DNA of 64,000 nt from the NCBI GenBank assembly GCA_021776635.1, contig JAJFFN010000038.1, positions 87,990-151,989 on the forward strand, given 5' to 3'. The translations under genes were made by a program, and so were the position numbers. Origin of the DNA: Robiginitomaculum sp. (GTDB taxonomy: Bacteria > Pseudomonadota > Alphaproteobacteria > Caulobacterales > Maricaulaceae). The stretch's first letter is position 1. The number at the start of each line of letters is the position of its first letter. The notes beneath the pieces were generated by a model that was not told where the DNA came from, made no database searches, and saw only the letters and a program-made list of their open reading frames with translations. Below are positions 1-64,000 of the stretch, piece after piece.

Positions 1-162
1 CGCTCTTGCGACCTTGCGTAGCAACGTAGCTGGCTAGAAATCAGAAGTGCACAAGAGGTGCGCCCCCCATCGAGCGCCAAGAGGCGCCCATTTCCCCCTG
101 GCCCCCTTGGAAGTCCCTTTTTAGGAAAAAATGGAGGAAGGAGACAATTAAATACTCAAAAT

Positions 163-193
163 CCGCTCACCCCTGTGTATGCAGGGGTCTATC
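163..193 (-). repeat. REP-like hairpin repeat, copy A (reverse orientation), CCCCTG-N6-CAGGGG core
   Basis: The reverse complement GATAGACCCCTGCATACACAGGGGTGAGCGG matches copy B (584-614) at 30 of 31 positions. Confidence 0.8.
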
Positions 194-246
194 TGGTGCT
201 GCATTTTGCCTCTTGCAGTCAGAACAAAAAAGTGTATGTTCTTTTA

Positions 247-588
247 ATGTTCTATACATACATTTGTACAAATAAACCACGTGGTACGCTTTATACGGGG
301 CATACCGATGATTTGTCCGCACGGATGGAACAGCATAAACAGAAAATATTCGACGGCTTCACGGCAAAATACGGCTGTGATAAACTGGTCTGGTTCAACC
401 CGTTTCCCAGTCGCAATACGGCTTATAAAAAAGAAAGGCAAATCAAGAAATGGAAACGGTCATATAAATTAAACGTCATTGAGTTGGAAAATCCGTATTG
501 GCTAGATATTCACGAGCAACCAGTTTGGCCGCCTGTGCAAGGGCATTTACCTGTTCCTCCTTCGTGTAATCTTGCACCCCGGCGATAG
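247..588 (+). CDS. Stand-alone GIY-YIG nuclease family protein (YhbQ/UPF0213-like)
   Basis: The N-terminus MFYTYICTNKPRGTLYTGHTDDLSARMEQHK fits the GIY-YIG motif pattern (YxY..G.LY.G.T.DL..R..EH). The ATG at 247 is preferred over the long upstream extension that runs through repeat A. GTG 232 is an alternative start. Confidence 0.75.
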   Translation: MFYTYICTNKPRGTLYTGHTDDLSARMEQHKQKIFDGFTAKYGCDKLVWFNPFPSRNTAYKKERQIKKWKRSYKLNVIELENPYWLDIHEQPVWPPVQGHLPVPPSCNLAPRR

Positions 589-614
589 ACCCCTGCATAC
601 ACAGGGGTGAGAGG
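584..614 (+). repeat. REP-like hairpin repeat, copy B
   Basis: Sequence is GATAGACCCCTGCATACACAGGGGTGAGAGG. It contains the TAG stop of the GIY-YIG ORF. Confidence 0.8.
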
Positions 615-656
615 TGTGGGGGTGTTTTTGGCCACTTACCGCCAATCCTAACCTTT

Positions 657-682
657 CCGCTCATACCTGCGCATGCAGGTAT
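657..682. repeat. Second palindromic repeat family (CCGCTCATnCCTGCG..GCAGG)
   Basis: CCGCTCATACCTGCGCATGCAGGTAT has a 6-bp stem ACCTGC/GCAGGT. A related copy, CCGCTCATTCCCTGCGACCGCAGGAA, lies at 63751-63776. Confidence 0.6.
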
Positions 683-717
683 CCATCGCAGGAGTTCGTG
701 TTTTCAAATAACTCAAG

Positions 718-748
718 GATAGACCCCTGTATGCACAGGGGTGAGCGG
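718..748 (+). repeat. REP-like hairpin repeat, copy C
   Basis: GATAGACCCCTGTATGCACAGGGGTGAGCGG matches copy B at 28 of 31 positions, in the same orientation. Confidence 0.75.
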
Positions 749-761
749 GTGTGTGATGGAT

Positions 762-1340
762 TTATGGTTTGAATTTGGCAGGTTCGTTCCAAGTATATGT
801 TTGCTCAGTGATTTCGTTTATAAAGTCAAACATTTTGTCTGGAGGGTTGAATTTTTCCGCCAGAGATTTGGAATGTTTTTTCATAAATTTTATCCCTTTT
901 TTTGTAAGGTGATAGTCTTGATGGTCACTTGCAACTAAAAACCCATGGAAAGTCCATTCAATCAAGCCTAAACTTTCAAGACGTTTAATTCGGGAGTTGT
1001 TAGTAAGTAACCCAGCCTTCTTCCCTGGTACCTAATGTAACAGCAACATAATTGCCTGCTCACTGTCTACCAACTCTTCAACCTTTGGAAGTTTTCCTAA
1101 ACTAAATTTGAAAATACGCTGTTTAGTTTTGAGAAATAAGGATAAGATCAATATGATAAGAGAAGCTAAGAAAACCAAGCGAATAATTTGCAACCAATCA
1201 CTAGGTAAAGTATCCAATTTAGCTAATTTCAGCATATTTTCTGGTAGGTAAGCAAGTAATGCTGTAAATAAAGATATTCCTATCAAAAAAGGAACTGGTG
1301 GTAAAATTTTACCTATGCGATCAAATAGTTTATTTTCCAT
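762..1340 (-). pseudogene. Membrane-anchored protein with C-terminal winged-helix-like segment, interrupted by one in-frame TAG (1032-1034)
   Basis: ORFs 1032..1340 and 762..965 are in the same frame. Hand translation across the junction gives ..AIMLLLH*VPGKKAGLLTNNSRIKRLESLGLIEWTF... The N-terminal part has 2 hydrophobic helices. RIKRLESLGLIE resembles a wHTH recognition/wing segment. The region is AT-rich. Confidence 0.5.
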
Positions 1341-1363
1341 ACTTTTTCTTTTTTTCCTATTCC

Positions 1364-2515
1364 TTAAATCACCTTAATATCCTTATGCGCTGCGTCCGGA
1401 TCGAAGTGTCCCTTAACGCCAGGGGCGGGGAGGTCTATCATGCGTTGTACTGCGAGCCTTGCCTTCTTCGCTATGCGTTTGGGGACTTTAACTTCGTGTT
1501 TTTCGTCGCGTAGGCATTCGTATATATTTTGAAGCGTGATGCGTTTCATGTGGGGGCATAGGTTACACGGGCGCACAAAGTCTACATCCGGGTTGGCCAT
1601 GGCGACATTATCGGACATGGAGCATTCAGTTAGGAGGACTACGTTTTTGGGTTTGTTGTCCGACACATAATCGGTCATGGCTTTCGTGGAGCCGGTAAAA
1701 TCGCTCTGACGCACCACATCCGGTGGGCATTCTGGATGGGCGAGCACCACAACACCCGGCCAGCGTTCGCGCATTTCGATAATATCATCGGCGTTAAACC
1801 GTGCATGAACCTCACAGCGCCCATGCCACGCAATAACCTCGACGCCCGTCATATTGGCGACATTTTTGGCTAAGTATTCGTCCGGTGCCATGATGACTTT
1901 CGGAACCCCCAAACTCTCGACCACTTGCACGGCGTTTGAGCTGGTGCAGCAAATGTCAGTTTCGGCTTTGACGTCGGCTGTGGTATTTACATAGGTGACG
2001 ACTGGAATTTTGGGGTATTTTTGCTTGATAAGTTTAACATCTTCGCCAGTTATAGAAGAGGCGAGGGAGCACCCGGCGCGCATGGACGGTATCAGGACTT
2101 TCTTGTCAGGGCACAGAATTTTGCTGGTCTCGGCCATGAAATGCACACCGGCTTGCACGATAATGTCGGCGTCTGTTTTGGTGGCTTCGATAGCAAGGCC
2201 CAAACTGTCGCCTTTGAAATCACCAACCAAAGCATAGATATCCGGTGTCATATAATTATGAGCGAGAACGACCGCGTTCTTTTCTTTTTTGAGCTTGTTT
2301 ATAGCGTGGACAAGCGGCGCATAGGCGGGCCATTCAAACTTTGGGATGAAGTCTTTGACCTCTTCGTACATGTGATCAACGGCAGATTTCACCTCGTCGG
2401 TATAAGCAAGTTCTCCGCTCTCAATTTTTTGGGGAAGGGCGCAAACACCGTTCTCGACCTCAAGCGTCTGTCCGATCCAGCGACCATTTTCCCAATTGTT
2501 CAAAGCTTCCGACAT
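1364..2515 (-). CDS. nadA: Quinolinate synthase NadA
   Basis: Motifs present: LAHNYM, VHFMAET, GCSLA, YVNT, CCTSSNA, AHPEC, TGST, LLTEC. Confidence 0.9.
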   Translation of the reverse strand: MSEALNNWENGRWIGQTLEVENGVCALPQKIESGELAYTDEVKSAVDHMYEEVKDFIPKFEWPAYAPLVHAINKLKKEKNAVVLAHNYMTPDIYALVGDFKGDSLGLAIEATKTDADIIVQAGVHFMAETSKILCPDKKVLIPSMRAGCSLASSITGEDVKLIKQKYPKIPVVTYVNTTADVKAETDICCTSSNAVQVVESLGVPKVIMAPDEYLAKNVANMTGVEVIAWHGRCEVHARFNADDIIEMRERWPGVVVLAHPECPPDVVRQSDFTGSTKAMTDYVSDNKPKNVVLLTECSMSDNVAMANPDVDFVRPCNLCPHMKRITLQNIYECLRDEKHEVKVPKRIAKKARLAVQRMIDLPAPGVKGHFDPDAAHKDIKVI

Positions 2516-2540
2516 TATGCTCTCCGTTATGTACCAATCC

Positions 2541-2627
2541 CGTAGGGTGGATTAGCCTCTTGGCGTAATCCACTATGCAGTGGAACTCTCAAGATGGAAT
2601 ACGCGCAAAAAACACTAATCCACCCTA
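2541..2627. repeat. REP-like composite built on the GGTGGATTA motif
   Basis: GTAGGGTGGATTAG (2541-2554) and CTAATCCACCCTAT (2614-2627) are inverted copies. There is also an inner hairpin GTGGATTAGCC-TCTT-GGCGTAATCCAC. Confidence 0.65.
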
Positions 2628-2672
2628 TAAACCACTTACTATATAAGGGTGGACGTCGGATTTCCAAAGCTA

Positions 2673-3029
2673 TTATTGCTGTTCAGTTTGATAATGTGGG
2701 TTCAAGTTGAGCTTTGCGTACAGATTGGGATTATTAAATAGAAATAATGCCAATAAACATGTCGAGAAACCAAAGAGTGATATTGTCGCAAACAACGCAA
2801 TTAATTTTTTTGACCTATTTTTTACGACGTAGCAATTGATAGCGCCGAAAACAAATGCCGGAAAGCCAAAGAAAGGTGCTGCGATGATAACGAAAAGTAA
2901 TTCCCCAGTACCATAGTGAAGATTGTCAACTGGCATTTGGTTGAAGAAAACGCCGGAAACCATCATTAGAGAAAGCAAGCCAAACACAACTGTAAGAGTG
3001 AAAAACAATTGTTGTAGCTTTCGTTTCAT
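2673..3029 (-). CDS. Hypothetical small membrane protein (about 4 TM)
   Basis: Four hydrophobic stretches and AT-rich coding sequence. No recognisable motif. Confidence 0.5.
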   Translation of the reverse strand: MKRKLQQLFFTLTVVFGLLSLMMVSGVFFNQMPVDNLHYGTGELLFVIIAAPFFGFPAFVFGAINCYVVKNRSKKLIALFATISLFGFSTCLLALFLFNNPNLYAKLNLNPHYQTEQQ

Positions 3030-3061
3030 ATGGCACTCTTAGAATTAATTTACTACGCAGG

Positions 3062-3640
3062 TTATGACAATTCTGTAAATCTTTGCAGGTATAGTTTTTT
3101 TGCGTCAACCACAGACAGAGGCGCGATTTTAATGCGGATATCGCCCGGCGGCTTGGTAAAGAACTCATTGGCTTCGTCGACCGTAAAGCCTGCTATTTGC
3201 ACGGCTTCAAAATACGCACAATATATGTCGCAAGTTTTGATAGCTTTTTTTAGCCGCTTGGAAGGATGTGGCGGCAGTCCAAACCGTAAATGCACGGCTT
3301 GTTCAATCCTATCTTCGAAGTCCGTATAGTCAATACCGAGCGCCGATTTGAAGGGTGATATCATATCACCGACCACATATTCCGCCGCGTCGTGCAACAA
3401 CGCCATAAGCTTGTCTTCGCGGGATGCGTTTGGATTAAGGATGGAAAATAATTTCTCGACCACAACAGAATGCTCGGCCACAGAAAACGCATGTGGCCCG
3501 CTAGTCTGCCCATTCCACCGCGCCACTCGTGCTAGTCCGTGGGCGATATCTTCGATTTCAATGTCAAACGGGCTAGGGTCAAGCAGGTCGAGCCTGCGAC
3601 CGGATAACATCCGTTGCCATGCGCGTGGAGTTGGAGTCAT
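3062..3640 (-). CDS. HD-domain phosphohydrolase (YfbR/5'-nucleotidase-like)
   Basis: HS...LLHDAAEYVVGDMISPFK provides the H..HD..D metal motif. The ATG at 3640 is preceded by an AGGAA RBS, whereas the longer ORF start at 3703 has none. Confidence 0.7.
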   Translation of the reverse strand: MTPTPRAWQRMLSGRRLDLLDPSPFDIEIEDIAHGLARVARWNGQTSGPHAFSVAEHSVVVEKLFSILNPNASREDKLMALLHDAAEYVVGDMISPFKSALGIDYTDFEDRIEQAVHLRFGLPPHPSKRLKKAIKTCDIYCAYFEAVQIAGFTVDEANEFFTKPPGDIRIKIAPLSVVDAKKLYLQRFTELS

Positions 3641-3778
3641 AGTGTTCCTGTTAATGACGACACGTAATGTATCGTTTTTCTTGACAATTGGATTTATTTT
3701 CAATATATTTCATTTAATCATTATGGAAAAGGTCACTGAAAGGGTTCGTCCTTAAGTGGCCTTTTCTTTTGTTTACTG

Positions 3779-4285
3779 CTATCTTTTCAATTTATGTATC
3801 ATATCGGACATAAAAGATACATTGCCCTGCGCGTCTCTTTTTAAGAAGCTGGAAGTTTGACTGACATTGGCGGGAGATAGCACCGCTTTGAATTTTCCCT
3901 TTCTTTGCCAATATTGAATGATGGGGTAAAAATCTCCATCTGCAGAGACCAAAAGGGCTTGATCATAATCATCTATTGTATCTATGGCATGAAGGGTTAA
4001 ATTGACATCTATATTCCCTTTGATGCTACCATCAGGTAATGTAGCAACATCTTTGAACTGCAAGATAAATCCTGCTTGTTGGATGATTGCGTATAAGTGT
4101 TGATTTCTTGGAACATATCCTATGAAATAAAATGCATCGGTCACGCCGTGCTTGTCTTTTAGATATATGCGTAATTTATTTAGGTCCAATTGCCAGCCCT
4201 GGGATTGAGTTGCTTGGAACACATTTTGGGCATCAATAAAAGCATGCACTCTTGCCCTTTTTGAATGATGTGACTTGCGTCGCAT
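3779..4285 (-). CDS. NYN-domain (LabA/DUF88-like) putative ribonuclease
   Basis: FIDAQNV...KGNIDVNLTLHAIDTI..ALLVSADGDFYPII matches the NYN/LabA acidic motif layout. The start codon directly abuts the upstream KAS III stop (TAGATG). Confidence 0.65.
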   Translation of the reverse strand: MRRKSHHSKRARVHAFIDAQNVFQATQSQGWQLDLNKLRIYLKDKHGVTDAFYFIGYVPRNQHLYAIIQQAGFILQFKDVATLPDGSIKGNIDVNLTLHAIDTIDDYDQALLVSADGDFYPIIQYWQRKGKFKAVLSPANVSQTSSFLKRDAQGNVSFMSDMIHKLKR

Positions 4286-5413
4286 CTAAGTCTTGCGTAC
4301 CACAACAACACCTGCGCTATAGCCTGCGCCGAAGGAACAGATTAACCCTGTGTCGCCAGCTTCAAAATCATCAGAGTGTTTATCAAATGCGATGATGGAG
4401 CCTGCGGAACTGGTATTGGCATATTCGTCCAAAACCACAGGTGCCATGTCCATGTCTACGTCTTTGCCCATGACTTTTTTGGCTATTAGCGTGTTCATGG
4501 ATAGATTGGCCTGGTGAAGCCACATGCGTTTAATTTGATTGGTAGATATGCCTGAGTTGTCGAGTTCTTCGGTAATAAGTGATGCCACTAAAGGCACTAC
4601 TTCCTTAAACACTTTTCTTCCATTTTGAATAAATAATTTGTCGTCATTACCGATACCTTCGGGTGCTGCATTGTTGAGAAAGCCGAAATTATTGCGAATA
4701 TTGTTGGAGAACTGTGTGGCGAGTTTCGAGCCAAGGATTTTCCATGCGCCTGCTGGCGCGATGCTATCGGCCTCAACAAGAATTGCAGTTGCCACATCGC
4801 CGAATATGAAATGGCTATCGCGGTCTTTGAAATTTAGATGCGCAGAACACATTTCGGGGTTACACACCAATACAGATTTGGCTTGTCCACCTGCGATGAG
4901 ACCCCGCGCAGTTTCGATGCCGAATGTTGCACTGGAGCAGGCGACATTCATATCAAAAGCAAAACCTCCAGTTTTTCCACCTGTGCCGAGCGCGTCTTGG
5001 ACTTCGATTGCTATGGCAGGGTAAGCGCGTTGCAAATTAGAGCAGGCAACAATGACGGCATCAATGTCTTCGGGTTGACGACCGGTTTTTGCAAGCGCAT
5101 CTTTGGCCGCCGCCACAGAAATTTCTGCTAAAATAGATATTTCGTCATTTGGACGTTCAGGGATGCGCGGCGCCATGATATCCGGGTTGAGAATTGGGGC
5201 TTTGGATATCACATAACGTGATTTGATACCCGACGCCTTTTCGACAAACTCAGCGGAAGAGAGGGGTTTGGCCTCTTTAGTTCCAGCCGCGATAGCATCG
5301 CTATGCTCTGCATTCCACTTGTTAGACCAAGCATTAAAGGCTACCACCAATTCTTCGTTGCTAATAGAATCTTTTGGCGTCCACAAACCTGTGGCACTAA
5401 TTACAGACGTCAT
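4286..5413 (-). CDS. Beta-ketoacyl-ACP synthase III family protein (long FabH-like form)
   Basis: Thiolase-fold KAS III motifs are present: MNVACSSATFG (active Cys), WLHQANLSMN (His), YANTSSAGS (Asn), SFGAGYS. Confidence 0.8.
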   Translation of the reverse strand: MTSVISATGLWTPKDSISNEELVVAFNAWSNKWNAEHSDAIAAGTKEAKPLSSAEFVEKASGIKSRYVISKAPILNPDIMAPRIPERPNDEISILAEISVAAAKDALAKTGRQPEDIDAVIVACSNLQRAYPAIAIEVQDALGTGGKTGGFAFDMNVACSSATFGIETARGLIAGGQAKSVLVCNPEMCSAHLNFKDRDSHFIFGDVATAILVEADSIAPAGAWKILGSKLATQFSNNIRNNFGFLNNAAPEGIGNDDKLFIQNGRKVFKEVVPLVASLITEELDNSGISTNQIKRMWLHQANLSMNTLIAKKVMGKDVDMDMAPVVLDEYANTSSAGSIIAFDKHSDDFEAGDTGLICSFGAGYSAGVVVVRKT

Positions 5414-5486
5414 GCTAGGTTCCCCATGTTTTTGTATCCGGTTCTTTTAACAGGAAACGCCCCCCGTTCCAGTCAAATATTTGTGT

Positions 5487-6074
5487 TTATTCGCAACAAT
5501 TTTTATAACAGTGACAATCTGTAGAATGGTCATTGACCATACCGACGGCTTGCATAAACGCATATATGATAACGGGGCCTACGAATTTGAAGCCGCGTTT
5601 TTTAAGGTCTTTGGCCATGGCAATGCTCTCTTTGCTCTCTACTGGCGCGTCTTTAAACTCAGCCCAACTATTTTTGATTTGTTTGCCGCCTACAAAACCC
5701 CAGAGATATTCTGAGAAATCAATATCTTCTTCGTCGCGCATTTTAATAAAGATTTGCGCGTTTGATATGGCGGCATTAATTTTAAGTTTCGAGCGGATAA
5801 TGCCCGCATTGTTCATCAGACGTTCGCGGTCTTTGTCGGTGTAATGGGCGATAATATCCGGGTCGAGGCCGTCGAATGCTTCTAGAATGTCTTCGCGTTT
5901 GCGCAATATAGTAATCCAAGCCAATCCGGCCTGCATGCCGTCTTGGATGAGTTTTGAAAACAGCGACTTGCTGTCTTTATTGGGGATGCCCCATTCCGTG
6001 TCGTGGTAATGACAATATAGCTCGTCGGTGGGTGGTACCCATCCGCATCTTGGGAGGTTAGGGTTATGGCTCAT
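5487..6074 (-). CDS. tag: DNA-3-methyladenine glycosylase I
   Basis: CGW...YHDTEWG.P..D...LF..L...MQAGLAW..IL.KR. The start at 6074 forms an ATGA overlap with the ygfZ stop. Confidence 0.85.
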   Translation of the reverse strand: MSHNPNLPRCGWVPPTDELYCHYHDTEWGIPNKDSKSLFSKLIQDGMQAGLAWITILRKREDILEAFDGLDPDIIAHYTDKDRERLMNNAGIIRSKLKINAAISNAQIFIKMRDEEDIDFSEYLWGFVGGKQIKNSWAEFKDAPVESKESIAMAKDLKKRGFKFVGPVIIYAFMQAVGMVNDHSTDCHCYKNCCE

Positions 6075-6874
6075 AATTTCGCTCCAGTATTTCGCTCCAG
6101 TATTTCGCAAACTATATCGTTAACCAACACAGCTTCATTTGCTGCTGCCAATCGGTCAAGTCGTACCAGAGCTATTCCACTATCATTTCTGATATGGAGA
6201 AGCGTACCAACCGTCCGTCCGCCAGATTTGAGCGAATCGCCTGCTTTGGCCGTCTTTTGTGCTGTATTTGACAATTTTACGGTGCGCATACGCTTGCGGA
6301 CTTCGGTCTTGCGGTGCATGCGCGAAACGACTTCTTGGCCGATGAAGCAGCCTTTTTTGTAGTCAACACCGTTTAAGATATCCATATTGGCATCGGCAGG
6401 GAACATCTGTTCAGTGCCAAAATCCCATGTACTGTCCGGGATGCCGAGGGCGAGGCGGTGCCAATCATAATCTTCGGGTGTTTGCTCTGGAGACAGGCTA
6501 TCTACTTTTGTGAGTAATCTTTGCCCGAGTTTTGGGTGGCGTGGGTCCGCCCGCCCGACTTCACCATGCCCATCCCACAATACATAAACATCAAAATTAT
6601 CGCTAATATCTTCAATATCTATATTGGCGCGCAATTTGTACATTTTAAGGCGCAAAGCCAAAATTTTGCCAAATTTTTCAGATGTTTCCAGCACAAAGCT
6701 ATCATCAACAAGATGATGAACAAAGAAATCTGCTATAATTTTACCTTGCGGCGTTAATAGAGCTGCAAAGGTCAAGTTGCTATTTAGAGAATTGGTAATC
6801 AGGCCGTTTAGAAACCCGTGAGCATCATCGCCCTTTAGGGAAAGTATGGTGCGGTCAAGACGACAAACAGGCAT
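6071..6874 (-). CDS. ygfZ: Folate-binding YgfZ family protein (GcvT-like)
   Basis: KGCFIGQEVVSRMH matches the YgfZ signature K-G-C-[YF]-x-G-Q-E. The N-terminal region is aminomethyltransferase-like. Confidence 0.8.
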   Translation of the reverse strand: MPVCRLDRTILSLKGDDAHGFLNGLITNSLNSNLTFAALLTPQGKIIADFFVHHLVDDSFVLETSEKFGKILALRLKMYKLRANIDIEDISDNFDVYVLWDGHGEVGRADPRHPKLGQRLLTKVDSLSPEQTPEDYDWHRLALGIPDSTWDFGTEQMFPADANMDILNGVDYKKGCFIGQEVVSRMHRKTEVRKRMRTVKLSNTAQKTAKAGDSLKSGGRTVGTLLHIRNDSGIALVRLDRLAAANEAVLVNDIVCEILERNTGAKL

Positions 6875-6880
6875 AATTGC

Positions 6881-7048
6881 CTACTTAATTTTACCTTCTT
6901 TGAAATCCACATGCTTGCGAACTACGGGGTCGTATTTTTTCTTGACCATTTTGTCAGTCATTGTACGCGCATTTTTTTTAGTAACATAGAAAAACCCGGT
7001 TCCAGCAGTGGAGTTTAGGCGGATTTTAACGGTGGTTGGCTTCGCCAT
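6881..7048 (-). CDS. rpmG: 50S ribosomal protein L33
   Basis: Hand translation gives [55 protein letters not shown] (55 aa). This is below the size cut-off of the supplied ORF track. Confidence 0.9.
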
Positions 7049-7107
7049 GATGTCGTCCTTAAGTATTGAAATCTGAAGCGCGGAACATACTTACGAATTT
7101 CCGGGTG

Positions 7108-8298
7108 TCAACGCCTAAAACGCCCTATGTTTAAACGCAGAGTTGCGACGACCAATCCTATCAATCCTAATCCTGCCATAGTCCACATAAATCCTTGTGG
7201 GCTATAGATATCCATCATTTTACCTGCAAGGGGTGGTATGATCAGTGAGCCAATACCGTAGGCGACAATAAATCCAGCGTTAGCTGCAGAAAGTTGATGC
7301 CCTTTAAAACGTTCGCCGAGTTGCACAAGGCCGACAGTATAAAGCGCAGTCGTCAGGCCGACATAAAAGAACGCCAATATAGCAAGTGCCCAAAAATTAC
7401 TACCCATTAAACTCATAGCAAGTGGGCCTATAAAGGCGACACTCATCAATATTACGGTCAAAAGTTTCCGGTTCATTTTATCGGCAAGTACACCCATAGG
7501 AAATTGGAACAATGCATTGCCCACAGCTGCGATCAACAACAAGACACGCGCAGCATGCTCAGTATGACCTAGTCTCGTATCATATACCGGTAGAAAATAA
7601 ATAATACTTTGCTCGATAGCACCAAAGACAACGGCGCATATCATAATCGTCGGCGCGGCAAGCATAATTTTAAACATCACACTAAACCGTGCATCTTCTT
7701 TCGTAGTCGGCTTAATGCTTTCGGCTCGCCTAAAGACGAAAAAAGGAATAACGGAGCAAAAATTTATGCTCGCACAAATAATAAATGGCCACCAACCATC
7801 TATTCCGGTAAGAACGGCTAGTCCACTTCCTATACCCATGCCGCCGGCAAGCGCAGCACCGTACAAACCCATAATACGTCCACGTAAATATTCAGGCGCA
7901 AGCTGATTTATCCAAATTTCTGAGATAACGAAAACAATGGTAAAAGCACAAGATGCTAAGAATTTTATGACAAACCAAGCTGCGGGGGACATGAAAATCT
8001 TTAGAGCAGGGATGGTTGCTGTCCCAAGGAGCAAGCAAGCTATGAGGACAGAGCGCGGGGCAAAAAGGCTCATCAATTTGGGCACAAATGGTGTTGCAAG
8101 AATGGTCGCAACTGCTGCGAGAGAAATGAGCCAGCCAAGAACTAGACCGGAAGCGGTCATGCGCTCTAGGTGTTGACTAATAAGAGGTGAAGATAGCCCC
8201 CAAGCCAAAGCAATAAGGCCGGTGCAAATAATCGCGGTGATAATGCCTTGTTTTTGCGGCCTTGTCATTTTTGTAGGTGTGGTCAGACTTCTGGTCAT
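7108..8298 (-). CDS. MFS transporter
   Basis: About 12 hydrophobic helices. The loop motif after TM2 is typical of the major facilitator superfamily. Confidence 0.7.
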   Translation of the reverse strand: MTRSLTTPTKMTRPQKQGIITAIICTGLIALAWGLSSPLISQHLERMTASGLVLGWLISLAAVATILATPFVPKLMSLFAPRSVLIACLLLGTATIPALKIFMSPAAWFVIKFLASCAFTIVFVISEIWINQLAPEYLRGRIMGLYGAALAGGMGIGSGLAVLTGIDGWWPFIICASINFCSVIPFFVFRRAESIKPTTKEDARFSVMFKIMLAAPTIMICAVVFGAIEQSIIYFLPVYDTRLGHTEHAARVLLLIAAVGNALFQFPMGVLADKMNRKLLTVILMSVAFIGPLAMSLMGSNFWALAILAFFYVGLTTALYTVGLVQLGERFKGHQLSAANAGFIVAYGIGSLIIPPLAGKMMDIYSPQGFMWTMAGLGLIGLVVATLRLNIGRFRR

Positions 8299-9014
8299 GA
8301 TGTTTTACTGTGGTCTGGAAATCGCGAAAAACTAAATTTACCGCGCACGGCACGCGAAAAAAATATGTCAGAAGGCGGGTTGTCATACGCTAGGTAAGTT
8401 TGCAACTGCGCAATCATCATCTGGGTAGCGCGGTGCGTTTTCAGCGTTTTTATTTGCGCAAATGTAAACCAGCCAGTGTCAATCAATTCGGCACTATTTT
8501 TAAAAGGACGTGAAGCGGTTTCCTGGTTTAATCTAGCCAAAAAGAACCAGGTATCAAATCGTTTGTCGCGGTGCGGAGGTGTTATTGCGCGTCCGAATAA
8601 TTCGATATTAGCAAGTGTAGGTACATAACCTTCCTTGTGAAAAGACTTCCATGATGGGTCGTTACTTGCATTTGGTTTATCATCAAATTTATTACCCAAT
8701 ATCAATGATGTTTCTTCGTAAGTTTCCCGCACTGCGGCCAACACACAGGCCCGTGCGCGCGCGGGTGTCATCGCGGCTTCGAGGATTTCTCGTGTCCGTG
8801 AATTAGCGTGATCAAGGGCGGGGGCGTAGCTATCACATCTGTCTACTCGCCCTCCAGGAAATACATAAACTGACGGCATAAAATCATGTCGTGCAGAGCG
8901 TTTACCCATCAATATTTGACGAACACCGTCCCGCTCGCGCAACAGCACAATGGTTGAAGCCAGTTTGGCCCGTGGGGCAACGCGCCCAGGAATAGGTTTA
9001 GGTATTGGAATCAT
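8295..9014 (-). CDS. NUDIX hydrolase
   Basis: FPGGRVD....AAVRETYEETSL provides the Nudix box. There is a 4-nt overlap with the downstream MFS gene. Confidence 0.75.
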   Translation of the reverse strand: MIPIPKPIPGRVAPRAKLASTIVLLRERDGVRQILMGKRSARHDFMPSVYVFPGGRVDRCDSYAPALDHANSRTREILEAAMTPARARACVLAAVRETYEETSLILGNKFDDKPNASNDPSWKSFHKEGYVPTLANIELFGRAITPPHRDKRFDTWFFLARLNQETASRPFKNSAELIDTGWFTFAQIKTLKTHRATQMMIAQLQTYLAYDNPPSDIFFSRAVRGKFSFSRFPDHSKTS

Positions 9015-9105
9015 CTTGGCGTCATAGGATGTAGACGTATTATTGTATAGCTATGATTCGTAAAACGCTACGTTATCTTGATAAAAATACTTTGTTTTAT
9101 CTCTT

Positions 9106-10920
9106 TTAGGGAATTCTTTTAGGATGTCCCGGTGGGTATAAATATGCGCGTCCGAACGGTAAAGCTAGTTGCGGAACAAAACTACTATAACAAACATTTT
9201 GCACAGGAACGGGAACATTACCATCACATGCGGCAACACAAGCATCTCTATTACTATCATTTTGGTTGCTAGGACAGTGACCATCTGATTTATCTGCATC
9301 AGAAGTCCATTTTGAAAGTGCCGATGTTACCCAGCTATTATTGCCATGCACTCCGTCAACCAGATCGTCAATCTCCTGACGTAATTGTGAATTTTGAGCT
9401 TTTAGACTTTCAATTGCATTACGCTCATGTTGGTACAATCCACCACCTAAAGTACCAGCATAACGTAGGGGAGGGTTTGGTACAAATTTATTACCGGCAT
9501 GACGGATGACCATGTCTGTATTTGTGTTGATATATATATGGATTACACGTTTCTTTGCATCTCGTTCGATTTGACCAATGCGATTATTGTTTTTTCTTAT
9601 TTCCGCTTCTTTGGCTTCATAATCACTGTCTTTTAATTGTTCTGAAGTGCCGTAAATGGAGCGAATATGTTTTTGCGCCAAATCTGCTAAAGCTAACTCA
9701 TGCACACCCTGTTGCCAGTTTGCTACACAGCGGTCCTGACACACGCTGATTATTGTTGGCCCTTTTTTACAAACAGCATTGAATGCAGCTAACTCCCTTG
9801 CGCAGTCTGTTCTAAATTCTTTGTTCAAAACATTGCAAACTTTTCTCGGGCTTTGACCACATGGATTTGATTGATAGATAGCGAGTGGGCTGTTTTTAGG
9901 GATTTCAGGAAAATTTGGTATTTCGGGCATTTCCGGGACATCTACATATACATCTTCCATTCCGAAACCCGAGAAGTCAGGTGTCATAAATGAACCATCA
10001 GGGTTCATTTGTGGATCTGCACCTATGCCAGGTCCGACCACTGTGCCGTCATAATCTACCTCGCTTGCATCAGGCAATTCTGCATCACCAGTTATCTTAT
10101 CCATTTCCTCTTTCAATTTAGCAAATTGCCTGTCTTGCTCTGCTAGGTCAGCTTCGACCTCGTCCATAGCTTTTTGCGCAGCTAGGGCTTCTGCCAATGC
10201 CGCATCCGCTTCTTTTAATGTTGGCCCGATGATTGGCTCGTCGCAATCTTCAAATTGTGGATAATCAGCCGTTTTAAGAATGTTTTCCATTCTTTTAAGC
10301 ATGTCGCCATATGCTTGGCTGTAAGCTTGTCCAAGAATATAATAGCGAGAACTGTTCGCATTTTTATTCATGATTTCAATGATACTCGGCGTTATTTCAA
10401 CATTTCCAAGCGTATCGTGTACGGCAGCCCAAAATAAACTCCAGCGACGTTTACCTTGTTCTATTGGGCTGTTTTGCTCATACTCTCCGCTTGCTTGCGT
10501 GAGTGCGTCAATACTCTCCATTTTTCTTTGTAGATAGAGACTAGCCTTAACATAAGCCACGATTAAACGTTCGATTGAAGCATCATATTGAGCACGATCA
10601 CAGGATGTAGCTGCGACCTGAGCCTCATCAATGCGCTTATTAACCGTTCCGACATAACCGTCAGCAACTGAGAACATACGGGCTATTAATGGTTTCAAAT
10701 CTTCATTTGATGTATATTTTTCAACCAATATATCAATTGGCTCCGATGAAGGATTGCCAAAAGCATCTAAATTATCGTTATCGTAAAGCATATCTTCTGC
10801 TGCGGTAGTTGGGTTAAGTCGAGGGAAAGGTTTGGTGGCGTTTCTCGAAGTTTCATCGGCAAAACTTGATGAAGCAAGTCCTATAAAAAATACAAACAAA
10901 GAAAAATATACAGTACGCAT
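9106..10920 (-). CDS. Hypothetical secreted protein, Cys-rich C-terminal half with a central acidic coiled-coil
   Basis: Signal peptide MRTVYFSLFVFFIGLASSSFA. The ATG at 10920 is preceded by GGAGGG. No recognisable domain. Confidence 0.6.
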   Translation of the reverse strand: MRTVYFSLFVFFIGLASSSFADETSRNATKPFPRLNPTTAAEDMLYDNDNLDAFGNPSSEPIDILVEKYTSNEDLKPLIARMFSVADGYVGTVNKRIDEAQVAATSCDRAQYDASIERLIVAYVKASLYLQRKMESIDALTQASGEYEQNSPIEQGKRRWSLFWAAVHDTLGNVEITPSIIEIMNKNANSSRYYILGQAYSQAYGDMLKRMENILKTADYPQFEDCDEPIIGPTLKEADAALAEALAAQKAMDEVEADLAEQDRQFAKLKEEMDKITGDAELPDASEVDYDGTVVGPGIGADPQMNPDGSFMTPDFSGFGMEDVYVDVPEMPEIPNFPEIPKNSPLAIYQSNPCGQSPRKVCNVLNKEFRTDCARELAAFNAVCKKGPTIISVCQDRCVANWQQGVHELALADLAQKHIRSIYGTSEQLKDSDYEAKEAEIRKNNNRIGQIERDAKKRVIHIYINTNTDMVIRHAGNKFVPNPPLRYAGTLGGGLYQHERNAIESLKAQNSQLRQEIDDLVDGVHGNNSWVTSALSKWTSDADKSDGHCPSNQNDSNRDACVAACDGNVPVPVQNVCYSSFVPQLALPFGRAYLYPPGHPKRIP

Positions 10921-11044
10921 AAGCCTTCTGCCCTCCATTGAAATAGACTTTTGTCAGTAATTTATAGCACTCCATCGCCATTTTGCCAAGAACCTTAAAC
11001 TATGTGTTTGATAGCTGGTGAATAGGAACCATTTGTGGAGTGCT

Positions 11045-11431
11045 CTAGTTTTGCTTAGAGCTAATTCCTGCCAAAACCAGCAACCCTGCTAGAATACCCA
11101 AATTCTTGATAAAGTTTTGCAGTTCGTGAGCGGCTTCTATGCCTGTGAAATTCCAGAAATCGTGCATGAGGGCATTTATCACCATGATATAAAGCACAAA
11201 GCCGAGTGAGACCAAACGCACATAACGGTTAAGCAGGAGCAAAAACGCGCCAATGATTTGTGCCGCGCCTACAATATATAAGAGCGGCAAAGCATAAGGG
11301 ATATTATGGTGCTGCATCATTTCGACCTGACTGCTGGGCACCAATAATTTAGCGATGCCAGGAAGCAGGAAATACAAGGCAAGCAGGATGCGTCCTGTGG
11401 TCACGTAAATTTTTGATGTTTTGCCTGTCAT
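11045..11431 (-). CDS. DoxX family membrane protein
   Basis: 128 aa with 4 TM helices. The N-terminal GRILLALYFLLPGIAKL pattern is typical of DoxX. Confidence 0.55.
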   Translation of the reverse strand: MTGKTSKIYVTTGRILLALYFLLPGIAKLLVPSSQVEMMQHHNIPYALPLLYIVGAAQIIGAFLLLLNRYVRLVSLGFVLYIMVINALMHDFWNFTGIEAAHELQNFIKNLGILAGLLVLAGISSKQN

Positions 11432-11436
11432 GGTAA

Positions 11437-13743
11437 TTATCTCCGCCGTCTTTTGTGTTTGCTGCCCTTGCTGCCTTTGTTGCCCCTGTTGCCTTTGAAG
11501 CCACCGCTGCTACGGCCTCTGCGTTTTGCTAGATGTTTGGCCAAATGCTTAGGAAGTGTGCCTTTTTCCGGCTTGGAAAGAATTTCAAAAAGTAGTCCGC
11601 CTTGCAGGGGTTTGGCTTCGGAGAGCTTAACTTCTACGCGCCTCCCAAAATGATATGTAGCGCCCGTGTCCGCACCGATTAGAGATTTGGATTTTTCGTC
11701 GAATATAAACTTCTCAAATCCAATTGTGCGGGCAGGGACGAAGCCGTCTGCACCTGTCTCGTCCAGACCTATGAACAGACCCGCAGTCGTGACGCCCGTA
11801 ATGCGGCCTTTGAAAGTTGCGCCGATTTTATCGGCTAGAAATGCAGCAATATAGCGGTCTTTTGCATCGCGTTCTGCCGCCATAGCACTGCGCTCCGTGC
11901 TTGAGATATGCTCGGATATTTCTTTGAGACGCGTTAGTTCTTCGGCGCTCGTTCCGCCGTCCCCAAGCCCGAACGCTTTGACCAATGCCCTATGTACCAC
12001 CAAATCTGCATAGCGGCGAATAGGCGAAGTGAAGTGAGCGTAATGTGTCAGGCTTAGACCAAAATGACCTTTGTTTTGAGGCGTGTAGAAAGCTTTCATC
12101 TGTGTGCGTAAAACCGACATAGATACGGTTTCCTCGCAGTCACGACCGCGTGCTTGTTCAATCAATTTGTTGAAACGTTTTGGGGTCGCGCGTTGGCCCA
12201 TTGACCATTTAAGATCAAGGGCAGGCAGAAAATCTGCTAAGCCTTGCACCTTCTCCATTTCCGGCGGTTCGTGGACGCGGTATATCACTGGCGTATCTGC
12301 CCGCTCCAAAGCTTGAGCGGCGCAAACATTGGCCTGTATCATAAATTCTTCGACCAATTTGTGTGCATCAAAACGAGCTTTGACCTCTATGCCTGTGACC
12401 CGTCCTTTTTTATCAAGCACGACCTTGCGCTCCGGCATTTCAATTTCCAGAGGCCCTCGGCGATTTCGAGCAGCGCGTACGGCTTTGTAGGCCGTATAAA
12501 TATCGGTAAGAATGTCTGATACAGGTGTGGCTACTTCGCCTGGATTGCCGTCAAAAGCTTCTTGTGCTTGCGCGTATGTGAGCCGTGCATGCGAGCGCAT
12601 AAGTCCGCGCATAAATGTATGGCTGATTTTATCGCCGTTCCTGTCAAAACGCATCTTTACGACCAAACAGGCTCGGTCTTCATGGGGGCGCAAGGAGCAT
12701 AAATCTGCAGATATTTCTTCGGGCAACATAGGCTCAACTCGATCAGGAAGGTAAACCGAGTTGCCGCGTTTAAATGCGCCTTTATCCAGTGGAGAGCCAG
12801 GTGCGACGAATGCGCTCACATCGGCAATAGCCACCCAAACTATATGTCCACCCCGGTTCTTGGCACTATCGTCGGGCAGTGCGTAAATAGCGTCGTCAAA
12901 ATCTTTGGCGTCAACGGGGTCGATGGTCAGAAGCGGTAAATCCCGCAAATCTTTGCGGTGTTTTCCTACTTGGGGCAAGGTCAGTGCTTTGGCATCTGAC
13001 AATTCTTTGTCACTAAATCCGGTTGGGATATTGTGCTCAAGTAGCGAGATTAAGGACGCCGCCTTACCGTGTTTGGCATTACCAATTATTTTGATAATGC
13101 GGGCTATGCGTTCGCCTTTATGGCGGCTACCGGATAGTTCAAACTCGACGATATCTAAATCGTTAATTTTGGCACCCTTTTCAGGGATATAGTCAAAGCG
13201 GGAACCTTTTTTGGCAGGGCGAATACGCAGACCGCGGCTACCCCCACGTCCGGCTTTAACAACAAAGCCAACTTCGGCCCTTGGCCCATCGCCGAGTTTC
13301 TTGATGACGGTAGCATAGATACCACTTTCCGTAGTTTTCAAACGGCACAGAGCGCTGTCACCAACGCTAACTTGGTTAGCATTGCGGTGACCTCTGTTCT
13401 TTCGTCCCGATTTTTGTCGGATGATGACTTGCGGTTTGTCTTGGTCTTTGTCCCATTTAGCGGGCACAGCGATGACATCGCCTTGGTCGTCAATATGGTC
13501 AATATCGAGAACCATGACGTTAGGAAGGGCATCGGACATACGGTATGCTTTGTTGTCGCCCCTGACGAATGTACCGTCCTTCATCAATTCACCGATGGCA
13601 AGGCGCAGATCGCGACGTGCGTCTCCAGTAATACCAAGTGCACGGGCAATTTCCCGCTTGGTCAGTCCTGTTTTTTGGCTGTCTTTACTTGGGTTAGCGC
13701 CGCTCCTGACCGTTTCGATTAAGGTTTCGCGGGTAATTTTCAT
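11437..13743 (-). CDS. rnr: Ribonuclease R
   Basis: RNB motif IDPVDAKDFDDAIYA, a C-terminal S1 domain and a basic tail. Confidence 0.9.
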   Translation of the reverse strand: MKITRETLIETVRSGANPSKDSQKTGLTKREIARALGITGDARRDLRLAIGELMKDGTFVRGDNKAYRMSDALPNVMVLDIDHIDDQGDVIAVPAKWDKDQDKPQVIIRQKSGRKNRGHRNANQVSVGDSALCRLKTTESGIYATVIKKLGDGPRAEVGFVVKAGRGGSRGLRIRPAKKGSRFDYIPEKGAKINDLDIVEFELSGSRHKGERIARIIKIIGNAKHGKAASLISLLEHNIPTGFSDKELSDAKALTLPQVGKHRKDLRDLPLLTIDPVDAKDFDDAIYALPDDSAKNRGGHIVWVAIADVSAFVAPGSPLDKGAFKRGNSVYLPDRVEPMLPEEISADLCSLRPHEDRACLVVKMRFDRNGDKISHTFMRGLMRSHARLTYAQAQEAFDGNPGEVATPVSDILTDIYTAYKAVRAARNRRGPLEIEMPERKVVLDKKGRVTGIEVKARFDAHKLVEEFMIQANVCAAQALERADTPVIYRVHEPPEMEKVQGLADFLPALDLKWSMGQRATPKRFNKLIEQARGRDCEETVSMSVLRTQMKAFYTPQNKGHFGLSLTHYAHFTSPIRRYADLVVHRALVKAFGLGDGGTSAEELTRLKEISEHISSTERSAMAAERDAKDRYIAAFLADKIGATFKGRITGVTTAGLFIGLDETGADGFVPARTIGFEKFIFDEKSKSLIGADTGATYHFGRRVEVKLSEAKPLQGGLLFEILSKPEKGTLPKHLAKHLAKRRGRSSGGFKGNRGNKGSKGSKHKRRRR

Positions 13744-13767
13744 AATTTATTTTCTTTGTATAAAAGC

Positions 13768-16335
13768 TTAATCTTTTTTGGGAGCCGCTTTCTTCTTAGT
13801 GGGCGTTTTCTTTTTCGCTGCTGATTTTTTCTTTGAAGGGGCTTTGCGTTTTTTGGCAGGCCCTTTGGCTATTTTGGCGGCAATATATTCGACGGCCATG
13901 TCCATAGTCACATCATTTGGATCAATATCCTTGGGTATGGTCGCATTGATTTTCTCGCTTTTAACATAAGGGCCATAGCGTCCGCTCATGACGCGCACTG
14001 GTTTTTTGGTTTCTGGGTGATCGCCAAGTTCTTTAAGCGTCCCAGCCCCACCAGCGCCGCGTTTGGCTTTCTTCTCCGCCAAGAGTGTCACAGCGCGGTT
14101 TATGCCTACTTCGAACATTTCGTCTGCGCTTTGTAAATTGGCATAAACGCCTGCATGTAATATATATGGGCCAAAACGACCAATCGCACCGGTGATTTTC
14201 TTGCCGTCTTGCGGGTGGTCACCAATATGCCTGGGCAGGGAGAGGAGTTTGAGAGCCTTAAATAAATCAATGCTATCAAATGGCCAGTCTTTTGGCAGAC
14301 TGGTACGTTTAGGTTTCTTCTCTTCGCCCAGTTGAACATAGGGCCCATAACGCCCGGTTTTTAGCCAAACGTCTAGGCCAGTGTCTGGGTCAGTGCCTAG
14401 AACGGTGTCTTCGGAAGGGGTATCGTCGCCGCCCTTACCAAATGAGCGTGTGTGTTTGCAATCGGGATAGTTGGTACAGCCGATGAAAGAGCCAAATCGG
14501 CTAACTTTCAGGCTTAATTGACCATTTTCACAATTTGGGCATTTGCGTGGGTCAGATCCGTCTTCTTTTTCGGGAAAAACCATTGGGCCAAGGGCGATAT
14601 TTAGGGCGTCAAGGACTTGTGAAATACGGAGTTCCTTGGTGCCGTCTACGTGGGCGGAAAATCCGTCCCAAAAATTGGCCAGCAGTTTCTTCCATTCCAA
14701 TTTGCCGTCCGAAACCAAATCAAGGCGTTCTTCTAGGTCTGCTGTATATTCATATTGAACATATTTTGTAAAAAATTCTTCCAAGAATGCGATGACCAAG
14801 CGGCCTTTATCAGCCGGTATGAAACGGCGTTTATCCAAGGTTACATAACCTCTGTCTTGTAAGACCTTTAAGATTGAAGCGTAAGTTGAAGGGCGGCCAA
14901 TGCCGAGTTCTTCCATTTTCTTGACCAGTGAGGCTTCGCTGTAACGAGGTGGTGGTTGTGTAAAATGCTGTTCAGCGTCAATTTTTTCTGCAACGACCAT
15001 ATCATTAGCCGCTACTTCAGGGAGACGAACAGTTTCGGCCTCTGATTTTTTTGCGCGTTCTTGATAAAGAACCAGATATCCATCAAAACGAACGACTGTG
15101 CCGCTTGCGCGCAAACCAACCGTTTTGGCCTTGTCACCTATTTCAATTGTTGTGCGTTCCAATTGTGCCGTTGCCATTTGGCTAGCCATGGCGCGGTTCC
15201 AAATCAGTTGGTAGAGTTTTGCCTGATCACCAGAAAGCTTTAAGTCGTCAGGGGTGCGTGTGAAGCTGGTCGGTCTTATAGCTTCATGGGCTTCTTGAGC
15301 GTTCTTGGCTTTTGATTTGTATATACGGACGTTTTCAGGGAGGTATTTTTCGCCGAATTTATTGCCAATTGCAGAACGCGCTTCGGAAATGGCCTCGCCA
15401 ACCATTGAGACACCATCCGTACGCATATAAGTAATTAGTCCGACGGTTTCGCCGCCAATATTAATGCCTTCATATAATTTCTGTGCCGTTTGCATGGTGC
15501 GCGTTGCTGAAAATCCAAGACGACCAGAAGCATCTTGTTGCAAGGTAGAAGTGGTATACGGAGGAAGAGGGTTGCGTTTAACTGGTTTTGCCGTCACCGA
15601 TTTAATAGAGAGCGAGGCTGCTTTTACGGCATCACGGGCTGCGAGACCTGCCTTTTCATCCGCCAATGAAAACCTTGTTAGTTTCTCATCATTGAGGGCA
15701 ACGAGTTTGGCGGGAAAATTTTTGCCCTTTGTACTGGCGATGTCTGCATCAACAGTCCAGTATTCCTGGTTTTGAAACTGCTCAATTTCAGTTTCGCGTT
15801 CTGTAATCAAGCGTAAGCATACAGATTGAACGCGCCCTGCAGACCGAGAACCAGGCAATTTACGCCATAATACTGGGGACAGTGTAAAACCTACCAAATA
15901 ATCCAGAGCCCGACGCGCCAAATAGGCATTGACCAGCTCCATGTCTAATTCGCGCGGTGATTTAATAGCATCAGTTACGGATTTTTTAGTAATCGCGTTA
16001 AATACAACGCGCTCGACTTGTTTGTCCTTGAGGGCTTTGCGCTTGGCAAGCACTTCAAGTAAATGCCACGAAATGGCTTCACCTTCGCGGTCTGGGTCAG
16101 TTGCGAGTATAAGCTTGTCTGATGACTTTAGAGCCTTGACTATATCTGTGATCCGTTTTTTTGCACGGGTATCGACGGCCCAATCCATTGCAAAGTCTTC
16201 CTCAGGGCGCACAGAGCCATTTTTGGAGGGAAGGTCACGAATATGCCCAAAGCTCGCTAAGACTTTATAATCTTTGCCTAGGTATTTTTCTATTGTTTTG
16301 GCTTTCGCCGGCGATTCCACAATCACTAAGTTCAT
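13768..16335 (-). CDS. topA: DNA topoisomerase I
   Basis: MNLVIVESPAKAKTIEKYLG is the Toprim N-terminus. Zn-finger CPNC..C..C motifs and a Lys-rich C-terminal tail are present. The start was trimmed to the ATG at 16335. Confidence 0.92.
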   Translation of the reverse strand: MNLVIVESPAKAKTIEKYLGKDYKVLASFGHIRDLPSKNGSVRPEEDFAMDWAVDTRAKKRITDIVKALKSSDKLILATDPDREGEAISWHLLEVLAKRKALKDKQVERVVFNAITKKSVTDAIKSPRELDMELVNAYLARRALDYLVGFTLSPVLWRKLPGSRSAGRVQSVCLRLITERETEIEQFQNQEYWTVDADIASTKGKNFPAKLVALNDEKLTRFSLADEKAGLAARDAVKAASLSIKSVTAKPVKRNPLPPYTTSTLQQDASGRLGFSATRTMQTAQKLYEGINIGGETVGLITYMRTDGVSMVGEAISEARSAIGNKFGEKYLPENVRIYKSKAKNAQEAHEAIRPTSFTRTPDDLKLSGDQAKLYQLIWNRAMASQMATAQLERTTIEIGDKAKTVGLRASGTVVRFDGYLVLYQERAKKSEAETVRLPEVAANDMVVAEKIDAEQHFTQPPPRYSEASLVKKMEELGIGRPSTYASILKVLQDRGYVTLDKRRFIPADKGRLVIAFLEEFFTKYVQYEYTADLEERLDLVSDGKLEWKKLLANFWDGFSAHVDGTKELRISQVLDALNIALGPMVFPEKEDGSDPRKCPNCENGQLSLKVSRFGSFIGCTNYPDCKHTRSFGKGGDDTPSEDTVLGTDPDTGLDVWLKTGRYGPYVQLGEEKKPKRTSLPKDWPFDSIDLFKALKLLSLPRHIGDHPQDGKKITGAIGRFGPYILHAGVYANLQSADEMFEVGINRAVTLLAEKKAKRGAGGAGTLKELGDHPETKKPVRVMSGRYGPYVKSEKINATIPKDIDPNDVTMDMAVEYIAAKIAKGPAKKRKAPSKKKSAAKKKTPTKKKAAPKKD

Positions 16336-16497
16336 AAAACACCACATTATCGGAGAAAATTTTGGCGATATCTGGGGGAAGCATCTCAAATTGTCAACAG
16401 TTCGTATGAAAAAACACAAAACTATACGCGAGTAAAATAAGCGCTTTACAACCTATAAGGTAAAATGTATTAATATGTATTAAAACGGGAGCGTGTT

Positions 16498-16692
16498 ATG
16501 AGCAAAGAATTAAATACATCTATTGAAGTTGAGAAAGGTGAGCTTGAGCAATTTCATATGCCATCTCAGGCAGTACGTAACTATATAACGGATATGTTGG
16601 CTGAACTCTGTTTGGTCGCAAAACAAGACGGACAAGAAGACCTACATGTTCTTTTGAAGCTGACATACCAAGCAGTACGAAATGCGGCTTAA
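16498..16692 (+). CDS. Hypothetical small acidic protein
   Basis: A GGGAG RBS lies 7 nt upstream of the ATG. The gene fills the gap between topA and ruvX. No motif recognised. Confidence 0.45.
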   Translation: MSKELNTSIEVEKGELEQFHMPSQAVRNYITDMLAELCLVAKQDGQEDLHVLLKLTYQAVRNAA

Positions 16693-16694
16693 AG

Positions 16695-17147
16695 TTATAA
16701 CCTTAGGCGGTCCAAAACACCTTGTAAAATATAGCTAGCCGCCAGTTTATCAACCGCTCCGGATCTTTTTGCGCGTGATGTGTCCGCTTCTAATAATGTT
16801 CGTGTTACGGCCGCAGTGGATAGCCTCTCATCCCAGAGCAAAATGGGAATATCTCTTAATTGCAAGAGATTATGACAAAAATCCTTAACCGACTGGCTAC
16901 GCGGGCCCTCAGAGCCGTCCATGTTGACCGGATTACCGACGATAATTGCTTCGCATTTCCTATCATCATAAAGTTCAAAAATTTTAGCAGCGTCTGGCGT
17001 GAATTTCTTACGCCGTATTGTTTGTATTGGTGTAGCGATTAATCGCGTAGTATCGCTAACTGCTAGCCCAAACGTTTTGGTGCCAGGATCAATCCCGAGC
17101 AGAGGGCCTTTGGTGTCGGCTAGATTTTCAATAGTGATTATACTCAT
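16695..17147 (-). CDS. ruvX: Holliday junction resolvase-like protein RuvX (YqgF)
   Basis: LGIDPGTKTFGLAVSD N-terminus and the size are typical of YqgF. Confidence 0.85.
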   Translation of the reverse strand: MSIITIENLADTKGPLLGIDPGTKTFGLAVSDTTRLIATPIQTIRRKKFTPDAAKIFELYDDRKCEAIIVGNPVNMDGSEGPRSQSVKDFCHNLLQLRDIPILLWDERLSTAAVTRTLLEADTSRAKRSGAVDKLAASYILQGVLDRLRL

Positions 17148-17177
17148 GCGTTTCTATAACTTTCAGAGATGAAAATA

Positions 17178-17219
17178 CTAGGGTCATAATTAATGTATTG
17201 AATATATCCTGAACCTAGG
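17178..17219. repeat. Solo or minimal copy of the MITE terminal repeat
   Basis: AATTAATGTATTGAATA (17188-17204) is identical to 22078-22094. It is flanked by CTAGGGTCA / TGAACCTAG arms and overlaps the proC stop codon. Confidence 0.6.
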
Positions 17220-18069
17220 TTTTGCCCAGCTCTTGCGATTTTTTATAGGCTGCTTTAACGGCGTCCCCCATTAATTTTGGCAATCCGTCTTTGGCCATCA
17301 ATACATCAAGTGCAGCCTCGGTTGTGCCGCCAGCTGACGTGACGGATTTTCGTAAATTTGATGCAGAATCATGAGAACGCGCCAATACCGTTCCTGATCC
17401 TATCACTGTATGGCGCGCCAATTCGTTTGCAAGTTCGGGGCTAAGGCCAAGGTTTTCCCCAGCAGCAGCCAAAATTTCGGTCAGATAAAACACATAACCC
17501 GGGCCAGAACCAGAAACGGCTGTCACCATATCAATTTCGCGTTCATTGCTAACCATCACGACTTTTCCACTTGCGCGCAAACGCGGTTCCGCAATATCAC
17601 GATGTTGCTGCGTCACCCCATTGCCACAAACATAGCCTGTAATACCAGCCTTGTAAGCTGCAGGAAGATTTGGCATGGCCCGAATTATTGGTCGTTCACC
17701 AAATATTTCGGTTAATCTATATAGATCAATACCCGCCATAATTGAAACGACAAGGGTATCTTTTGGCAAAGCACCTGCCAAGGCAGGGCCGACTTGTGCA
17801 AACATTTGCGGCTTAATTGCCAACAAACACATTTTAAGTCCAGATGCCGCTCCTTTAGTTAGGGTCGCAGAGAATTTCACGCCAAGTTTCAGTGCACGTT
17901 CTGCTGCCTGTCCAGGTGCAGGATCTATAACCAAAATTTCCTGTGCTTTCAAAGCCTTGGCGCCTCGGTCCGACAACCACCCGCTCAAGAGTGCACCACC
18001 CATATTTCCAGCGCCTATGAGAGCATGGGTATTACTCGAAAGTCTTCCGTGTTTTACGACACTATTCAC
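17215..18069 (-). CDS. proC: Pyrroline-5-carboxylate reductase
   Basis: IGAGNMGGAL NAD(P)-binding motif and the C-terminal signature VTSAGGTTEAAL. Confidence 0.88.
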   Translation of the reverse strand: MNSVVKHGRLSSNTHALIGAGNMGGALLSGWLSDRGAKALKAQEILVIDPAPGQAAERALKLGVKFSATLTKGAASGLKMCLLAIKPQMFAQVGPALAGALPKDTLVVSIMAGIDLYRLTEIFGERPIIRAMPNLPAAYKAGITGYVCGNGVTQQHRDIAEPRLRASGKVVMVSNEREIDMVTAVSGSGPGYVFYLTEILAAAGENLGLSPELANELARHTVIGSGTVLARSHDSASNLRKSVTSAGGTTEAALDVLMAKDGLPKLMGDAVKAAYKKSQELGKT

Positions 18070-18077
18070 TACGCCCC

Positions 18078-18626
18078 CTAACCATGAGCCGCCAAATCCA
18101 GTAAAGCTGTATCCAGAGCATCTTCAGGTGATTTACCCGCCCAAACCACATATTGGCATGCTGGGTAGCCGCGCTCTGCGGCTTCTAAGGCTCCAGCTAA
18201 GAGTGCCATTGCTTGTTCTATTGTCAATTTTGCTCCCCCTGCCAAATTTAACGTATTGCGATATACCAGTGAATTATTTGTGGTCCAAAAGTCAAAATGC
18301 CCCGTACTTAACCTCTCATTTATTAATGTTAAAAGTCTGCAAATGTCATTACTACGCCCGCCTGGTGCACGGCTATCCAATAATAAATACAGCTCAATCT
18401 GTTCGGCTTTATTATTCCAAACCAAAGAAACATCGTGCGCACACCATAAACCAGACAATGAAATATGAATTTCACTGGCGCTGATCCGTTCAAAATCTAA
18501 ATGATCCGCAACAGATAATCTTTCAAGTACATCTATGGGATTGCCACGCACTGTACGAGCAGCCGCAAGTTTTGCACTTGGCAGTGAAGCATTTTTAGCA
18601 ATGATATCTTCAACAACTCGCATCAA
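18078..18626 (-). CDS. YbjN-domain protein (putative chaperone-like)
   Basis: The size and sequence pattern resemble YbjN-family proteins, which are commonly found next to proC in alphaproteobacteria. The call was made from memory of the family, not from a search. Confidence 0.5.
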   Translation of the reverse strand: MMRVVEDIIAKNASLPSAKLAAARTVRGNPIDVLERLSVADHLDFERISASEIHISLSGLWCAHDVSLVWNNKAEQIELYLLLDSRAPGGRSNDICRLLTLINERLSTGHFDFWTTNNSLVYRNTLNLAGGAKLTIEQAMALLAGALEAAERGYPACQYVVWAGKSPEDALDTALLDLAAHG

Positions 18627-18805
18627 ACATCCTTAAACACATTCGATTCTTTAAGGTCACGTTAATACATCGCGCAAATTTGGCAATATATAGTAGTTAA
18701 TTTGCTGTTGATAACTATATATAGATAAAGGGCTTTTATTTATGACAAAACTGTCATCTCAAGGGACTTGACGAATGCTTATTAAAACACGAGATATAAG
18801 GTATT

Positions 18806-19168
18806 ATGACAAAAACATTTCCCCTTCCCGGTAACGGGCAAAATTTATTCCAGTCCGTGCTCAGGGCATTATTTATAATTGCAGCTACGATTGGCGGTTT
18901 TTTTATTTTTGCAGCTTCGGCAGCATTCGCCTTATTTATCGTTCTCGGTATTTTAATCTTAGGTGTCATCGCATTTGCCGTCCTATGGCTTCGTGCCAAA
19001 ATTCTTGGGAAATCACTTCGCCCTGAGAGTAAAATGTGGACCTTCCAAAGCTTTGACAGCAATAAAACCACCACGAAGTCCAATAAAGACGGAACGCAGA
19101 AGAAAACCGACGGCCCTGTGCTTGATGCACACCAAACACCGGATGGTTGGAGCGTGGATACTGATTAA
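18806..19168 (+). CDS. Hypothetical membrane protein (2 TM, hydrophilic tail)
   Basis: Two long hydrophobic helices. Preferred over the overlapping minus-strand ORF 18754..19083. Confidence 0.45.
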   Translation: MTKTFPLPGNGQNLFQSVLRALFIIAATIGGFFIFAASAAFALFIVLGILILGVIAFAVLWLRAKILGKSLRPESKMWTFQSFDSNKTTTKSNKDGTQKKTDGPVLDAHQTPDGWSVDTD

Positions 19169-19238
19169 ATTATCAATTACTCTTTTTACGCACCAAGTGT
19201 TTGGACATGGTTAGTTTGGGCCATGCTTTTTGTTTTTG

Positions 19239-20513
19239 TTAATACTCAGCACCGTCTTGTACGGCTTGTAAAACTCGTAGCAAATTACCACCCCATATTT
19301 TCTCTATTTCGGCCTCACTATAGCCACGCTTAAGCAATTCTTTGGTTATGTTTAGAGTTTCGCTCGCATCTTGCCAGCCAGTGATACCGCCGCCGCCATC
19401 AAAGTCAGACGCAATACCCACATGGTCAATACCTGCTATTTTTACAACATGGTCAATATGGTTTACAAAATCCACAACATTGGCCTTGGCGTCAATGTCA
19501 TAAACTTCCTCTAAAGCTTTGAAATATTTACCAATTACCTCAGGGCTACTGCTAAATAATTTCGCGTCAGTTTCCAAGCCCATTTTTATCCGCACGTCAG
19601 TCTTGAATTTTTCTTGTGCAGGCGTCAGAGCTTTTACATATGAACCAAGGGCAACCATCTGTGCGACCCCGCCATTTGCCGCAATCGCTGTTAATTGTTC
19701 ATCGTCTAGGTTTCGTAAGCTTTTTGCTACACCCATAACACCGGAATGCGATGCAATGACTGGAACCGAAGACATAGCTGTTGCCTGCATCATTGTTGTC
19801 TTTCCAGCATGGGATACATCTACCATAATCCCTGCTTTATTTAGCGCGATAACCAATTCCTTACCGAGCGCAGACAAGCCCCCGTACATGCTCTCTGTTT
19901 CTCCCCATTGCGTTTTTGGGTTTGAACTGTCGCCAAACTGGTTATGCCCCATATGCGTGATGCCCATATAGCGCACACCGCGTGCGGCCCACATAGGGAC
20001 ATCTTCTACGGAAGCACCTAGGGGAAATGCGTTTTCCATACCGATAAGAGCGACTTTCTTGCCAGATTTATGTATACGGCGCACATCATCCGCTGTCTTG
20101 GCCAATTCAATACGGTCCGCATACGTCTTGGTGAGCTTATGGATGGCAGTAAAACGTGTTTCTGCTATCTCACGGGCTTTTGCATATTTAGTGTTCTCGG
20201 CTGTCACTTCTAAAATATTTGTTTGCGGCGTATAGACAATAAAAAATGCGGCGTCTAACCCTCCGACGTCCATCTTAGCCAGATCAACTTGTGCATCCGT
20301 GCCCGTTCCAGGGTCCATAGCCTCTGTCATATAGTTCAGAGGTATATCTACATGGGTATCCAAAGTTATAACATTTTGGTGCACAGTTTCAGGTGCTACT
20401 TCTTGTTTGGTTTCTTGTTTGGCTTCTGGTGTTCCCTTTGGTGAACATGCCGTAAGCGCTAATACGCTGGCAGAAAATAAAAATAACGATGCATATTGTC
20501 TAAACTGTTTCAT
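19239..20513 (-). CDS. Membrane dipeptidase (M19 family), lipoprotein
   Basis: Lipobox LALTAC. DTHVDIP and multiple His/Asp metal-ligand motifs are typical of renal-type dipeptidases. Confidence 0.75.
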   Translation of the reverse strand: MKQFRQYASLFLFSASVLALTACSPKGTPEAKQETKQEVAPETVHQNVITLDTHVDIPLNYMTEAMDPGTGTDAQVDLAKMDVGGLDAAFFIVYTPQTNILEVTAENTKYAKAREIAETRFTAIHKLTKTYADRIELAKTADDVRRIHKSGKKVALIGMENAFPLGASVEDVPMWAARGVRYMGITHMGHNQFGDSSNPKTQWGETESMYGGLSALGKELVIALNKAGIMVDVSHAGKTTMMQATAMSSVPVIASHSGVMGVAKSLRNLDDEQLTAIAANGGVAQMVALGSYVKALTPAQEKFKTDVRIKMGLETDAKLFSSSPEVIGKYFKALEEVYDIDAKANVVDFVNHIDHVVKIAGIDHVGIASDFDGGGGITGWQDASETLNITKELLKRGYSEAEIEKIWGGNLLRVLQAVQDGAEY

Positions 20514-20630
20514 GGAATTCCCCTAAATTTTATGTTCTAAGTGTCGCGTAATATATTCGCCAATTACTATTTAAAACAAGTCTATGCAGATTATCAACTA
20601 ATGACAAATGGAATCGAGTTTTCTATATAG

Positions 20631-21254
20631 ATGCTTATGAGCACACTAACTGACCATGTACCTGAACAAGCACCGCGTATTGGCAATGCTTTTACCCGTT
20701 TTCTCGGGCGTCTCCTCTTAGGGCTACGCGGCTATAAGATCGAAGGCAAATTTGCCAATGAACCAAAAATGATCTTAATTGCTGCACCACACACATCTAA
20801 TTGGGATTTAATTATTGCCTTGGGAACAATCTTATCACTTGGGGTGCGCATAAACTTCATGATGAAAAAAGAAGCCTTTTTCTTTCCTCTCAAAGGGTTT
20901 TTCATAGCACTTGGCGGCGTACCGCTTGACCGAAGCAGCCCCAAAAAAGCCGTTGTACAAACTATTAAACAATTTCGCAATAACGAAAAATTTTGGCTCG
21001 CTATTCTCCCCGAAGGTACACGTAAGCCTGTAGATATCTGGAAGGCAGGTTTTATCCGTATTGCCCGTAATGCCAATGTGCCTGTTTTCATGATGGGCCT
21101 GGATAGCCGCACCAAAACATTATACTTGGACAAAATTGTTCTAAACACACAAGACCTCAAAAACAAACCGGCAGGAATTGCAATTGAACAAGCAGAAAAG
21201 CTAAGAATATATGCTAAGGAAAAATACTATGGTATCAATCCCAAAAACAACTAA
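20631..21254 (+). CDS. Lysophospholipid/1-acylglycerol-3-phosphate acyltransferase family protein
   Basis: HX4D motif APHTSNWD plus PEGTRK. It is a paralog of 38467..39036. Confidence 0.7.
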   Translation: MLMSTLTDHVPEQAPRIGNAFTRFLGRLLLGLRGYKIEGKFANEPKMILIAAPHTSNWDLIIALGTILSLGVRINFMMKKEAFFFPLKGFFIALGGVPLDRSSPKKAVVQTIKQFRNNEKFWLAILPEGTRKPVDIWKAGFIRIARNANVPVFMMGLDSRTKTLYLDKIVLNTQDLKNKPAGIAIEQAEKLRIYAKEKYYGINPKNN

Positions 21255-21261
21255 TGATATT

Positions 21262-21552
21262 TCAAATTAAGCTAAGCCGCTTTAGAGCTAGTTTGGTTGC
21301 AGACACCTCAAGAGTTAATATTGTAAACTGCCCTTTAACATTGCTATGCACCAAACCACTTTTTTTCATCATTCTGATATGATGGGAAAGACTTGGATCT
21401 GCTATATTCGCCTGCTTAGCCAAACCCCCAAAAGTTAGCCCACTAGAACCAGCCGCACGTAGAGCAAGAAAGATAGCAATCCGCCGAGGATGCCCAAGTG
21501 CATCAAAAACAAGCGCCAATTCATTTATTTCCCTAGTTGATGCAGTTTTCAT
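21262..21552 (-). CDS. ArsR/SmtB family transcriptional regulator
   Basis: 96 aa wHTH protein with FDALGHPRRIAIFLAL ... LSHHIRMMKKSGLV. Confidence 0.75.
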   Translation of the reverse strand: MKTASTREINELALVFDALGHPRRIAIFLALRAAGSSGLTFGGLAKQANIADPSLSHHIRMMKKSGLVHSNVKGQFTILTLEVSATKLALKRLSLI

Positions 21553-21840
21553 ATATCTTTACTAAATTAGTAAACTAATTTAGTAAAGGTGTATGTTTAG
21601 CTAAGTCAAGTATCGCCTGATAGAAATCACGAAACGTACGAAGAACGTATGAAGTAGGATTTTTATAAATAATGTCTAATCGTATCAGAAAACATATGAA
21701 GAACGTATGTAATATGATGATAGCAAATAACGCCCGACTCGGATGATGACACGCATAACCCATCTTTATTACAAATGATGATTTGCTTAAACTATGGATA
21801 TTAAAAACTATAGCTGTTGAGATTGGCTGTTAATTTTATC

Positions 21841-22108
21841 TAAGGTCAGGACCTATTCAATACCTCAATTCTGTTGTTCATAACCGTTTCTGGAGCAAGG
21901 AAAGCTTTCGCAGGACTAGCCAAGCTAATTCAAGACGGGTTTTCGCCGAACCATGGACGGTAATGACCAACCCGTAAGGCTCTTCCTAAGTGTTTCCTGA
22001 GTGCGTTGCAAACCCTTGAAAGTGACTGGCACTTCCTGCGGCCTTGCGCCTGCTCAAAAAACACTTAGGAAGAGCAGAATTAATGTATTGAATAGGTTCT
22101 GACCCTAA
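21841..22108. mobile_element. MITE-like non-coding element with about 23-bp terminal inverted repeats
   Basis: The left end TAAGGTCAGGACCTATTCAATAC and right end GTATTGAATAGGTTCTGACCCTAA match as inverted repeats with 2 mismatches. There is an internal long hairpin GGCTCTTCCTAAGTGTTT ... AAACACTTAGGAAGAGC. The element has no ORF. Confidence 0.6.
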
Positions 22109-22117
22109 ATCCCGCGA

Positions 22118-23464
22118 CTAGAGCGGTAAAGTCAAGAAACATCTCAACCCTCCAAGTGGGCTTTCTGCCAGTAATAATCTACCACCATGAGCTTGGATAA
22201 TGTCATTGGCAATTGATAAACCAAGCCCAACACCTTTGGTATTTTGGTTCCGCGCTGGGTCAAGGCGAATAAAAGGTTTAAGAACATCTTGTCGTAATGC
22301 CGCCGGGATACCTTGGCCATCATCATCTATGGTTATATGGATATGGGTTTTGCCGCGTCTGACGTGGATATTGGTATTTTTTGCGTATGATGCTGCATTG
22401 TTTATTATGTTTGACAAGGCACGTTTAATTGCAGTTTTTCGAATATTTATTGCCAATTCACCGACGAACGCAATCTTAATTTTTTCACTAGCGTCCCCAA
22501 CTATGTCTTCTAAGAGTATTTTTATATCCGTTATTTGTCTGTCTTCTTCGGACATGTCACGGGCAAAATCTAAATAGCTATCAAGCATTTTTTCCATATC
22601 GAAAATATCATTGCGTGCCGCTTGAGTTTCTTCACTTTTGTTTTCAAGTGCCAGATGTAATTTGAGCCTAGTCAAAGGTGTGCGCAGATCGTGGCTTACA
22701 CTTGCCAAAAGCGTAGTCCTTTGATCAATATGGCGGCCAATTCGGTCTCGCATTTCCAAAAAAGCATGGCCTGCCTGGCGCACTTCTGCGGCACCTGAAG
22801 GTTTAAATTTACCAATACTTCGGCCTTTACCAAAATCCTCGGCAGCTTTTGCCAATTTGACGATCGGCCTTGCTTGATTGAGGATAAACAAAATGCTGAC
22901 CAAGCTGAGTAATACTGTCGCCATTACCAACCAAAACAAGAAAATAAACCCTGTTGGTGCAAATACACGGTCCCTTGGTACGACAAATTTCAATACTTTG
23001 CCGTCAACTTTGACACGGATATCTATGTAGTGAGGATAGCGCGTGGTGTCGTACCAAAACTCATCTGTTAAATTTGAGGCCAATGCTTGACGTAATGTTT
23101 TGTCCAGGGACGAAAAAAACGCCCTGCGGGTTGCTGTCTCTAACGTGTCTTTTGCATCATACACCACAGAAAGTTTCATATTAGGGCGGATCATCTGATC
23201 TAGCCGGGCTAGGCGTTCCGCATCTGGCGCTTGCTTGTAAAGCTCAACAACAACCGCGACATCAGCCGCAACGCTGTCAGAAAGACTTGCTGTTACGGTT
23301 TGCCAATGGGCCTGAAAGAAAAAATAGGCAACAATGATTTGCATCATTGCAATAGGTAACATGATGATTAACAAGGCGCGCCCAAACAGGCTTTTGGGTA
23401 GGTACGATTTTAACCACAGTCTCCTTGAAGATTTTTTTGTAACGTGTTTCTTTGATTTACTCAT
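22118..23464 (-). CDS. Sensor histidine kinase (EnvZ-like: 2 TM, HAMP, HisKA, HATPase)
   Basis: H-box SVSHDLRTPLTRL, N-box NNAASYA, G-boxes DDDGQGIP and GVGLGLSIA. Confidence 0.85.
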   Translation of the reverse strand: MSKSKKHVTKKSSRRLWLKSYLPKSLFGRALLIIMLPIAMMQIIVAYFFFQAHWQTVTASLSDSVAADVAVVVELYKQAPDAERLARLDQMIRPNMKLSVVYDAKDTLETATRRAFFSSLDKTLRQALASNLTDEFWYDTTRYPHYIDIRVKVDGKVLKFVVPRDRVFAPTGFIFLFWLVMATVLLSLVSILFILNQARPIVKLAKAAEDFGKGRSIGKFKPSGAAEVRQAGHAFLEMRDRIGRHIDQRTTLLASVSHDLRTPLTRLKLHLALENKSEETQAARNDIFDMEKMLDSYLDFARDMSEEDRQITDIKILLEDIVGDASEKIKIAFVGELAINIRKTAIKRALSNIINNAASYAKNTNIHVRRGKTHIHITIDDDGQGIPAALRQDVLKPFIRLDPARNQNTKGVGLGLSIANDIIQAHGGRLLLAESPLGGLRCFLTLPL

Positions 23465-24167
23465 TCACCGGTTCCGCCTGTAGGCAATATCCACGGTTGC
23501 GTATAGTCGTCAGGAATTCTGGTTGGGATGGATTGTTTTCCAATTTGCGCCGTAACCGTGTTATTTGCACATCTATGGCACGGTCGCTCTTAGCTTTAAT
23601 TTGCTCGGCTAGGTTTTTGCGACTTACTGCTTGGCCTGTACGCAGAGACAATGTCGCCAGTAATGCTGTTTCACCTGTCGTTAAATGCATACGCATGCCC
23701 GATTTTTCCAAATATTTGCGATCTAAATCAAAGAGATAATCTCCAAAACGTATTTTGTGATGGCGGGGACGCGTGGCTTGACGTTTTAAGATTGCTTTTA
23801 TACGAAGGACGAGCTCTTCTGGTTCAAACGGTTTGGCAAGATAGTCATCGGCACCCAAAGATAAACCATTTATTCTGTCACTTGGTTCTCCGCGTGCTGT
23901 GAGTAATATAATCGGTATATCATCAACATCACGCAGCGATTTGGTGAGCATGAACCCATCTTCACCTGGCATCATGACATCGAGGACTAAAAGATCAAAT
24001 GTTAAGCTATTCATAAACCGCCGTGCTTCAAAAGCATTTGCGGCAATGGAAACACGAAAGCCACTTTTTGACAAAAACCTTTTGAGCAAATTGCGAATAC
24101 GGTCATCATCATCAACCACCAAAAGGTGGGTGTCTTGGAAATTTGTATTTGTATCTAGCTGCGTCAT
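23457..24167 (-). CDS. OmpR-family response regulator
   Basis: Receiver motifs VVDDD ... DLLVLDVMMPG ... LTA ... KPF, plus a C-terminal winged-helix domain. There is an 8-nt overlap with the kinase gene. Confidence 0.88.
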   Translation of the reverse strand: MTQLDTNTNFQDTHLLVVDDDDRIRNLLKRFLSKSGFRVSIAANAFEARRFMNSLTFDLLVLDVMMPGEDGFMLTKSLRDVDDIPIILLTARGEPSDRINGLSLGADDYLAKPFEPEELVLRIKAILKRQATRPRHHKIRFGDYLFDLDRKYLEKSGMRMHLTTGETALLATLSLRTGQAVSRKNLAEQIKAKSDRAIDVQITRLRRKLENNPSQPEFLTTIRNRGYCLQAEPVNE

Positions 24168-24266
24168 ATTGCCATTAAAGTTTTGTTTGATATTGATTTA
24201 ACACATTGTTGTTGACTTAAAGGGAAAGCTACACAATATCGAGAAGAAATAAAAGTGGAGAAAATA

Positions 24267-25142
24267 ATGGCTGATGCTGCTTACCATGATCGGGACGGCT
24301 ATATATGGATGGACGGCGCGTTTGTTGACTGGCGCGAAGCTAAAGTCCATGTTTTAACCCATTCCTTGCATTATGGTTCGGGTGTGTTTGAGGGCGACCG
24401 TGCTTATGATGGTGAGATTTATGCACTCCGTGACCACAGCCAACGGTTATTAAATTCTGCCAAACATTTAGGTTATGAAATTCCGTTTAGCGTTGAGGAA
24501 GTTGATAAGGCTTGCATGGATACACTTGCAAAGTCAGGGCTTGGTTCTGCTTATGTGCGGCCAATTGCTTGGCGCGGCAGTGAAATGATGGGCGTTGCTT
24601 CAAAAGGCAATAAAATTCATCTCGCGGTAGCCGTCTGGCATTGGGGTGATTATTTTGATGATAAAATGAAGGGTATTCGCCTTTGTATGGCTGATTGGAA
24701 ACGCCCAGCACCAGACACCATACCGTGCAAGGCTAAGGGGGCAGGGCTGTATATGATTTGCACTCTGGCGAAAGACGCTTCAACTGATAAAGGGTTTGAT
24801 GATGCCTTAATGCTCGACTACAAGGGCAGAATTGCGGAATGCACAGGCGCGCACATTTTTTTCGTCCGTGATGGTGAAATCCATACACCTACAAATGATA
24901 TCCTCTTGGATGGTATTACGCGAAAAGCAGTACTTTTGATGGCTGAAAAACGGGGCATCAATGTCATCAAGCGCGACATTTGGCCAGATGAACTGTCGAC
25001 ATTTAGTGAATGTTTCATTGTCGGCACTGCGGCAGAAATTACACCGGTACGCTCAATCGAACGGCAAAAATATACGCCCGGTGAATTGTCGGTCAATATG
25101 GTCGAAGATTATGATAAATTGGTGCGCGGGAAGCTCGCATAA
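24267..25142 (+). CDS. ilvE: Branched-chain amino acid aminotransferase
   Basis: Class IV aminotransferase pattern (HYGSGVFEG.R.Y, ...EITPV). The ATG at 24267 is preceded by GGAG. Confidence 0.85.
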   Translation: MADAAYHDRDGYIWMDGAFVDWREAKVHVLTHSLHYGSGVFEGDRAYDGEIYALRDHSQRLLNSAKHLGYEIPFSVEEVDKACMDTLAKSGLGSAYVRPIAWRGSEMMGVASKGNKIHLAVAVWHWGDYFDDKMKGIRLCMADWKRPAPDTIPCKAKGAGLYMICTLAKDASTDKGFDDALMLDYKGRIAECTGAHIFFVRDGEIHTPTNDILLDGITRKAVLLMAEKRGINVIKRDIWPDELSTFSECFIVGTAAEITPVRSIERQKYTPGELSVNMVEDYDKLVRGKLA

Positions 25143-25143
25143 T

Positions 25144-25761
25144 TTAGGTGCGAAAAGTTTCTTTTACGTAATAATACCCAGTATAAGCCGATAAGATTGC
25201 TGCTAGCCAGAGCAGGGCTATGCCTGCTTTGGATGCCAAAATTGATACATCACCAATATTTGCACTTACTGGCATGACCGAACGTGTACTCACCCCGATT
25301 AAAAACAGTAAGATAGCCAGCATTTCTGCAGCAGTTTTCCATTTTGCCAATTTGGTTGGTGATAGAACAATACCCGCATTTGCGGCATGTTCACGCGTAC
25401 CGCTAATGAAAATATCGCGGAATATAACAATTACGCTCGGTATCAGGACATACCATATGGGCCCAAAACTAATATTCAAGGCAATGAGGCAACCGGCAAC
25501 CAACAGCTTATCAGCTATTGGATCGAGCATACGGCCAAATGCGGAAACTAGTGCCCATTTTCTTGCCAAATAACCATCAAGAAAATCAGTAGCTCCACAT
25601 AAAACAAATAACAATAACAACAGTATAGGCGCATTAGCTAAGCTGCTTATATTGCTGCCAACCGCGAGTATTCCCCACATAAGAAAAGGAATAATTATTA
25701 TACGTCCGATGGTCAATGCATTGGGCAGCCAATAAAATTTGTGACGAGATATTATTGTCAT
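25144..25761 (-). CDS. pgsA: CDP-diacylglycerol--glycerol-3-phosphate 3-phosphatidyltransferase-like (CDP-alcohol phosphatidyltransferase)
   Basis: A canonical motif is present: DFLDGYLARKWALVSAFGRMLDPIADK. Confidence 0.8.
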   Translation of the reverse strand: MTIISRHKFYWLPNALTIGRIIIIPFLMWGILAVGSNISSLANAPILLLLLFVLCGATDFLDGYLARKWALVSAFGRMLDPIADKLLVAGCLIALNISFGPIWYVLIPSVIVIFRDIFISGTREHAANAGIVLSPTKLAKWKTAAEMLAILLFLIGVSTRSVMPVSANIGDVSILASKAGIALLWLAAILSAYTGYYYVKETFRT

Positions 25762-26492
25762 GTCGAAACACCCTCATTTACATCAGTTTGGTTTTCAACA
25801 AGTTTCTTGCCCGAAAATACTGATAATATAGCAGCCAGCCAAAGCACAGCCAGCCCTATATTCCATATAATCGCGCTGGGCGCATTATAAATTTCTATAC
25901 TATCTTCAACACGTCCGACTGTAAAACTATCTACAATATTTGACAACCACGGCGCTGCGACCAATAAGCAAACGGCAAACATAGCCAATGCATTTTTAAT
26001 GTCCCCGAGCCGTGTTTCTTGGAATTTACTTTTGGAAAATTTCAAACTTTTAAATAAGCCGATGACAATATCACGGATAAATAAGACGAGGACTGGAACT
26101 GCAAAGCTCCAATGCAAGAGGTTGGCTTGCCCGGTAACCCAAATGAGCGACAACAATGTTCCAATAATCAATAAACTATCAGCTATATCATCAAACCAGA
26201 CTAACTTACGAAAAACCGCAGTGGTATTACCTCCGATAAAATCATCTAGAATGTCCGTCATAACTGCAATTAAAAATAATATTGAAGCCAATAATACGAG
26301 TTCCAGATTTAGCGAAAAATAACCTTCTGTATCACTTGGTTTGGAAGACCAGGCTTTGATAATCACAAACATGATAACAGGTGTCAGGCATATTCGGACA
26401 AGTGTTAGCGCGTCTGCCAATGCGCCTCTAATGACTTTTAGACTACGGCTTACATATGATGGATTTTCATTGTCATTCGTTGAAATGGTCAT
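25758..26492 (-). CDS. Divergent CDP-alcohol phosphatidyltransferase-like membrane protein (degenerate motif)
   Basis: Same topology as pgsA, but the motif region reads DILDDFIGGNTTAVFRKLVWFDDIADS. The ATG at 26492 has a GGAGA RBS. It overlaps the uvrC 3' end by 20 nt and pgsA by 4 nt. Confidence 0.55.
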   Translation of the reverse strand: MTISTNDNENPSYVSRSLKVIRGALADALTLVRICLTPVIMFVIIKAWSSKPSDTEGYFSLNLELVLLASILFLIAVMTDILDDFIGGNTTAVFRKLVWFDDIADSLLIIGTLLSLIWVTGQANLLHWSFAVPVLVLFIRDIVIGLFKSLKFSKSKFQETRLGDIKNALAMFAVCLLVAAPWLSNIVDSFTVGRVEDSIEIYNAPSAIIWNIGLAVLWLAAILSVFSGKKLVENQTDVNEGVST

Positions 26493-28344
26493 GTATATTC
26501 TCCGCAAGTTTTTTGCTTATTCCCTCTACTTTCGCCAAATCTTCAACCGCGGCACCAGCAACAGCCTTGGCAGAACCAAACCATGACAATAAAGCCTTTT
26601 TGCGACTAGGTCCGATTCCTTCAATAGCATCTAGCGGATTAGTGTGCATCTGTTTTTTGCGTTTCGCGCGGTGGGTGCCGATAGCAAATCTGTGGGCTTC
26701 ATCGCGCAATCTTTGTAGATAATATAGCACAGGCGTACGGGCAGGGAGCGTAAATTCGGGCCGACCGATCATGTGAAATGTTTCACGGCCTGCATTTCTA
26801 TCTGGCCCTTTGGCAATCGCAACCAGCGTCGTGCGTTCCAATGCGCCGATCTCCTCTAAGACACCACTAACAGCCGAAAGTTGGCCTTTACCGCCGTCAA
26901 TCAAGACCAAATCTGGCCAAACCAGTCCATCTTCTTTTAGTAGTCGTGAGAAGCGGCGTTGCATGACTTCACGCATCATGGCAAAATCATCCCCTGGTTT
27001 GGTGCGCGTATCTTTGATGTTAAACGTACGGTATTCACGCCGCAGAAATCCTTCGCCGCCGGCAACAATAAATGCTCCGACTGAATTCGTACCTTGTATA
27101 TGACTGTTGTCATATACCTCTATACGCTCTGGAATATCTGGTAAATCAAGAGCGTCGGCTAGTCCTGATAAGAGGCGGTTTTGTGAAGCCGTTTCAGCTA
27201 ATTTACGGGCAAGCGCTTCGCGGGCATTTCGCCGCGCCAATTCTACAAGATCAAATTTTTCTCCACGTTTAGGTCGATATATCCTAAAAGCTTTCCCGCG
27301 TCGTTCGCAAAGGGCAGTCTCCAGTAGTGCTTTGTTAGGTAAGTCCACATTGACGAATAACTGCTTCGGAATAGGTTTTCCCGTATAAAATTGCGCCAAA
27401 AACGCGTCGAGAATATCGGCCGTATCTTGGTCTTTGGCATGGCGTGGATAATAAGCATTTGCGCCCCAGTTTTGTCCCGCTCGGAAAAAGAAAACCTGTA
27501 TACAGGCTTGCCCACCTTCTTGGTTTTCACCTTCTCTGTGAATAGCTGCAATGTCAGCTTCAGCGAAGGTTTTTGGTGCAATATGGGTTTTACCAGTCCG
27601 CACAAATGCCATTGCACGAATTCGGTCGCGAATGTCTGCAGCTTCTTCAAATTGAAGAGCTTTTGCTGCAGATTGCATGCGAGTTTGTAGCCGTTTTTGT
27701 AAAATTTGCGACCGCCCAGATAAAAAATCAGAAGCATCACGGTTTAGCTGTGCATAATCAGATATGGATATCTCGCCAGTGCAGGGGCCAGCACACCTTT
27801 TTATTTGGTGCAGCATACATGGCCGCGACCGCCCCGCATATACACTATCAGAACATGTGCGCAGGCGAAAGGCGCGCTGAAGGGTGTCGATAGTACGGTT
27901 GACCGCGCCAGCAGACGCAAATGGGCCGTAATATTGTCCTTTTTTATTTCGTTTACCTCTATGCTTCATGAGTTGAGCAGCGGGATGGTCTGTGCGCATA
28001 AGAATATATGGGAAGCTTTTATCATCACGGAGTAATATATTGTAACGTGGCTTTAAGCGTTTAATAAGGGAAGCCTCTAGCAAAAGTGCTTCGGTCTCAC
28101 TATCAGTGACTACAAATTCCATGGTTTTTGTGGCGCGTATCATGCGCTGAATTCGGATCGGGTGACGGCCATATTTAGTATAGGCCGTGACACGCTTTTT
28201 TAAATGCTTGGCTTTACCAATATAAAGGAGTTCACCGTGATTGTCGATCATACGGTAAACACCTGGTTTTGCTGGTAAAGTCTTTACATAGGCGGCGATA
28301 ATGTTTGTGCCGCTTCGCGCGTCCATTTGTTCCTTTTTAGCCAT
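26473..28344 (-). CDS. uvrC: Excinuclease ABC subunit C
   Basis: N-terminal GIY-YIG (GVYRMIDNHGELLYIGKAKHLKKRV), a UvrBC domain and a C-terminal HhH2. Confidence 0.92.
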   Translation of the reverse strand: MAKKEQMDARSGTNIIAAYVKTLPAKPGVYRMIDNHGELLYIGKAKHLKKRVTAYTKYGRHPIRIQRMIRATKTMEFVVTDSETEALLLEASLIKRLKPRYNILLRDDKSFPYILMRTDHPAAQLMKHRGKRNKKGQYYGPFASAGAVNRTIDTLQRAFRLRTCSDSVYAGRSRPCMLHQIKRCAGPCTGEISISDYAQLNRDASDFLSGRSQILQKRLQTRMQSAAKALQFEEAADIRDRIRAMAFVRTGKTHIAPKTFAEADIAAIHREGENQEGGQACIQVFFFRAGQNWGANAYYPRHAKDQDTADILDAFLAQFYTGKPIPKQLFVNVDLPNKALLETALCERRGKAFRIYRPKRGEKFDLVELARRNAREALARKLAETASQNRLLSGLADALDLPDIPERIEVYDNSHIQGTNSVGAFIVAGGEGFLRREYRTFNIKDTRTKPGDDFAMMREVMQRRFSRLLKEDGLVWPDLVLIDGGKGQLSAVSGVLEEIGALERTTLVAIAKGPDRNAGRETFHMIGRPEFTLPARTPVLYYLQRLRDEAHRFAIGTHRAKRKKQMHTNPLDAIEGIGPSRKKALLSWFGSAKAVAGAAVEDLAKVEGISKKLAENIHDHFNE

Positions 28345-28708
28345 TTCTGCTTAAAATAAATTCTACACCTGCCGTTTCGGCGTTAATGAGGGCGTGTGGT
28401 TTTGCGATACATACTGTGCAGGATTGAACCCTTCTATCCTCTGCCAGTGCCCATTTTGCTATTCGGCCCGCGAGAGTTTCGACCAATTGAACATGGGCCT
28501 CTTGGGCAAATTCGGCTGCTTTTTGTGCCACGCGTGCATAGTCGAGAGTTTCTGCTAATATATCATCTTCAGGCATGGGCATTGTGCCCATATCCAAGCA
28601 GATATCTATGAGTATGACCTGTGTGCTTTCGTGTTCGTGGGGATGCACACCAATAGAGGCTAAAACTTCTAACCCTTCTATTTTTATTTTGGTTGATGAA
28701 GTCGTCAT
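28337..28708 (-). CDS. folB: Dihydroneopterin aldolase
   Basis: 123 aa with the IKIEGLEVLASIGVHPHE start pattern typical of FolB. It overlaps the uvrC start by 8 nt. Confidence 0.7.
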   Translation of the reverse strand: MTTSSTKIKIEGLEVLASIGVHPHEHESTQVILIDICLDMGTMPMPEDDILAETLDYARVAQKAAEFAQEAHVQLVETLAGRIAKWALAEDRRVQSCTVCIAKPHALINAETAGVEFILSRNG

Positions 28709-28709
28709 G

Positions 28710-29441
28710 TTAAAATCCTAAATGTTGACCGCCGTCAACGGCTATCATTTGACCAGTTACAGCGTTGGCTGCCAAAAGATAGCGTACAGCACCTATTATG
28801 GTTTCAGGCGGAGAACCTGCGCCTAAGAGTGTCTGTTTGGCTACACGTCTAAAGTCTGCTTCGCTTTGATAAATGCTTTGCAATGTTGGTCCAGGGCCGA
28901 CAGCATTGACACGAATATTTGGGGCAAAGGCTTGCGCCAATGTTTTGGTTGCAAAAAATAATGCAGACTTAGAAACACCATATGTAAAAAAATCAGGTTT
29001 TGGGGCAAGCACACGTTGGTCAATCATATTTATGATACATCCATTCTCACCTTGTGGCAATTGCTTGGCAAATTGATGTGCCAATCTGAGCGGTGCTTTA
29101 AGATTTACGTCGAGATGGTTTTCAAATTTATCCAGGTTAAAGTCTTTGGCTGTATCAGGAACATAGGTAGATGCATTATTAACAAGGGCAGTGAGCGGAC
29201 TACCAATAGCTTTTGCAGCTTTGTCAATCAGAGTTTCAACATCATTTGCGTTCGTAAGGTCAGATTGCACAAGAGCTGCGTTATTTATTTTTTTGGCCAA
29301 ATCGATAGCTGCGTTTTTTGAACTGTTGTAATGGATAACCACCTGCCATCCATCCGAAGCTAATCCTTCGCTAAGCACACGACCTATTCGTGTGGCGGCA
29401 CCCGTAATTAAAACTGTCTTAAGCATGCTGTCTTGGGTCAT
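28710..29441 (-). CDS. SDR family oxidoreductase (pteridine reductase/FolM-like by context)
   Basis: TGAATRIGR Rossmann motif, NNAS, and YxxxK (YGVSKSAL). It lies 1 nt upstream of folB. The start is uncertain (29441 or 29426). Confidence 0.7.
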   Translation of the reverse strand: MTQDSMLKTVLITGAATRIGRVLSEGLASDGWQVVIHYNSSKNAAIDLAKKINNAALVQSDLTNANDVETLIDKAAKAIGSPLTALVNNASTYVPDTAKDFNLDKFENHLDVNLKAPLRLAHQFAKQLPQGENGCIINMIDQRVLAPKPDFFTYGVSKSALFFATKTLAQAFAPNIRVNAVGPGPTLQSIYQSEADFRRVAKQTLLGAGSPPETIIGAVRYLLAANAVTGQMIAVDGGQHLGF

Positions 29442-29454
29442 AGAGGTGCGTATA

Positions 29455-30438
29455 TCACACACCGGCGCCTGCGCCAACAATATCCCGTGCGATTGCGGCC
29501 ATATATAAGCCGTAGCCAACTAGAAATACCAAACCAGTTTTACGCCCAATGGGAGCACGGCGAAGGACATAAATGGTCAAAGCAATGGTTGCTGCAAGCA
29601 TGACCCAAACATCAAATACCAAAAATTTAGGTGGAATGCTGACAGGGCCAGCGATAGCCGCTGCGCCCATTACAGCAAAAATATTGAAGATGTTAGAGCC
29701 AAGAACATTGCCAATAGCAACTTCGTTATGGCCCCGCCAAGATGCGACCATAACGGTTGCCAATTCCGGTAATGATGTACCAATCGCCACTATGGTTAAG
29801 CCGATAAGCGCTTCACTTACGCCAAAACCTTCGGCGATATAAGTAGCATTTTTGACAATGAGATCACCGCCGAATGCCAAGCCTGCTATACCAAGGACAG
29901 TAAAAAGGATCATGGTGAAATAACTTTTCGGCATGCCCTCCATACTTGCCATTTCTGACATTTCTGCCAAAGCAGGGTCTTTTGCGCCTGAACGTGCCAA
30001 ACTAAACATCCAAAGCAAGTAAAGCACAATGCCGCTAAATAAAAGTGCGCCTTGCCAAAACACCAAAGGTCTATGGAGGAACATCAAAACCATCAGGACA
30101 AGAGTTGCGAGTACGACAACGGCTGAATTGCGCCCGACGCCCGCTACATTGGTAGGCAGAGCCATGATAAGGGCAGGGACACTCAAAACCAATAATATAT
30201 TGGCAATATTAGAGCCAATGACATTACCAATTGCAAGTTCACTGGCACCCGTTAAGACGGATTGTACGCTGACAATCAATTCCGGTGCAGAGGTGCCAAA
30301 TGCAACAATGGTAAGCCCGACGATTAACGAAGGCACTCCCCATTTATGGGCAAGAGCCGCCGCCCCGCGCACCAAAATGTCGCCAGCGATGAGCAGTAGG
30401 ATAACACCAATGCAAAATAAGAGAAAAGCAAGAAGCAC
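29455..30438 (-). CDS. CaCA family sodium/calcium exchanger (YrbG-like)
   Basis: Two alpha-repeats, GTSAPEL and GTSLPEL, and about 10 TM helices. Confidence 0.82.
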   Translation of the reverse strand: MLLAFLLFCIGVILLLIAGDILVRGAAALAHKWGVPSLIVGLTIVAFGTSAPELIVSVQSVLTGASELAIGNVIGSNIANILLVLSVPALIMALPTNVAGVGRNSAVVVLATLVLMVLMFLHRPLVFWQGALLFSGIVLYLLWMFSLARSGAKDPALAEMSEMASMEGMPKSYFTMILFTVLGIAGLAFGGDLIVKNATYIAEGFGVSEALIGLTIVAIGTSLPELATVMVASWRGHNEVAIGNVLGSNIFNIFAVMGAAAIAGPVSIPPKFLVFDVWVMLAATIALTIYVLRRAPIGRKTGLVFLVGYGLYMAAIARDIVGAGAGV

Positions 30439-30451
30439 TTACGTATTATTC

Positions 30452-30592
30452 CTACCAAAATTTCTTAAATTCGAGAAGGTTAAGTCCGCCAAATAATGCG
30501 GCAGCCAAACCAAATATCAGCAAAGCTGGATCTAGGTTAAACAACCCAAAAATACTTACACCGGATTGAATGAGTTCTAGTGAGAAAGCCAT
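30452..30592 (-). CDS. Possible 46-aa small membrane protein
   Basis: Hand translation gives MAFSLELIQSGVSIFGLFNLDPALLIFGLAAALFGGLNLLEFKKFW. It sits immediately upstream of the CaCA gene and has only a weak RBS. Confidence 0.3.
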   Translation of the reverse strand: MAFSLELIQSGVSIFGLFNLDPALLIFGLAAALFGGLNLLEFKKFW

Positions 30593-30714
30593 AACGTGCC
30601 TTTTTTCGTGCGTTTATAAAGATTCTTTCGCTCTATACAGTGTGAATGTGAAAAGGCCAAGGCTTGTTTGTGGATGAATTTAAAGTTACATTCAAATTTA
30701 TCAAGGAGGACAAT

Positions 30715-31077
30715 ATGGCTAAAATATTAGGGGTCGGCGGGGTGTTCGTCAAATGTGATGATACGAAAGCATATAAAGAATGGTGGAAAACCCATATGGG
30801 TGTTGAGCCGTCAGAATGGGGTTCCATGGAATGGAAAAATGACGGAAAGGCATTCACATTGCTCAGCGCCTTCAAAGCGGACACAGATTATTTTGCACCG
30901 ACGGACAATATGTTCATGATAAATCTGCGGGTAGATGATGTCCCCGCCATGATTGAAAAGGCCAGGGCAGGCGGCGCAACAATCGTCGGTGAGGTTTCTG
31001 ATGAAGGATATGGGGTATTTGGTTGGTTTATTGATCCAATTGGGATAAAGATAGAGTTATGGCAGGATAATTCCTGA
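30715..31077 (+). CDS. VOC (glyoxalase/bleomycin-resistance fold) family protein
   Basis: The ATG at 30715 is preceded by AAGGAGG. The size and the GVGGVFV... / GWFIDPIGIKIELW pattern fit a VOC protein. Confidence 0.65.
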   Translation: MAKILGVGGVFVKCDDTKAYKEWWKTHMGVEPSEWGSMEWKNDGKAFTLLSAFKADTDYFAPTDNMFMINLRVDDVPAMIEKARAGGATIVGEVSDEGYGVFGWFIDPIGIKIELWQDNS

Positions 31078-31101
31078 TTCTAACACAAAACGGAGAATAT
31101 T

Positions 31102-31557
31102 ATGTTTGGAGCAATTTCATTTGCAAAAGTTGCGGGGCGCAAACTATCGGGCATGTTTAAAGGGAAAAAGGACAAGGAAGTTCTTGAAAAAGAAGTCAGT
31201 GATATGGGCCTCGATTCAGACGGTGTAGATATTAACGTCGATGACAATGGAAAAGTTACAATTTCTGGCAATGCGGTGTCTCAAGAGATGAAAGAAAAAA
31301 TTATTCTTGCAGTTGGAAATGTAAAAGGTGTAAGCGCAGTTCACGACGAAGCGAATGCAGCAGATGGCGGCGCGGCATCACAATTCCATGAAGTTGTAAG
31401 TGGCGATACGTTATGGGCAGTTTCCAAAAAATATTACGGCAAAGGTAGTCGTTATATGGAAATTTTTAAAGCCAATGAGCCGATGCTTTCGCATCCAGAT
31501 AAAATTTATGTCGGGCAAATGCTCCGTATTCCAGCAGATGCGGATGCTAGCGCATAA
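31102..31557 (+). CDS. BON-domain plus LysM peptidoglycan-binding protein (YgaU-like)
   Basis: C-terminal LysM HEVVSGDTLWAVSKKYYGKGSRYMEIFKAN...IYVGQMLRIP. The central region is BON-like. Confidence 0.75.
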   Translation: MFGAISFAKVAGRKLSGMFKGKKDKEVLEKEVSDMGLDSDGVDINVDDNGKVTISGNAVSQEMKEKIILAVGNVKGVSAVHDEANAADGGAASQFHEVVSGDTLWAVSKKYYGKGSRYMEIFKANEPMLSHPDKIYVGQMLRIPADADASA

Positions 31558-31580
31558 ATTTACCTCATAAAGTAATACAA

Positions 31581-31680
31581 GACAGGTAAAAAAAGCCAGG
31601 CTAAAAAAAGCCAGGCTAAAAAAAAGACAGGCTAAAAAAAGACAGGCTAAAAAAAAGACAGGCTAAAAAAAAAGACAGGG
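31581..31680. repeat. Tandem array, 6.5 copies of a 14-17 bp unit G(A/C)CAGG(C)T-A7-9
   Basis: Units start at 31581, 31595, 31610, 31626, 31641, 31657 and 31674. The A-run lengths are 7, 7, 8, 7, 8 and 9. Confidence 0.9.
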
Positions 31681-31725
31681 TGGAGAAGACCGTGAGAGAG
31701 AGAAAATCGGTCTTCATCCGCCCTG
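31665..31725 (-). terminator. Candidate rho-independent terminator (minus strand)
   Basis: An interrupted 15-bp hairpin pairs 31676-31692 with 31708-31725 (perfect 8-bp core GAAGACCG/CGGTCTTC, 15-nt loop). On the minus strand it is followed by a T9 run, which is the complement of the last repeat's A-tract. Confidence 0.45.
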
Positions 31726-31905
31726 CTACGTGAACTGCCGGACTGCTTTTTTTGCGGCCAAATCGTCAAGGGGAAGACAAGGCAGCTGGGACACACGCAA
31801 TTTCTTTATAGGATACAGGATTGAATGCTAGCTGAACGGTTTTGCCTTATTTCCGCCACAATTGCGCAGTCGTTTATCTGATGTTCATAAAACTGATGAA
31901 ATTCA

Positions 31906-31929
31906 GTATTTAATAGTTCCTGACCCTAG
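31906..31929. repeat. Solo copy of the MITE right-end repeat
   Basis: GTATTTAATAGTTCCTGACCCTAG matches 22085-22108 at about 20 of 24 positions. Confidence 0.5.
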
Positions 31930-31988
31930 TTTGCTCAGTGAGCTTAGTTTTTTTTGGGGTGTATGCCCTGATAGCTTACTAAAGAAAC

Positions 31989-32567
31989 TTAGCGGTTTTC
32001 TAGCCGCTCTATATTGCCGCTCTCTACATGCTGCTTAACCATGTAATAGATGCTTCCATCATCAAAGACGGGACTATCGCCGTAAGCCGCAGTCAATTTG
32101 CAAGCCAAGTCTTTTCGGTTGGCTTCGTTTTGCACCACTGTGCTATCCATGGGCCTTAAGTTGGTTTCATATGTATCCATCTGGTGCAATAATTCGTTCA
32201 AACACATGTTAAGGACACGCATGCTTTCAGTTTGATCGTCACCGCCTTCTATCAATTCTAGCGGAGCCTCATCACCGCCCGCACAGTATTGCCGCAGATT
32301 GTTTCCCCATTCCATTAAACAGGCAGAGGTAGGTATGAAAGGTGTAACGCCGGGAGGGGTCTGGTCTAAATCAGTAGGGTCATATTCTGGTTCGGTCGGA
32401 ATTTTCACAACAACTTTTTCTTGCTCCGAAATGGTTTGCTGCAAGATCAAATCACGAAGTGTATCGGTTTCTCTCTTGGCGCGTTCAGCTTTTTGGTAGC
32501 CCGTCCAGACAATAAACATGAGAGCTATACCGCCAACAATTAAGATTATAGGAAATATTTTTTTCAT
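31989..32567 (-). CDS. Hypothetical N-terminally anchored protein
   Basis: A single N-terminal TM helix (IFPIILIVGGIALMFIVW). No recognisable domain. Confidence 0.5.
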   Translation of the reverse strand: MKKIFPIILIVGGIALMFIVWTGYQKAERAKRETDTLRDLILQQTISEQEKVVVKIPTEPEYDPTDLDQTPPGVTPFIPTSACLMEWGNNLRQYCAGGDEAPLELIEGGDDQTESMRVLNMCLNELLHQMDTYETNLRPMDSTVVQNEANRKDLACKLTAAYGDSPVFDDGSIYYMVKQHVESGNIERLENR

Positions 32568-32578
32568 AATTTTACTAA

Positions 32579-34507
32579 CTATTGTTCAACTTTCGCTTCA
32601 GCCTTGGTAAATATTGCATCAATTCTACGCTGGGCGATTGGGTGATAGCCTGGCCGTGCTTTGACATAAACTTCTTTTGCCCAAGTGCGCGCGTCCTCAT
32701 TTAGGCCAGCCAAGGCACCGTACAGACGATAGATAAATTTTCCGCGCCCAACGGTCATCAGAAAGCTTTCCAACTCTTTGTCGACTTTGCTGTAATTGCC
32801 CTGAATGGCTTGCATATACCACGCGAAGGCAATTTCGGCGTTTTGATGACCGTTAAAATTGAAGTCCTCGTTCATTTTCTTTAACTGTTCTTTGCTTAGA
32901 GTTTCAGAAAAATTGTTCAAGAAATGTAACCATTCATGGGTTGACCACGAGGATGTGTCACCGACGGTGCCGTCGTCCAGCCAAGCCGTGCGCGCCGCAT
33001 CCACTTTGGTGAATGCGTCTGATATAGGCGTGATAAATGTGTCAGGTAAACCGGGACCGTAAACCCAGGCTTTGAGTTCTTCGGAAGTCAAAGCGTCAGG
33101 GTTTTTCACATGCAGTTCGTCGTGCAGATATTTAATAAAATCTTCGGTTGTCACACTTTGGAAAGCGAAATGGTTGAAATAGTTTTTCAAGAATGGATCA
33201 AAATTATCACGGCCAAATCTTTGCTCAAGGAACTGCAAGAAAAATTGTCCTTTGACATATGCGACATTGGTAAATGCATCATCTGGATGCGCTAAATCTG
33301 TAGGAAGCTTAAGATGTGTCAGTTCTGGTCTGCTGGCATTTTCAATTGACCGTTTGACATCTTCAAGTCCTAATACCTGTTCCATGACTGCACGTTCGAC
33401 GCCGTACAAATCCTCCATAACGCGGTTTTCTACATAAGACGTAAACCCCTCATTCAGCCAAGCATCACGCCAGCTGGAATTTGTTACGAGATTACCAGAC
33501 CAAGAATGCGCAAGCTCGTGGGCGACAACATTGGTCAGGCTCTTATCGCCGGCAATCAGGGTAGGGGTCATGAACGATAATCTTGGGTTCTCCATGCCGC
33601 CAAATGGAAAGCTGGGCGGCAATACTATGAGGTCGTAACGGCCCCAGCGATATGGCCCGTATAACTTCGCGTTGGATGCTTCCATCAATGGAGTTTCAGA
33701 AAATTCATCAGCGGACGCATCCAAAATATATTGTTCTGCATAAACCCCAATATGGTCGTTAATGGCTTTGAATTTTATGTCGCCAACCGCAATGGCCAGC
33801 AAATATGACGGGATTGGTTGTGGCATTTTGAAATGGTATTCACCGTTTTTGTCTTTTTTGCTTTGCTCTGCGCTCATCAGTGGTAGCAAGCCGTCGGGAA
33901 CGCGCAGCGTCGCATCATATGTTATACGCACGGCAGGTGTATCTTGCACAGGTGTCATAGTGCGGGCGTTCAGGGCTTGGGCTTGTGAGAATAGATAAGG
34001 TTTTTCTTTGCCTGCGGTTTGCTCAGGCGATAACCACTGCAACCCTTCAGCTGTTGGGCTTGTCTTATAATCAATACGGACTTTATTCATACCTTTGGAA
34101 AAAGGAATTTCTAGGCGTGTGCCCAATATTTCGTCTTCATCACTGAGTGTGTAGTCCATAGCACTCCATTCGCCGGAGCTCGCCAGACCTTGCACAGAAC
34201 GGATGGTTAAATCTTTGGTGTCGAGATGTAGAGTGTGCGCGTTGTCATCTATGATTTTAAAGTCAATCGTCGCTGTTCCGTCCAAAACTTTATCTTCGAA
34301 ATTTACATCAAGGTTTAACGACAAATGGGTCATACGCACTTTGTCATAATTAGCATATGTGAATTTATCATCTTTGACGATTTTAACAATTGGTGCTTGT
34401 TCGGTTGTTTTTTCCAACGGTTTGGTTGTATCTGCTGAGCAGGCGTTCAGACCAAGTGCAAGAATAAAAGGACTTGTGATGAGTGCAGTAGAGCGAAACA
34501 GGCGCAT
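32579..34507 (-). CDS. M1 family metallopeptidase (leukotriene A4 hydrolase/aminopeptidase-like), lipoprotein
   Basis: HELAHSWSGNLV plus WLNEGFT zinc motifs and a GGMEN exopeptidase motif. Lipobox LGLNAC. The ATG at 34507 has a GGAG RBS. Confidence 0.88.
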   Translation of the reverse strand: MRLFRSTALITSPFILALGLNACSADTTKPLEKTTEQAPIVKIVKDDKFTYANYDKVRMTHLSLNLDVNFEDKVLDGTATIDFKIIDDNAHTLHLDTKDLTIRSVQGLASSGEWSAMDYTLSDEDEILGTRLEIPFSKGMNKVRIDYKTSPTAEGLQWLSPEQTAGKEKPYLFSQAQALNARTMTPVQDTPAVRITYDATLRVPDGLLPLMSAEQSKKDKNGEYHFKMPQPIPSYLLAIAVGDIKFKAINDHIGVYAEQYILDASADEFSETPLMEASNAKLYGPYRWGRYDLIVLPPSFPFGGMENPRLSFMTPTLIAGDKSLTNVVAHELAHSWSGNLVTNSSWRDAWLNEGFTSYVENRVMEDLYGVERAVMEQVLGLEDVKRSIENASRPELTHLKLPTDLAHPDDAFTNVAYVKGQFFLQFLEQRFGRDNFDPFLKNYFNHFAFQSVTTEDFIKYLHDELHVKNPDALTSEELKAWVYGPGLPDTFITPISDAFTKVDAARTAWLDDGTVGDTSSWSTHEWLHFLNNFSETLSKEQLKKMNEDFNFNGHQNAEIAFAWYMQAIQGNYSKVDKELESFLMTVGRGKFIYRLYGALAGLNEDARTWAKEVYVKARPGYHPIAQRRIDAIFTKAEAKVEQ

Positions 34508-34891
34508 ATAAATCTCCAAATTTTTTTTCGGACACTAGACGGCAAATTCTGTTGCGTAAAGGCCTGTAGTTATAAAGCTTTGCCAAATAAGCAAGGCAGT
34601 AAAGGCGCCCCTAATTTTAATGCCAGCCGTGAAATCTGCTGGGAACTCTGCCGGGAACATGCATATTATTACAAATTGATTGTTATGTATTGGACGGTCT
34701 CTTATAGGATGTGGAAAACCATACTTGGTTTACAAAATAAGGATGATGCGCATTAACTTTGGGGTCCGATGTTACAGGGAATACGAGGCAAAAATGTACG
34801 CATTTTGTAAATTATATTGTAAAGGCAGTGATGATCCTGCTTGAGTTTGCGTACTCTAGGATTCGTATGCGCCAAGCTTTCTTATATTTTA

Positions 34892-35539
34892 TTAGGCCGT
34901 ACTCGCGAAAGGCTCTTTGGTTAGTGCGTTTATGAGCGCATCTACTTTTTGTGTTAAGTTACTGATATTAAAAGTTAAAATATCAGACACAACCGTGCCA
35001 TATACTTTGCCTGTATATGTGTTGACGAGTAAGGCCTTAATTTCACCGCGCGGGGATATTGTGTGCTTGTCTACTGTAAAGCCAGTTTCAGCCATAGCTT
35101 GACCGGCAAAACTACCCCATTGGGCATCGCCGCCCATGCCGTATATTAAGACATAATCCATATTTAAATCGGATGCTGTTATGCGGATTTCATCAAGCTT
35201 GTTTTCACTTTCACGCTCAATTTTTGGCCCCATTGGCACATTTTTAAACAATGCTACCGGACTAATAGGTGCGAATGTGGTATCAGATAGCTTATCAAGT
35301 GCGGCCCAATTACGTAATTCAGCCATTGGTGCGGAGATCAAACGTCCATTCTCAATGCGTGCTATGCCAATTTTACTGCTCATTTGAATAGTTGGCTGTG
35401 GGTCTGATTTTTCCTTGAACGGGACTGTAAGAGATACTTCCTTTAGGACTGTGTTGGTTTGTTGTTGCGCCTCCTGCGCATTGGAATTAGCTGCAAAGAC
35501 TAAAGCCGATAATGCTGTGGCGATTAATAATTTCATCAT
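34892..35539 (-). CDS. Hypothetical secreted protein
   Basis: Signal peptide MMKLLIATALSALVFAANSNA. No recognisable motif. Confidence 0.5.
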   Translation of the reverse strand: MMKLLIATALSALVFAANSNAQEAQQQTNTVLKEVSLTVPFKEKSDPQPTIQMSSKIGIARIENGRLISAPMAELRNWAALDKLSDTTFAPISPVALFKNVPMGPKIERESENKLDEIRITASDLNMDYVLIYGMGGDAQWGSFAGQAMAETGFTVDKHTISPRGEIKALLVNTYTGKVYGTVVSDILTFNISNLTQKVDALINALTKEPFASTA

Positions 35540-35848
35540 GGGTTTACCTTCCGTATGTGTTACCGTATTGATTGTATGGAAGTGTATTGAGGCGCGGGTT
35601 TGCCAAAACTGTGCTCATTTGATGATTTTTTTGCCCAACAATGGCAATCTTTTGCGCAAATAAGGCGGTAATACGAAATAAGGCAAGCACTATGGTGAAT
35701 TTTGTGGTATTGCCGTCAACTTAACGTCCGGCTCACATTCAAGTGACCGTTAGAGAGCACATCGTCACCCTATGTGATGAAAAGCTTTGTTAACAAGCTA
35801 GCAAGGCGAATGTTCGCTTTTAAATATTATTATAAATGGAGTTAAATT

Positions 35849-36211
35849 ATGTCTTCCCCCCAAAATTTTACTAAAGCCCTGACTGTCGGTACATTATTGG
35901 CCGCATCTCTTGGCGTAGCTGCTACAGCCAAACCCAATTCACAAATCAGAATTGCTTCGTCGGCACCTGCTGGCGTTCAGCAAGCCTTTAATGGTTGGAT
36001 GGCCGGTGGTCGTCTCAAAGGCAGAACAAGCAAAGAAAAATGTTTTGGTGTTGCATTGACAGGTGAAAATGATTGCAAAGCCGGCGCAGGCACCTCTTGC
36101 CAAGGCTCTTCTACATCTGATTTTCAGTCCAATGCTTGGACTTATGTTCCAAAAGGTAGTTGTGCACTAATTATTACGCCAAGAGGCAACGGTTCTCTCT
36201 CTGCTCGCTAG
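35849..36211 (+). CDS. DUF2282-type secreted Cys-rich peptide (candidate RiPP precursor, BufA-like)
   Basis: Sec signal peptide ending AATA. The core [24 protein letters not shown]...KGSCALI has Cys65, Cys76, Cys84 and Cys105. A GGAG RBS lies 7 nt upstream. Confidence 0.75.
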
Positions 36212-36246
36212 TCGGCATAAAAACATTTAAAGTTTAGACGATAAAA

Positions 36247-37092
36247 ATGACTAAACTACCAAATATGGCCGGAATGGGTCTGAAGCCGGAATTTTTCCGC
36301 GAAGCTTTAGAACATCCCGGCCAAAATATGTGGTACGAAGTTCACCCTGAAAATTACATGGTGGACGGCGGGCCAAGATTGGCTTGGCTTGAGGCTATTG
36401 CCGACAAATTCCCCTTGAGCTTACACGGGGTCGGGGCGTCTCTCGGCGGGCTTGACCCATTCGATAAGACGCATCTAAAGTCACTGCGTAAATTAATAGA
36501 GCGTTTTAACCCAGCGCAGGTGTCTGAACACGCTACATGGTCTAGTTTTGAGGGTCAATATTTTGCTGACCTCCTACCGATGCCGCGAACCAAAGCGGCG
36601 CAAGATAATATGGTTGACCGAATTGACGAGTTTCAGTCGTCCATAGGACGGCGTATTTTAATAGAAAACCCGACCAATTATATGGCGACCAATTCCGAAT
36701 TAGACGAGCCTGATTTTCTGGTGGAAATCGCGAGGCGGGCAGGGTGCGGATTGTTGCTTGATGTCAACAATGTTTATATTAGCGCCGTCAATGTTGGCAT
36801 AGATGCAAGCGCCTACATACATGCTTTACCGACAGACTTAATCGGAGAAATCCACATTGCAGGTTTTGACGAAGATCCAAAGTACGGCAAAAAATTACTC
36901 ATAGATGCCCACTCGTCGCCTGTTTCTGAGCCCGTATGGGACCTGTTGGATACGGCTTTGGCACATATTGGCCCTGTGCCCGTATTGCTAGAGAGAGACG
37001 GGAATATTCCCGAATTTTCAGAGCTGTTAAAAGAACACGGTCGCGCGGGAGCCGCATTAGATGCGCAGCTTGTTACAGAGGTGGCGGTATGA
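36247..37092 (+). CDS. DUF692/UPF0276 family enzyme (MbnB-like multinuclear non-heme iron oxidase)
   Basis: GLKPEFF...YEVHPENYM...LSLHGVGASLGG...SEH...DLLPMP...IENP...LLDVNN...EIHIAG is the characteristic DUF692 TIM-barrel pattern. Confidence 0.82.
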   Translation: MTKLPNMAGMGLKPEFFREALEHPGQNMWYEVHPENYMVDGGPRLAWLEAIADKFPLSLHGVGASLGGLDPFDKTHLKSLRKLIERFNPAQVSEHATWSSFEGQYFADLLPMPRTKAAQDNMVDRIDEFQSSIGRRILIENPTNYMATNSELDEPDFLVEIARRAGCGLLLDVNNVYISAVNVGIDASAYIHALPTDLIGEIHIAGFDEDPKYGKKLLIDAHSSPVSEPVWDLLDTALAHIGPVPVLLERDGNIPEFSELLKEHGRAGAALDAQLVTEVAV

Positions 37093-37892
37093 AAAACTAT
37101 ATGCAAACCATGGCGGGCGTGCTGAGCGGCACCCACTCAACCAGTCCAGTAGATTTAAAGTATTTTGATGCGAAATATGTCAGCGTCTACCGTAATAACT
37201 CAGTCACAGCCCATATAGACGTACTTAAGGCAAATTATAAATCTGTTTTAGAACTTGTCGGCGATGAATTTTTTGCAGGTATATGCCTAGAATACATTAA
37301 AAACTACCCCGCCCGCCAGCGTAGTCTGGTTGGTTACGGAGAGCATTTTACTACGTTTACTGAAGATAATTTAGAGCGGCATAAACTCCCGTATCTAGCA
37401 AGTTTCGCGTGTTTAGACCGTGCTTGGACATTAGCGCATATCGCTAAAGATGCCGAGGCGCTGCACATGTCAGTCCTGGAAAATATTATCCAACTTGGTG
37501 GTGATTTGGAGAAGTTTGAAATGACCCTCAAGCCAGATGTGTTTTTGGTGCGTAATATGTGGGCGGTGTTTTCAATCTGGGCGGCGCTTCGTGAAGATAA
37601 AAAGCTTACGAAAGCCGTTGAACTGGATGAACAACATGAAAATGTGTTGGTATGGCGCTACGGACTAGACGTAAGATATAGAGATTTGAACGATGCAGAA
37701 TTTGCATTTTTAAATACGATTAAAGAAGGTGGAAACCTCGGTTTGGCGACCGTGAAGGCACTGGCAGTTGAGCCATCCACTGATGTCGGGCAATTATTAA
37801 GCGGCATGGTTGCTGCAGAACTTTTTAAAGCGAACAAAAATACTAAAAAAATTGATGACAAGAAACTTACAAATGGAGGCGCATATGCGTAA
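37089..37892 (+). CDS. DUF2063 family protein (MbnC-like partner of DUF692)
   Basis: The ATG at 37089 overlaps the DUF692 stop (ATGA). The N-terminal VYRNN...L...Y.....VG..FF pattern is typical of DUF2063. Confidence 0.7.
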   Translation: MKNYMQTMAGVLSGTHSTSPVDLKYFDAKYVSVYRNNSVTAHIDVLKANYKSVLELVGDEFFAGICLEYIKNYPARQRSLVGYGEHFTTFTEDNLERHKLPYLASFACLDRAWTLAHIAKDAEALHMSVLENIIQLGGDLEKFEMTLKPDVFLVRNMWAVFSIWAALREDKKLTKAVELDEQHENVLVWRYGLDVRYRDLNDAEFAFLNTIKEGGNLGLATVKALAVEPSTDVGQLLSGMVAAELFKANKNTKKIDDKKLTNGGAYA

Positions 37893-38415
37893 AATATTAT
37901 CTAAATTATCTGGCTTATTGACTTTTTGGTACCCTTACACAGAAAAACTACAATTTTTGGCTTTGCTATTTGCCCGTATCGCCGTTGGTCGCGTATTTTT
38001 AAAATCTGGTCTAGTAAAGTGGAACGGTTTTTTTAAGTTTAATGCCAGTACATATGATCTGTTTGAGTATGAATTTTTCTGCCCAGAAGAAGTCCGTAAG
38101 GGTGCGCTTTATCTGTGCGACAAAGCGGAACAAGATTACACCAACGAAACTGTCCGCTTTATCATTGACCGCTTTGCCAATCTTGCGGGTATTATGGAAG
38201 TTGCATTGGGAGCCGCCATCATTGTTGGTCTCTACTCACGAGTTGCAGCCCTTGGTTTGCTCGGCATGACATTATTCATCCAACTTTTTGTCTTCCCTGA
38301 CGCTGCAAGTTGGTGGGGTAGTCATGCTTGGTGGGTCGCTTGCTTGCTTGCTGTTCTGGCTTTTGGCCCAGGTAAAGCTTCTCTTGATCATATATTCAAG
38401 CTAGACGCGAAATAA
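37885..38415 (+). CDS. DoxX family membrane protein
   Basis: The ATG at 37885 is preceded by GGAGG and overlaps the DUF2063 gene by 8 nt. FARIAVGRVFLKSGLVKW and about 4 TM helices are present. Confidence 0.7.
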   Translation: MRKILSKLSGLLTFWYPYTEKLQFLALLFARIAVGRVFLKSGLVKWNGFFKFNASTYDLFEYEFFCPEEVRKGALYLCDKAEQDYTNETVRFIIDRFANLAGIMEVALGAAIIVGLYSRVAALGLLGMTLFIQLFVFPDAASWWGSHAWWVACLLAVLAFGPGKASLDHIFKLDAK

Positions 38416-38466
38416 AAACCCAGCCATAAAGGCGGCGTGAAACGTGTAGGATTAATTTCAGAAAAT

Positions 38467-39036
38467 ATGCCGAGGCAGGGCAGTGTCGTCAGCCGTGCTA
38501 TCGGTTGGACGGTGTTGAAATTACTAGGTTGGACAGTCGTAGGGAAGTTCCCCAACGAAAAAAAGCTGATGATAATAGTAGCCCCACATACATCCAATTG
38601 GGACTATTTTTTGGCTATGGGGGCCAAATTTTATTTGGGGCTACGGGCGCGATACCTCATGAAAAGTGAGATTAACATTTGGCCGTTTCGCGGTTTATTG
38701 AAATGGACAGGTGGTGTCCCTGTGTATCGGTTCCAAAAAACGGATATTCTAGAGCAGACAATAGATTGGATTAACGGGGAGGATAATGTCTGGCTTGGTA
38801 TGTCGCCCGAAGGGACACGCTCCAAAATTGATAAATGGAAAACTGGTTTTTTGCGGATTTCTCACGGAGCCGATATTCCTATCTTGGTCATCGGGTTTCA
38901 TGCGCCCAACAAGACGATTGTTATTGATAGGCTCGTGCCGCTAAAGGCGTTAAAAGGTGATTTAACAGCTCAGGCAAAATACCTTCAAGACTATTGCTCC
39001 GATAAATTTATCGGGATAAAGCCGCAGAACCAGTGA
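38467..39036 (+). CDS. Lysophospholipid acyltransferase family protein (paralog of 20631..21254)
   Basis: APHTSNWD (HX4D) and PEGTRS motifs. It aligns by eye with the 20631 paralog over its whole length. The start could be GTG 38437. Confidence 0.7.
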   Translation: MPRQGSVVSRAIGWTVLKLLGWTVVGKFPNEKKLMIIVAPHTSNWDYFLAMGAKFYLGLRARYLMKSEINIWPFRGLLKWTGGVPVYRFQKTDILEQTIDWINGEDNVWLGMSPEGTRSKIDKWKTGFLRISHGADIPILVIGFHAPNKTIVIDRLVPLKALKGDLTAQAKYLQDYCSDKFIGIKPQNQ

Positions 39037-39231
39037 TTGTTGTTTACGTTTGATGATGATAGTTTTTTATTATGGATTACTATGTGTTAAATATATGAAA
39101 TTATTTAATTATCATTACTTATCCTTGTTTTATGAAGGTGTAGTAGACTATGTTTGTTAGTAGACATTTTAGCAACACTAAAAATAAATGCAGTTTATGA
39201 ATTATTATTAATCATTGTATTAAGGTAGTTA

Positions 39232-39245
39232 CGTTATATATAACG
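39232..39245. promoter_or_regulatory. Perfect 14-bp palindrome CGTTATATATAACG upstream of the toxin-antitoxin-like pair (candidate operator)
   Basis: The palindrome ends 11 nt before the AAGGAG RBS of the 68-aa ORF. Direct repeats TAGTAGAC lie at 39141 and 39158. Confidence 0.4.
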
Positions 39246-39268
39246 CACATAAAGTTAAGGAGCAACAT

Positions 39269-39475
39269 GTGACCAAACAGCCAAAACCACGGTCTGACCT
39301 CATGTTTCAGGAATCAAATTTGCCTAAACCTGTTGAATTCGATTATTCAAGAGACATTAAGGAAAAGCACTTTGATGTTATGGATGAAGCCATGATGCAT
39401 CGTTCTGGCCTGTCTAAGGAAGAATTAGAAGAAGCATTAGCCGAAGGCATTTTAGTCGGCGGCGAAATCTGGTAG
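39269..39475 (+). CDS. Hypothetical 68-aa acidic protein (candidate antitoxin)
   Basis: GTG start 7 nt after AAGGAG. The gene ends 5 nt before the PemK-like ORF. The C-terminus is acidic and no DNA-binding motif is recognisable. Confidence 0.5.
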   Translation: MTKQPKPRSDLMFQESNLPKPVEFDYSRDIKEKHFDVMDEAMMHRSGLSKEELEEALAEGILVGGEIW

Positions 39476-39480
39476 AGATT

Positions 39481-39936
39481 GTGCCAGTTGTACTCGGACA
39501 CAACATATATAGCATATCATCATCGCCAGAAATATATGATATTGTCTGGGTGAATTTTCCATATAATGAAGTTCCATATGAGCCTGGGCCAGATAAACAT
39601 CCAGGTCTAGTTCTATCAAAAAGTGTTTTTCGGGATAAGAAAACTGAACTAAATTACGCTTCACTGCAAATTGCGTATGGAACCTCACAACCACAAAATG
39701 ATAGGCTTCCATGGGAAGTATTGCGAGTACATAACTACGTAGCTCTAGAGAGATGCGGGCTATGCAGAGACACATCTTTTATTTTGAGTAGAGTGCAGCG
39801 CATATTATGGTGTGAAGAATATTTTCCCATCAGTGAACACGGTACACCAATTTTGGGTAAGTTGCCTCATTCTCAAATTCTGGCTCTTAAAACATTGAAA
39901 GAAGTGAGGGATGCACTCAAAAAACAAACTGACTAA
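39481..39936 (+). CDS. PemK/MazF-like (CcdB/MazF-fold) putative toxin
   Basis: YDIVWVNFPY.....EPGPDKHPGLVLS resembles the MazF/PemK N-terminal signature GDI.wV.F.P..G.E..g.RP.lVlS. The later AYGTSQ...PWEVL...GL.RDTSFILSRVQRI fits the remaining beta-strands. Confidence 0.55.
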   Translation: MPVVLGHNIYSISSSPEIYDIVWVNFPYNEVPYEPGPDKHPGLVLSKSVFRDKKTELNYASLQIAYGTSQPQNDRLPWEVLRVHNYVALERCGLCRDTSFILSRVQRILWCEEYFPISEHGTPILGKLPHSQILALKTLKEVRDALKKQTD

Positions 39937-40030
39937 AACTGATCGTATGTCATATCAGTGACACCCCAGTAACCTTTCGTTAACGGAAAAGCTCTCGACT
40001 TGTTTACTGTGTTCGCTTAGTGTTCTTTTC

Positions 40031-40567
40031 ATGAGCACCAAAAAACATAAAGGGATTCGCATATTGGGGATTGACCCTTCACTGGTTAAATGCGGTTGGG
40101 GTGTGGTTGACGCGGAAGGCCTGAAGATTACCCATATCGGTCACGGCGTCATTAAGCCTGCCGTCAATCAGGACATGGCTTTGCGTCTGAACCAATTATT
40201 TGATGAACTTTCGCAGTTGATAAATACATTTGCTCCAGACGAAGCGGCGGTGGAAGAGGTGTTCATGAACAATAATCCGGCATCGGCAATGAAACTCGGA
40301 CATGCCCGCGCGGTTTGTTTGTTGGCGCCCGCGCAAGTCGGCTTATATGTGGGCGAATACTCAGCCAAAAAGGTCAAAAAATCTGTGGTTGGTACCGGCC
40401 AAGCTGACAAAACCCAAGTCGCCGCCATGATGAATGTCCTGCTGCCCGGCCAAAAATTAAAAGCAGGCGACGCGGCGGATGCGCTCGCGATCGCTATATG
40501 TCATGCGCACAGAGCAAGTGCTGCAGGGGCTTTGCAAAATAGATTGAATAAAGGGAATTTAGCATGA
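40031..40567 (+). CDS. ruvC: Crossover junction endodeoxyribonuclease RuvC
   Basis: ILGIDPSL..CGWGVV ... the EVF..NN....KLG.ARAV pattern, and DAADALAIAICHA. Confidence 0.9.
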   Translation: MSTKKHKGIRILGIDPSLVKCGWGVVDAEGLKITHIGHGVIKPAVNQDMALRLNQLFDELSQLINTFAPDEAAVEEVFMNNNPASAMKLGHARAVCLLAPAQVGLYVGEYSAKKVKKSVVGTGQADKTQVAAMMNVLLPGQKLKAGDAADALAIAICHAHRASAAGALQNRLNKGNLA

Positions 40568-41472
40568 AAAATACTTTATTTAGTGCGTTTTTGGTCATTG
40601 CTTTGATTGGTATTACAGGATGTGGGGAGAAAACTAGTTCAGTAGTATCAAGTGAGGGTCTAACATGTCCATCTATAGAGAATGTTGATGTTATTATAAA
40701 TGATGGCTCACCTAAAACTATAGTGTTCGGGGAAATTCATGGCACTAATCAGTCGCCAAAATTTGTAGGAGATGTTCTCTGTCATGCCCTCAAAAAAGGA
40801 CTGCGGGTCACTCTGGCTCTGGAGTATCCAGATACTGAAAAAGCTGATATTAGTAACTTTCTAGAAGATAAAACAGGACAAGCTGATGCAGATTTTCTAC
40901 AATCAAAAATTTGGACGAATGAGTTTACAGATGGGCGCTCTAGTCAGGCTATGTGGGATTTGTTCAAACAAATAAAGTTGTACAAACAGCAAGGCTTTGA
41001 AGTCGACATTTTGCCCATCATTCATTATTTAACTTTCGAAGAAAAAACCTTTGGCATGACGAATGCGGATTACAGCCAAATATATGAAGAGCAGATGGCG
41101 GCAAATATACTAACCGCATCGGGTGATAAAATTTTTGTGCTTGTTGGCAATTATCACGCTAAACGAGGGTGGGCAAAGTCAGGGGAAGAAAAATACCAAC
41201 ATATGGCAGAGCATTTGCCCAAAGATGAAAGCCTGTTGCTAAACGCCCATTCTTATAAAGGTACGAGTTGGAATTGTAGGGGGCGGACAAAGGAGGACTG
41301 TAAGGCCTGGAAGTCAGGACATAGGCCTCATGATGTTGAACCAATTACGCCGAATAAAGATAGAGATTGGAGCATCCAATTGTTCGATACCGAGTTAGAT
41401 GGTTATGACGGGGTGTATGTCATCGGCTCAGTTACAGCATCGCCACCCGCTATAAGTCAGGAAAACCCCTAA
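40564..41472 (+). CDS. Lipoprotein of the ChaN/Tiki/erythromycin-esterase-like superfamily
   Basis: Lipobox IGITGC. FGEIHGTNQSP...LALEYP, EEQMAANI and VLVGNYHA match the GExH / E..M / GxxH layout of that superfamily. ATGA overlap with ruvC and TAATG overlap with ruvA. Confidence 0.5.
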   Translation: MKNTLFSAFLVIALIGITGCGEKTSSVVSSEGLTCPSIENVDVIINDGSPKTIVFGEIHGTNQSPKFVGDVLCHALKKGLRVTLALEYPDTEKADISNFLEDKTGQADADFLQSKIWTNEFTDGRSSQAMWDLFKQIKLYKQQGFEVDILPIIHYLTFEEKTFGMTNADYSQIYEEQMAANILTASGDKIFVLVGNYHAKRGWAKSGEEKYQHMAEHLPKDESLLLNAHSYKGTSWNCRGRTKEDCKAWKSGHRPHDVEPITPNKDRDWSIQLFDTELDGYDGVYVIGSVTASPPAISQENP

Positions 41473-42092
41473 TGATAGGTATGCTTAAAGGGACTGTAAT
41501 TGTCATTGGTACGGATGAGGCCATCATTGACGTAAATGGTGTTGGTTATTTAGTGAAGTGTTCGGGGCGAACTTTGACGACGCTTGCGGTCGGGGTCGAA
41601 GCCGTATTGCATATAGAAACCCATGTGCGTGAACAGGCGATTACGCTGTTCGGTTTTGCGGACGAAGAAGTACGGGCTTGGTTTGTAAAATTACAGTCCG
41701 TACAAAAAGTTGGACCAAAGGCGGCTTTGTCCATTTTGGATGTGTTAAGCCCAGCAGAAATTCTCTCTGCGGCATCCCTCGAAGATAAGGCGGCCTTTAG
41801 CCGTGCTAATGGCGTAGGGCCAAGTTTAGCGGCGCGTATTGTTATGGAGCTTTCTGGCAAACCCCCACCAGCGGGCAGGGGGTTTACCCCATTATCAGCC
41901 GATGCAGGCGGCGATGTCCGCGTTATTGACAGTACAGAGATGAGCGCCCAAAAAGATGCCGTGTCAGCTCTGGTTAACCTTGGGATAGACCCGTCCAAAG
42001 CTTTGCGTGCTGTGGCTACGGCAATGAAAGTTGATGCAAACCTAAATATAAATGGCCTAGTAAAGGCGGCATTGAAGGAACTTGGTAATTGA
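41472..42092 (+). CDS. ruvA: Holliday junction DNA helicase RuvA
   Basis: MIGMLKGTV....VNGVGY.V and HhH motifs ([19 protein letters not shown]). Confidence 0.9.
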
Positions 42093-43162
42093 GCGGTGAC
42101 GGTATCATAGACGACCGTATCATAGACGGCGCACCACAATCCGGCGACCGCAATGATAAAGCATTGCGGCCCTTGGCGTTTGAGGATTTTGTTGGCCAAA
42201 AATCATCAATCGCAAATCTAAAAGTATTTGTAAAAGCAGCAGAGCGGCGTAGCGAAGCTATGGATCATGTTTTGCTGTCAGGGCCACCTGGCTTGGGAAA
42301 GACAACCTTGGCGCAAATTATAGCGCGTGAACTGGGCGTAAATTTTCGCTCTACATCTGGCCCTGTGATTTCCAAGGCTGGAGATTTAGCTGCACTTCTG
42401 ACGAATATGGAGCCGCGCGATGTTTTATTTATTGATGAAATTCACAGGTTAAATCCGACCGTTGAAGAAATACTGTACCCTGCAATGGAGGATTTTGAGC
42501 TGGACCTCATTATAGGTGAGGGACCGGCAGCGCGGAGCATCAAAATTGATTTGTCGCCCTTTACACTTATCGGCGCAACGACCCGTGCTGGATTACTCGC
42601 CACGCCGCTTAGAGACAGGTTCGGAATTCCGGTACGGCTTGAGTTTTACGACGAGGTTGAATTGACCAAGATTGTGGTACGCGGAGCAGGGCTACTCGGC
42701 GTGAATTTAAATGCAGACGGCGCGCGCGAAATAGCAAGGCGGGCACGCGGAACGCCAAGGGTCGCGGGTCGTCTCTTACGCCGTGTCCGTGATTTGGCAG
42801 AACATGCGGGCGCGACGATAATTGACGCGAAAGTCGCAGACGCGGCTTTACTCAGGCTCGGTGTGGATGACATTGGGTTGGACGCACAAGATATGCGCTA
42901 TCTAAGGGCTTTGTGTGAGATGTTTTCTGGTGGTCCTGTGGGTGCTGATACGATGGCGGCGGCTTTATCCGAAGCTCGTGATGCGCTTGAGGATGTGATT
43001 GAGCCGTATCTCATACAAAAAGGTTTCTTGCAGCGTACGCCGCGCGGGCGGGTTGCAACACCACATGCCTTTGCGCACCTGGGCTTGAGTGCACCATTAA
43101 AACTAGAACAACCAACATTATTTAGTGGTAATAACAAGGGGTCCGGTGATGGACATAGCTGA
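42089..43162 (+). CDS. ruvB: Holliday junction DNA helicase RuvB
   Basis: Walker [10 protein letters not shown], Walker [10 protein letters not shown], sensor RTPR. TTG start overlapping the ruvA stop. Confidence 0.92.
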
Positions 43163-43607
43163 ACAATCCGAACCGACCATGGGATATTTTGAAGGGCGGA
43201 AGCACTATTTTCCCATCCGCGTGTTTTATGAAGATACGGATTTTACCGGTGTCGTGTTTTATGCAAATTATTTGCGGTTTTTTGAGCGGGCAAGGTCATC
43301 ATTCTTCCGTTTAGCAGGCGTAAGTCATGCAGAATTATTACAACGTGATATACCGCTCGGCTTTGCCATTCGTAAAATTGATTTAGAGTACAAAAAGCCA
43401 GCGCGCATAGATGATGCATTACTAATTATGACCAGCTACGAACGCTATAAAGGCGCACGGCTTTGGGTGAGCCAAGAAGTTTGGCGAGGTGACGAGCTAC
43501 TGACAACCGCCTATTCCGAAGCCGCCTGTATAGATATGAATGGCCGTCCAAGGCGGCCAACACCAAAAATGATCGAAAAATTACAACCGTATTTTTTACC
43601 GAAATAG
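43149..43607 (+). CDS. ybgC: Tol-Pal-associated acyl-CoA thioesterase YbgC
   Basis: [23 protein letters not shown] is the hotdog 4HBT motif. The gene sits between ruvB and tolQ. The start could be 43179. Confidence 0.82.
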
Positions 43608-43621
43608 ATTGTAGGCAACCC

Positions 43622-43993
43622 CTAAGGCGTAGAACCATTTAACTCACAAATGTCTGTAACCTCTTTGTTGTTTTGATCTACATAAATGATTTGCTCAGGT
43701 GTGATGACTTTCGTCCATGGTTCTTTTCGTTCAATGGGTGGTATCTTAATTGTAACCCATTTTTTAGTATCTGGGTCAAAGTACATTTCGTCTTCACTTT
43801 CAATTGAAACGATAGAAAACCCAGATTTGGTTACAGCTGGGATGACGACCTTACGCACAGTATTGATCGGGATGCATTGTTGTTCAATTGTTGGTGCGAT
43901 GACAACCACAGGCACTTCAGGTTCAGTCGTCGCGCAAGCCCCCAAAATAAATAAAGGGGCTAAAATTGCGGCTCTATTGTAAATAAACTTCAT
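43622..43993 (-). CDS. Hypothetical lipoprotein
   Basis: Lipobox FILGAC. No recognisable domain. It is on the opposite strand between ybgC and tolQ. Confidence 0.5.
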   Translation of the reverse strand: MKFIYNRAAILAPLFILGACATTEPEVPVVVIAPTIEQQCIPINTVRKVVIPAVTKSGFSIVSIESEDEMYFDPDTKKWVTIKIPPIERKEPWTKVITPEQIIYVDQNNKEVTDICELNGSTP

Positions 43994-44280
43994 AATCCTA
44001 CCTTTTTACATTTGCCCATGCATAATTGGAATATAGGGCGAAACTATGGCGATAGTGTAATGAATGCAAGACAATTGAACGACAACTATAACAATTGAAT
44101 TAAGTATGCGCTTTACCTATGCTTTCTAATGTGATTCCATAGTTTATGACGGAACTGATAAATTACCGTCTGTTAATTGGTATTGCACACAAATTTGGCC
44201 CAAAACAAGTGCCGATACGTATATGGAGACAAAGCAAAATGAGCTTAATAAACATTTGGTCGGAAATAAGCATACAAATA

Positions 44281-44988
44281 ATGTCTCTACCAACAATAAT
44301 TGGGCAGGCTGGGGACACTTCTTTTACAATTATAGATTTATTCACGCGTGCAGATTGGATTGTTAAGAGCATTATGGTTGGGCTTGCCATAGCCTCTGTT
44401 TGGTCATGGGCAATTATCATTGATAAGACCATTAGCTTTCAATTGCTCAAAAAACGCGCCTCAAAATTTGAAGAAACGTTCTGGTCAGGACGTACGTTGG
44501 ATGAATTATCAAAAGGCCTAGCAGGGGATACGCGCGATCCTATGGGGCGCGTATTTTCTGCGGCTATGCGAGAGTTTAAGGAAAGCGACAATAATCCACG
44601 CGGAAATGATGTTGGCGGTACAAGGGAACGCATCGACCGTGTCATGGGTTTGGTGGTTAACCGTGAGTTATCCAAAGCTGAGCGCGGCATGACCGTGCTC
44701 GCGACGGTTGGGTCTGCTTCCGTATTTATTGGTCTCCTTGGCACGGTTTGGGGTATTATCAACACATTCAGGGCGATTGATACGAAAGGTAATATTGACG
44801 TACTCACAATTATTCCGGGCATTATGGAGGCCTTGTTTGCGACGGCTCTTGGTTTGGTCGCGGCTATTCCAGCCGTGATTTTTTACAATAAATTTGCTGC
44901 GGATTTGGATAGATATGCGGGGCGCCTTGATGGATATACTGACGAGTTATCAGCAATTCTATCACGTAAAATTGGTAAAGGTGGCTAG
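44281..44988 (+). CDS. tolQ: Tol-Pal system protein TolQ
   Basis: MotA/TolQ/ExbB pattern (3 TM, LATVGSASVFIGLLGTVWGII). The start was trimmed to the ATG at 44281 to give about 235 aa. Confidence 0.88.
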   Translation: MSLPTIIGQAGDTSFTIIDLFTRADWIVKSIMVGLAIASVWSWAIIIDKTISFQLLKKRASKFEETFWSGRTLDELSKGLAGDTRDPMGRVFSAAMREFKESDNNPRGNDVGGTRERIDRVMGLVVNRELSKAERGMTVLATVGSASVFIGLLGTVWGIINTFRAIDTKGNIDVLTIIPGIMEALFATALGLVAAIPAVIFYNKFAADLDRYAGRLDGYTDELSAILSRKIGKGG

Positions 44989-44990
44989 GT

Positions 44991-45434
44991 ATGGCAATGA
45001 TGCAAATGGGTCGAAGCGGAGGTGGTAAGCGTGGTAGACGCAGTCGACGAAGCTTGAATTCTGAAATAAACGTTACTCCGCTTGTGGACGTGATGCTCGT
45101 GTTGATGTTGATTTTCATGGTCCTTGCGACTGTCGTTGCTGCGGGTGTGCCCATTGAACTTCCAAAAACGGATGCGAAGTCAATGCCAATGCAGCAGGAG
45201 CCTTTAACGGTTACAGTAGACCGCGCCGGGAAAATTTATCTGCAAGACCAAGAAGTGACTTTGGAAGAATTAACACCTAAACTTAAGGCGCTTGCAGGAG
45301 AGGGGTATGAAGAACGTATTTATCTGCGCGGTGATGAGGGTGGCAATTACGGGCCGGTTATGAAAGTCATGGCGAGTATTAATGCTGCGGGCTTCTCAAA
45401 CATAGGGCTGGTAACGGATCCTATACAAAAGTAG
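44991..45434 (+). CDS. tolR: Tol-Pal system protein TolR (ExbD family)
   Basis: INVTPLVDVMLVLMLIFMV TM segment with the conserved Asp, and the ExbD/TolR periplasmic domain. Confidence 0.85.
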   Translation: MAMMQMGRSGGGKRGRRSRRSLNSEINVTPLVDVMLVLMLIFMVLATVVAAGVPIELPKTDAKSMPMQQEPLTVTVDRAGKIYLQDQEVTLEELTPKLKALAGEGYEERIYLRGDEGGNYGPVMKVMASINAAGFSNIGLVTDPIQK

Positions 45435-45448
45435 GATATAATATCCTG

Positions 45449-46141
45449 ATGAAATTCGGTCTGCCTATATCTTTTGCATTACACGTTTTGCTCGCGTCTG
45501 GCGGGCTGTGGATATGGGCATCGCGGACCCCAAATTTAATCCAAAATTCAATCATACCAGTTGAACTTGTGACGGTGTCAAGCATAACTGATATCAAACC
45601 AACACGGCGAAATGTGGACAAACCAAAAGTTACGCCTAAGCCTGAACCAATAACGCCTAAGCCTGCACCTAAAACGGCAAAACCTGTATTTGACTTAAAT
45701 GCGCTCGAAGAAGCGTTTGAAAATGTACGCAAAGAAGACCCAAAGGTGGATAATCAACAAGTCCTAGTAAATGATACTCCAAACGCAATAACCGCTAATA
45801 ATGCACGTATTGGAGCAGGCAACAAAGAGGAGGCTACGCTCAATGCTCTTGATTATATACGTGGGCGGTTACATAATTGCTGGATTGTCGATGAAGGGGC
45901 TGTCGATTATCAAAGCCTGATTGTTGATGTAATGTTGCTGCTGAATGTGGATGGCAGTATCAGGAAAATAACAGTTTTGAATAACGCTGAAATTATTGCC
46001 TCGCCTAACCGCGCGTGGTCAGTTGCAAAATTTAATGCGACGACTGCGCTAAGAAAATGCGCACCGTATGATGGTTTGCTAAGTATTGATTATAATGTAT
46101 GGAAAGAGTTGAAACTTCATCTGGATCCAGGAGAAAATTGA
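45449..46141 (+). CDS. tolA: TolA-like protein (short form, Pro/Lys-rich linker, TonB_C-like C-terminus)
   Basis: N-terminal TM helix and KPKVTPKPEPITPKPAPKTAKP linker. The call also rests on its position between tolR and tolB. Confidence 0.7.
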   Translation: MKFGLPISFALHVLLASGGLWIWASRTPNLIQNSIIPVELVTVSSITDIKPTRRNVDKPKVTPKPEPITPKPAPKTAKPVFDLNALEEAFENVRKEDPKVDNQQVLVNDTPNAITANNARIGAGNKEEATLNALDYIRGRLHNCWIVDEGAVDYQSLIVDVMLLLNVDGSIRKITVLNNAEIIASPNRAWSVAKFNATTALRKCAPYDGLLSIDYNVWKELKLHLDPGEN

Positions 46142-47484
46142 TGAACAACACAATAGGCTTATCGAAGGCAGTTAAACCATTGTTTGTTTTGGTAATATTC
46201 CTGATGGGCTTGATCGTTTCCGTAGGTGCGAACGCCCAGTTAGAAATAGATATTGTACGCGGTGCACCTGAACCAGTTCCCGTAGCAATTCCTAATTTTT
46301 TATCGAGCCATCCAGACACAGATAAAATTGCCAAAGATATGGCGTCTGTCATCGCAGCAGATTTGGAACGGTCAGGATTATTTCGTGTACTCGACCAAGG
46401 CAGTTATATTGAAAAACAAAGTGATATAAATTACCAGCCGCGTTTTTCTGAATGGCGATTGATTAATGCAAAAGCTTTGTTGTCTGGTCAAATAATTCGA
46501 GAAAATTCCAATCGTCTCAAAGTCGAATTTCGCCTATGGGATATTTACGGAACGGAACAATTGGACGGCAAACGCTTAGCGACAACGCCAGACAATTGGC
46601 GACGTATAGCGCACAAAATTGCTGATAATATCTATAAGCGTTTAACGGGTGAAAGTGGCTATTTTGATAGCCGAATTGTCTATATAGCAGAAAGCGGCCC
46701 CAAAACCGACCGCCGTAAACGTCTCTCTATTATGGATGCTGATGGTGCCAATGCGCAATATTTACTGACAGGTGCTGGCTTAGTGCTAACGCCAAGATTT
46801 TCGCCTTCGGCACAAACCATCACATATTTGTCTTGGGAAACGGGACGTTCACAAGTGTATCTTTTGGATATTGAAACCGGACGCCGAGAGCTTTTAGGAA
46901 ATTTCACAAATATGACAATAGCACCCAGGTTTTCTCCCGATGGTGAAAAACTAATTTTTTCAATGGTTAAGCGTGGTAATAGTGATATTTATGTGTTTGA
47001 TTTACGGTCGCGAACAACGACACGACTTACAACAAATCAGGGGATTGATGTCTCGCCTAGCTTTTCACCTGACGGACGTAACGTCGTGTTTAATTCCGAC
47101 AGAGGAGGTTCGCCACAACTTTATATCATGAATGCAGACGGTTCTAATGTTCGCCGCTTAAGCTTTGGTAAAGGTCGTTATACTGCACCTGCGTGGTCTC
47201 CGCGTGGTGATTTGATTGCTTTTACAAAAAGCAATCAAGGTAAGTTTCACATCGGTGTCATGGATGCCAATGACGGGAGGGGGGAGCGTTTATTGACGAA
47301 TTCTTATTTAGATGAAGGCCCAACATGGTCACCAAATGGGAGAGTCATTTTGTTTACGCGTGAAACAAGGGGGCTTAATGGGCGCTCAGCCATTTGGTCT
47401 GTGGATTTAACCGGACGAAATCTACAAAAGGTACCAACACCCGGAGCCGCATCTGACCCGGCTTGGTCGCCAATTTTACCTTAA
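46141..47484 (+). CDS. tolB: Tol-Pal system beta-propeller protein TolB
   Basis: Signal peptide and repeated PxFSPDG / P.WSP propeller blades. The ATG overlaps the tolA TGA. Confidence 0.9.
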   Translation: MNNTIGLSKAVKPLFVLVIFLMGLIVSVGANAQLEIDIVRGAPEPVPVAIPNFLSSHPDTDKIAKDMASVIAADLERSGLFRVLDQGSYIEKQSDINYQPRFSEWRLINAKALLSGQIIRENSNRLKVEFRLWDIYGTEQLDGKRLATTPDNWRRIAHKIADNIYKRLTGESGYFDSRIVYIAESGPKTDRRKRLSIMDADGANAQYLLTGAGLVLTPRFSPSAQTITYLSWETGRSQVYLLDIETGRRELLGNFTNMTIAPRFSPDGEKLIFSMVKRGNSDIYVFDLRSRTTTRLTTNQGIDVSPSFSPDGRNVVFNSDRGGSPQLYIMNADGSNVRRLSFGKGRYTAPAWSPRGDLIAFTKSNQGKFHIGVMDANDGRGERLLTNSYLDEGPTWSPNGRVILFTRETRGLNGRSAIWSVDLTGRNLQKVPTPGAASDPAWSPILP

Positions 47485-47611
47485 TAGACCATCTTATTTT
47501 GAACACTTTTATATGGAACTGCTCTAACCTGAACAATTGTCAACTTGACACAAATGCTCACAGCGTTAGCTTAAGATGACAATTGCAAAATAGTTGGGAC
47601 TGGAAAGAGAA

Positions 47612-48166
47612 ATGAAACTAAATACACTTATAGCCGTTACTTTTATCTTGATGCTTTCTGCTTGCGCATCAACGCCTGAACCTCAGCCGAAAATCGCTGA
47701 AAATACACAGCCAGCGCCGGTGATAGAACAACCAGCTCCAATAGAACGTGCACCCGTTGAAACTATTGTCCCAGAATACCAAGGGCCGCAACCTGGTACA
47801 GTGGATCACTTTAAATTTGTTTCAGGCGATGACCGCGTTTATTTCGGCTTTAATGAGTATACGCTCACAGCGCAAACACGTGAAGTTTTAAAATCCCAAG
47901 TGAGATGGTTACAAGAATATAGTGGCGCGATTGTCGTCATTGGTGGTAACGCAGATGAGCGCGGCACGCGGGAATACAATCTTGCACTTGGTGCGCGGCG
48001 AGCCGATGCAGTTAAAGATTTTTTCGTTAGCCAGGGGATATCTTCGGGACGTATTACCACAGTTTCATACGGCAAAGAGCGTCCGATTGATGGCCGCTCT
48101 AACGAAGAAGCTTGGGCTTTGAATAGAAATGCGCACTCTGCAGTATTGGTCGGCGGAAATAGTTAG
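47612..48166 (+). CDS. pal: Peptidoglycan-associated lipoprotein Pal
   Basis: Lipobox MLSACAS and an OmpA-like domain (GNADERGTREYNLALGARRADAV). Confidence 0.9.
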   Translation: MKLNTLIAVTFILMLSACASTPEPQPKIAENTQPAPVIEQPAPIERAPVETIVPEYQGPQPGTVDHFKFVSGDDRVYFGFNEYTLTAQTREVLKSQVRWLQEYSGAIVVIGGNADERGTREYNLALGARRADAVKDFFVSQGISSGRITTVSYGKERPIDGRSNEEAWALNRNAHSAVLVGGNS

Positions 48167-48270
48167 GCGAATGAGCGCATAATAATTTAACTGCACATTA
48201 ATACTGCACACAGTAATTTTGCTGTTAAGCTATGTCCCAAATTCAGTTGGCGGTTTCAGTTAGGTTATCT

Positions 48271-49206
48271 ATGCGTATTTCTTCATTTTTTATTATTTGT
48301 ATTACAATTATTTGTTCGGCTCATCCTGCTTTTGCAGCCAGTAAAAAGGAGCTTGAAGCAAAGATAATACAATTAGAGCAACGTCTTGGGGCCTTGGAAC
48401 AAAGGATGTTGACAGGTGACCCAGCAGCGGAACGACTAATGCAACGTATGGACGCTCTTGAAACATCACAACGCACAATGACCGGCGAAATTGAACGGCT
48501 ACGCTATGAAAGTGAAACACTGCACGAAGAATTACGGGCACTGGCAAGTCAAATAGTTTCGCTTCAAACAATTTCTGAGGCTATGGAGTTGCATTTAAAG
48601 GCAGTGGAAATCGTTGCGCAAGAACAAGCCAGAGAGCAATCCAGAGAACAATCCAGTCAGCAAAGAGAAGGGCAATCTCAACCGCTTGAAATGCAAGGCG
48701 GAACAAACGCCCCCATTGTGTACGGAGAGACCGGTGTTAGTCGTGCCAGTGGTATTTATTCAGGTGGATCATCTTTCCCTCCGCCGCCAAAAATTGGTGG
48801 TGATACGTCTTCTAAGCAGGGTGAGGATAGTTCGGATTTGGCTTTAATCGGGCAAGGCCGTATGAATGAAGGCGATTTCTCCGGCGCACAATCTGCCTTT
48901 TTGCAATATTTAGACTTAAAACCAGATGCTCAGGATAAAGGCGATGTCTATTTTTTGCTCGGCGAAACATATTTTGCTAATTCTGGTTTTTCGAAAGCTG
49001 CCGAAGCATATATCGCCTCTATGCGCGCAGAACCGAACGGAGATTATGCTCCAGAAGCCATGGTCAAACTAGCATCTACGGCACGTTCACTTGGAAAAAC
49101 TAATATGGCATGTCAAACTTTGGCAAGTTTCCCGTCACAATATCCAAATGCAGTTGCTGCCGTTGTTGAAAAAGCCCGTGTAGAGAAAATCCGTAGCGGA
49201 TGCTAA
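48271..49206 (+). CDS. cpoB: Tol-Pal system protein CpoB (YbgF), coiled coil plus TPR
   Basis: Signal peptide, N-terminal coiled coil and C-terminal TPR-like repeats. It sits after pal. Confidence 0.75.
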   Translation: MRISSFFIICITIICSAHPAFAASKKELEAKIIQLEQRLGALEQRMLTGDPAAERLMQRMDALETSQRTMTGEIERLRYESETLHEELRALASQIVSLQTISEAMELHLKAVEIVAQEQAREQSREQSSQQREGQSQPLEMQGGTNAPIVYGETGVSRASGIYSGGSSFPPPPKIGGDTSSKQGEDSSDLALIGQGRMNEGDFSGAQSAFLQYLDLKPDAQDKGDVYFLLGETYFANSGFSKAAEAYIASMRAEPNGDYAPEAMVKLASTARSLGKTNMACQTLASFPSQYPNAVAAVVEKARVEKIRSGC

Positions 49207-49209
49207 AGT

Positions 49210-50550
49210 GTGGGTGTTCAAAATAAAAATATTGACCAGAAAGCATTTGAACGAAAAGTTTTTGAACAATTAGATGAACTTGTGGGTAATGGGCAAAAAC
49301 CTCTTGCTGTGGCTTTTTCTGGAGGCGGCGATAGTACGGCTTTATTGTCATTAACCCTGAAGTGGCGCTCGGATCATCCCGTTTATGCGCTGATTGTCGA
49401 TCATGGGCTGAGAGATGGGTCGGCACAAGAAGCAAAGCTTGCGCGGTCTCGTGCAATAAAAATGGGTGCAAGCGCGCAAATTTTAAACTGTATATGGGGC
49501 AGATTTATACCCCAGACAGCAATTCAAGAAAAAGCCCGCAATATGCGCTATGGCCTGTTTGCAGATGCCTGCAAAGACATTGGTGTAAACATATTATTAC
49601 TAGGCCATAATCAAGACGACCAAGCTGAAACCGTATTTATGCGCAAAGACGCGAACAGTGGTTGGCGAGGCTTGGCCGGTATTAAACCAAGGACAAGGGC
49701 GGCCATATGGCCTGCATTACAAGGAGTGACAAGTGTGCGTCCTTTGCTGTCTTGTTCTCGTGAAGACTTACGTTTATATAACAAAAGCAATAATTTGCAG
49801 TGGATTGATGATCCATCAAATAGTAACCTTTCATTTGCTCGTATTCGTGCACGGAAATTTTTATCTAGATCCGAAACGGCAAAGCACAACCTGCTTTCGG
49901 TCGCCAAAGCTGCCAGTGAAACTTTGGAGCAGGAGCAAATAGAATTATCATCATTTATTTGCGAGGGTACAAAAATAAATGATTGGGGCGGGGTATTTTT
50001 AAAGCCAAAGTTTTGTGCAAATAACGCAGGGAAGATAGCCGAGGCTCTGAAATATTTGCTACCTGCAATTTCGGGTGAATATTTGTCTCCAACATATGAA
50101 AAACGTCGTAATTTGGCGAAAAGATTAAAGGCGCCAAGTTTTACCGGAGCAACTCTTGGGGGTGTGCGTCTGGTGCCACAAAGAAATGGTATACTGTGTA
50201 TGCGAGATTTAGGCGCAATTGTTGGCAGAGACAATGTGCAAGCATTGCCTGCCTTACCGCTAAAACCAAATCAATCGTGTATTTGGGATGGGCGGTTTGA
50301 AATGTCTGCATTGCAAAGCGGTGTTCATGTGGATGTACTGGCCAATTGGTTGGAAACACTAGATGTTCAGCGAAAGGCATTGCTAAGATCATTGCCGGAG
50401 CCTGTACGCGGCGGGCTTCCAGTTTTCATTCGCGATAATCAAATTGCACACATTCCATTTGTTGGTTTTTCAACAAGCGCACACGGTTGTTATGCACGCG
50501 CACTTACACGCGAGCGCTTGAAATCACTTTTAGGTGGTTTTTACAGATAA
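49210..50550 (+). CDS. tilS: tRNA(Ile)-lysidine synthetase
   Basis: PP-loop AFSGGGDSTAL ... GHNQDDQAET. GTG start. Confidence 0.85.
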   Translation: MGVQNKNIDQKAFERKVFEQLDELVGNGQKPLAVAFSGGGDSTALLSLTLKWRSDHPVYALIVDHGLRDGSAQEAKLARSRAIKMGASAQILNCIWGRFIPQTAIQEKARNMRYGLFADACKDIGVNILLLGHNQDDQAETVFMRKDANSGWRGLAGIKPRTRAAIWPALQGVTSVRPLLSCSREDLRLYNKSNNLQWIDDPSNSNLSFARIRARKFLSRSETAKHNLLSVAKAASETLEQEQIELSSFICEGTKINDWGGVFLKPKFCANNAGKIAEALKYLLPAISGEYLSPTYEKRRNLAKRLKAPSFTGATLGGVRLVPQRNGILCMRDLGAIVGRDNVQALPALPLKPNQSCIWDGRFEMSALQSGVHVDVLANWLETLDVQRKALLRSLPEPVRGGLPVFIRDNQIAHIPFVGFSTSAHGCYARALTRERLKSLLGGFYR

Positions 50551-50684
50551 AATTCTGCTTTCACCCTTACCCTTTCGTAATTGTCGCCTATATAGTATAC
50601 TTATATTGTCTGGTTGATTTGCCCAGTAAAGGTATTTTGCCAACAGAGACCTAGCCAGAAGCGATAATGAAGGAATAACATATT

Positions 50685-52622
50685 ATGCAAATGCGCAACC
50701 TAGCCCTTTGGGGTGTCTTAATCCTTATGTTTCTTGTGATGATTTCCGTCTCGCAAAATGCTATCCGTCCAGCGGATAGCCTGGCTATGACCACTTCGGA
50801 GTTCATGGCAGCCGTAGAGGACGGAAAAATAGATGATTTCAAAGTCGATGTGCAAAGCGATACTATTTCTGGCAAAACCAAAGACGGCAAAGAGTTTAAA
50901 TCTAATGTGCCTATTACCGGTGAACTTTTGCAGAAGTTCGACGAACTAAATGTTACTTATGATACCAACCCGATTAAAGGAACCAGTCTTCTGACGCAAT
51001 TCCTGTTCAGCGTCTTGCCGTTCATTTTGTTTATTGGAATTGCCATCTGGTTTATGCGCTCTATGCAGGGCGGCGGAAAAGGTGGGGCAATGAGCTTTGG
51101 GAAATCCCGAGCAAAAATGTTGACCGAAGCGCAAGGTAAGGTCACCTTTGATGATGTTGCAGGTGTTGAAAACGCTAAGGAAGATTTGCAAGAAGTCATA
51201 GAATTTTTACAAGATCCGACAAAGTTCCAGCGCCTCGGTGCAAAAATTCCGACGGGTGCACTGCTTATTGGTCCTCCTGGTACCGGTAAAACTTTGCTTG
51301 CCAAAGCGGTAGCAGGTGAAGCGGGGGTGCCGTTCTTTACGATTTCCGGTTCTGATTTTGTTGAAATGTTTGTTGGTGTTGGTGCTTCGCGTGTCCGTGA
51401 TATGTTTGACCAAGCTCGCAAAAACGCACCGTGTATTATCTTTATTGACGAGATTGATGCTGTTGGCCGCCACAGGGGGGTCGGCACATCCGGTGGTCAC
51501 GAAGAGCGTGAGCAAACCTTGAACCAATTATTGGTCGAAATGGACGGTTTTGATGGGCAAGAGGGCGTGATTATTATTGCTGCCACTAACCGTCCTGATG
51601 TCTTGGACAAAGCCCTCCTGCGCCCTGGGCGTTTTGACCGCCAGATCGAAGTCCCTCTACCGGATATTATGGGCCGTGAGAAAATAGTTGCTGTGCATAT
51701 GAAAAACATCCCGACAGCTAAAAACGTCGATATCAAATATATCGCACGCGGAACGCCTGGCATGTCTGGAGCAGATTTGGCTAACCTGGTCAATGAAGCC
51801 GCGCTTTTGGCTGCGCGCCGTAACAAGCGAAAAGTCACGATGCGGGAGTTTGAAGATGCGCGCGATAAAGTCCTGATGGGTGCAGAACGCCGTTCACTTA
51901 CAATGACTGAAGAGGAGCGGGCAAATACAGCTTATCACGAAGCGGGTCATGCCATTGTCGGCATGAATATGAAGGGTGCACACCCCATTCATAAAGCAAC
52001 TATTATTCCGCGCGGTCGTGCACTGGGCATGGTGCAATATCTTCCAGAGCGTGACCAAATATCTCAATCGCGTGAGCAAATGATTGCCAGCATGGCCATG
52101 GCAATGGGTGGTCGGGCTGCAGAAGAAATAAAATTCGGTTATGACAAGGTTACATCAGGCGCCAGTTCCGATATCGAACATGTGACGCGCATTGCCCGTG
52201 CTATGGTTACGGAATGGGGACTGTCGGACGAAATTGGTCCGATTGCCTACAAAAACACAGATAATGATAGTTTCATGCCAGGTATTGGTCGCGGATCTGC
52301 TATTTCACCAGAAACTGCTCGTCTTATCGAGAGTGAAATAAAACGCTTTGTTACAGAAGCTCACATATCTGCCACAGCTATTCTCAAGAAAAAGAAAAAA
52401 GACTGGATAAAACTATCTGAAGCTTTGCTTGAATACGAAACCTTGTCAGGTGATGAGATCAAAAGCTTGCTTAAGGACAATATCAAACCAAAGCGCCCAG
52501 ATTTTGACAATGATAGCGGTACACCGGCTTTGTCTGCAATTCCGACAACCAAGCCTACGCCCAAAAAGAAACCAAAACCAAAAAAACCACCCTTGGGCGA
52601 TAAGCCGCAGCCTGAAAGTTAA
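50685..52622 (+). CDS. ftsH: ATP-dependent zinc metalloprotease FtsH
   Basis: [26 protein letters not shown], and the zinc site HEAGHAIV. Confidence 0.95.
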
Positions 52623-52630
52623 CCCAAAAT

Positions 52631-53011
52631 ATGTTTTCAAAGTGTGAAGTTTCAGTGTTTCTGGCGACGACAATGCCAGAAGCTTGTTTAGAATTTTACA
52701 CAAAAAATATGGGGTTGGAGTTGGTTGAAGACGGTGAATACGCTCTTGTATTTAAACTTAAGAGCTTAGAATTACGCATATCAAAAGTCCCCGCATTCAA
52801 TCCGCACCCGTTCACGGTTTTGGACTGGATGGTAGAAGACTTAGATGTAGCTATGAATTTGTTAGAGAGAAAAGGCGTAACCTTCGAGATATTCAAAGGC
52901 ATGGGACAAGACGAACGGGGGGTTTGGCAGGTTCCGAACGGCAAAACAAAAATAGCATGGTTCAAAGATCCGGATGGTAATGTGTTGTCAATTTCCCAAC
53001 GGGCAGAGTAA
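52631..53011 (+). CDS. VOC (glyoxalase-fold) family protein
   Basis: 126 aa with FYTKNMGLELVED ... AWFKDPDGNVLSI, typical of VOC beta-alpha-beta-beta-beta modules. Confidence 0.65.
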   Translation: MFSKCEVSVFLATTMPEACLEFYTKNMGLELVEDGEYALVFKLKSLELRISKVPAFNPHPFTVLDWMVEDLDVAMNLLERKGVTFEIFKGMGQDERGVWQVPNGKTKIAWFKDPDGNVLSISQRAE

Positions 53012-53018
53012 TAGCACT

Positions 53019-53819
53019 ATGAAAATCAACAATCCCAAAATAATGGGTATTCTAAACGTTACACCGGATAGTTTTTCTGACGGCGGTCAGTATGATGGTG
53101 TTGAGAAGGCTGTAGCTCGCGCACACGAAATGGTGGCTGCTGGCGCGGATATTATTGATATTGGCGGCGAGAGTACACGGCCCGGCGCAGATGTTGTCGG
53201 GCAGAGCGCTGAGCTTGAGCGGGTCTTGCCTGTGATTGAGGCGCTCTTTGGTGTTGATGCAGACATCTCCATAGATTCACGAAGGCCGGAGGTTGCACAG
53301 GCGGCGTTTAAGGCTGGTGCCTGTATTTGGAACGATGTAACGGCGCTTGGGTTTGACGAAAAATCTCCCGCTATGGCGGCGAAGCTCGGCTGCAAAATCG
53401 TGCTCATGCACATGCGCGGTACGCCCGAGACTATGCAGGATAATCCCCATTATAAGAATGTGGTCGGCGAGGTGATTAGCTATTTAATAGGACGTGTAAG
53501 CGTTGCGATGAAAGCAGGCGTAAAACGCGAAAACATCATCCTTGATCCGGGCATAGGTTTCGGCAAGAGGCTTGAGGATAATCTCGACCTTCTCCAACAT
53601 TTGGATGATTTCCACATTTTGGGCCGTCCCATCTTGTTAGGAGCATCGCGCAAAAGCTTTATGGGCAAGATTGACGGCAGTGTACCCAGTAACCGCTTGG
53701 GTGGCTCTATAGCCAGCGCACTTTGGGGAGCGTCTATGGGTGCTTCAATTCTCCGCGTCCATGATGTAGAAGAAACCGTGCGGGCATTGAAGGTTTGGGG
53801 TGCAATATATGGCAGATAG
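53019..53819 (+). CDS. folP: Dihydropteroate synthase
   Basis: IMGILNVTPDSFSDGG, DIGGESTRPG, SIDS, NDV, GASRKSF. Confidence 0.9.
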   Translation: MKINNPKIMGILNVTPDSFSDGGQYDGVEKAVARAHEMVAAGADIIDIGGESTRPGADVVGQSAELERVLPVIEALFGVDADISIDSRRPEVAQAAFKAGACIWNDVTALGFDEKSPAMAAKLGCKIVLMHMRGTPETMQDNPHYKNVVGEVISYLIGRVSVAMKAGVKRENIILDPGIGFGKRLEDNLDLLQHLDDFHILGRPILLGASRKSFMGKIDGSVPSNRLGGSIASALWGASMGASILRVHDVEETVRALKVWGAIYGR

Positions 53820-54690
53820 TTCAAATACACCCCGCGTCCTCATCGTCGCCGGTTCCGATTCGTCCGGCGGGGCGGGTATTCAGGCGGATATCAAAACCTG
53901 TGCGGCGTTCGGAGTTTATTCGGCGACGGCGATTACGGCGATTACGGCGCAAAACACAGTTGGCGTGCAGCGGGTTGAAGCCTTGCATGCGGATTTGGTC
54001 GCGGAGCAAATGCATTCAGTTTTGTCGGATATTGGTGCAGACGTTATCAAAATTGGTATGCTCGCTAATACGGAAATCATCAAAGCTGTGGCGGATGTTA
54101 TCCTCAACGACGCGCAAGACTGCACCGTAGTGCTTGACCCCGTAATGGTGGCGACGTGCGGTGATAAATTGCTGGAAGACGCGGCCATTGAGGCCATGAA
54201 AGAACTATTAATGCCATTGGCTGATGTGGTGACACCGAATATTGACGAGGCGGAAATCTTAACGGGTTTACGTCCAAAGGATGCAAACGGTTTAAGCCAA
54301 GCAGGGGAACGGCTTTTGGAAATGGGCGCATTTGCAGCCTTAATGAAAGGCGGGCACCTAGCCAAAAACGGGAATGGTAAAAGTATAACTGATGTTTTGG
54401 TAGCTCCTGACGGCAATCACATTATGAGTGCACCGCGTATACATTCACGTCATACCCACGGCACCGGGTGTACGCTGGCCAGTGCCGTTGCTGCAATGTT
54501 GGCACAAGGCGCGCCCTTGGATATTGCTGTGAGAGAAGCCCGTGAATTTGTCTTCCAAGCTATCCGTACAGCCCCAAAACTCGGCCATAGCAATGGCCCG
54601 CTTAATCACGGTTTACATAAGAGTGGTGGTGAGAATGCAATTAAAAATGACAATAAAAACAATCCATTTTCCGTGCTAAAGGATCTATAA
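53809..54690 (+). CDS. thiD: Hydroxymethylpyrimidine/phosphomethylpyrimidine kinase
   Basis: VLIVAGSDSSGGAGIQADIKT ... DPVMVA ... TPN..E ... HGTGCTLASA. Confidence 0.9.
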   Translation: MADSSNTPRVLIVAGSDSSGGAGIQADIKTCAAFGVYSATAITAITAQNTVGVQRVEALHADLVAEQMHSVLSDIGADVIKIGMLANTEIIKAVADVILNDAQDCTVVLDPVMVATCGDKLLEDAAIEAMKELLMPLADVVTPNIDEAEILTGLRPKDANGLSQAGERLLEMGAFAALMKGGHLAKNGNGKSITDVLVAPDGNHIMSAPRIHSRHTHGTGCTLASAVAAMLAQGAPLDIAVREAREFVFQAIRTAPKLGHSNGPLNHGLHKSGGENAIKNDNKNNPFSVLKDL

Positions 54691-55578
54691 TTTGTTTCGA
54701 TTGCGTCCCGACCTAGCTATCAATAAACCTGCGAAAATAATCATCATGGCGTAAATAGAACGCAAGCTAATGACTTCATCTAGAAACAACATACCTGCAA
54801 ATAAAGAGCAAATAGGCACTACGTAATTAATCTTGGCCACTGTGCTAGGGCCGTAGGCCTCGATGACACGCAAATATAAAATCTGCGCAAATGAATTGGT
54901 CCCAATTGCCATAACCAAAAGCACAATTATGACTGAAACGGGCGGTAATTCATATGATATTCCTGTAGGGATTGCCCACAAGGTTGAGAAAATCGCGGCA
55001 CTTATTAACATCATGGCTGCACCTAAGCTGTTAGCAATTTTTGGAGCACGTTTTGCTGTAATCGCCAGCACGGAATAACAAACTGCGCTTAGAATTATCA
55101 TCCCTTGCCCGCGCCAGTTATTGATGAGTTCCCATTTAAAAGGATCAGGTAAGAACAAGACTACAATGCCAAGAAAACCGATGAAAAACCCAATAGATTT
55201 TCGCCAAGTCAGTGGCTCGCCATGAATAAGAAAATGGGCAAGGACAATTGTTATTAAAGGCATAAAACCTACCAAAATAGCCGTAAGGCCACTATCAACG
55301 GTTTGTTGTCCCATTGCAGTTAAATTAAACGGCAATGCACTGCCAATTAAGCCCATAAATCCGTACCAAAGCCAGCATTTGTCACTCAGTTTGGGTAATT
55401 TATGACCCCTCACCTTTGCATATAATACCAAAATGAAGGCCGCGATTATTGTTCGAATTGATACCATCCATGCTGGTGATATATAGTCAACCGCATATCC
55501 AATGAACGTAAAAGCCGTACCCCAAACAATTATTAGCGTAAAAAATGATAGATATTTTAGTGTCTTATTGTCCTGCAC
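54685..55578 (-). CDS. EamA/DMT family transporter (paralog 1 of 3)
   Basis: 10 TM helices and two EamA repeats. The end overlaps the thiD end by 6 nt (convergent). Confidence 0.78.
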   Translation of the reverse strand: MQDNKTLKYLSFFTLIIVWGTAFTFIGYAVDYISPAWMVSIRTIIAAFILVLYAKVRGHKLPKLSDKCWLWYGFMGLIGSALPFNLTAMGQQTVDSGLTAILVGFMPLITIVLAHFLIHGEPLTWRKSIGFFIGFLGIVVLFLPDPFKWELINNWRGQGMIILSAVCYSVLAITAKRAPKIANSLGAAMMLISAAIFSTLWAIPTGISYELPPVSVIIVLLVMAIGTNSFAQILYLRVIEAYGPSTVAKINYVVPICSLFAGMLFLDEVISLRSIYAMMIIFAGLLIARSGRNRNKL

Positions 55579-56479
55579 GATCTTCTCCTAAACGGGCTAT
55601 ATATAGCCCTGCGAGAATTGTAATCAGTGCGATAATATATCGGGGTTTAAGGTCTTCTCCCAAAAACAATATGCCAGAAATTATTGCAACAATTGGAACA
55701 ATGTAGTTGATTTTTGCAATAAGGCTTGGGCCGGAAATTTGCAAGAGACGCAAGTACAAAAGATTACCGAAAAACGTTGCCCCAAGGGTCAAAGCAGCAA
55801 GAGCCCCGATGATTTTTACAGGTGGGAGTGATTGCGGTATTTCCGTGCCTGCAAACATATAGGCACCGAGTAGGGCACTTATCGCCCCACCGATAAGCAT
55901 TAAGGCGGCGCCGGTACTTGCGGGTTGTTCGGGTGCGCGTTTGCCGATGATGGAAGTTGCAGCATAACCAAATGCTGCGAGAATGATGAGCCCTTGTGCT
56001 TGCCAATTGTCAACTAGAGACCAGCTCAATTTATTTGGCAAGAAAAGCACGCAAACACCTGTAAAACCTATAAAAAAACCTAGTGATTTTAGTTTGGTAA
56101 GTGGTTCAGAGCGTACAAGAAAATGCGCCAATATGACTGTAAACAAAGGTGTGACGCTGATGAGAATAGAGATAAGACCGGAATCTACGCCTGCGTGATA
56201 ACCTCGCGCAATTAAGTAAAACGGTATGGTCATGCCGATAAAACCCATAACGCCGTAAGCCATCCAGCTCTTATTCATCAGGTTTGGTAATTTATTCCCG
56301 CGCCAATATACAAATCCAACCATGAATATGGCGGCAAAAACCATACGAATAGCCACCTGCCAGGCTTCGCTGACGATGTTGGCATCAATGGTACCGACTA
56401 AAGTATATTCTGTTCCCCATAAAAGTAGGGTAATTGGCACCAATAGCCATAAATTTGATAAATTGATACGCGCCATCAA
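55565..56479 (-). CDS. EamA/DMT family transporter (paralog 2 of 3)
   Basis: Visibly homologous to its neighbours (ILAHFL..EPLT..K..GFFIGF.GV..LFLP). 14-nt overlap with paralog 1. Confidence 0.78.
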   Translation of the reverse strand: MMARINLSNLWLLVPITLLLWGTEYTLVGTIDANIVSEAWQVAIRMVFAAIFMVGFVYWRGNKLPNLMNKSWMAYGVMGFIGMTIPFYLIARGYHAGVDSGLISILISVTPLFTVILAHFLVRSEPLTKLKSLGFFIGFTGVCVLFLPNKLSWSLVDNWQAQGLIILAAFGYAATSIIGKRAPEQPASTGAALMLIGGAISALLGAYMFAGTEIPQSLPPVKIIGALAALTLGATFFGNLLYLRLLQISGPSLIAKINYIVPIVAIISGILFLGEDLKPRYIIALITILAGLYIARLGEDRAGQ

Positions 56480-57441
56480 GAAGGCTGTTCATCTGCGCGG
56501 GCCAAGAGAAGCCCTGTAATGATAATCATGAGCGCCGCTACGGTGCGCCAACTAAAGGCTTCGCCCAAAAAACTCATGCCAAACAGAACTGCAAACACAG
56601 GTACCATGTAATTTATCCGGCCAATCATGCTAGGCCCGCTGAGTTGAATGACTTTCAGATAAAGTATATCGGACAGACCTGTTGAAACAATTGTTAAAGT
56701 AAAGAGCGCCAGCAATACGCTGTTTGAAAATCCACCTGTTGGAAACCCGCTATTTATGACGCTTATTACTGCGATTATGAGGGCCGTTAGTCCTGCTGTG
56801 ATAAACATGATGGTTGCACCAATACTTGCCGGGGTCTCAGGTGCGCGTTTGGCAACAATGGCACCAAGTGCATATGACATAGCCACGAGAAGGATTAGAG
56901 ATTGTCCGCGCCAACTCTTGATAAGTGTAACATCCAAATTCTCAGGCAGAAATAAAAACACGACACCAACAAAACCTGTGAAAAAACCAAAGGATTTACG
57001 TAAGCTCAGCCTTTCGCTTTTAACAAAAAAATGGGCAAGTATGATAACCAATAACGGCGTAACTCCGTTGGTTAATATAGAGGACATGCCGCTCTCAACT
57101 CCGTATTCATTGCCTTTTGCAAGCAGGAAAAACGGAGCCGTCATTCCTAAAAACCCCATTAACCCGTACCAAAGCCAGCGCGCATCGCCTAGGGGCGGCA
57201 GTTTTTCTCCTCTTAGTCGGATATAGAAAAAAATAGCAACGGCGGGTAATGCAGTGCGGGTTATCGGAATAAATTCCGGTGGGAACCCCCCTGTGTAAAC
57301 GGTGTAATACATTAATTGATAAGCCGTAGCCCAGATGACCACGACGGCAGCGACATAAGCATAAAGCCTGAAGCGATTTTTGCGTCTAATTCTTTGCTCT
57401 TTCATGTCTTTCTTGCTATTGAAACGCGCCTCAACATGCAA
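56476..57441 (-). CDS. EamA/DMT family transporter (paralog 3 of 3)
   Basis: Same pattern as its neighbours. 4-nt overlap with paralog 2. The start could be the internal Met at 57405. Confidence 0.75.
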   Translation of the reverse strand: MHVEARFNSKKDMKEQRIRRKNRFRLYAYVAAVVVIWATAYQLMYYTVYTGGFPPEFIPITRTALPAVAIFFYIRLRGEKLPPLGDARWLWYGLMGFLGMTAPFFLLAKGNEYGVESGMSSILTNGVTPLLVIILAHFFVKSERLSLRKSFGFFTGFVGVVFLFLPENLDVTLIKSWRGQSLILLVAMSYALGAIVAKRAPETPASIGATIMFITAGLTALIIAVISVINSGFPTGGFSNSVLLALFTLTIVSTGLSDILYLKVIQLSGPSMIGRINYMVPVFAVLFGMSFLGEAFSWRTVAALMIIITGLLLARADEQPS

Positions 57442-57464
57442 GGGTTAAAGACGAGGGGCAGAAC

Positions 57465-57935
57465 CTAGAAGCCAGTGATTAAACCAATCTGTATCCAAGC
57501 ACTTGTGCTATTGGTTGTGATGACGGGTGCCAACCCAGTTGGAAAGCTAGCATCCGTGAAAGTTGGTTCGCTACTTAGGCTACCATAGAGACTACCAAAC
57601 GCATTTATATTGTTGCCGAGGGCATGATTGTATGTTCCGCCCAATGTTAAGTAGAAGTTGTCATCTGTCCCTGCAATTGCTGCGTAACCGCCTATGACAT
57701 CTAATATTAAAGTAGAGCGGTTGTTTAAATCGACACTGTTTGAGGCAGATGCTTCAAAGGTAAAATCCATTAAGTGGACATCGTAAAGGGCAGTAAGTGT
57801 TGGTGAGTAAACCTGATTAAAACTCAAGCCTGTGTAAACTTCTACGGTGGAAGCGTTTGCAAAACCTATGTTAAAAAGCCCCCCTTTGCTTGGATTATGA
57901 ATGGACTGTAAAGTGACCAATCTATGGACAATCAT
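57465..57935 (-). pseudogene. Outer-membrane beta-barrel-like ORF lacking a signal peptide (probable 5'-truncated fragment)
   Basis: Alternating beta-strand pattern with an aromatic C-terminus ..IGLITGF. A TAG lies two codons upstream of the first ATG, so no N-terminal extension is possible. Confidence 0.4.
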
Positions 57936-58022
57936 TTGTATCTAAACCTAACCGAACTTTACTTAATGCCTCATCGACCCCGTCAAGCTTGAAAAACTTG
58001 ATTGTTGCTTCAACTTTTTTCA
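57921..58022 (-). pseudogene. 33-codon remnant of a PII (GlnB/GlnK) gene
   Basis: Hand translation gives MKKVEATIKFFKLDGVDEALSKVRLGLDTNDCP*. The first 20 residues closely parallel the PII N-terminus (MKKIEAIIKPFKLDEVKEAL). A GGAG RBS is retained 8 nt upstream. No other frame continues the PII sequence. Confidence 0.55.
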
Positions 58023-58088
58023 TAGTTATTCTCCAGTTATCTGTTGGAAAAGTTGCTAGCTTTAAAAATTCATCACACAAGGTCATAA

Positions 58089-58706
58089 ATGAAACCAAAA
58101 ACCAAATTGGACGTAACTAAGGCCGAGGCAGATCAAATCCGCATGCGTGTGCGCGCTGTGCGCACCATAGATGGGGATAACGGTTCATCTCGGCTGGCCG
58201 TGATTGAAGATGCCGCGGCAATGCTACAACTGCTCAGTGATGAGCGGGTGTCAGGCGATGTGTATACTCTACCCAGGCCTTTTTCCCTTGGCAGTATCCG
58301 CGCATGGATAATTGATCATCAAAAGCAGGCAAAGGACGGTGTAGGCCTGCTTATGGTTACCGACGACGACGCAGGGCAAATCATCACCATAACTGATTTT
58401 CAGTTTTGGCCAGAATACGCCGCTTGCGAATTCGGCGGCGTAATAGCCGCCCACCTGCAAAGCCGCTCTGTCGGCACTAAAGGCATTGCCCATCTCTGTG
58501 ATTGGGTGTTCCAAGTGTTAGGTGTGCGCCTCATCGCTATGACCGCATCACCAGAGAATGTCCGTAGCCATAAACTGTTAGACAAATTAGGCTTTATACG
58601 AATGGGCGAAATGGACAGCGTAAGACCTGATGGTAGCGTAAGAAAATCGCTGTATTGGGAGCTTATGGGGAGGTCGCTCCATGAAAATATTGGTGAACGC
58701 CCCTGA
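58089..58706 (+). CDS. GNAT family N-acetyltransferase (RimJ/RimL-like)
   Basis: Acetyl-CoA motif region HLQSRSVGTKGIA ... ENVRSHKLLDKLGFIRMGE. Confidence 0.65.
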   Translation: MKPKTKLDVTKAEADQIRMRVRAVRTIDGDNGSSRLAVIEDAAAMLQLLSDERVSGDVYTLPRPFSLGSIRAWIIDHQKQAKDGVGLLMVTDDDAGQIITITDFQFWPEYAACEFGGVIAAHLQSRSVGTKGIAHLCDWVFQVLGVRLIAMTASPENVRSHKLLDKLGFIRMGEMDSVRPDGSVRKSLYWELMGRSLHENIGERP

Positions 58707-58764
58707 GCACATCACAGTTTAACACTTGCCAATAAAAACTCACCACATTGTAACCCATCCCCAC

Positions 58765-58864
58765 TTGACCGTCCGAAACGAATCTCTCATATAGCGCGTG
58801 GGTCGCGTCTTCCCACCAAGGCGTAGTTTTATGTGAGTACAAAAACGCTCACACGGAGACAAAA
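58765..58864 (+). promoter_or_regulatory. Candidate sigma70-type promoter and structured serC leader
   Basis: TTGACC (58765-58770), N17, CATATA (58788-58793). The downstream hairpin GTGAG-N10-CTCAC (58833-58852) abuts the GGAGAC RBS. Upstream GTCTTCC could pair with GGAGAC. Confidence 0.35.
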
Positions 58865-60040
58865 ATGACATTACAAATGCCGACCGTTAAACCGGTCGAT
58901 GGGCGATTTTCGCCGGGTCCATCACGAAAACGTCCGGGCTGGACACCGGATTTCCTCAAAAATGCGGCGCTTGGTCGCTCTCATCGAAGCCCTTTGGGTA
59001 AGCAAGTTCTTAAGGAAGTTATAGACCTTACACGCGAAGTACTTGAGGTGCCAGATACACACCGGATAGCCATCGTGCCTGCATCGGATACCGGCGCTGT
59101 TGAAATGGCCATGTGGTCGATGCTGGGGGCGTGCGGCGTTGACGTGGCGGCGTGGGAGAACTTTGGCTATGCTTGGATTACCGATGCAAAGAGCCAATTG
59201 CCGCTTAATGACCTTAGAATTTTTAAAGCCGGGTACGGCGAACTGCCTGATTTGTCGCAATATACTGGCGACAGAGATTTGGTGTTTACCTGGAACGGCA
59301 CAACGGGCGGCGCACGTGTGCCCAATGCTGATTTCATTCCTGAGGACCGGGAAGGCATTACGATATGTGATGCGACTTCCGCCGCTTTTGCGCAAGAACT
59401 GCCTTGGGATAAATTGGATGTCGTAACCTATTCGTGGCAGAAAAATATGGGCGGGGAAGCTGGTCATGGCATGCTTATTTTATCGCCGCGTGCCGTAGAG
59501 CGTCTTGAGAACTATACCCCGCCTTGGCCGCTGCCTAAGATTTTTCGCATGACGAAAAATGGCAAGCTTAATGAAGCTTTGTTTGAAGGTTCGACCCTCA
59601 ACACACCGTCTTTGATGTGCGCCGAAGATCATATAGAAAGCCTGAAATGGGTAAGAGAGCAAGGCGGCCAAAAAGGTGGTCTTAGCTGGATGCACGACCG
59701 TGCAGACGCCAATTTTAAAATATTGCAAGACTGGATGGACAAGACGCCTTGGATTGAAAATCTGTGTGCAGTACCAGAGCGGCGCTCTAACACGGGTGTG
59801 TGTATGAAAATTGTTGACCCGCGCTTTACGGCTTTATCGCCAGAAGAACAATCAGATTTTGCTTCAAGTATCGTAAAAATGATCAGCGCAGAAGATGCGG
59901 CCTATGATTTTGGCTCTTACCGTACCGCACCTCCAGGTTTTCGGGTATGGGCGTCTGGATTAATAGAACCAAAAGATATCGAAAATTTAATCCCGTGGCT
60001 GGAATGGGGTTTTGAGACTCAGTGCGCCGCTACGTTCTAA
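58865..60040 (+). CDS. serC: Phosphoserine aminotransferase (long alphaproteobacterial type)
   Basis: Class V aminotransferase with the PLP-lysine region YSWQKNMGGEAG. It is located immediately upstream of serA. Confidence 0.8.
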   Translation: MTLQMPTVKPVDGRFSPGPSRKRPGWTPDFLKNAALGRSHRSPLGKQVLKEVIDLTREVLEVPDTHRIAIVPASDTGAVEMAMWSMLGACGVDVAAWENFGYAWITDAKSQLPLNDLRIFKAGYGELPDLSQYTGDRDLVFTWNGTTGGARVPNADFIPEDREGITICDATSAAFAQELPWDKLDVVTYSWQKNMGGEAGHGMLILSPRAVERLENYTPPWPLPKIFRMTKNGKLNEALFEGSTLNTPSLMCAEDHIESLKWVREQGGQKGGLSWMHDRADANFKILQDWMDKTPWIENLCAVPERRSNTGVCMKIVDPRFTALSPEEQSDFASSIVKMISAEDAAYDFGSYRTAPPGFRVWASGLIEPKDIENLIPWLEWGFETQCAATF

Positions 60041-60121
60041 AGAGAATAATTACAATATATATTTTTCATGAAGCACGTCGGAAACGAAGTGACCAACTGG
60101 AAAACAAAAAAGGAGGAACGC

Positions 60122-61696
60122 ATGCCTAGAGTTCTTATTTCTGACAAAATGTCAGATGAAGCCAGACGTGTATTTAAAAACAGAGGTGTTGATGTTGATG
60201 TCATCACCGGACTATCCAAAGAAGAACTGATTAAAATTATCCCAGAATATGACGGTTTAGCCGTCCGTTCTGCTAGCAAGCCGGACGCAGATGTGATTGC
60301 GGCTGCGACCAATTTGAAAGTCATTGGCCGTGCAGGCATTGGCACGGATAACATCGATAAAAAAGCAGCGACGGCGCACGGTGTTGTTGTGATGAACACA
60401 CCATTTGGAAATGCGATTACCACCGCTGAACATGCGCTTGCATTGTTGTTGTCTTGTGCCAGGCAAATTCCTGCGGCGTCTAACCGTACGCAGTTGGGGG
60501 AATGGCCTAAATCCGATTTTAAAGGTATTGAACTCTATAATAAAACCCTTGGTATTGTTGGTTGTGGTAATATTGGTGCATTGGTCGCGGAACGTGCTTT
60601 GGCACTTAAGATGAAGGTTATTGCATTTGACCCTTATTTGACACCTGAACGCGCCGTAGATCTAGGCGTAGAAAAGGTCGAGCTGGAAGATATTTTTAAG
60701 CAAGCTGATGCCATTACATTACATACGCCGCTTACAGACGCAACACGCGGCATCGTCAACCGTGAAGCTTTGGCCATGACGAAACCGGGGTTGATATTGG
60801 TCAATGCCGCCCGTGGTGGTTTGGTTGATGAGGTTGCGCTCAAAGAATACTTGCAAAGCGGTCATATTCGCGCTGCGGCTTTGGATGTTTTTGCGGTTGA
60901 ACCGGCTGTTGATAATGGTTTGTTTGGGTGCAAAAACTTCATAGCTACGCCGCATTTGGGCGCATCTACTTTGGAAGCTCAGGAAAATGTTGCCGTGCAG
61001 GTCGCCGAGCAAATGGCAGATTATTTACTGTCAGGTGCCGTTACCAACGCTCTCAATATGCCGTCAATAAGTGCGAAAGAAGCGCCGCGCCTAAAGCCGT
61101 TTGTAAGCTTGGCCGAAAAATTAGGGGCCTTGACGGGGCAACTCTTTGAAGACCCGATCAAGAGCGTTGAGTTTTGCTATATGGGTGATGTTGCCTCTCT
61201 AAGTACCAAACCAATGACCGCTGCTGCACTCGCGGGATTATTGTCCCCGATGATTAGCGAAGTGAATATGGTGTCTGCACCCGCTATTGCCGCAGACAGA
61301 GGCATTGATATAAAAGAATCAATCCGCGATAATGCGGAAAATCATGATAATTTAATCAAATTAATCATCCATCTTGAAGATCGTACTTTGGAAGTTGCCG
61401 GTACATTATACGGCGGGGAACCGCGCTTGCAAAACTTGTTCGGCGTTAAGATGGACGCAGAGTTTGCTGAAAACATGCTCTATGTCCGCAATGAAGACAA
61501 ACCTGGATTTATTGGTGCGCTTGGGGCTTTGCTTGGTAATAACAGTGTGAATATCGCAACGTTTTTCTTAGGCCGCGACGAACAAGGCGGGCGCGCCCTT
61601 TGCCTGGTTTCAGTTGATGAACAGGTAAATCCGGATATTGAGCAAGCCGTCAAAAATATTGGGCAGGTGAAATTTGCTAAAGCATTGAATTTTTAA
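60122..61696 (+). CDS. serA: D-3-phosphoglycerate dehydrogenase (long form with ACT domain)
   Basis: GIVGCGNIGALVAERA NAD-binding motif, catalytic ..ATPHLGAST.EAQ, and a C-terminal ACT domain. The ATG at 60122 follows AGGAGG. Confidence 0.9.
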   Translation: MPRVLISDKMSDEARRVFKNRGVDVDVITGLSKEELIKIIPEYDGLAVRSASKPDADVIAAATNLKVIGRAGIGTDNIDKKAATAHGVVVMNTPFGNAITTAEHALALLLSCARQIPAASNRTQLGEWPKSDFKGIELYNKTLGIVGCGNIGALVAERALALKMKVIAFDPYLTPERAVDLGVEKVELEDIFKQADAITLHTPLTDATRGIVNREALAMTKPGLILVNAARGGLVDEVALKEYLQSGHIRAAALDVFAVEPAVDNGLFGCKNFIATPHLGASTLEAQENVAVQVAEQMADYLLSGAVTNALNMPSISAKEAPRLKPFVSLAEKLGALTGQLFEDPIKSVEFCYMGDVASLSTKPMTAAALAGLLSPMISEVNMVSAPAIAADRGIDIKESIRDNAENHDNLIKLIIHLEDRTLEVAGTLYGGEPRLQNLFGVKMDAEFAENMLYVRNEDKPGFIGALGALLGNNSVNIATFFLGRDEQGGRALCLVSVDEQVNPDIEQAVKNIGQVKFAKALNF

Positions 61697-61785
61697 ATCA
61701 TTAAATTTCTTAAATTTGAAATTATGCCTACGCAATTCAAAATTCTTATGTTAGGGCGTATACGAACATATTACAGGGATTTGTT

Positions 61786-62391
61786 GTGAATAAATTATTA
61801 TTATCAGCCGCAGTGTTTTGCGGATTGTCTGGCTTGTGCGCAATTTCGGTACAAGCCGATGAAATAAGATTGGGTATCATGGTGCATGATGCCCAGTTTT
61901 TTGAGGACATCATTTTTGGTGGCCGTCATGGTAAGGAGCAAAGTATTTCAGTAACCGCAGAATATGCTTTTGACAGTCCTGAATGGCTTTCGTGGGCAAT
62001 GAGCCCTATGCCCTATGTTGGTGGTTCCTTAAATTTAGGTGGCAAGACATCGCACGGTGGGGCAGGTCTGCTATGGCGCTATGATATTTTTAATAATGTC
62101 TATTTTGATATTGGTTCGGGTTTGGTAATACATGATGGTGCCGTTCGTACGCCGGACCCGCTTAGTAGTACGGATCCTATCGTTGTGTCAGAACTGCGCC
62201 GCCGCAAATTTACGGAAATAGAATTTGGGTCTCGGGTTTTGTTTCGCAATCAATTTGCTTTAGGATATAGGCTGAATGACAAATGGTCGAGTGAGATTAC
62301 CTTTGAACATCTAAGTCACGGTCAAATATTGGGTGGGCCAGAAAATGAAGGCAGTAACAATGTCGGCGTTCGTGTCGCCCGAAGATTTTAA
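61786..62391 (+). CDS. Acyloxyacyl hydrolase / lipid A 3-O-deacylase (PagL-like) outer-membrane protein
   Basis: Signal peptide, beta-barrel pattern, FEHLSHG (His-x-Ser catalytic pair region) and a C-terminal Phe. Confidence 0.6.
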   Translation: MNKLLLSAAVFCGLSGLCAISVQADEIRLGIMVHDAQFFEDIIFGGRHGKEQSISVTAEYAFDSPEWLSWAMSPMPYVGGSLNLGGKTSHGGAGLLWRYDIFNNVYFDIGSGLVIHDGAVRTPDPLSSTDPIVVSELRRRKFTEIEFGSRVLFRNQFALGYRLNDKWSSEITFEHLSHGQILGGPENEGSNNVGVRVARRF

Positions 62392-62443
62392 TGTAAATTT
62401 TAAAGACAATTTTATACACAGAAAATAAACAAAGGATGCTTGC

Positions 62444-63736
62444 GTGGCAAATGTAGTGGTTGTTGGCTCTCAATGGGGTGATGAGGGCAAGGGAAAAATT
62501 GTTGATTGGCTTTCAAGTCGTGCAGATGTTGTCGCCCGCTTTCAAGGTGGTCACAACGCCGGTCATACTCTGGTCATAGACGGTAAGGTTTATAAATTAT
62601 CCCTCTTGCCATCCGGTGTCGTTCGCGGCGGAAAATTATCCGTTGTCGGTAATGGTGTTGTCGTTGATCCATGGGCGCTGATAGACGAAATGGCGCGTAT
62701 CCGTGAGCAAGGCGTAAAGATTTCGCCCAAAGATTTGATGATCTCTGAAACGGCGACATTAATTCTGCCTATTCATGGGGAGTTGGATGCTATTCGCGAG
62801 AACCGCACTGACGGCATAAAAATTGGTACAACAAAGCGCGGCATAGGGCCGGCCTATGAAGACAAAGTCGCTAGGCGCGCTATCCGCGTTTGTGATTTGG
62901 CGGATGTTGAAGGCTTGACTGCACGTGTTGAAAATTTACTGCACCACCATAATGCGCTCCGTAAAGGCTTAGGTCATTCTCCTGCAAATGTCGAGGAATT
63001 GACACAAAAACTTTTGGATATTGCTCCAAAAATTTTACCATTTATGGGCCCAGTTTGGCACGAGCTTGACAAAGCGTCACGCGCGGACAAACGCATTTTA
63101 TTTGAAGGTGCCCAAGGTGCCATGCTCGATATTGACCACGGAACATATCCGTTCGTCACATCATCCAACACCATTGCCGGACAGGCGGCGGGTGGTTCTG
63201 GTATGGGGCCAAAGGCGCTTTCCTATGTGCTCGGCATTACCAAAGCTTACACAACCCGGGTGGGTGAGGGGCCGTTCCCAACAGAATTATTTGATGATGT
63301 TGGCCAAGGCCTTGGTGAGCGGGGCCATGAATTTGGCACGGTTACAGGCCGTGCACGTCGCTGTGGTTGGTTTGATGCAGTGATGGTAAAACAAGCCGTC
63401 ACCATTGGCGGTATTGACGGGATTGCGCTCACTAAAATAGATGTACTCGACGGCATGCCTGAGATTAAAATCTGCGTGGGCTACAAACTCGGTGATAAAC
63501 GCCTGCGCCGCTTTCCGGCCAGCGCCGCCGACCAAGCCGCAGTCAAGCCGGTCTACGAGACTATGGAAGGCTGGAGCGACACAACGGTAGGTGCCCGCAC
63601 CACAGCCGACCTCCCGGCCCAAGCCATAAAATATATCCGTAGGTTGGAGGAGCTGATTGGTGTTCCAGCTGCGTTGATTTCGACGTCACCGGAACGCGAA
63701 GACACGATTTTGATGCGCGACCCTTTTAAGGCTTAG
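62444..63736 (+). CDS. purA: Adenylosuccinate synthetase
   Basis: [17 protein letters not shown]-loop, [21 protein letters not shown]. Confidence 0.95.
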
Positions 63737-63750
63737 GGTAACCCCTAATG

Positions 63751-63776
63751 CCGCTCATTCCCTGCGACCGCAGGAA
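63751..63776. repeat. Palindromic repeat of the CCGCTCATnCCTGCG family
   Basis: CCGCTCATTCCCTGCGACCGCAGGAA is related to 657-682. The following GGAAGTCCCT recurs near 105-118. Confidence 0.55.
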
Positions 63777-63821
63777 GTCCCTCTTGGGGAAAGCGGGAAT
63801 CCAGTCCCTTATCAAAAATGT

Positions 63822-63848
63822 GCGGGCTTTGCCCGCTCTTTATTCGCT
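63822..63848 (+). terminator. Candidate rho-independent terminator after purA
   Basis: GCGGGC-TTT-GCCCGC hairpin followed by TCTTTATT. Confidence 0.45.
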
Positions 63849-64000
63849 GGGTACCGAGTCGTGGCTGGGTATGAGCGGCAATAAAAGGTGACTATCACAG
63901 ACTCTCACAAATGAGTTAGCTCTTGTGGGTGGATTGTGGCTTGCTCATTTGTCGCCATTTGCTTAGCATATAGCAAATGTTTGAAGGTTATTATTATGGA

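Follow-up and report, generated by a model that had tools for sequence, protein, structure and literature searches.

The locus at 35849-38415 on the forward strand of the 64,000-nt stretch analysed here, hereafter the window, is very probably (about 85%) a standard bufABCD 'bufferin 1' gene cluster, lying on the chromosome of a Robiginitomaculum-like marine alphaproteobacterium. We make this assignment because all four encoded proteins pass the curated cut-offs of their families in profile-HMM searches, a check proposed with the original prediction, whose four family assignments all scored above the Pfam thresholds. Its broader call of a bufferin-like, periplasmic, Cys-modified metal-binding RiPP is right too, given family matches that include a BufB equivalog. 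The system type is not new: bufferin 1, of the RiPP class named captophorins (PMC13097082), is a family described in 2024-2026 that has thousands of members, is experimentally characterised and is named in both Pfam and NCBIfam. The cluster is unusual only in belonging to a small marine subtype with a long precursor and a Cys-bearing loop in its BufD.

The four genes are co-directional, in the order bufA-bufB-bufC-bufD (Table 1), and the originally described spacing is present throughout, with a 35-nt gap between bufA and bufB, an ATGA overlap between bufB and bufC (37089-37092) and an 8-nt overlap, ATGCGTAA, between bufC and bufD (37885-37892). A GGAG ribosome-binding site lies 9 nt upstream of the bufA start, and homologues of BufC and BufD start at the same residues, which supports these two start codons. 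The coordinates, the overlaps and the ribosome-binding sites are consistent with translational coupling of the genes in one operon, and its GC content is 45.2% against 45.0% for the window. The same four-gene order is found in Robiginitomaculum, Hyphomonas, Algimonas, Gynuella and Paraglaciecola.

Table 1 Features of the bufABCD locus and its flanks, in window coordinates.
Feature	Position	Strand	Description
Upstream footprint	35733..35770	+	TCACATTCAAGTGACC-N14-CGTCACC; conserved; 79-116 nt upstream of bufA; candidate promoter or operator
bufA	35849..36211	+	bufferin 1 precursor (DUF2282/BufA1), 120 aa
Predicted Sec signal peptide	35849..35929	+	BufA residues 1-27; cleavage ATA/KPN; n/h/c layout
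N-terminal extension of mature BufA	35930..36040	+	residues 28-64; pattern KPNxQ[IL]x[IL]...AP..V...F..W..G..L.G[RK]K
DUF2282 core	36041..36208	+	PF10048 match; CysI-IV (65, 76, 84, 105)
bufB	36247..37092	+	281 aa; MNIO, multinuclear non-haem iron oxidase, formerly DUF692
bufC	37089..37892	+	267 aa; MNIO partner protein; DUF2063 N-domain and C-domain of strands and helices
bufD	37885..38415	+	176 aa; DoxX-family membrane protein
BufD loop	38053..38118	+	YDLFEYEFFCPEEVRKGALYLC; residues 57-78, with Cys66 and Cys78; part of ~25-aa TM1-TM2 insert
Acyltransferase ORF	38437-39036	+	starts GTG 38437 or ATG 38467; HTSNWD (HX4D); Pfam Acyltransferase PF01553

The bufA product matches PF10048 (DUF2282/BufA1) with 77.1 bits (gathering score 22.4), and its residues 62-110 align to positions 1-50 of the 53 in the profile; an NCBIfam search with the precursor gave no match. 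Just as first reported for this precursor, it holds exactly four Cys, in the contexts EKCFGV (65), NDCKAG (76), SCQG (84) and GSC (105), and neither these four nor 8 further residues of the core vary among 58 aligned homologues. An identical BufA with the same gene neighbours is present in one public assembly. The predicted signal peptide was judged by eye, from K9, a hydrophobic stretch over residues 10-24 and A-T-A followed by KPN after residue 27; AlphaFold pLDDT averages below 50 over residues 1-30, and bufferin precursors are cut at the predicted signal-peptidase site (PMC11626156). Neither sequence search nor fold search returned a solved bufferin structure. By analogy with the roles of central and outer Cys in bufferins (PMC11626156; PMC12452194), thiooxazoles are expected at Cys76 and Cys84, and a disulfide between Cys65 and Cys105.

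BufB passes the NCBIfam equivalog NF050167, 'MNIO family bufferin maturase BufB', with 344.1 bits against a cut-off of 310, and the Pfam family MbnB_TglH_ChrH with 309.8 against 25; among solved structures its closest relative is 3BWW, with TglH and MbnB next. The candidate metal ligands H60, H95, E140, D172, N175, H203, D220, H222 and E249, which we take to be equivalent to the MbnB ligands by transfer through the alignment, are all present, and the nine positions are invariant in 63 or 64 of the 64 aligned BufB sequences, the window's own counted. BufC matches PF09836 (DUF2063, HvfC_N) with 50.8 bits against 27.2, and its AlphaFold model has a mean pLDDT of 85.7. The top Foldseek match in the PDB is 3DEE, a DUF2063 partner from N. 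gonorrhoeae (E 8.7e-7, target-normalised TM 0.67), and TglI in the TglHI holoenzyme is also among the top matches. BufC thereby has the make-up of a PME type 1 partner, a DUF2063 N-domain and a C-domain that appears RRE-like, as suggested by the layout of strands and helices in the latter and by faint similarity, below significance (E about 1-3), to TbiB1, a RiPP-recognition protein of lasso peptides.

In published Buf1, the central Cys are converted to thiooxazoles and the outer Cys form a disulfide, the product is exported through Sec, a copper-protection phenotype has been described, and BufB and BufC are necessary and sufficient for modification while BufD is dispensable (PMC11626156; PMC12452194; PMC13097082); the choice between thiooxazole and oxazolone-thioamide has been a matter of debate for related products (PMC13097082). 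On the model of Caulobacter Buf1, BufA of the window would be synthesised with its Sec signal peptide, and cytoplasmic BufB, with BufC as its DUF2063/RRE partner, would use O2 to convert Cys76 and Cys84 to 5-thiooxazoles, each with a change of -4 Da, a value given in the original prediction that agrees with the published one (PMC11626156). The modified precursor would then be exported through Sec and cleaved after Ala27, Cys65 and Cys105 would form a disulfide, and the resulting 93-residue periplasmic mini-protein would chelate Cu(I)/Cu(II) through its thiooxazoles and buffer copper stress, with BufD as an accessory membrane protein unneeded for modification. Bufferin chemistry, export, copper binding and physiological role are thus inferred for this locus by analogy, on the basis of the observed gene organisation, family membership, conserved metal ligands, partner-protein fold and conserved Cys pattern.

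Between the predicted cleavage site and the first Cys lie 37 residues (28-64), a spacer of roughly 35 residues in the original prediction, which was right about its presence; it is no oddity of this locus, being an extension conserved across the subfamily, with a fold predicted at good confidence. It is conserved in at least 66 clusters at 90% identity, with P29 and W50 invariant in 29 aligned extensions. In the AlphaFold monomer, residues 31-60 have block mean pLDDT values of 85, 86 and 77, and form a strand (34-35) and a helix (41-51) in the model; V42, F46 and W50 are spaced at i, i+4 and i+8. The extension is probably a folded, conserved part of the mature protein, and it marks out a small marine subfamily found in alpha- and gammaproteobacteria. 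A module reused in other proteins is ruled out by a profile search of 1.84 billion representatives that yielded solely BufA1-like proteins, alongside large multi-stretch matches that look like low-complexity noise, their sequences uninspected.

These 37 residues could instead be a leader or recognition sequence, bound as a beta-strand by the RRE domain of BufC and perhaps trimmed after export. RRE domains take up their leaders in strand form, the C-domain of the BufC model is of that kind, and a strand-like Q-[IL]-x-[IL] is conserved directly after the cleavage site; a gene for an M1 aminopeptidase of periplasmic type sits 1.3 kb upstream, and preliminary evidence reported in PMC12452194 has the N-terminal sequence of precursors contributing to recognition. 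We nevertheless regard this as unlikely, given that the same residues are modelled with good confidence as a strand and an amphipathic helix of the BufA monomer, that no protease is conserved alongside the cluster and that the Caulobacter core by itself suffices for modification. Nor is BufC any closer within the long-form group, with 27-31% identity between its alpha- and gammaproteobacterial members against 29-32% from long to short forms, so that a BufC specialised for the long precursor is unsupported.

The second distinguishing trait of the subtype lies in BufD. A DoxX gene is frequent in Buf1 clusters and is not obligatory. BufD of the window matches DoxX PF07681 with 40.3 bits against a cut-off of 23.6, partially, over residues 97-136 only, and shares 43-81% identity with its counterparts in other long-form clusters. 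Its two-Cys loop, apparently undescribed so far, has Y57, D58, L59, F60, Y62, E63, F64, F65, C66, P67, R71, A74, L75, L77 and C78 invariant across alpha- and gammaproteobacterial members. Charge counts of +4/-1 for the N-terminus and +6/-10 for the loop suggest, by the positive-inside rule, that the loop is periplasmic.

In all 39 readable long-form loci that have a bufD, the extension of the precursor is found together with the Cys loop of BufD. One interpretation of this pairing is that the long-precursor clusters are a functionally distinct subtype in which the BufA extension docks on the BufD loop, giving the DoxX partner a defined job; if so, BufD could form or re-reduce the CysI-CysIV disulfide, redox-cycle the thiooxazole thiols or hand off copper at the membrane. 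We give docking only a small chance. In a neighbour-joining tree of BufB, a rough one in which L118 was mislabelled as short by pattern matching and the BufD loop of L102 fell outside the pattern, all long-form/Cys-loop clusters form a single clade and so represent only one evolutionary event. Shared ancestry explains the co-occurrence equally well, since both traits trace to that clade, and with one clade co-evolution of extension and loop is not demonstrable; L074 is a candidate for a second origin. An apparent counter-example with a short BufA and a Cys-loop BufD, L071, was set aside, being either a product of recombination or a chimeric assembly: from its KEKCYG core on it shares 99.9% identity with L001, and what lies upstream is unrelated. 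Relatives also encode precursors of lipoprotein type in which 7-11 copies of the Cys-pair loop stand in tandem, a hint of high-capacity, membrane-anchored copper sponges.

Upstream of bufA, the TCACAWTCAAGTKA and GTCA blocks of a conserved footprint are invariant in 9 aligned Robiginitomaculum/Hellea upstream regions, the rest of the spacer having diverged. The footprint occurs once in the window and is absent before the other long-form loci scanned, except for a variant with a 6-nt spacer upstream of L090; it is a candidate promoter or operator. Its -35-like GTGACC resembles the GTAACC of the Caulobacter SigF promoter, GTAACC-N16-CGAA (PMC3511200), a likeness that is weak because the spacing differs, as does the -10 element. 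Promoter and terminator scans returned as many sites as expected from shuffled sequence, and a search of the 5' region for known RNA elements gave a single chance match to a miRNA, below threshold. No sigma/anti-sigma pair was found in the window by Pfam searches of 47 ORFs and of the central 16 kb or by tblastn with ECF, NrsF and zf-HC2 queries, and no copper-related gene or regulator adjoins the cluster. The lack of an adjacent ECF sigma/anti-sigma pair had been noted as unusual; the observation holds, the emphasis does not, since this absence is the norm in the subfamily.

The same cluster and chemistry might serve another role or metal instead of copper detoxification, either copper acquisition or storage in a chalkophore-like manner or, in a habitat such as the deep sea or crustal fluid, the handling of another thiophilic metal, for instance Au, Hg, Ag, Zn or Cd. 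The closest relatives do come from marine and subseafloor metagenome-assembled genomes, the 64-kb window holds no copper sensor or copper-efflux gene in addition to its lack of a sigma/anti-sigma pair, homologous operons first drew notice for their induction by gold, and fusions of MerC with bufferins are known (PMC11626156; PMC12452194). Such a role seems improbable all the same, as copper binding and protection from copper are common to the characterised Buf1 and Buf2 and to related thiooxazole peptides, and the metal-binding Cys loop of the window's BufA core is kept in short-form bufferins too.

A role for the downstream HX4D acyltransferase as a fifth operon member, acylating the bufferin or acting with BufD, is very improbable and was rejected: the gene is present with both proposed starts, on the same strand and 21 nt (GTG) or 51 nt (ATG) after bufD, with no terminator-like site in the gap (in a scan that finds no more sites than in shuffled sequence) and with the adjacency kept in L001, L003-L005 and L008-L010, but its proposed link to the cluster is unsupported by comparative genomics, as this synteny is confined to close relatives. 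In L006, of the same clade, it is missing, with ruvC directly after bufD; nor does it lie beside the more distant long-form clusters in Hyphomonas, Algimonas, L015, Gynuella and Paraglaciecola, and what it keeps in relatives is its place near ruvC-ruvA. The window has a paralogue of it at 20631-21254 (38% identity), which fits a housekeeping lipid acyltransferase.

As a bufferin 1 cluster, the operon is one more example of a very large, characterised family of periplasmic copper-buffering RiPPs and leaves the overall picture unchanged. What it adds lies at the subfamily level, in a marine Buf1 group with a longer, apparently folded precursor and a conserved two-Cys loop in BufD, the core component that is dispensable in Caulobacter. 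Should extension and loop act jointly, the subfamily would lend itself well to learning what DoxX proteins do in bufferin clusters.

Among known systems, methanobactin MbnABC shares the oxidase superfamily, with aligned metal-ligand positions, but the window has no MbnC, its partner being a DUF2063 protein, and no short leader/core peptide, its precursor being a small protein predicted to be Sec-exported; the bufB product scores about 65 bits against the cut-off of 325 for the MbnB equivalog TIGR04159. The HvfABC(X)/oxazolin, fontiphorin and bulbicupramide systems also combine an MNIO with a DUF2063 partner, often with a DoxX protein, and make Cys-derived copper-binding heterocycles from precursors with EGKCG repeats, which are absent from the window's precursor. 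Scores against the Hvf equivalogs of NCBIfam fall far below the cut-offs (HvfB 234.8 against 360, HvfC 20 against 142, HvfX 24.6 against 80), and BufC and BufD are for this reason regarded as divergent partners. The short-precursor Buf1 clusters, such as those of Herbaspirillum (L016-L020) and Novosphingobium (L049 and L055) and that of L072, have the same four core families with 55-67% identity in the BufA core and 37-55% in BufB; they lack both the precursor extension and the BufD insert with its Cys loop, mostly fall outside the long-form clade of the BufB tree and, in the examples named, adjoin an ECF sigma/NrsF pair that is absent at the window's cluster.

Caulobacter vibrioides buf1ABCD (CCNA_03363-03366; Leprevost et al. 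2024, PMC11626156) has the same gene order of DUF2282 precursor, MNIO, DUF2063 partner and DoxX protein, a precursor with a Sec signal peptide, predicted here, and four conserved Cys, a maturase equivalog that BufB of the window passes, and a partner with the DUF2063/3DEE-like fold. The window's cluster differs in having no SigF/NrsF pair nearby and in a BufC and BufD too divergent for any NCBIfam equivalog cut-off. It differs further in its mature peptide, predicted at 93 residues rather than 68 because of the conserved 37-residue N-terminal extension, and in a BufD that carries an insert of about 25 residues with two invariant Cys.

The four buf genes lie exactly where the original prediction placed them, with a 35-nt gap between bufA and bufB, an ATGA overlap between bufB and bufC and the overlap ATGCGTAA between bufC and bufD. 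Shine–Dalgarno-like sequences precede bufA (GGAG), bufC (GAGGTGG) and bufD (GGAGG), and GC content is 45.2% in the operon compared with 45.0% in the window. All four proteins exceed the gathering scores of the Pfam families to which they had been assigned, and BufB, the multinuclear non-haem iron oxidase (MNIO, formerly DUF692), additionally passes the NCBIfam equivalog 'MNIO family bufferin maturase BufB' (344.1 bits, cut-off 310) and fails the HvfB, ApyH, MbnB and ChrH models. Together with the published bufferin 1 gene set, these matches support the proposed bufferin-like interpretation: judged by its sequence, the locus is a bufferin 1 cluster, part of a system already known and annotated, and the novelty of the operon is low.

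Features of the buf locus and of its surroundings in the window (Pfam gathering cut-offs in brackets)
Feature	Position	Strand	Size	Match or motif
bufA	35849-36211	+	120 aa	DUF2282 (PF10048; BufA1 in newer Pfam releases), 77.1 bits (22.4)
bufB	36247-37092	+	281 aa	MbnB_TglH_ChrH, 309.8 bits (25)
bufC	37089-37892	+	267 aa	DUF2063 (PF09836, HvfC_N), 50.8 bits (27.2)
bufD	37885-38415	+	176 aa	DoxX, 40.3 bits (23.6)
BufD loop	38053-38118	+	residues 57-78	Cys66 and Cys78
Footprint upstream of bufA	35733-35770		38 nt	TCACAWTCAAGTKAC-N-GTCAC
Acyltransferase	GTG 38437 or ATG 38467 to 39036	+		PF01553, HTSNWD motif
Acyltransferase paralogue	20631-21254	+		PF01553
ArsR-type HTH regulator	21262-21552	-		
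OmpR-type two-component pair	22118-24167	-		
Secreted protein	34892-35539	-	215 aa	no family match
M1 aminopeptidase	32579-34519	-		lipoprotein-like signal
Plain DoxX	11045-11431	-	127 aa	DoxX
Two small ORFs	39269-39936	+	68 and 151 aa	no Pfam match
ORF between ruvC and ruvA	40564-41472		302 aa	no matches

Among solved structures, 3BWW, TglH and MbnB are the best relatives of BufB. When the metal-ligand positions of MbnB are mapped onto BufB through the alignment, residues H60, H95, E140, D172, N175, H203, D220, H222 and E249 occupy all nine ligand positions, and these candidate ligands are invariant in 63–64 of 64 aligned BufB sequences, the window's own included.

BufA begins with a predicted signal peptide ending in A-T-A, followed by KPN, and has cysteines only at positions 65, 76, 84 and 105. 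The spacer that had been called unusual is real, with 37 residues between the predicted cleavage site and the first cysteine, but it is not idiosyncratic: its motif, KPNxQ[IL]x[IL]...AP..V...F..W..G..L.G[RK]K, is conserved in at least 66 clusters at 90% identity, drawn from marine alphaproteobacteria and from gammaproteobacteria, Gynuella and Paraglaciecola among them. When the extension by itself was used as a profile against 1.84 billion representative proteins, every protein recovered was BufA1-like (about 17 clusters at 50% identity) and had the extension directly after the signal peptide. A small subfamily is thus defined by this extension.

The same subfamily carries a second trait, in BufD. 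In every long-precursor cluster examined, an insert of about 25 residues with the near-invariant sequence YDLFxYEFFCPxxxRxxALxLC separates the first two membrane helices, and it is missing from the BufD of short-precursor clusters. Besides the window, BufD of loci L001–L006, L013–L015, L068, L069 and L076–L133 carries this loop. The charge distribution suggests that this loop is periplasmic. In a BufD-profile scan of metagenome contigs, all 27 loci with the loop and a readable upstream region encode a long-form BufA, as do 39 of 39 when genome loci are included. The apparent exception, a 5-kb JGI metagenome contig (L071), matches L001 at 99.9% identity from the KEKCYG core of bufA on; upstream of that core it is unrelated and carries an ECF sigma factor, a zf-HC2 anti-sigma factor and a short signal peptide. 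It looks like the product of recombination at the conserved core, or of a chimeric assembly. The association could be simple shared ancestry, because all long-precursor, loop-bearing clusters form a single clade in a rough BufB tree. A divergent long-form cluster outside this clade (L074), whose BufD has a different cysteine-containing insert, hints at a second data point. Neither the extension nor the loop is mentioned in the literature searched. Elsewhere in the window, a plain DoxX gene stands without surrounding buf genes, and a stretch of 32 residues is the only meaningful similarity of its product to BufD.

Most probably the extension belongs to the structure of mature BufA. In the AlphaFold model, residues 31–60 are confidently placed (block mean pLDDT 85, 86 and 77), forming a short strand (34–35) and a helix (41–51) on which the conserved V42, F46 and W50 share one face. 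Modelling is poor in the Cys76–Cys84 loop, which is no surprise at a site subject to chemical modification. It is also conceivable that the extension is leader-like and has a role in recognition by BufC. The BufC model (26 homologues as input, mean pLDDT 85.7) best matches 3DEE, a Neisseria gonorrhoeae DUF2063 partner, and TglI of the TglHI holoenzyme; the lasso-peptide leader-binding protein TbiB1 is a non-significant match far down the list (E about 1–3).

Some Robiginitomaculum relatives have a second, tandem precursor gene (L008:3815-4546, L009:2388-2993 and L010:5080-5916) encoding a lipoprotein-type long-form BufA of 201–278 aa, with the lipobox AGVGC and the Cys-pair loop repeated about 7–11 times. 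Two 210-aa database relatives (P0035 and P0060) contain 15 cysteines each. Clusters with this type have bufB and bufC and lack bufD. These proteins look like membrane-anchored, high-capacity bufferin versions on the DUF2282 scaffold.

The 64 kb contain no gene for an ECF sigma factor, NrsF or a zf-HC2 anti-sigma factor. The original prediction was right that no sigma/anti-sigma pair is adjacent but not in calling this unusual: an ECF/zf-HC2 pair occurs in only about 3 of about 40 long-precursor loci, so that lacking an adjacent pair is the rule in this subfamily, whereas the short-precursor clusters sampled carry SigF/NrsF-type or ECF/zf-HC2 pairs. The footprint upstream of bufA is conserved only within the Robiginitomaculum/Hellea clade. 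As a candidate promoter or operator it could respond to a regulator whose gene lies elsewhere; it only weakly resembles the Caulobacter SigF promoter, and no regulator was identified for it. A small palindrome, GCGAATGTTCGC, lies closer to the bufA start codon, also in L006 and L008.

The downstream acyltransferase is a real adjacent reading frame with the HX4D-type motif, but it follows bufD only here and in the closest relatives. In L006, ruvC directly follows bufD, and other neighbours take its place in the Hyphomonas, Algimonas, L015, Gynuella and Paraglaciecola clusters. The 21-nt gap after bufD has no terminator-like site in an uninformative scan; read-through is possible, and a functional link to the buf cluster is unlikely. 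The window also encodes a small, 38% identical paralogue, which adjoins an ArsR-type regulator, with an OmpR-type two-component pair nearby.

The surroundings are ordinary chromosome (uvrC, folB, M1 aminopeptidase, ruvCAB, tol/exb-type genes, topA, RNase R, nadA and others). A 29-kb contig built from one public sequencing run encodes an identical BufA flanked by the same genes, and the nearest genomes are Robiginitomaculum metagenome-assembled genomes (BufB 76–78% identity), then Hellea, Hyphomonas and Algimonas. The divergent gene upstream of bufA, for a secreted protein, is syntenic in several close relatives, which also have paralogues; neither it nor the M1 aminopeptidase gene beyond it accompanies the buf cluster outside its own clade. 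Both small ORFs between the acyltransferase and ruvC are 85–92% conserved in L009, and a further ORF is inserted between ruvC and ruvA.

Thousands of Buf1 precursors have been surveyed; the cluster core comprises precursor, MNIO, DUF2063 and DoxX genes, with sigma/NrsF genes in only some clusters (PMC12452194), and bufferins were grouped in 2026 with oxazolin, fontiphorin and relatives as 'captophorins' (PMC13097082). In Caulobacter vibrioides, where a bufferin 1 cluster with this gene set was described, BufB and BufC are both required, and together suffice, for turning the two central BufA1 cysteines into 5-thiooxazoles; the outer pair forms a disulfide, for a total mass change of −10 Da. Sec exports the precursor, which is cut at the signal-peptidase site, and bufferin 1 binds both Cu(I) and Cu(II) and helps cells grow under copper stress (PMC11626156). 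BufD is dispensable there for both modification and phenotype (PMC11626156). The subfamily traits offer a modest lead on the role of DoxX in bufferin clusters, and the window locus shares its gene set with the Caulobacter system.
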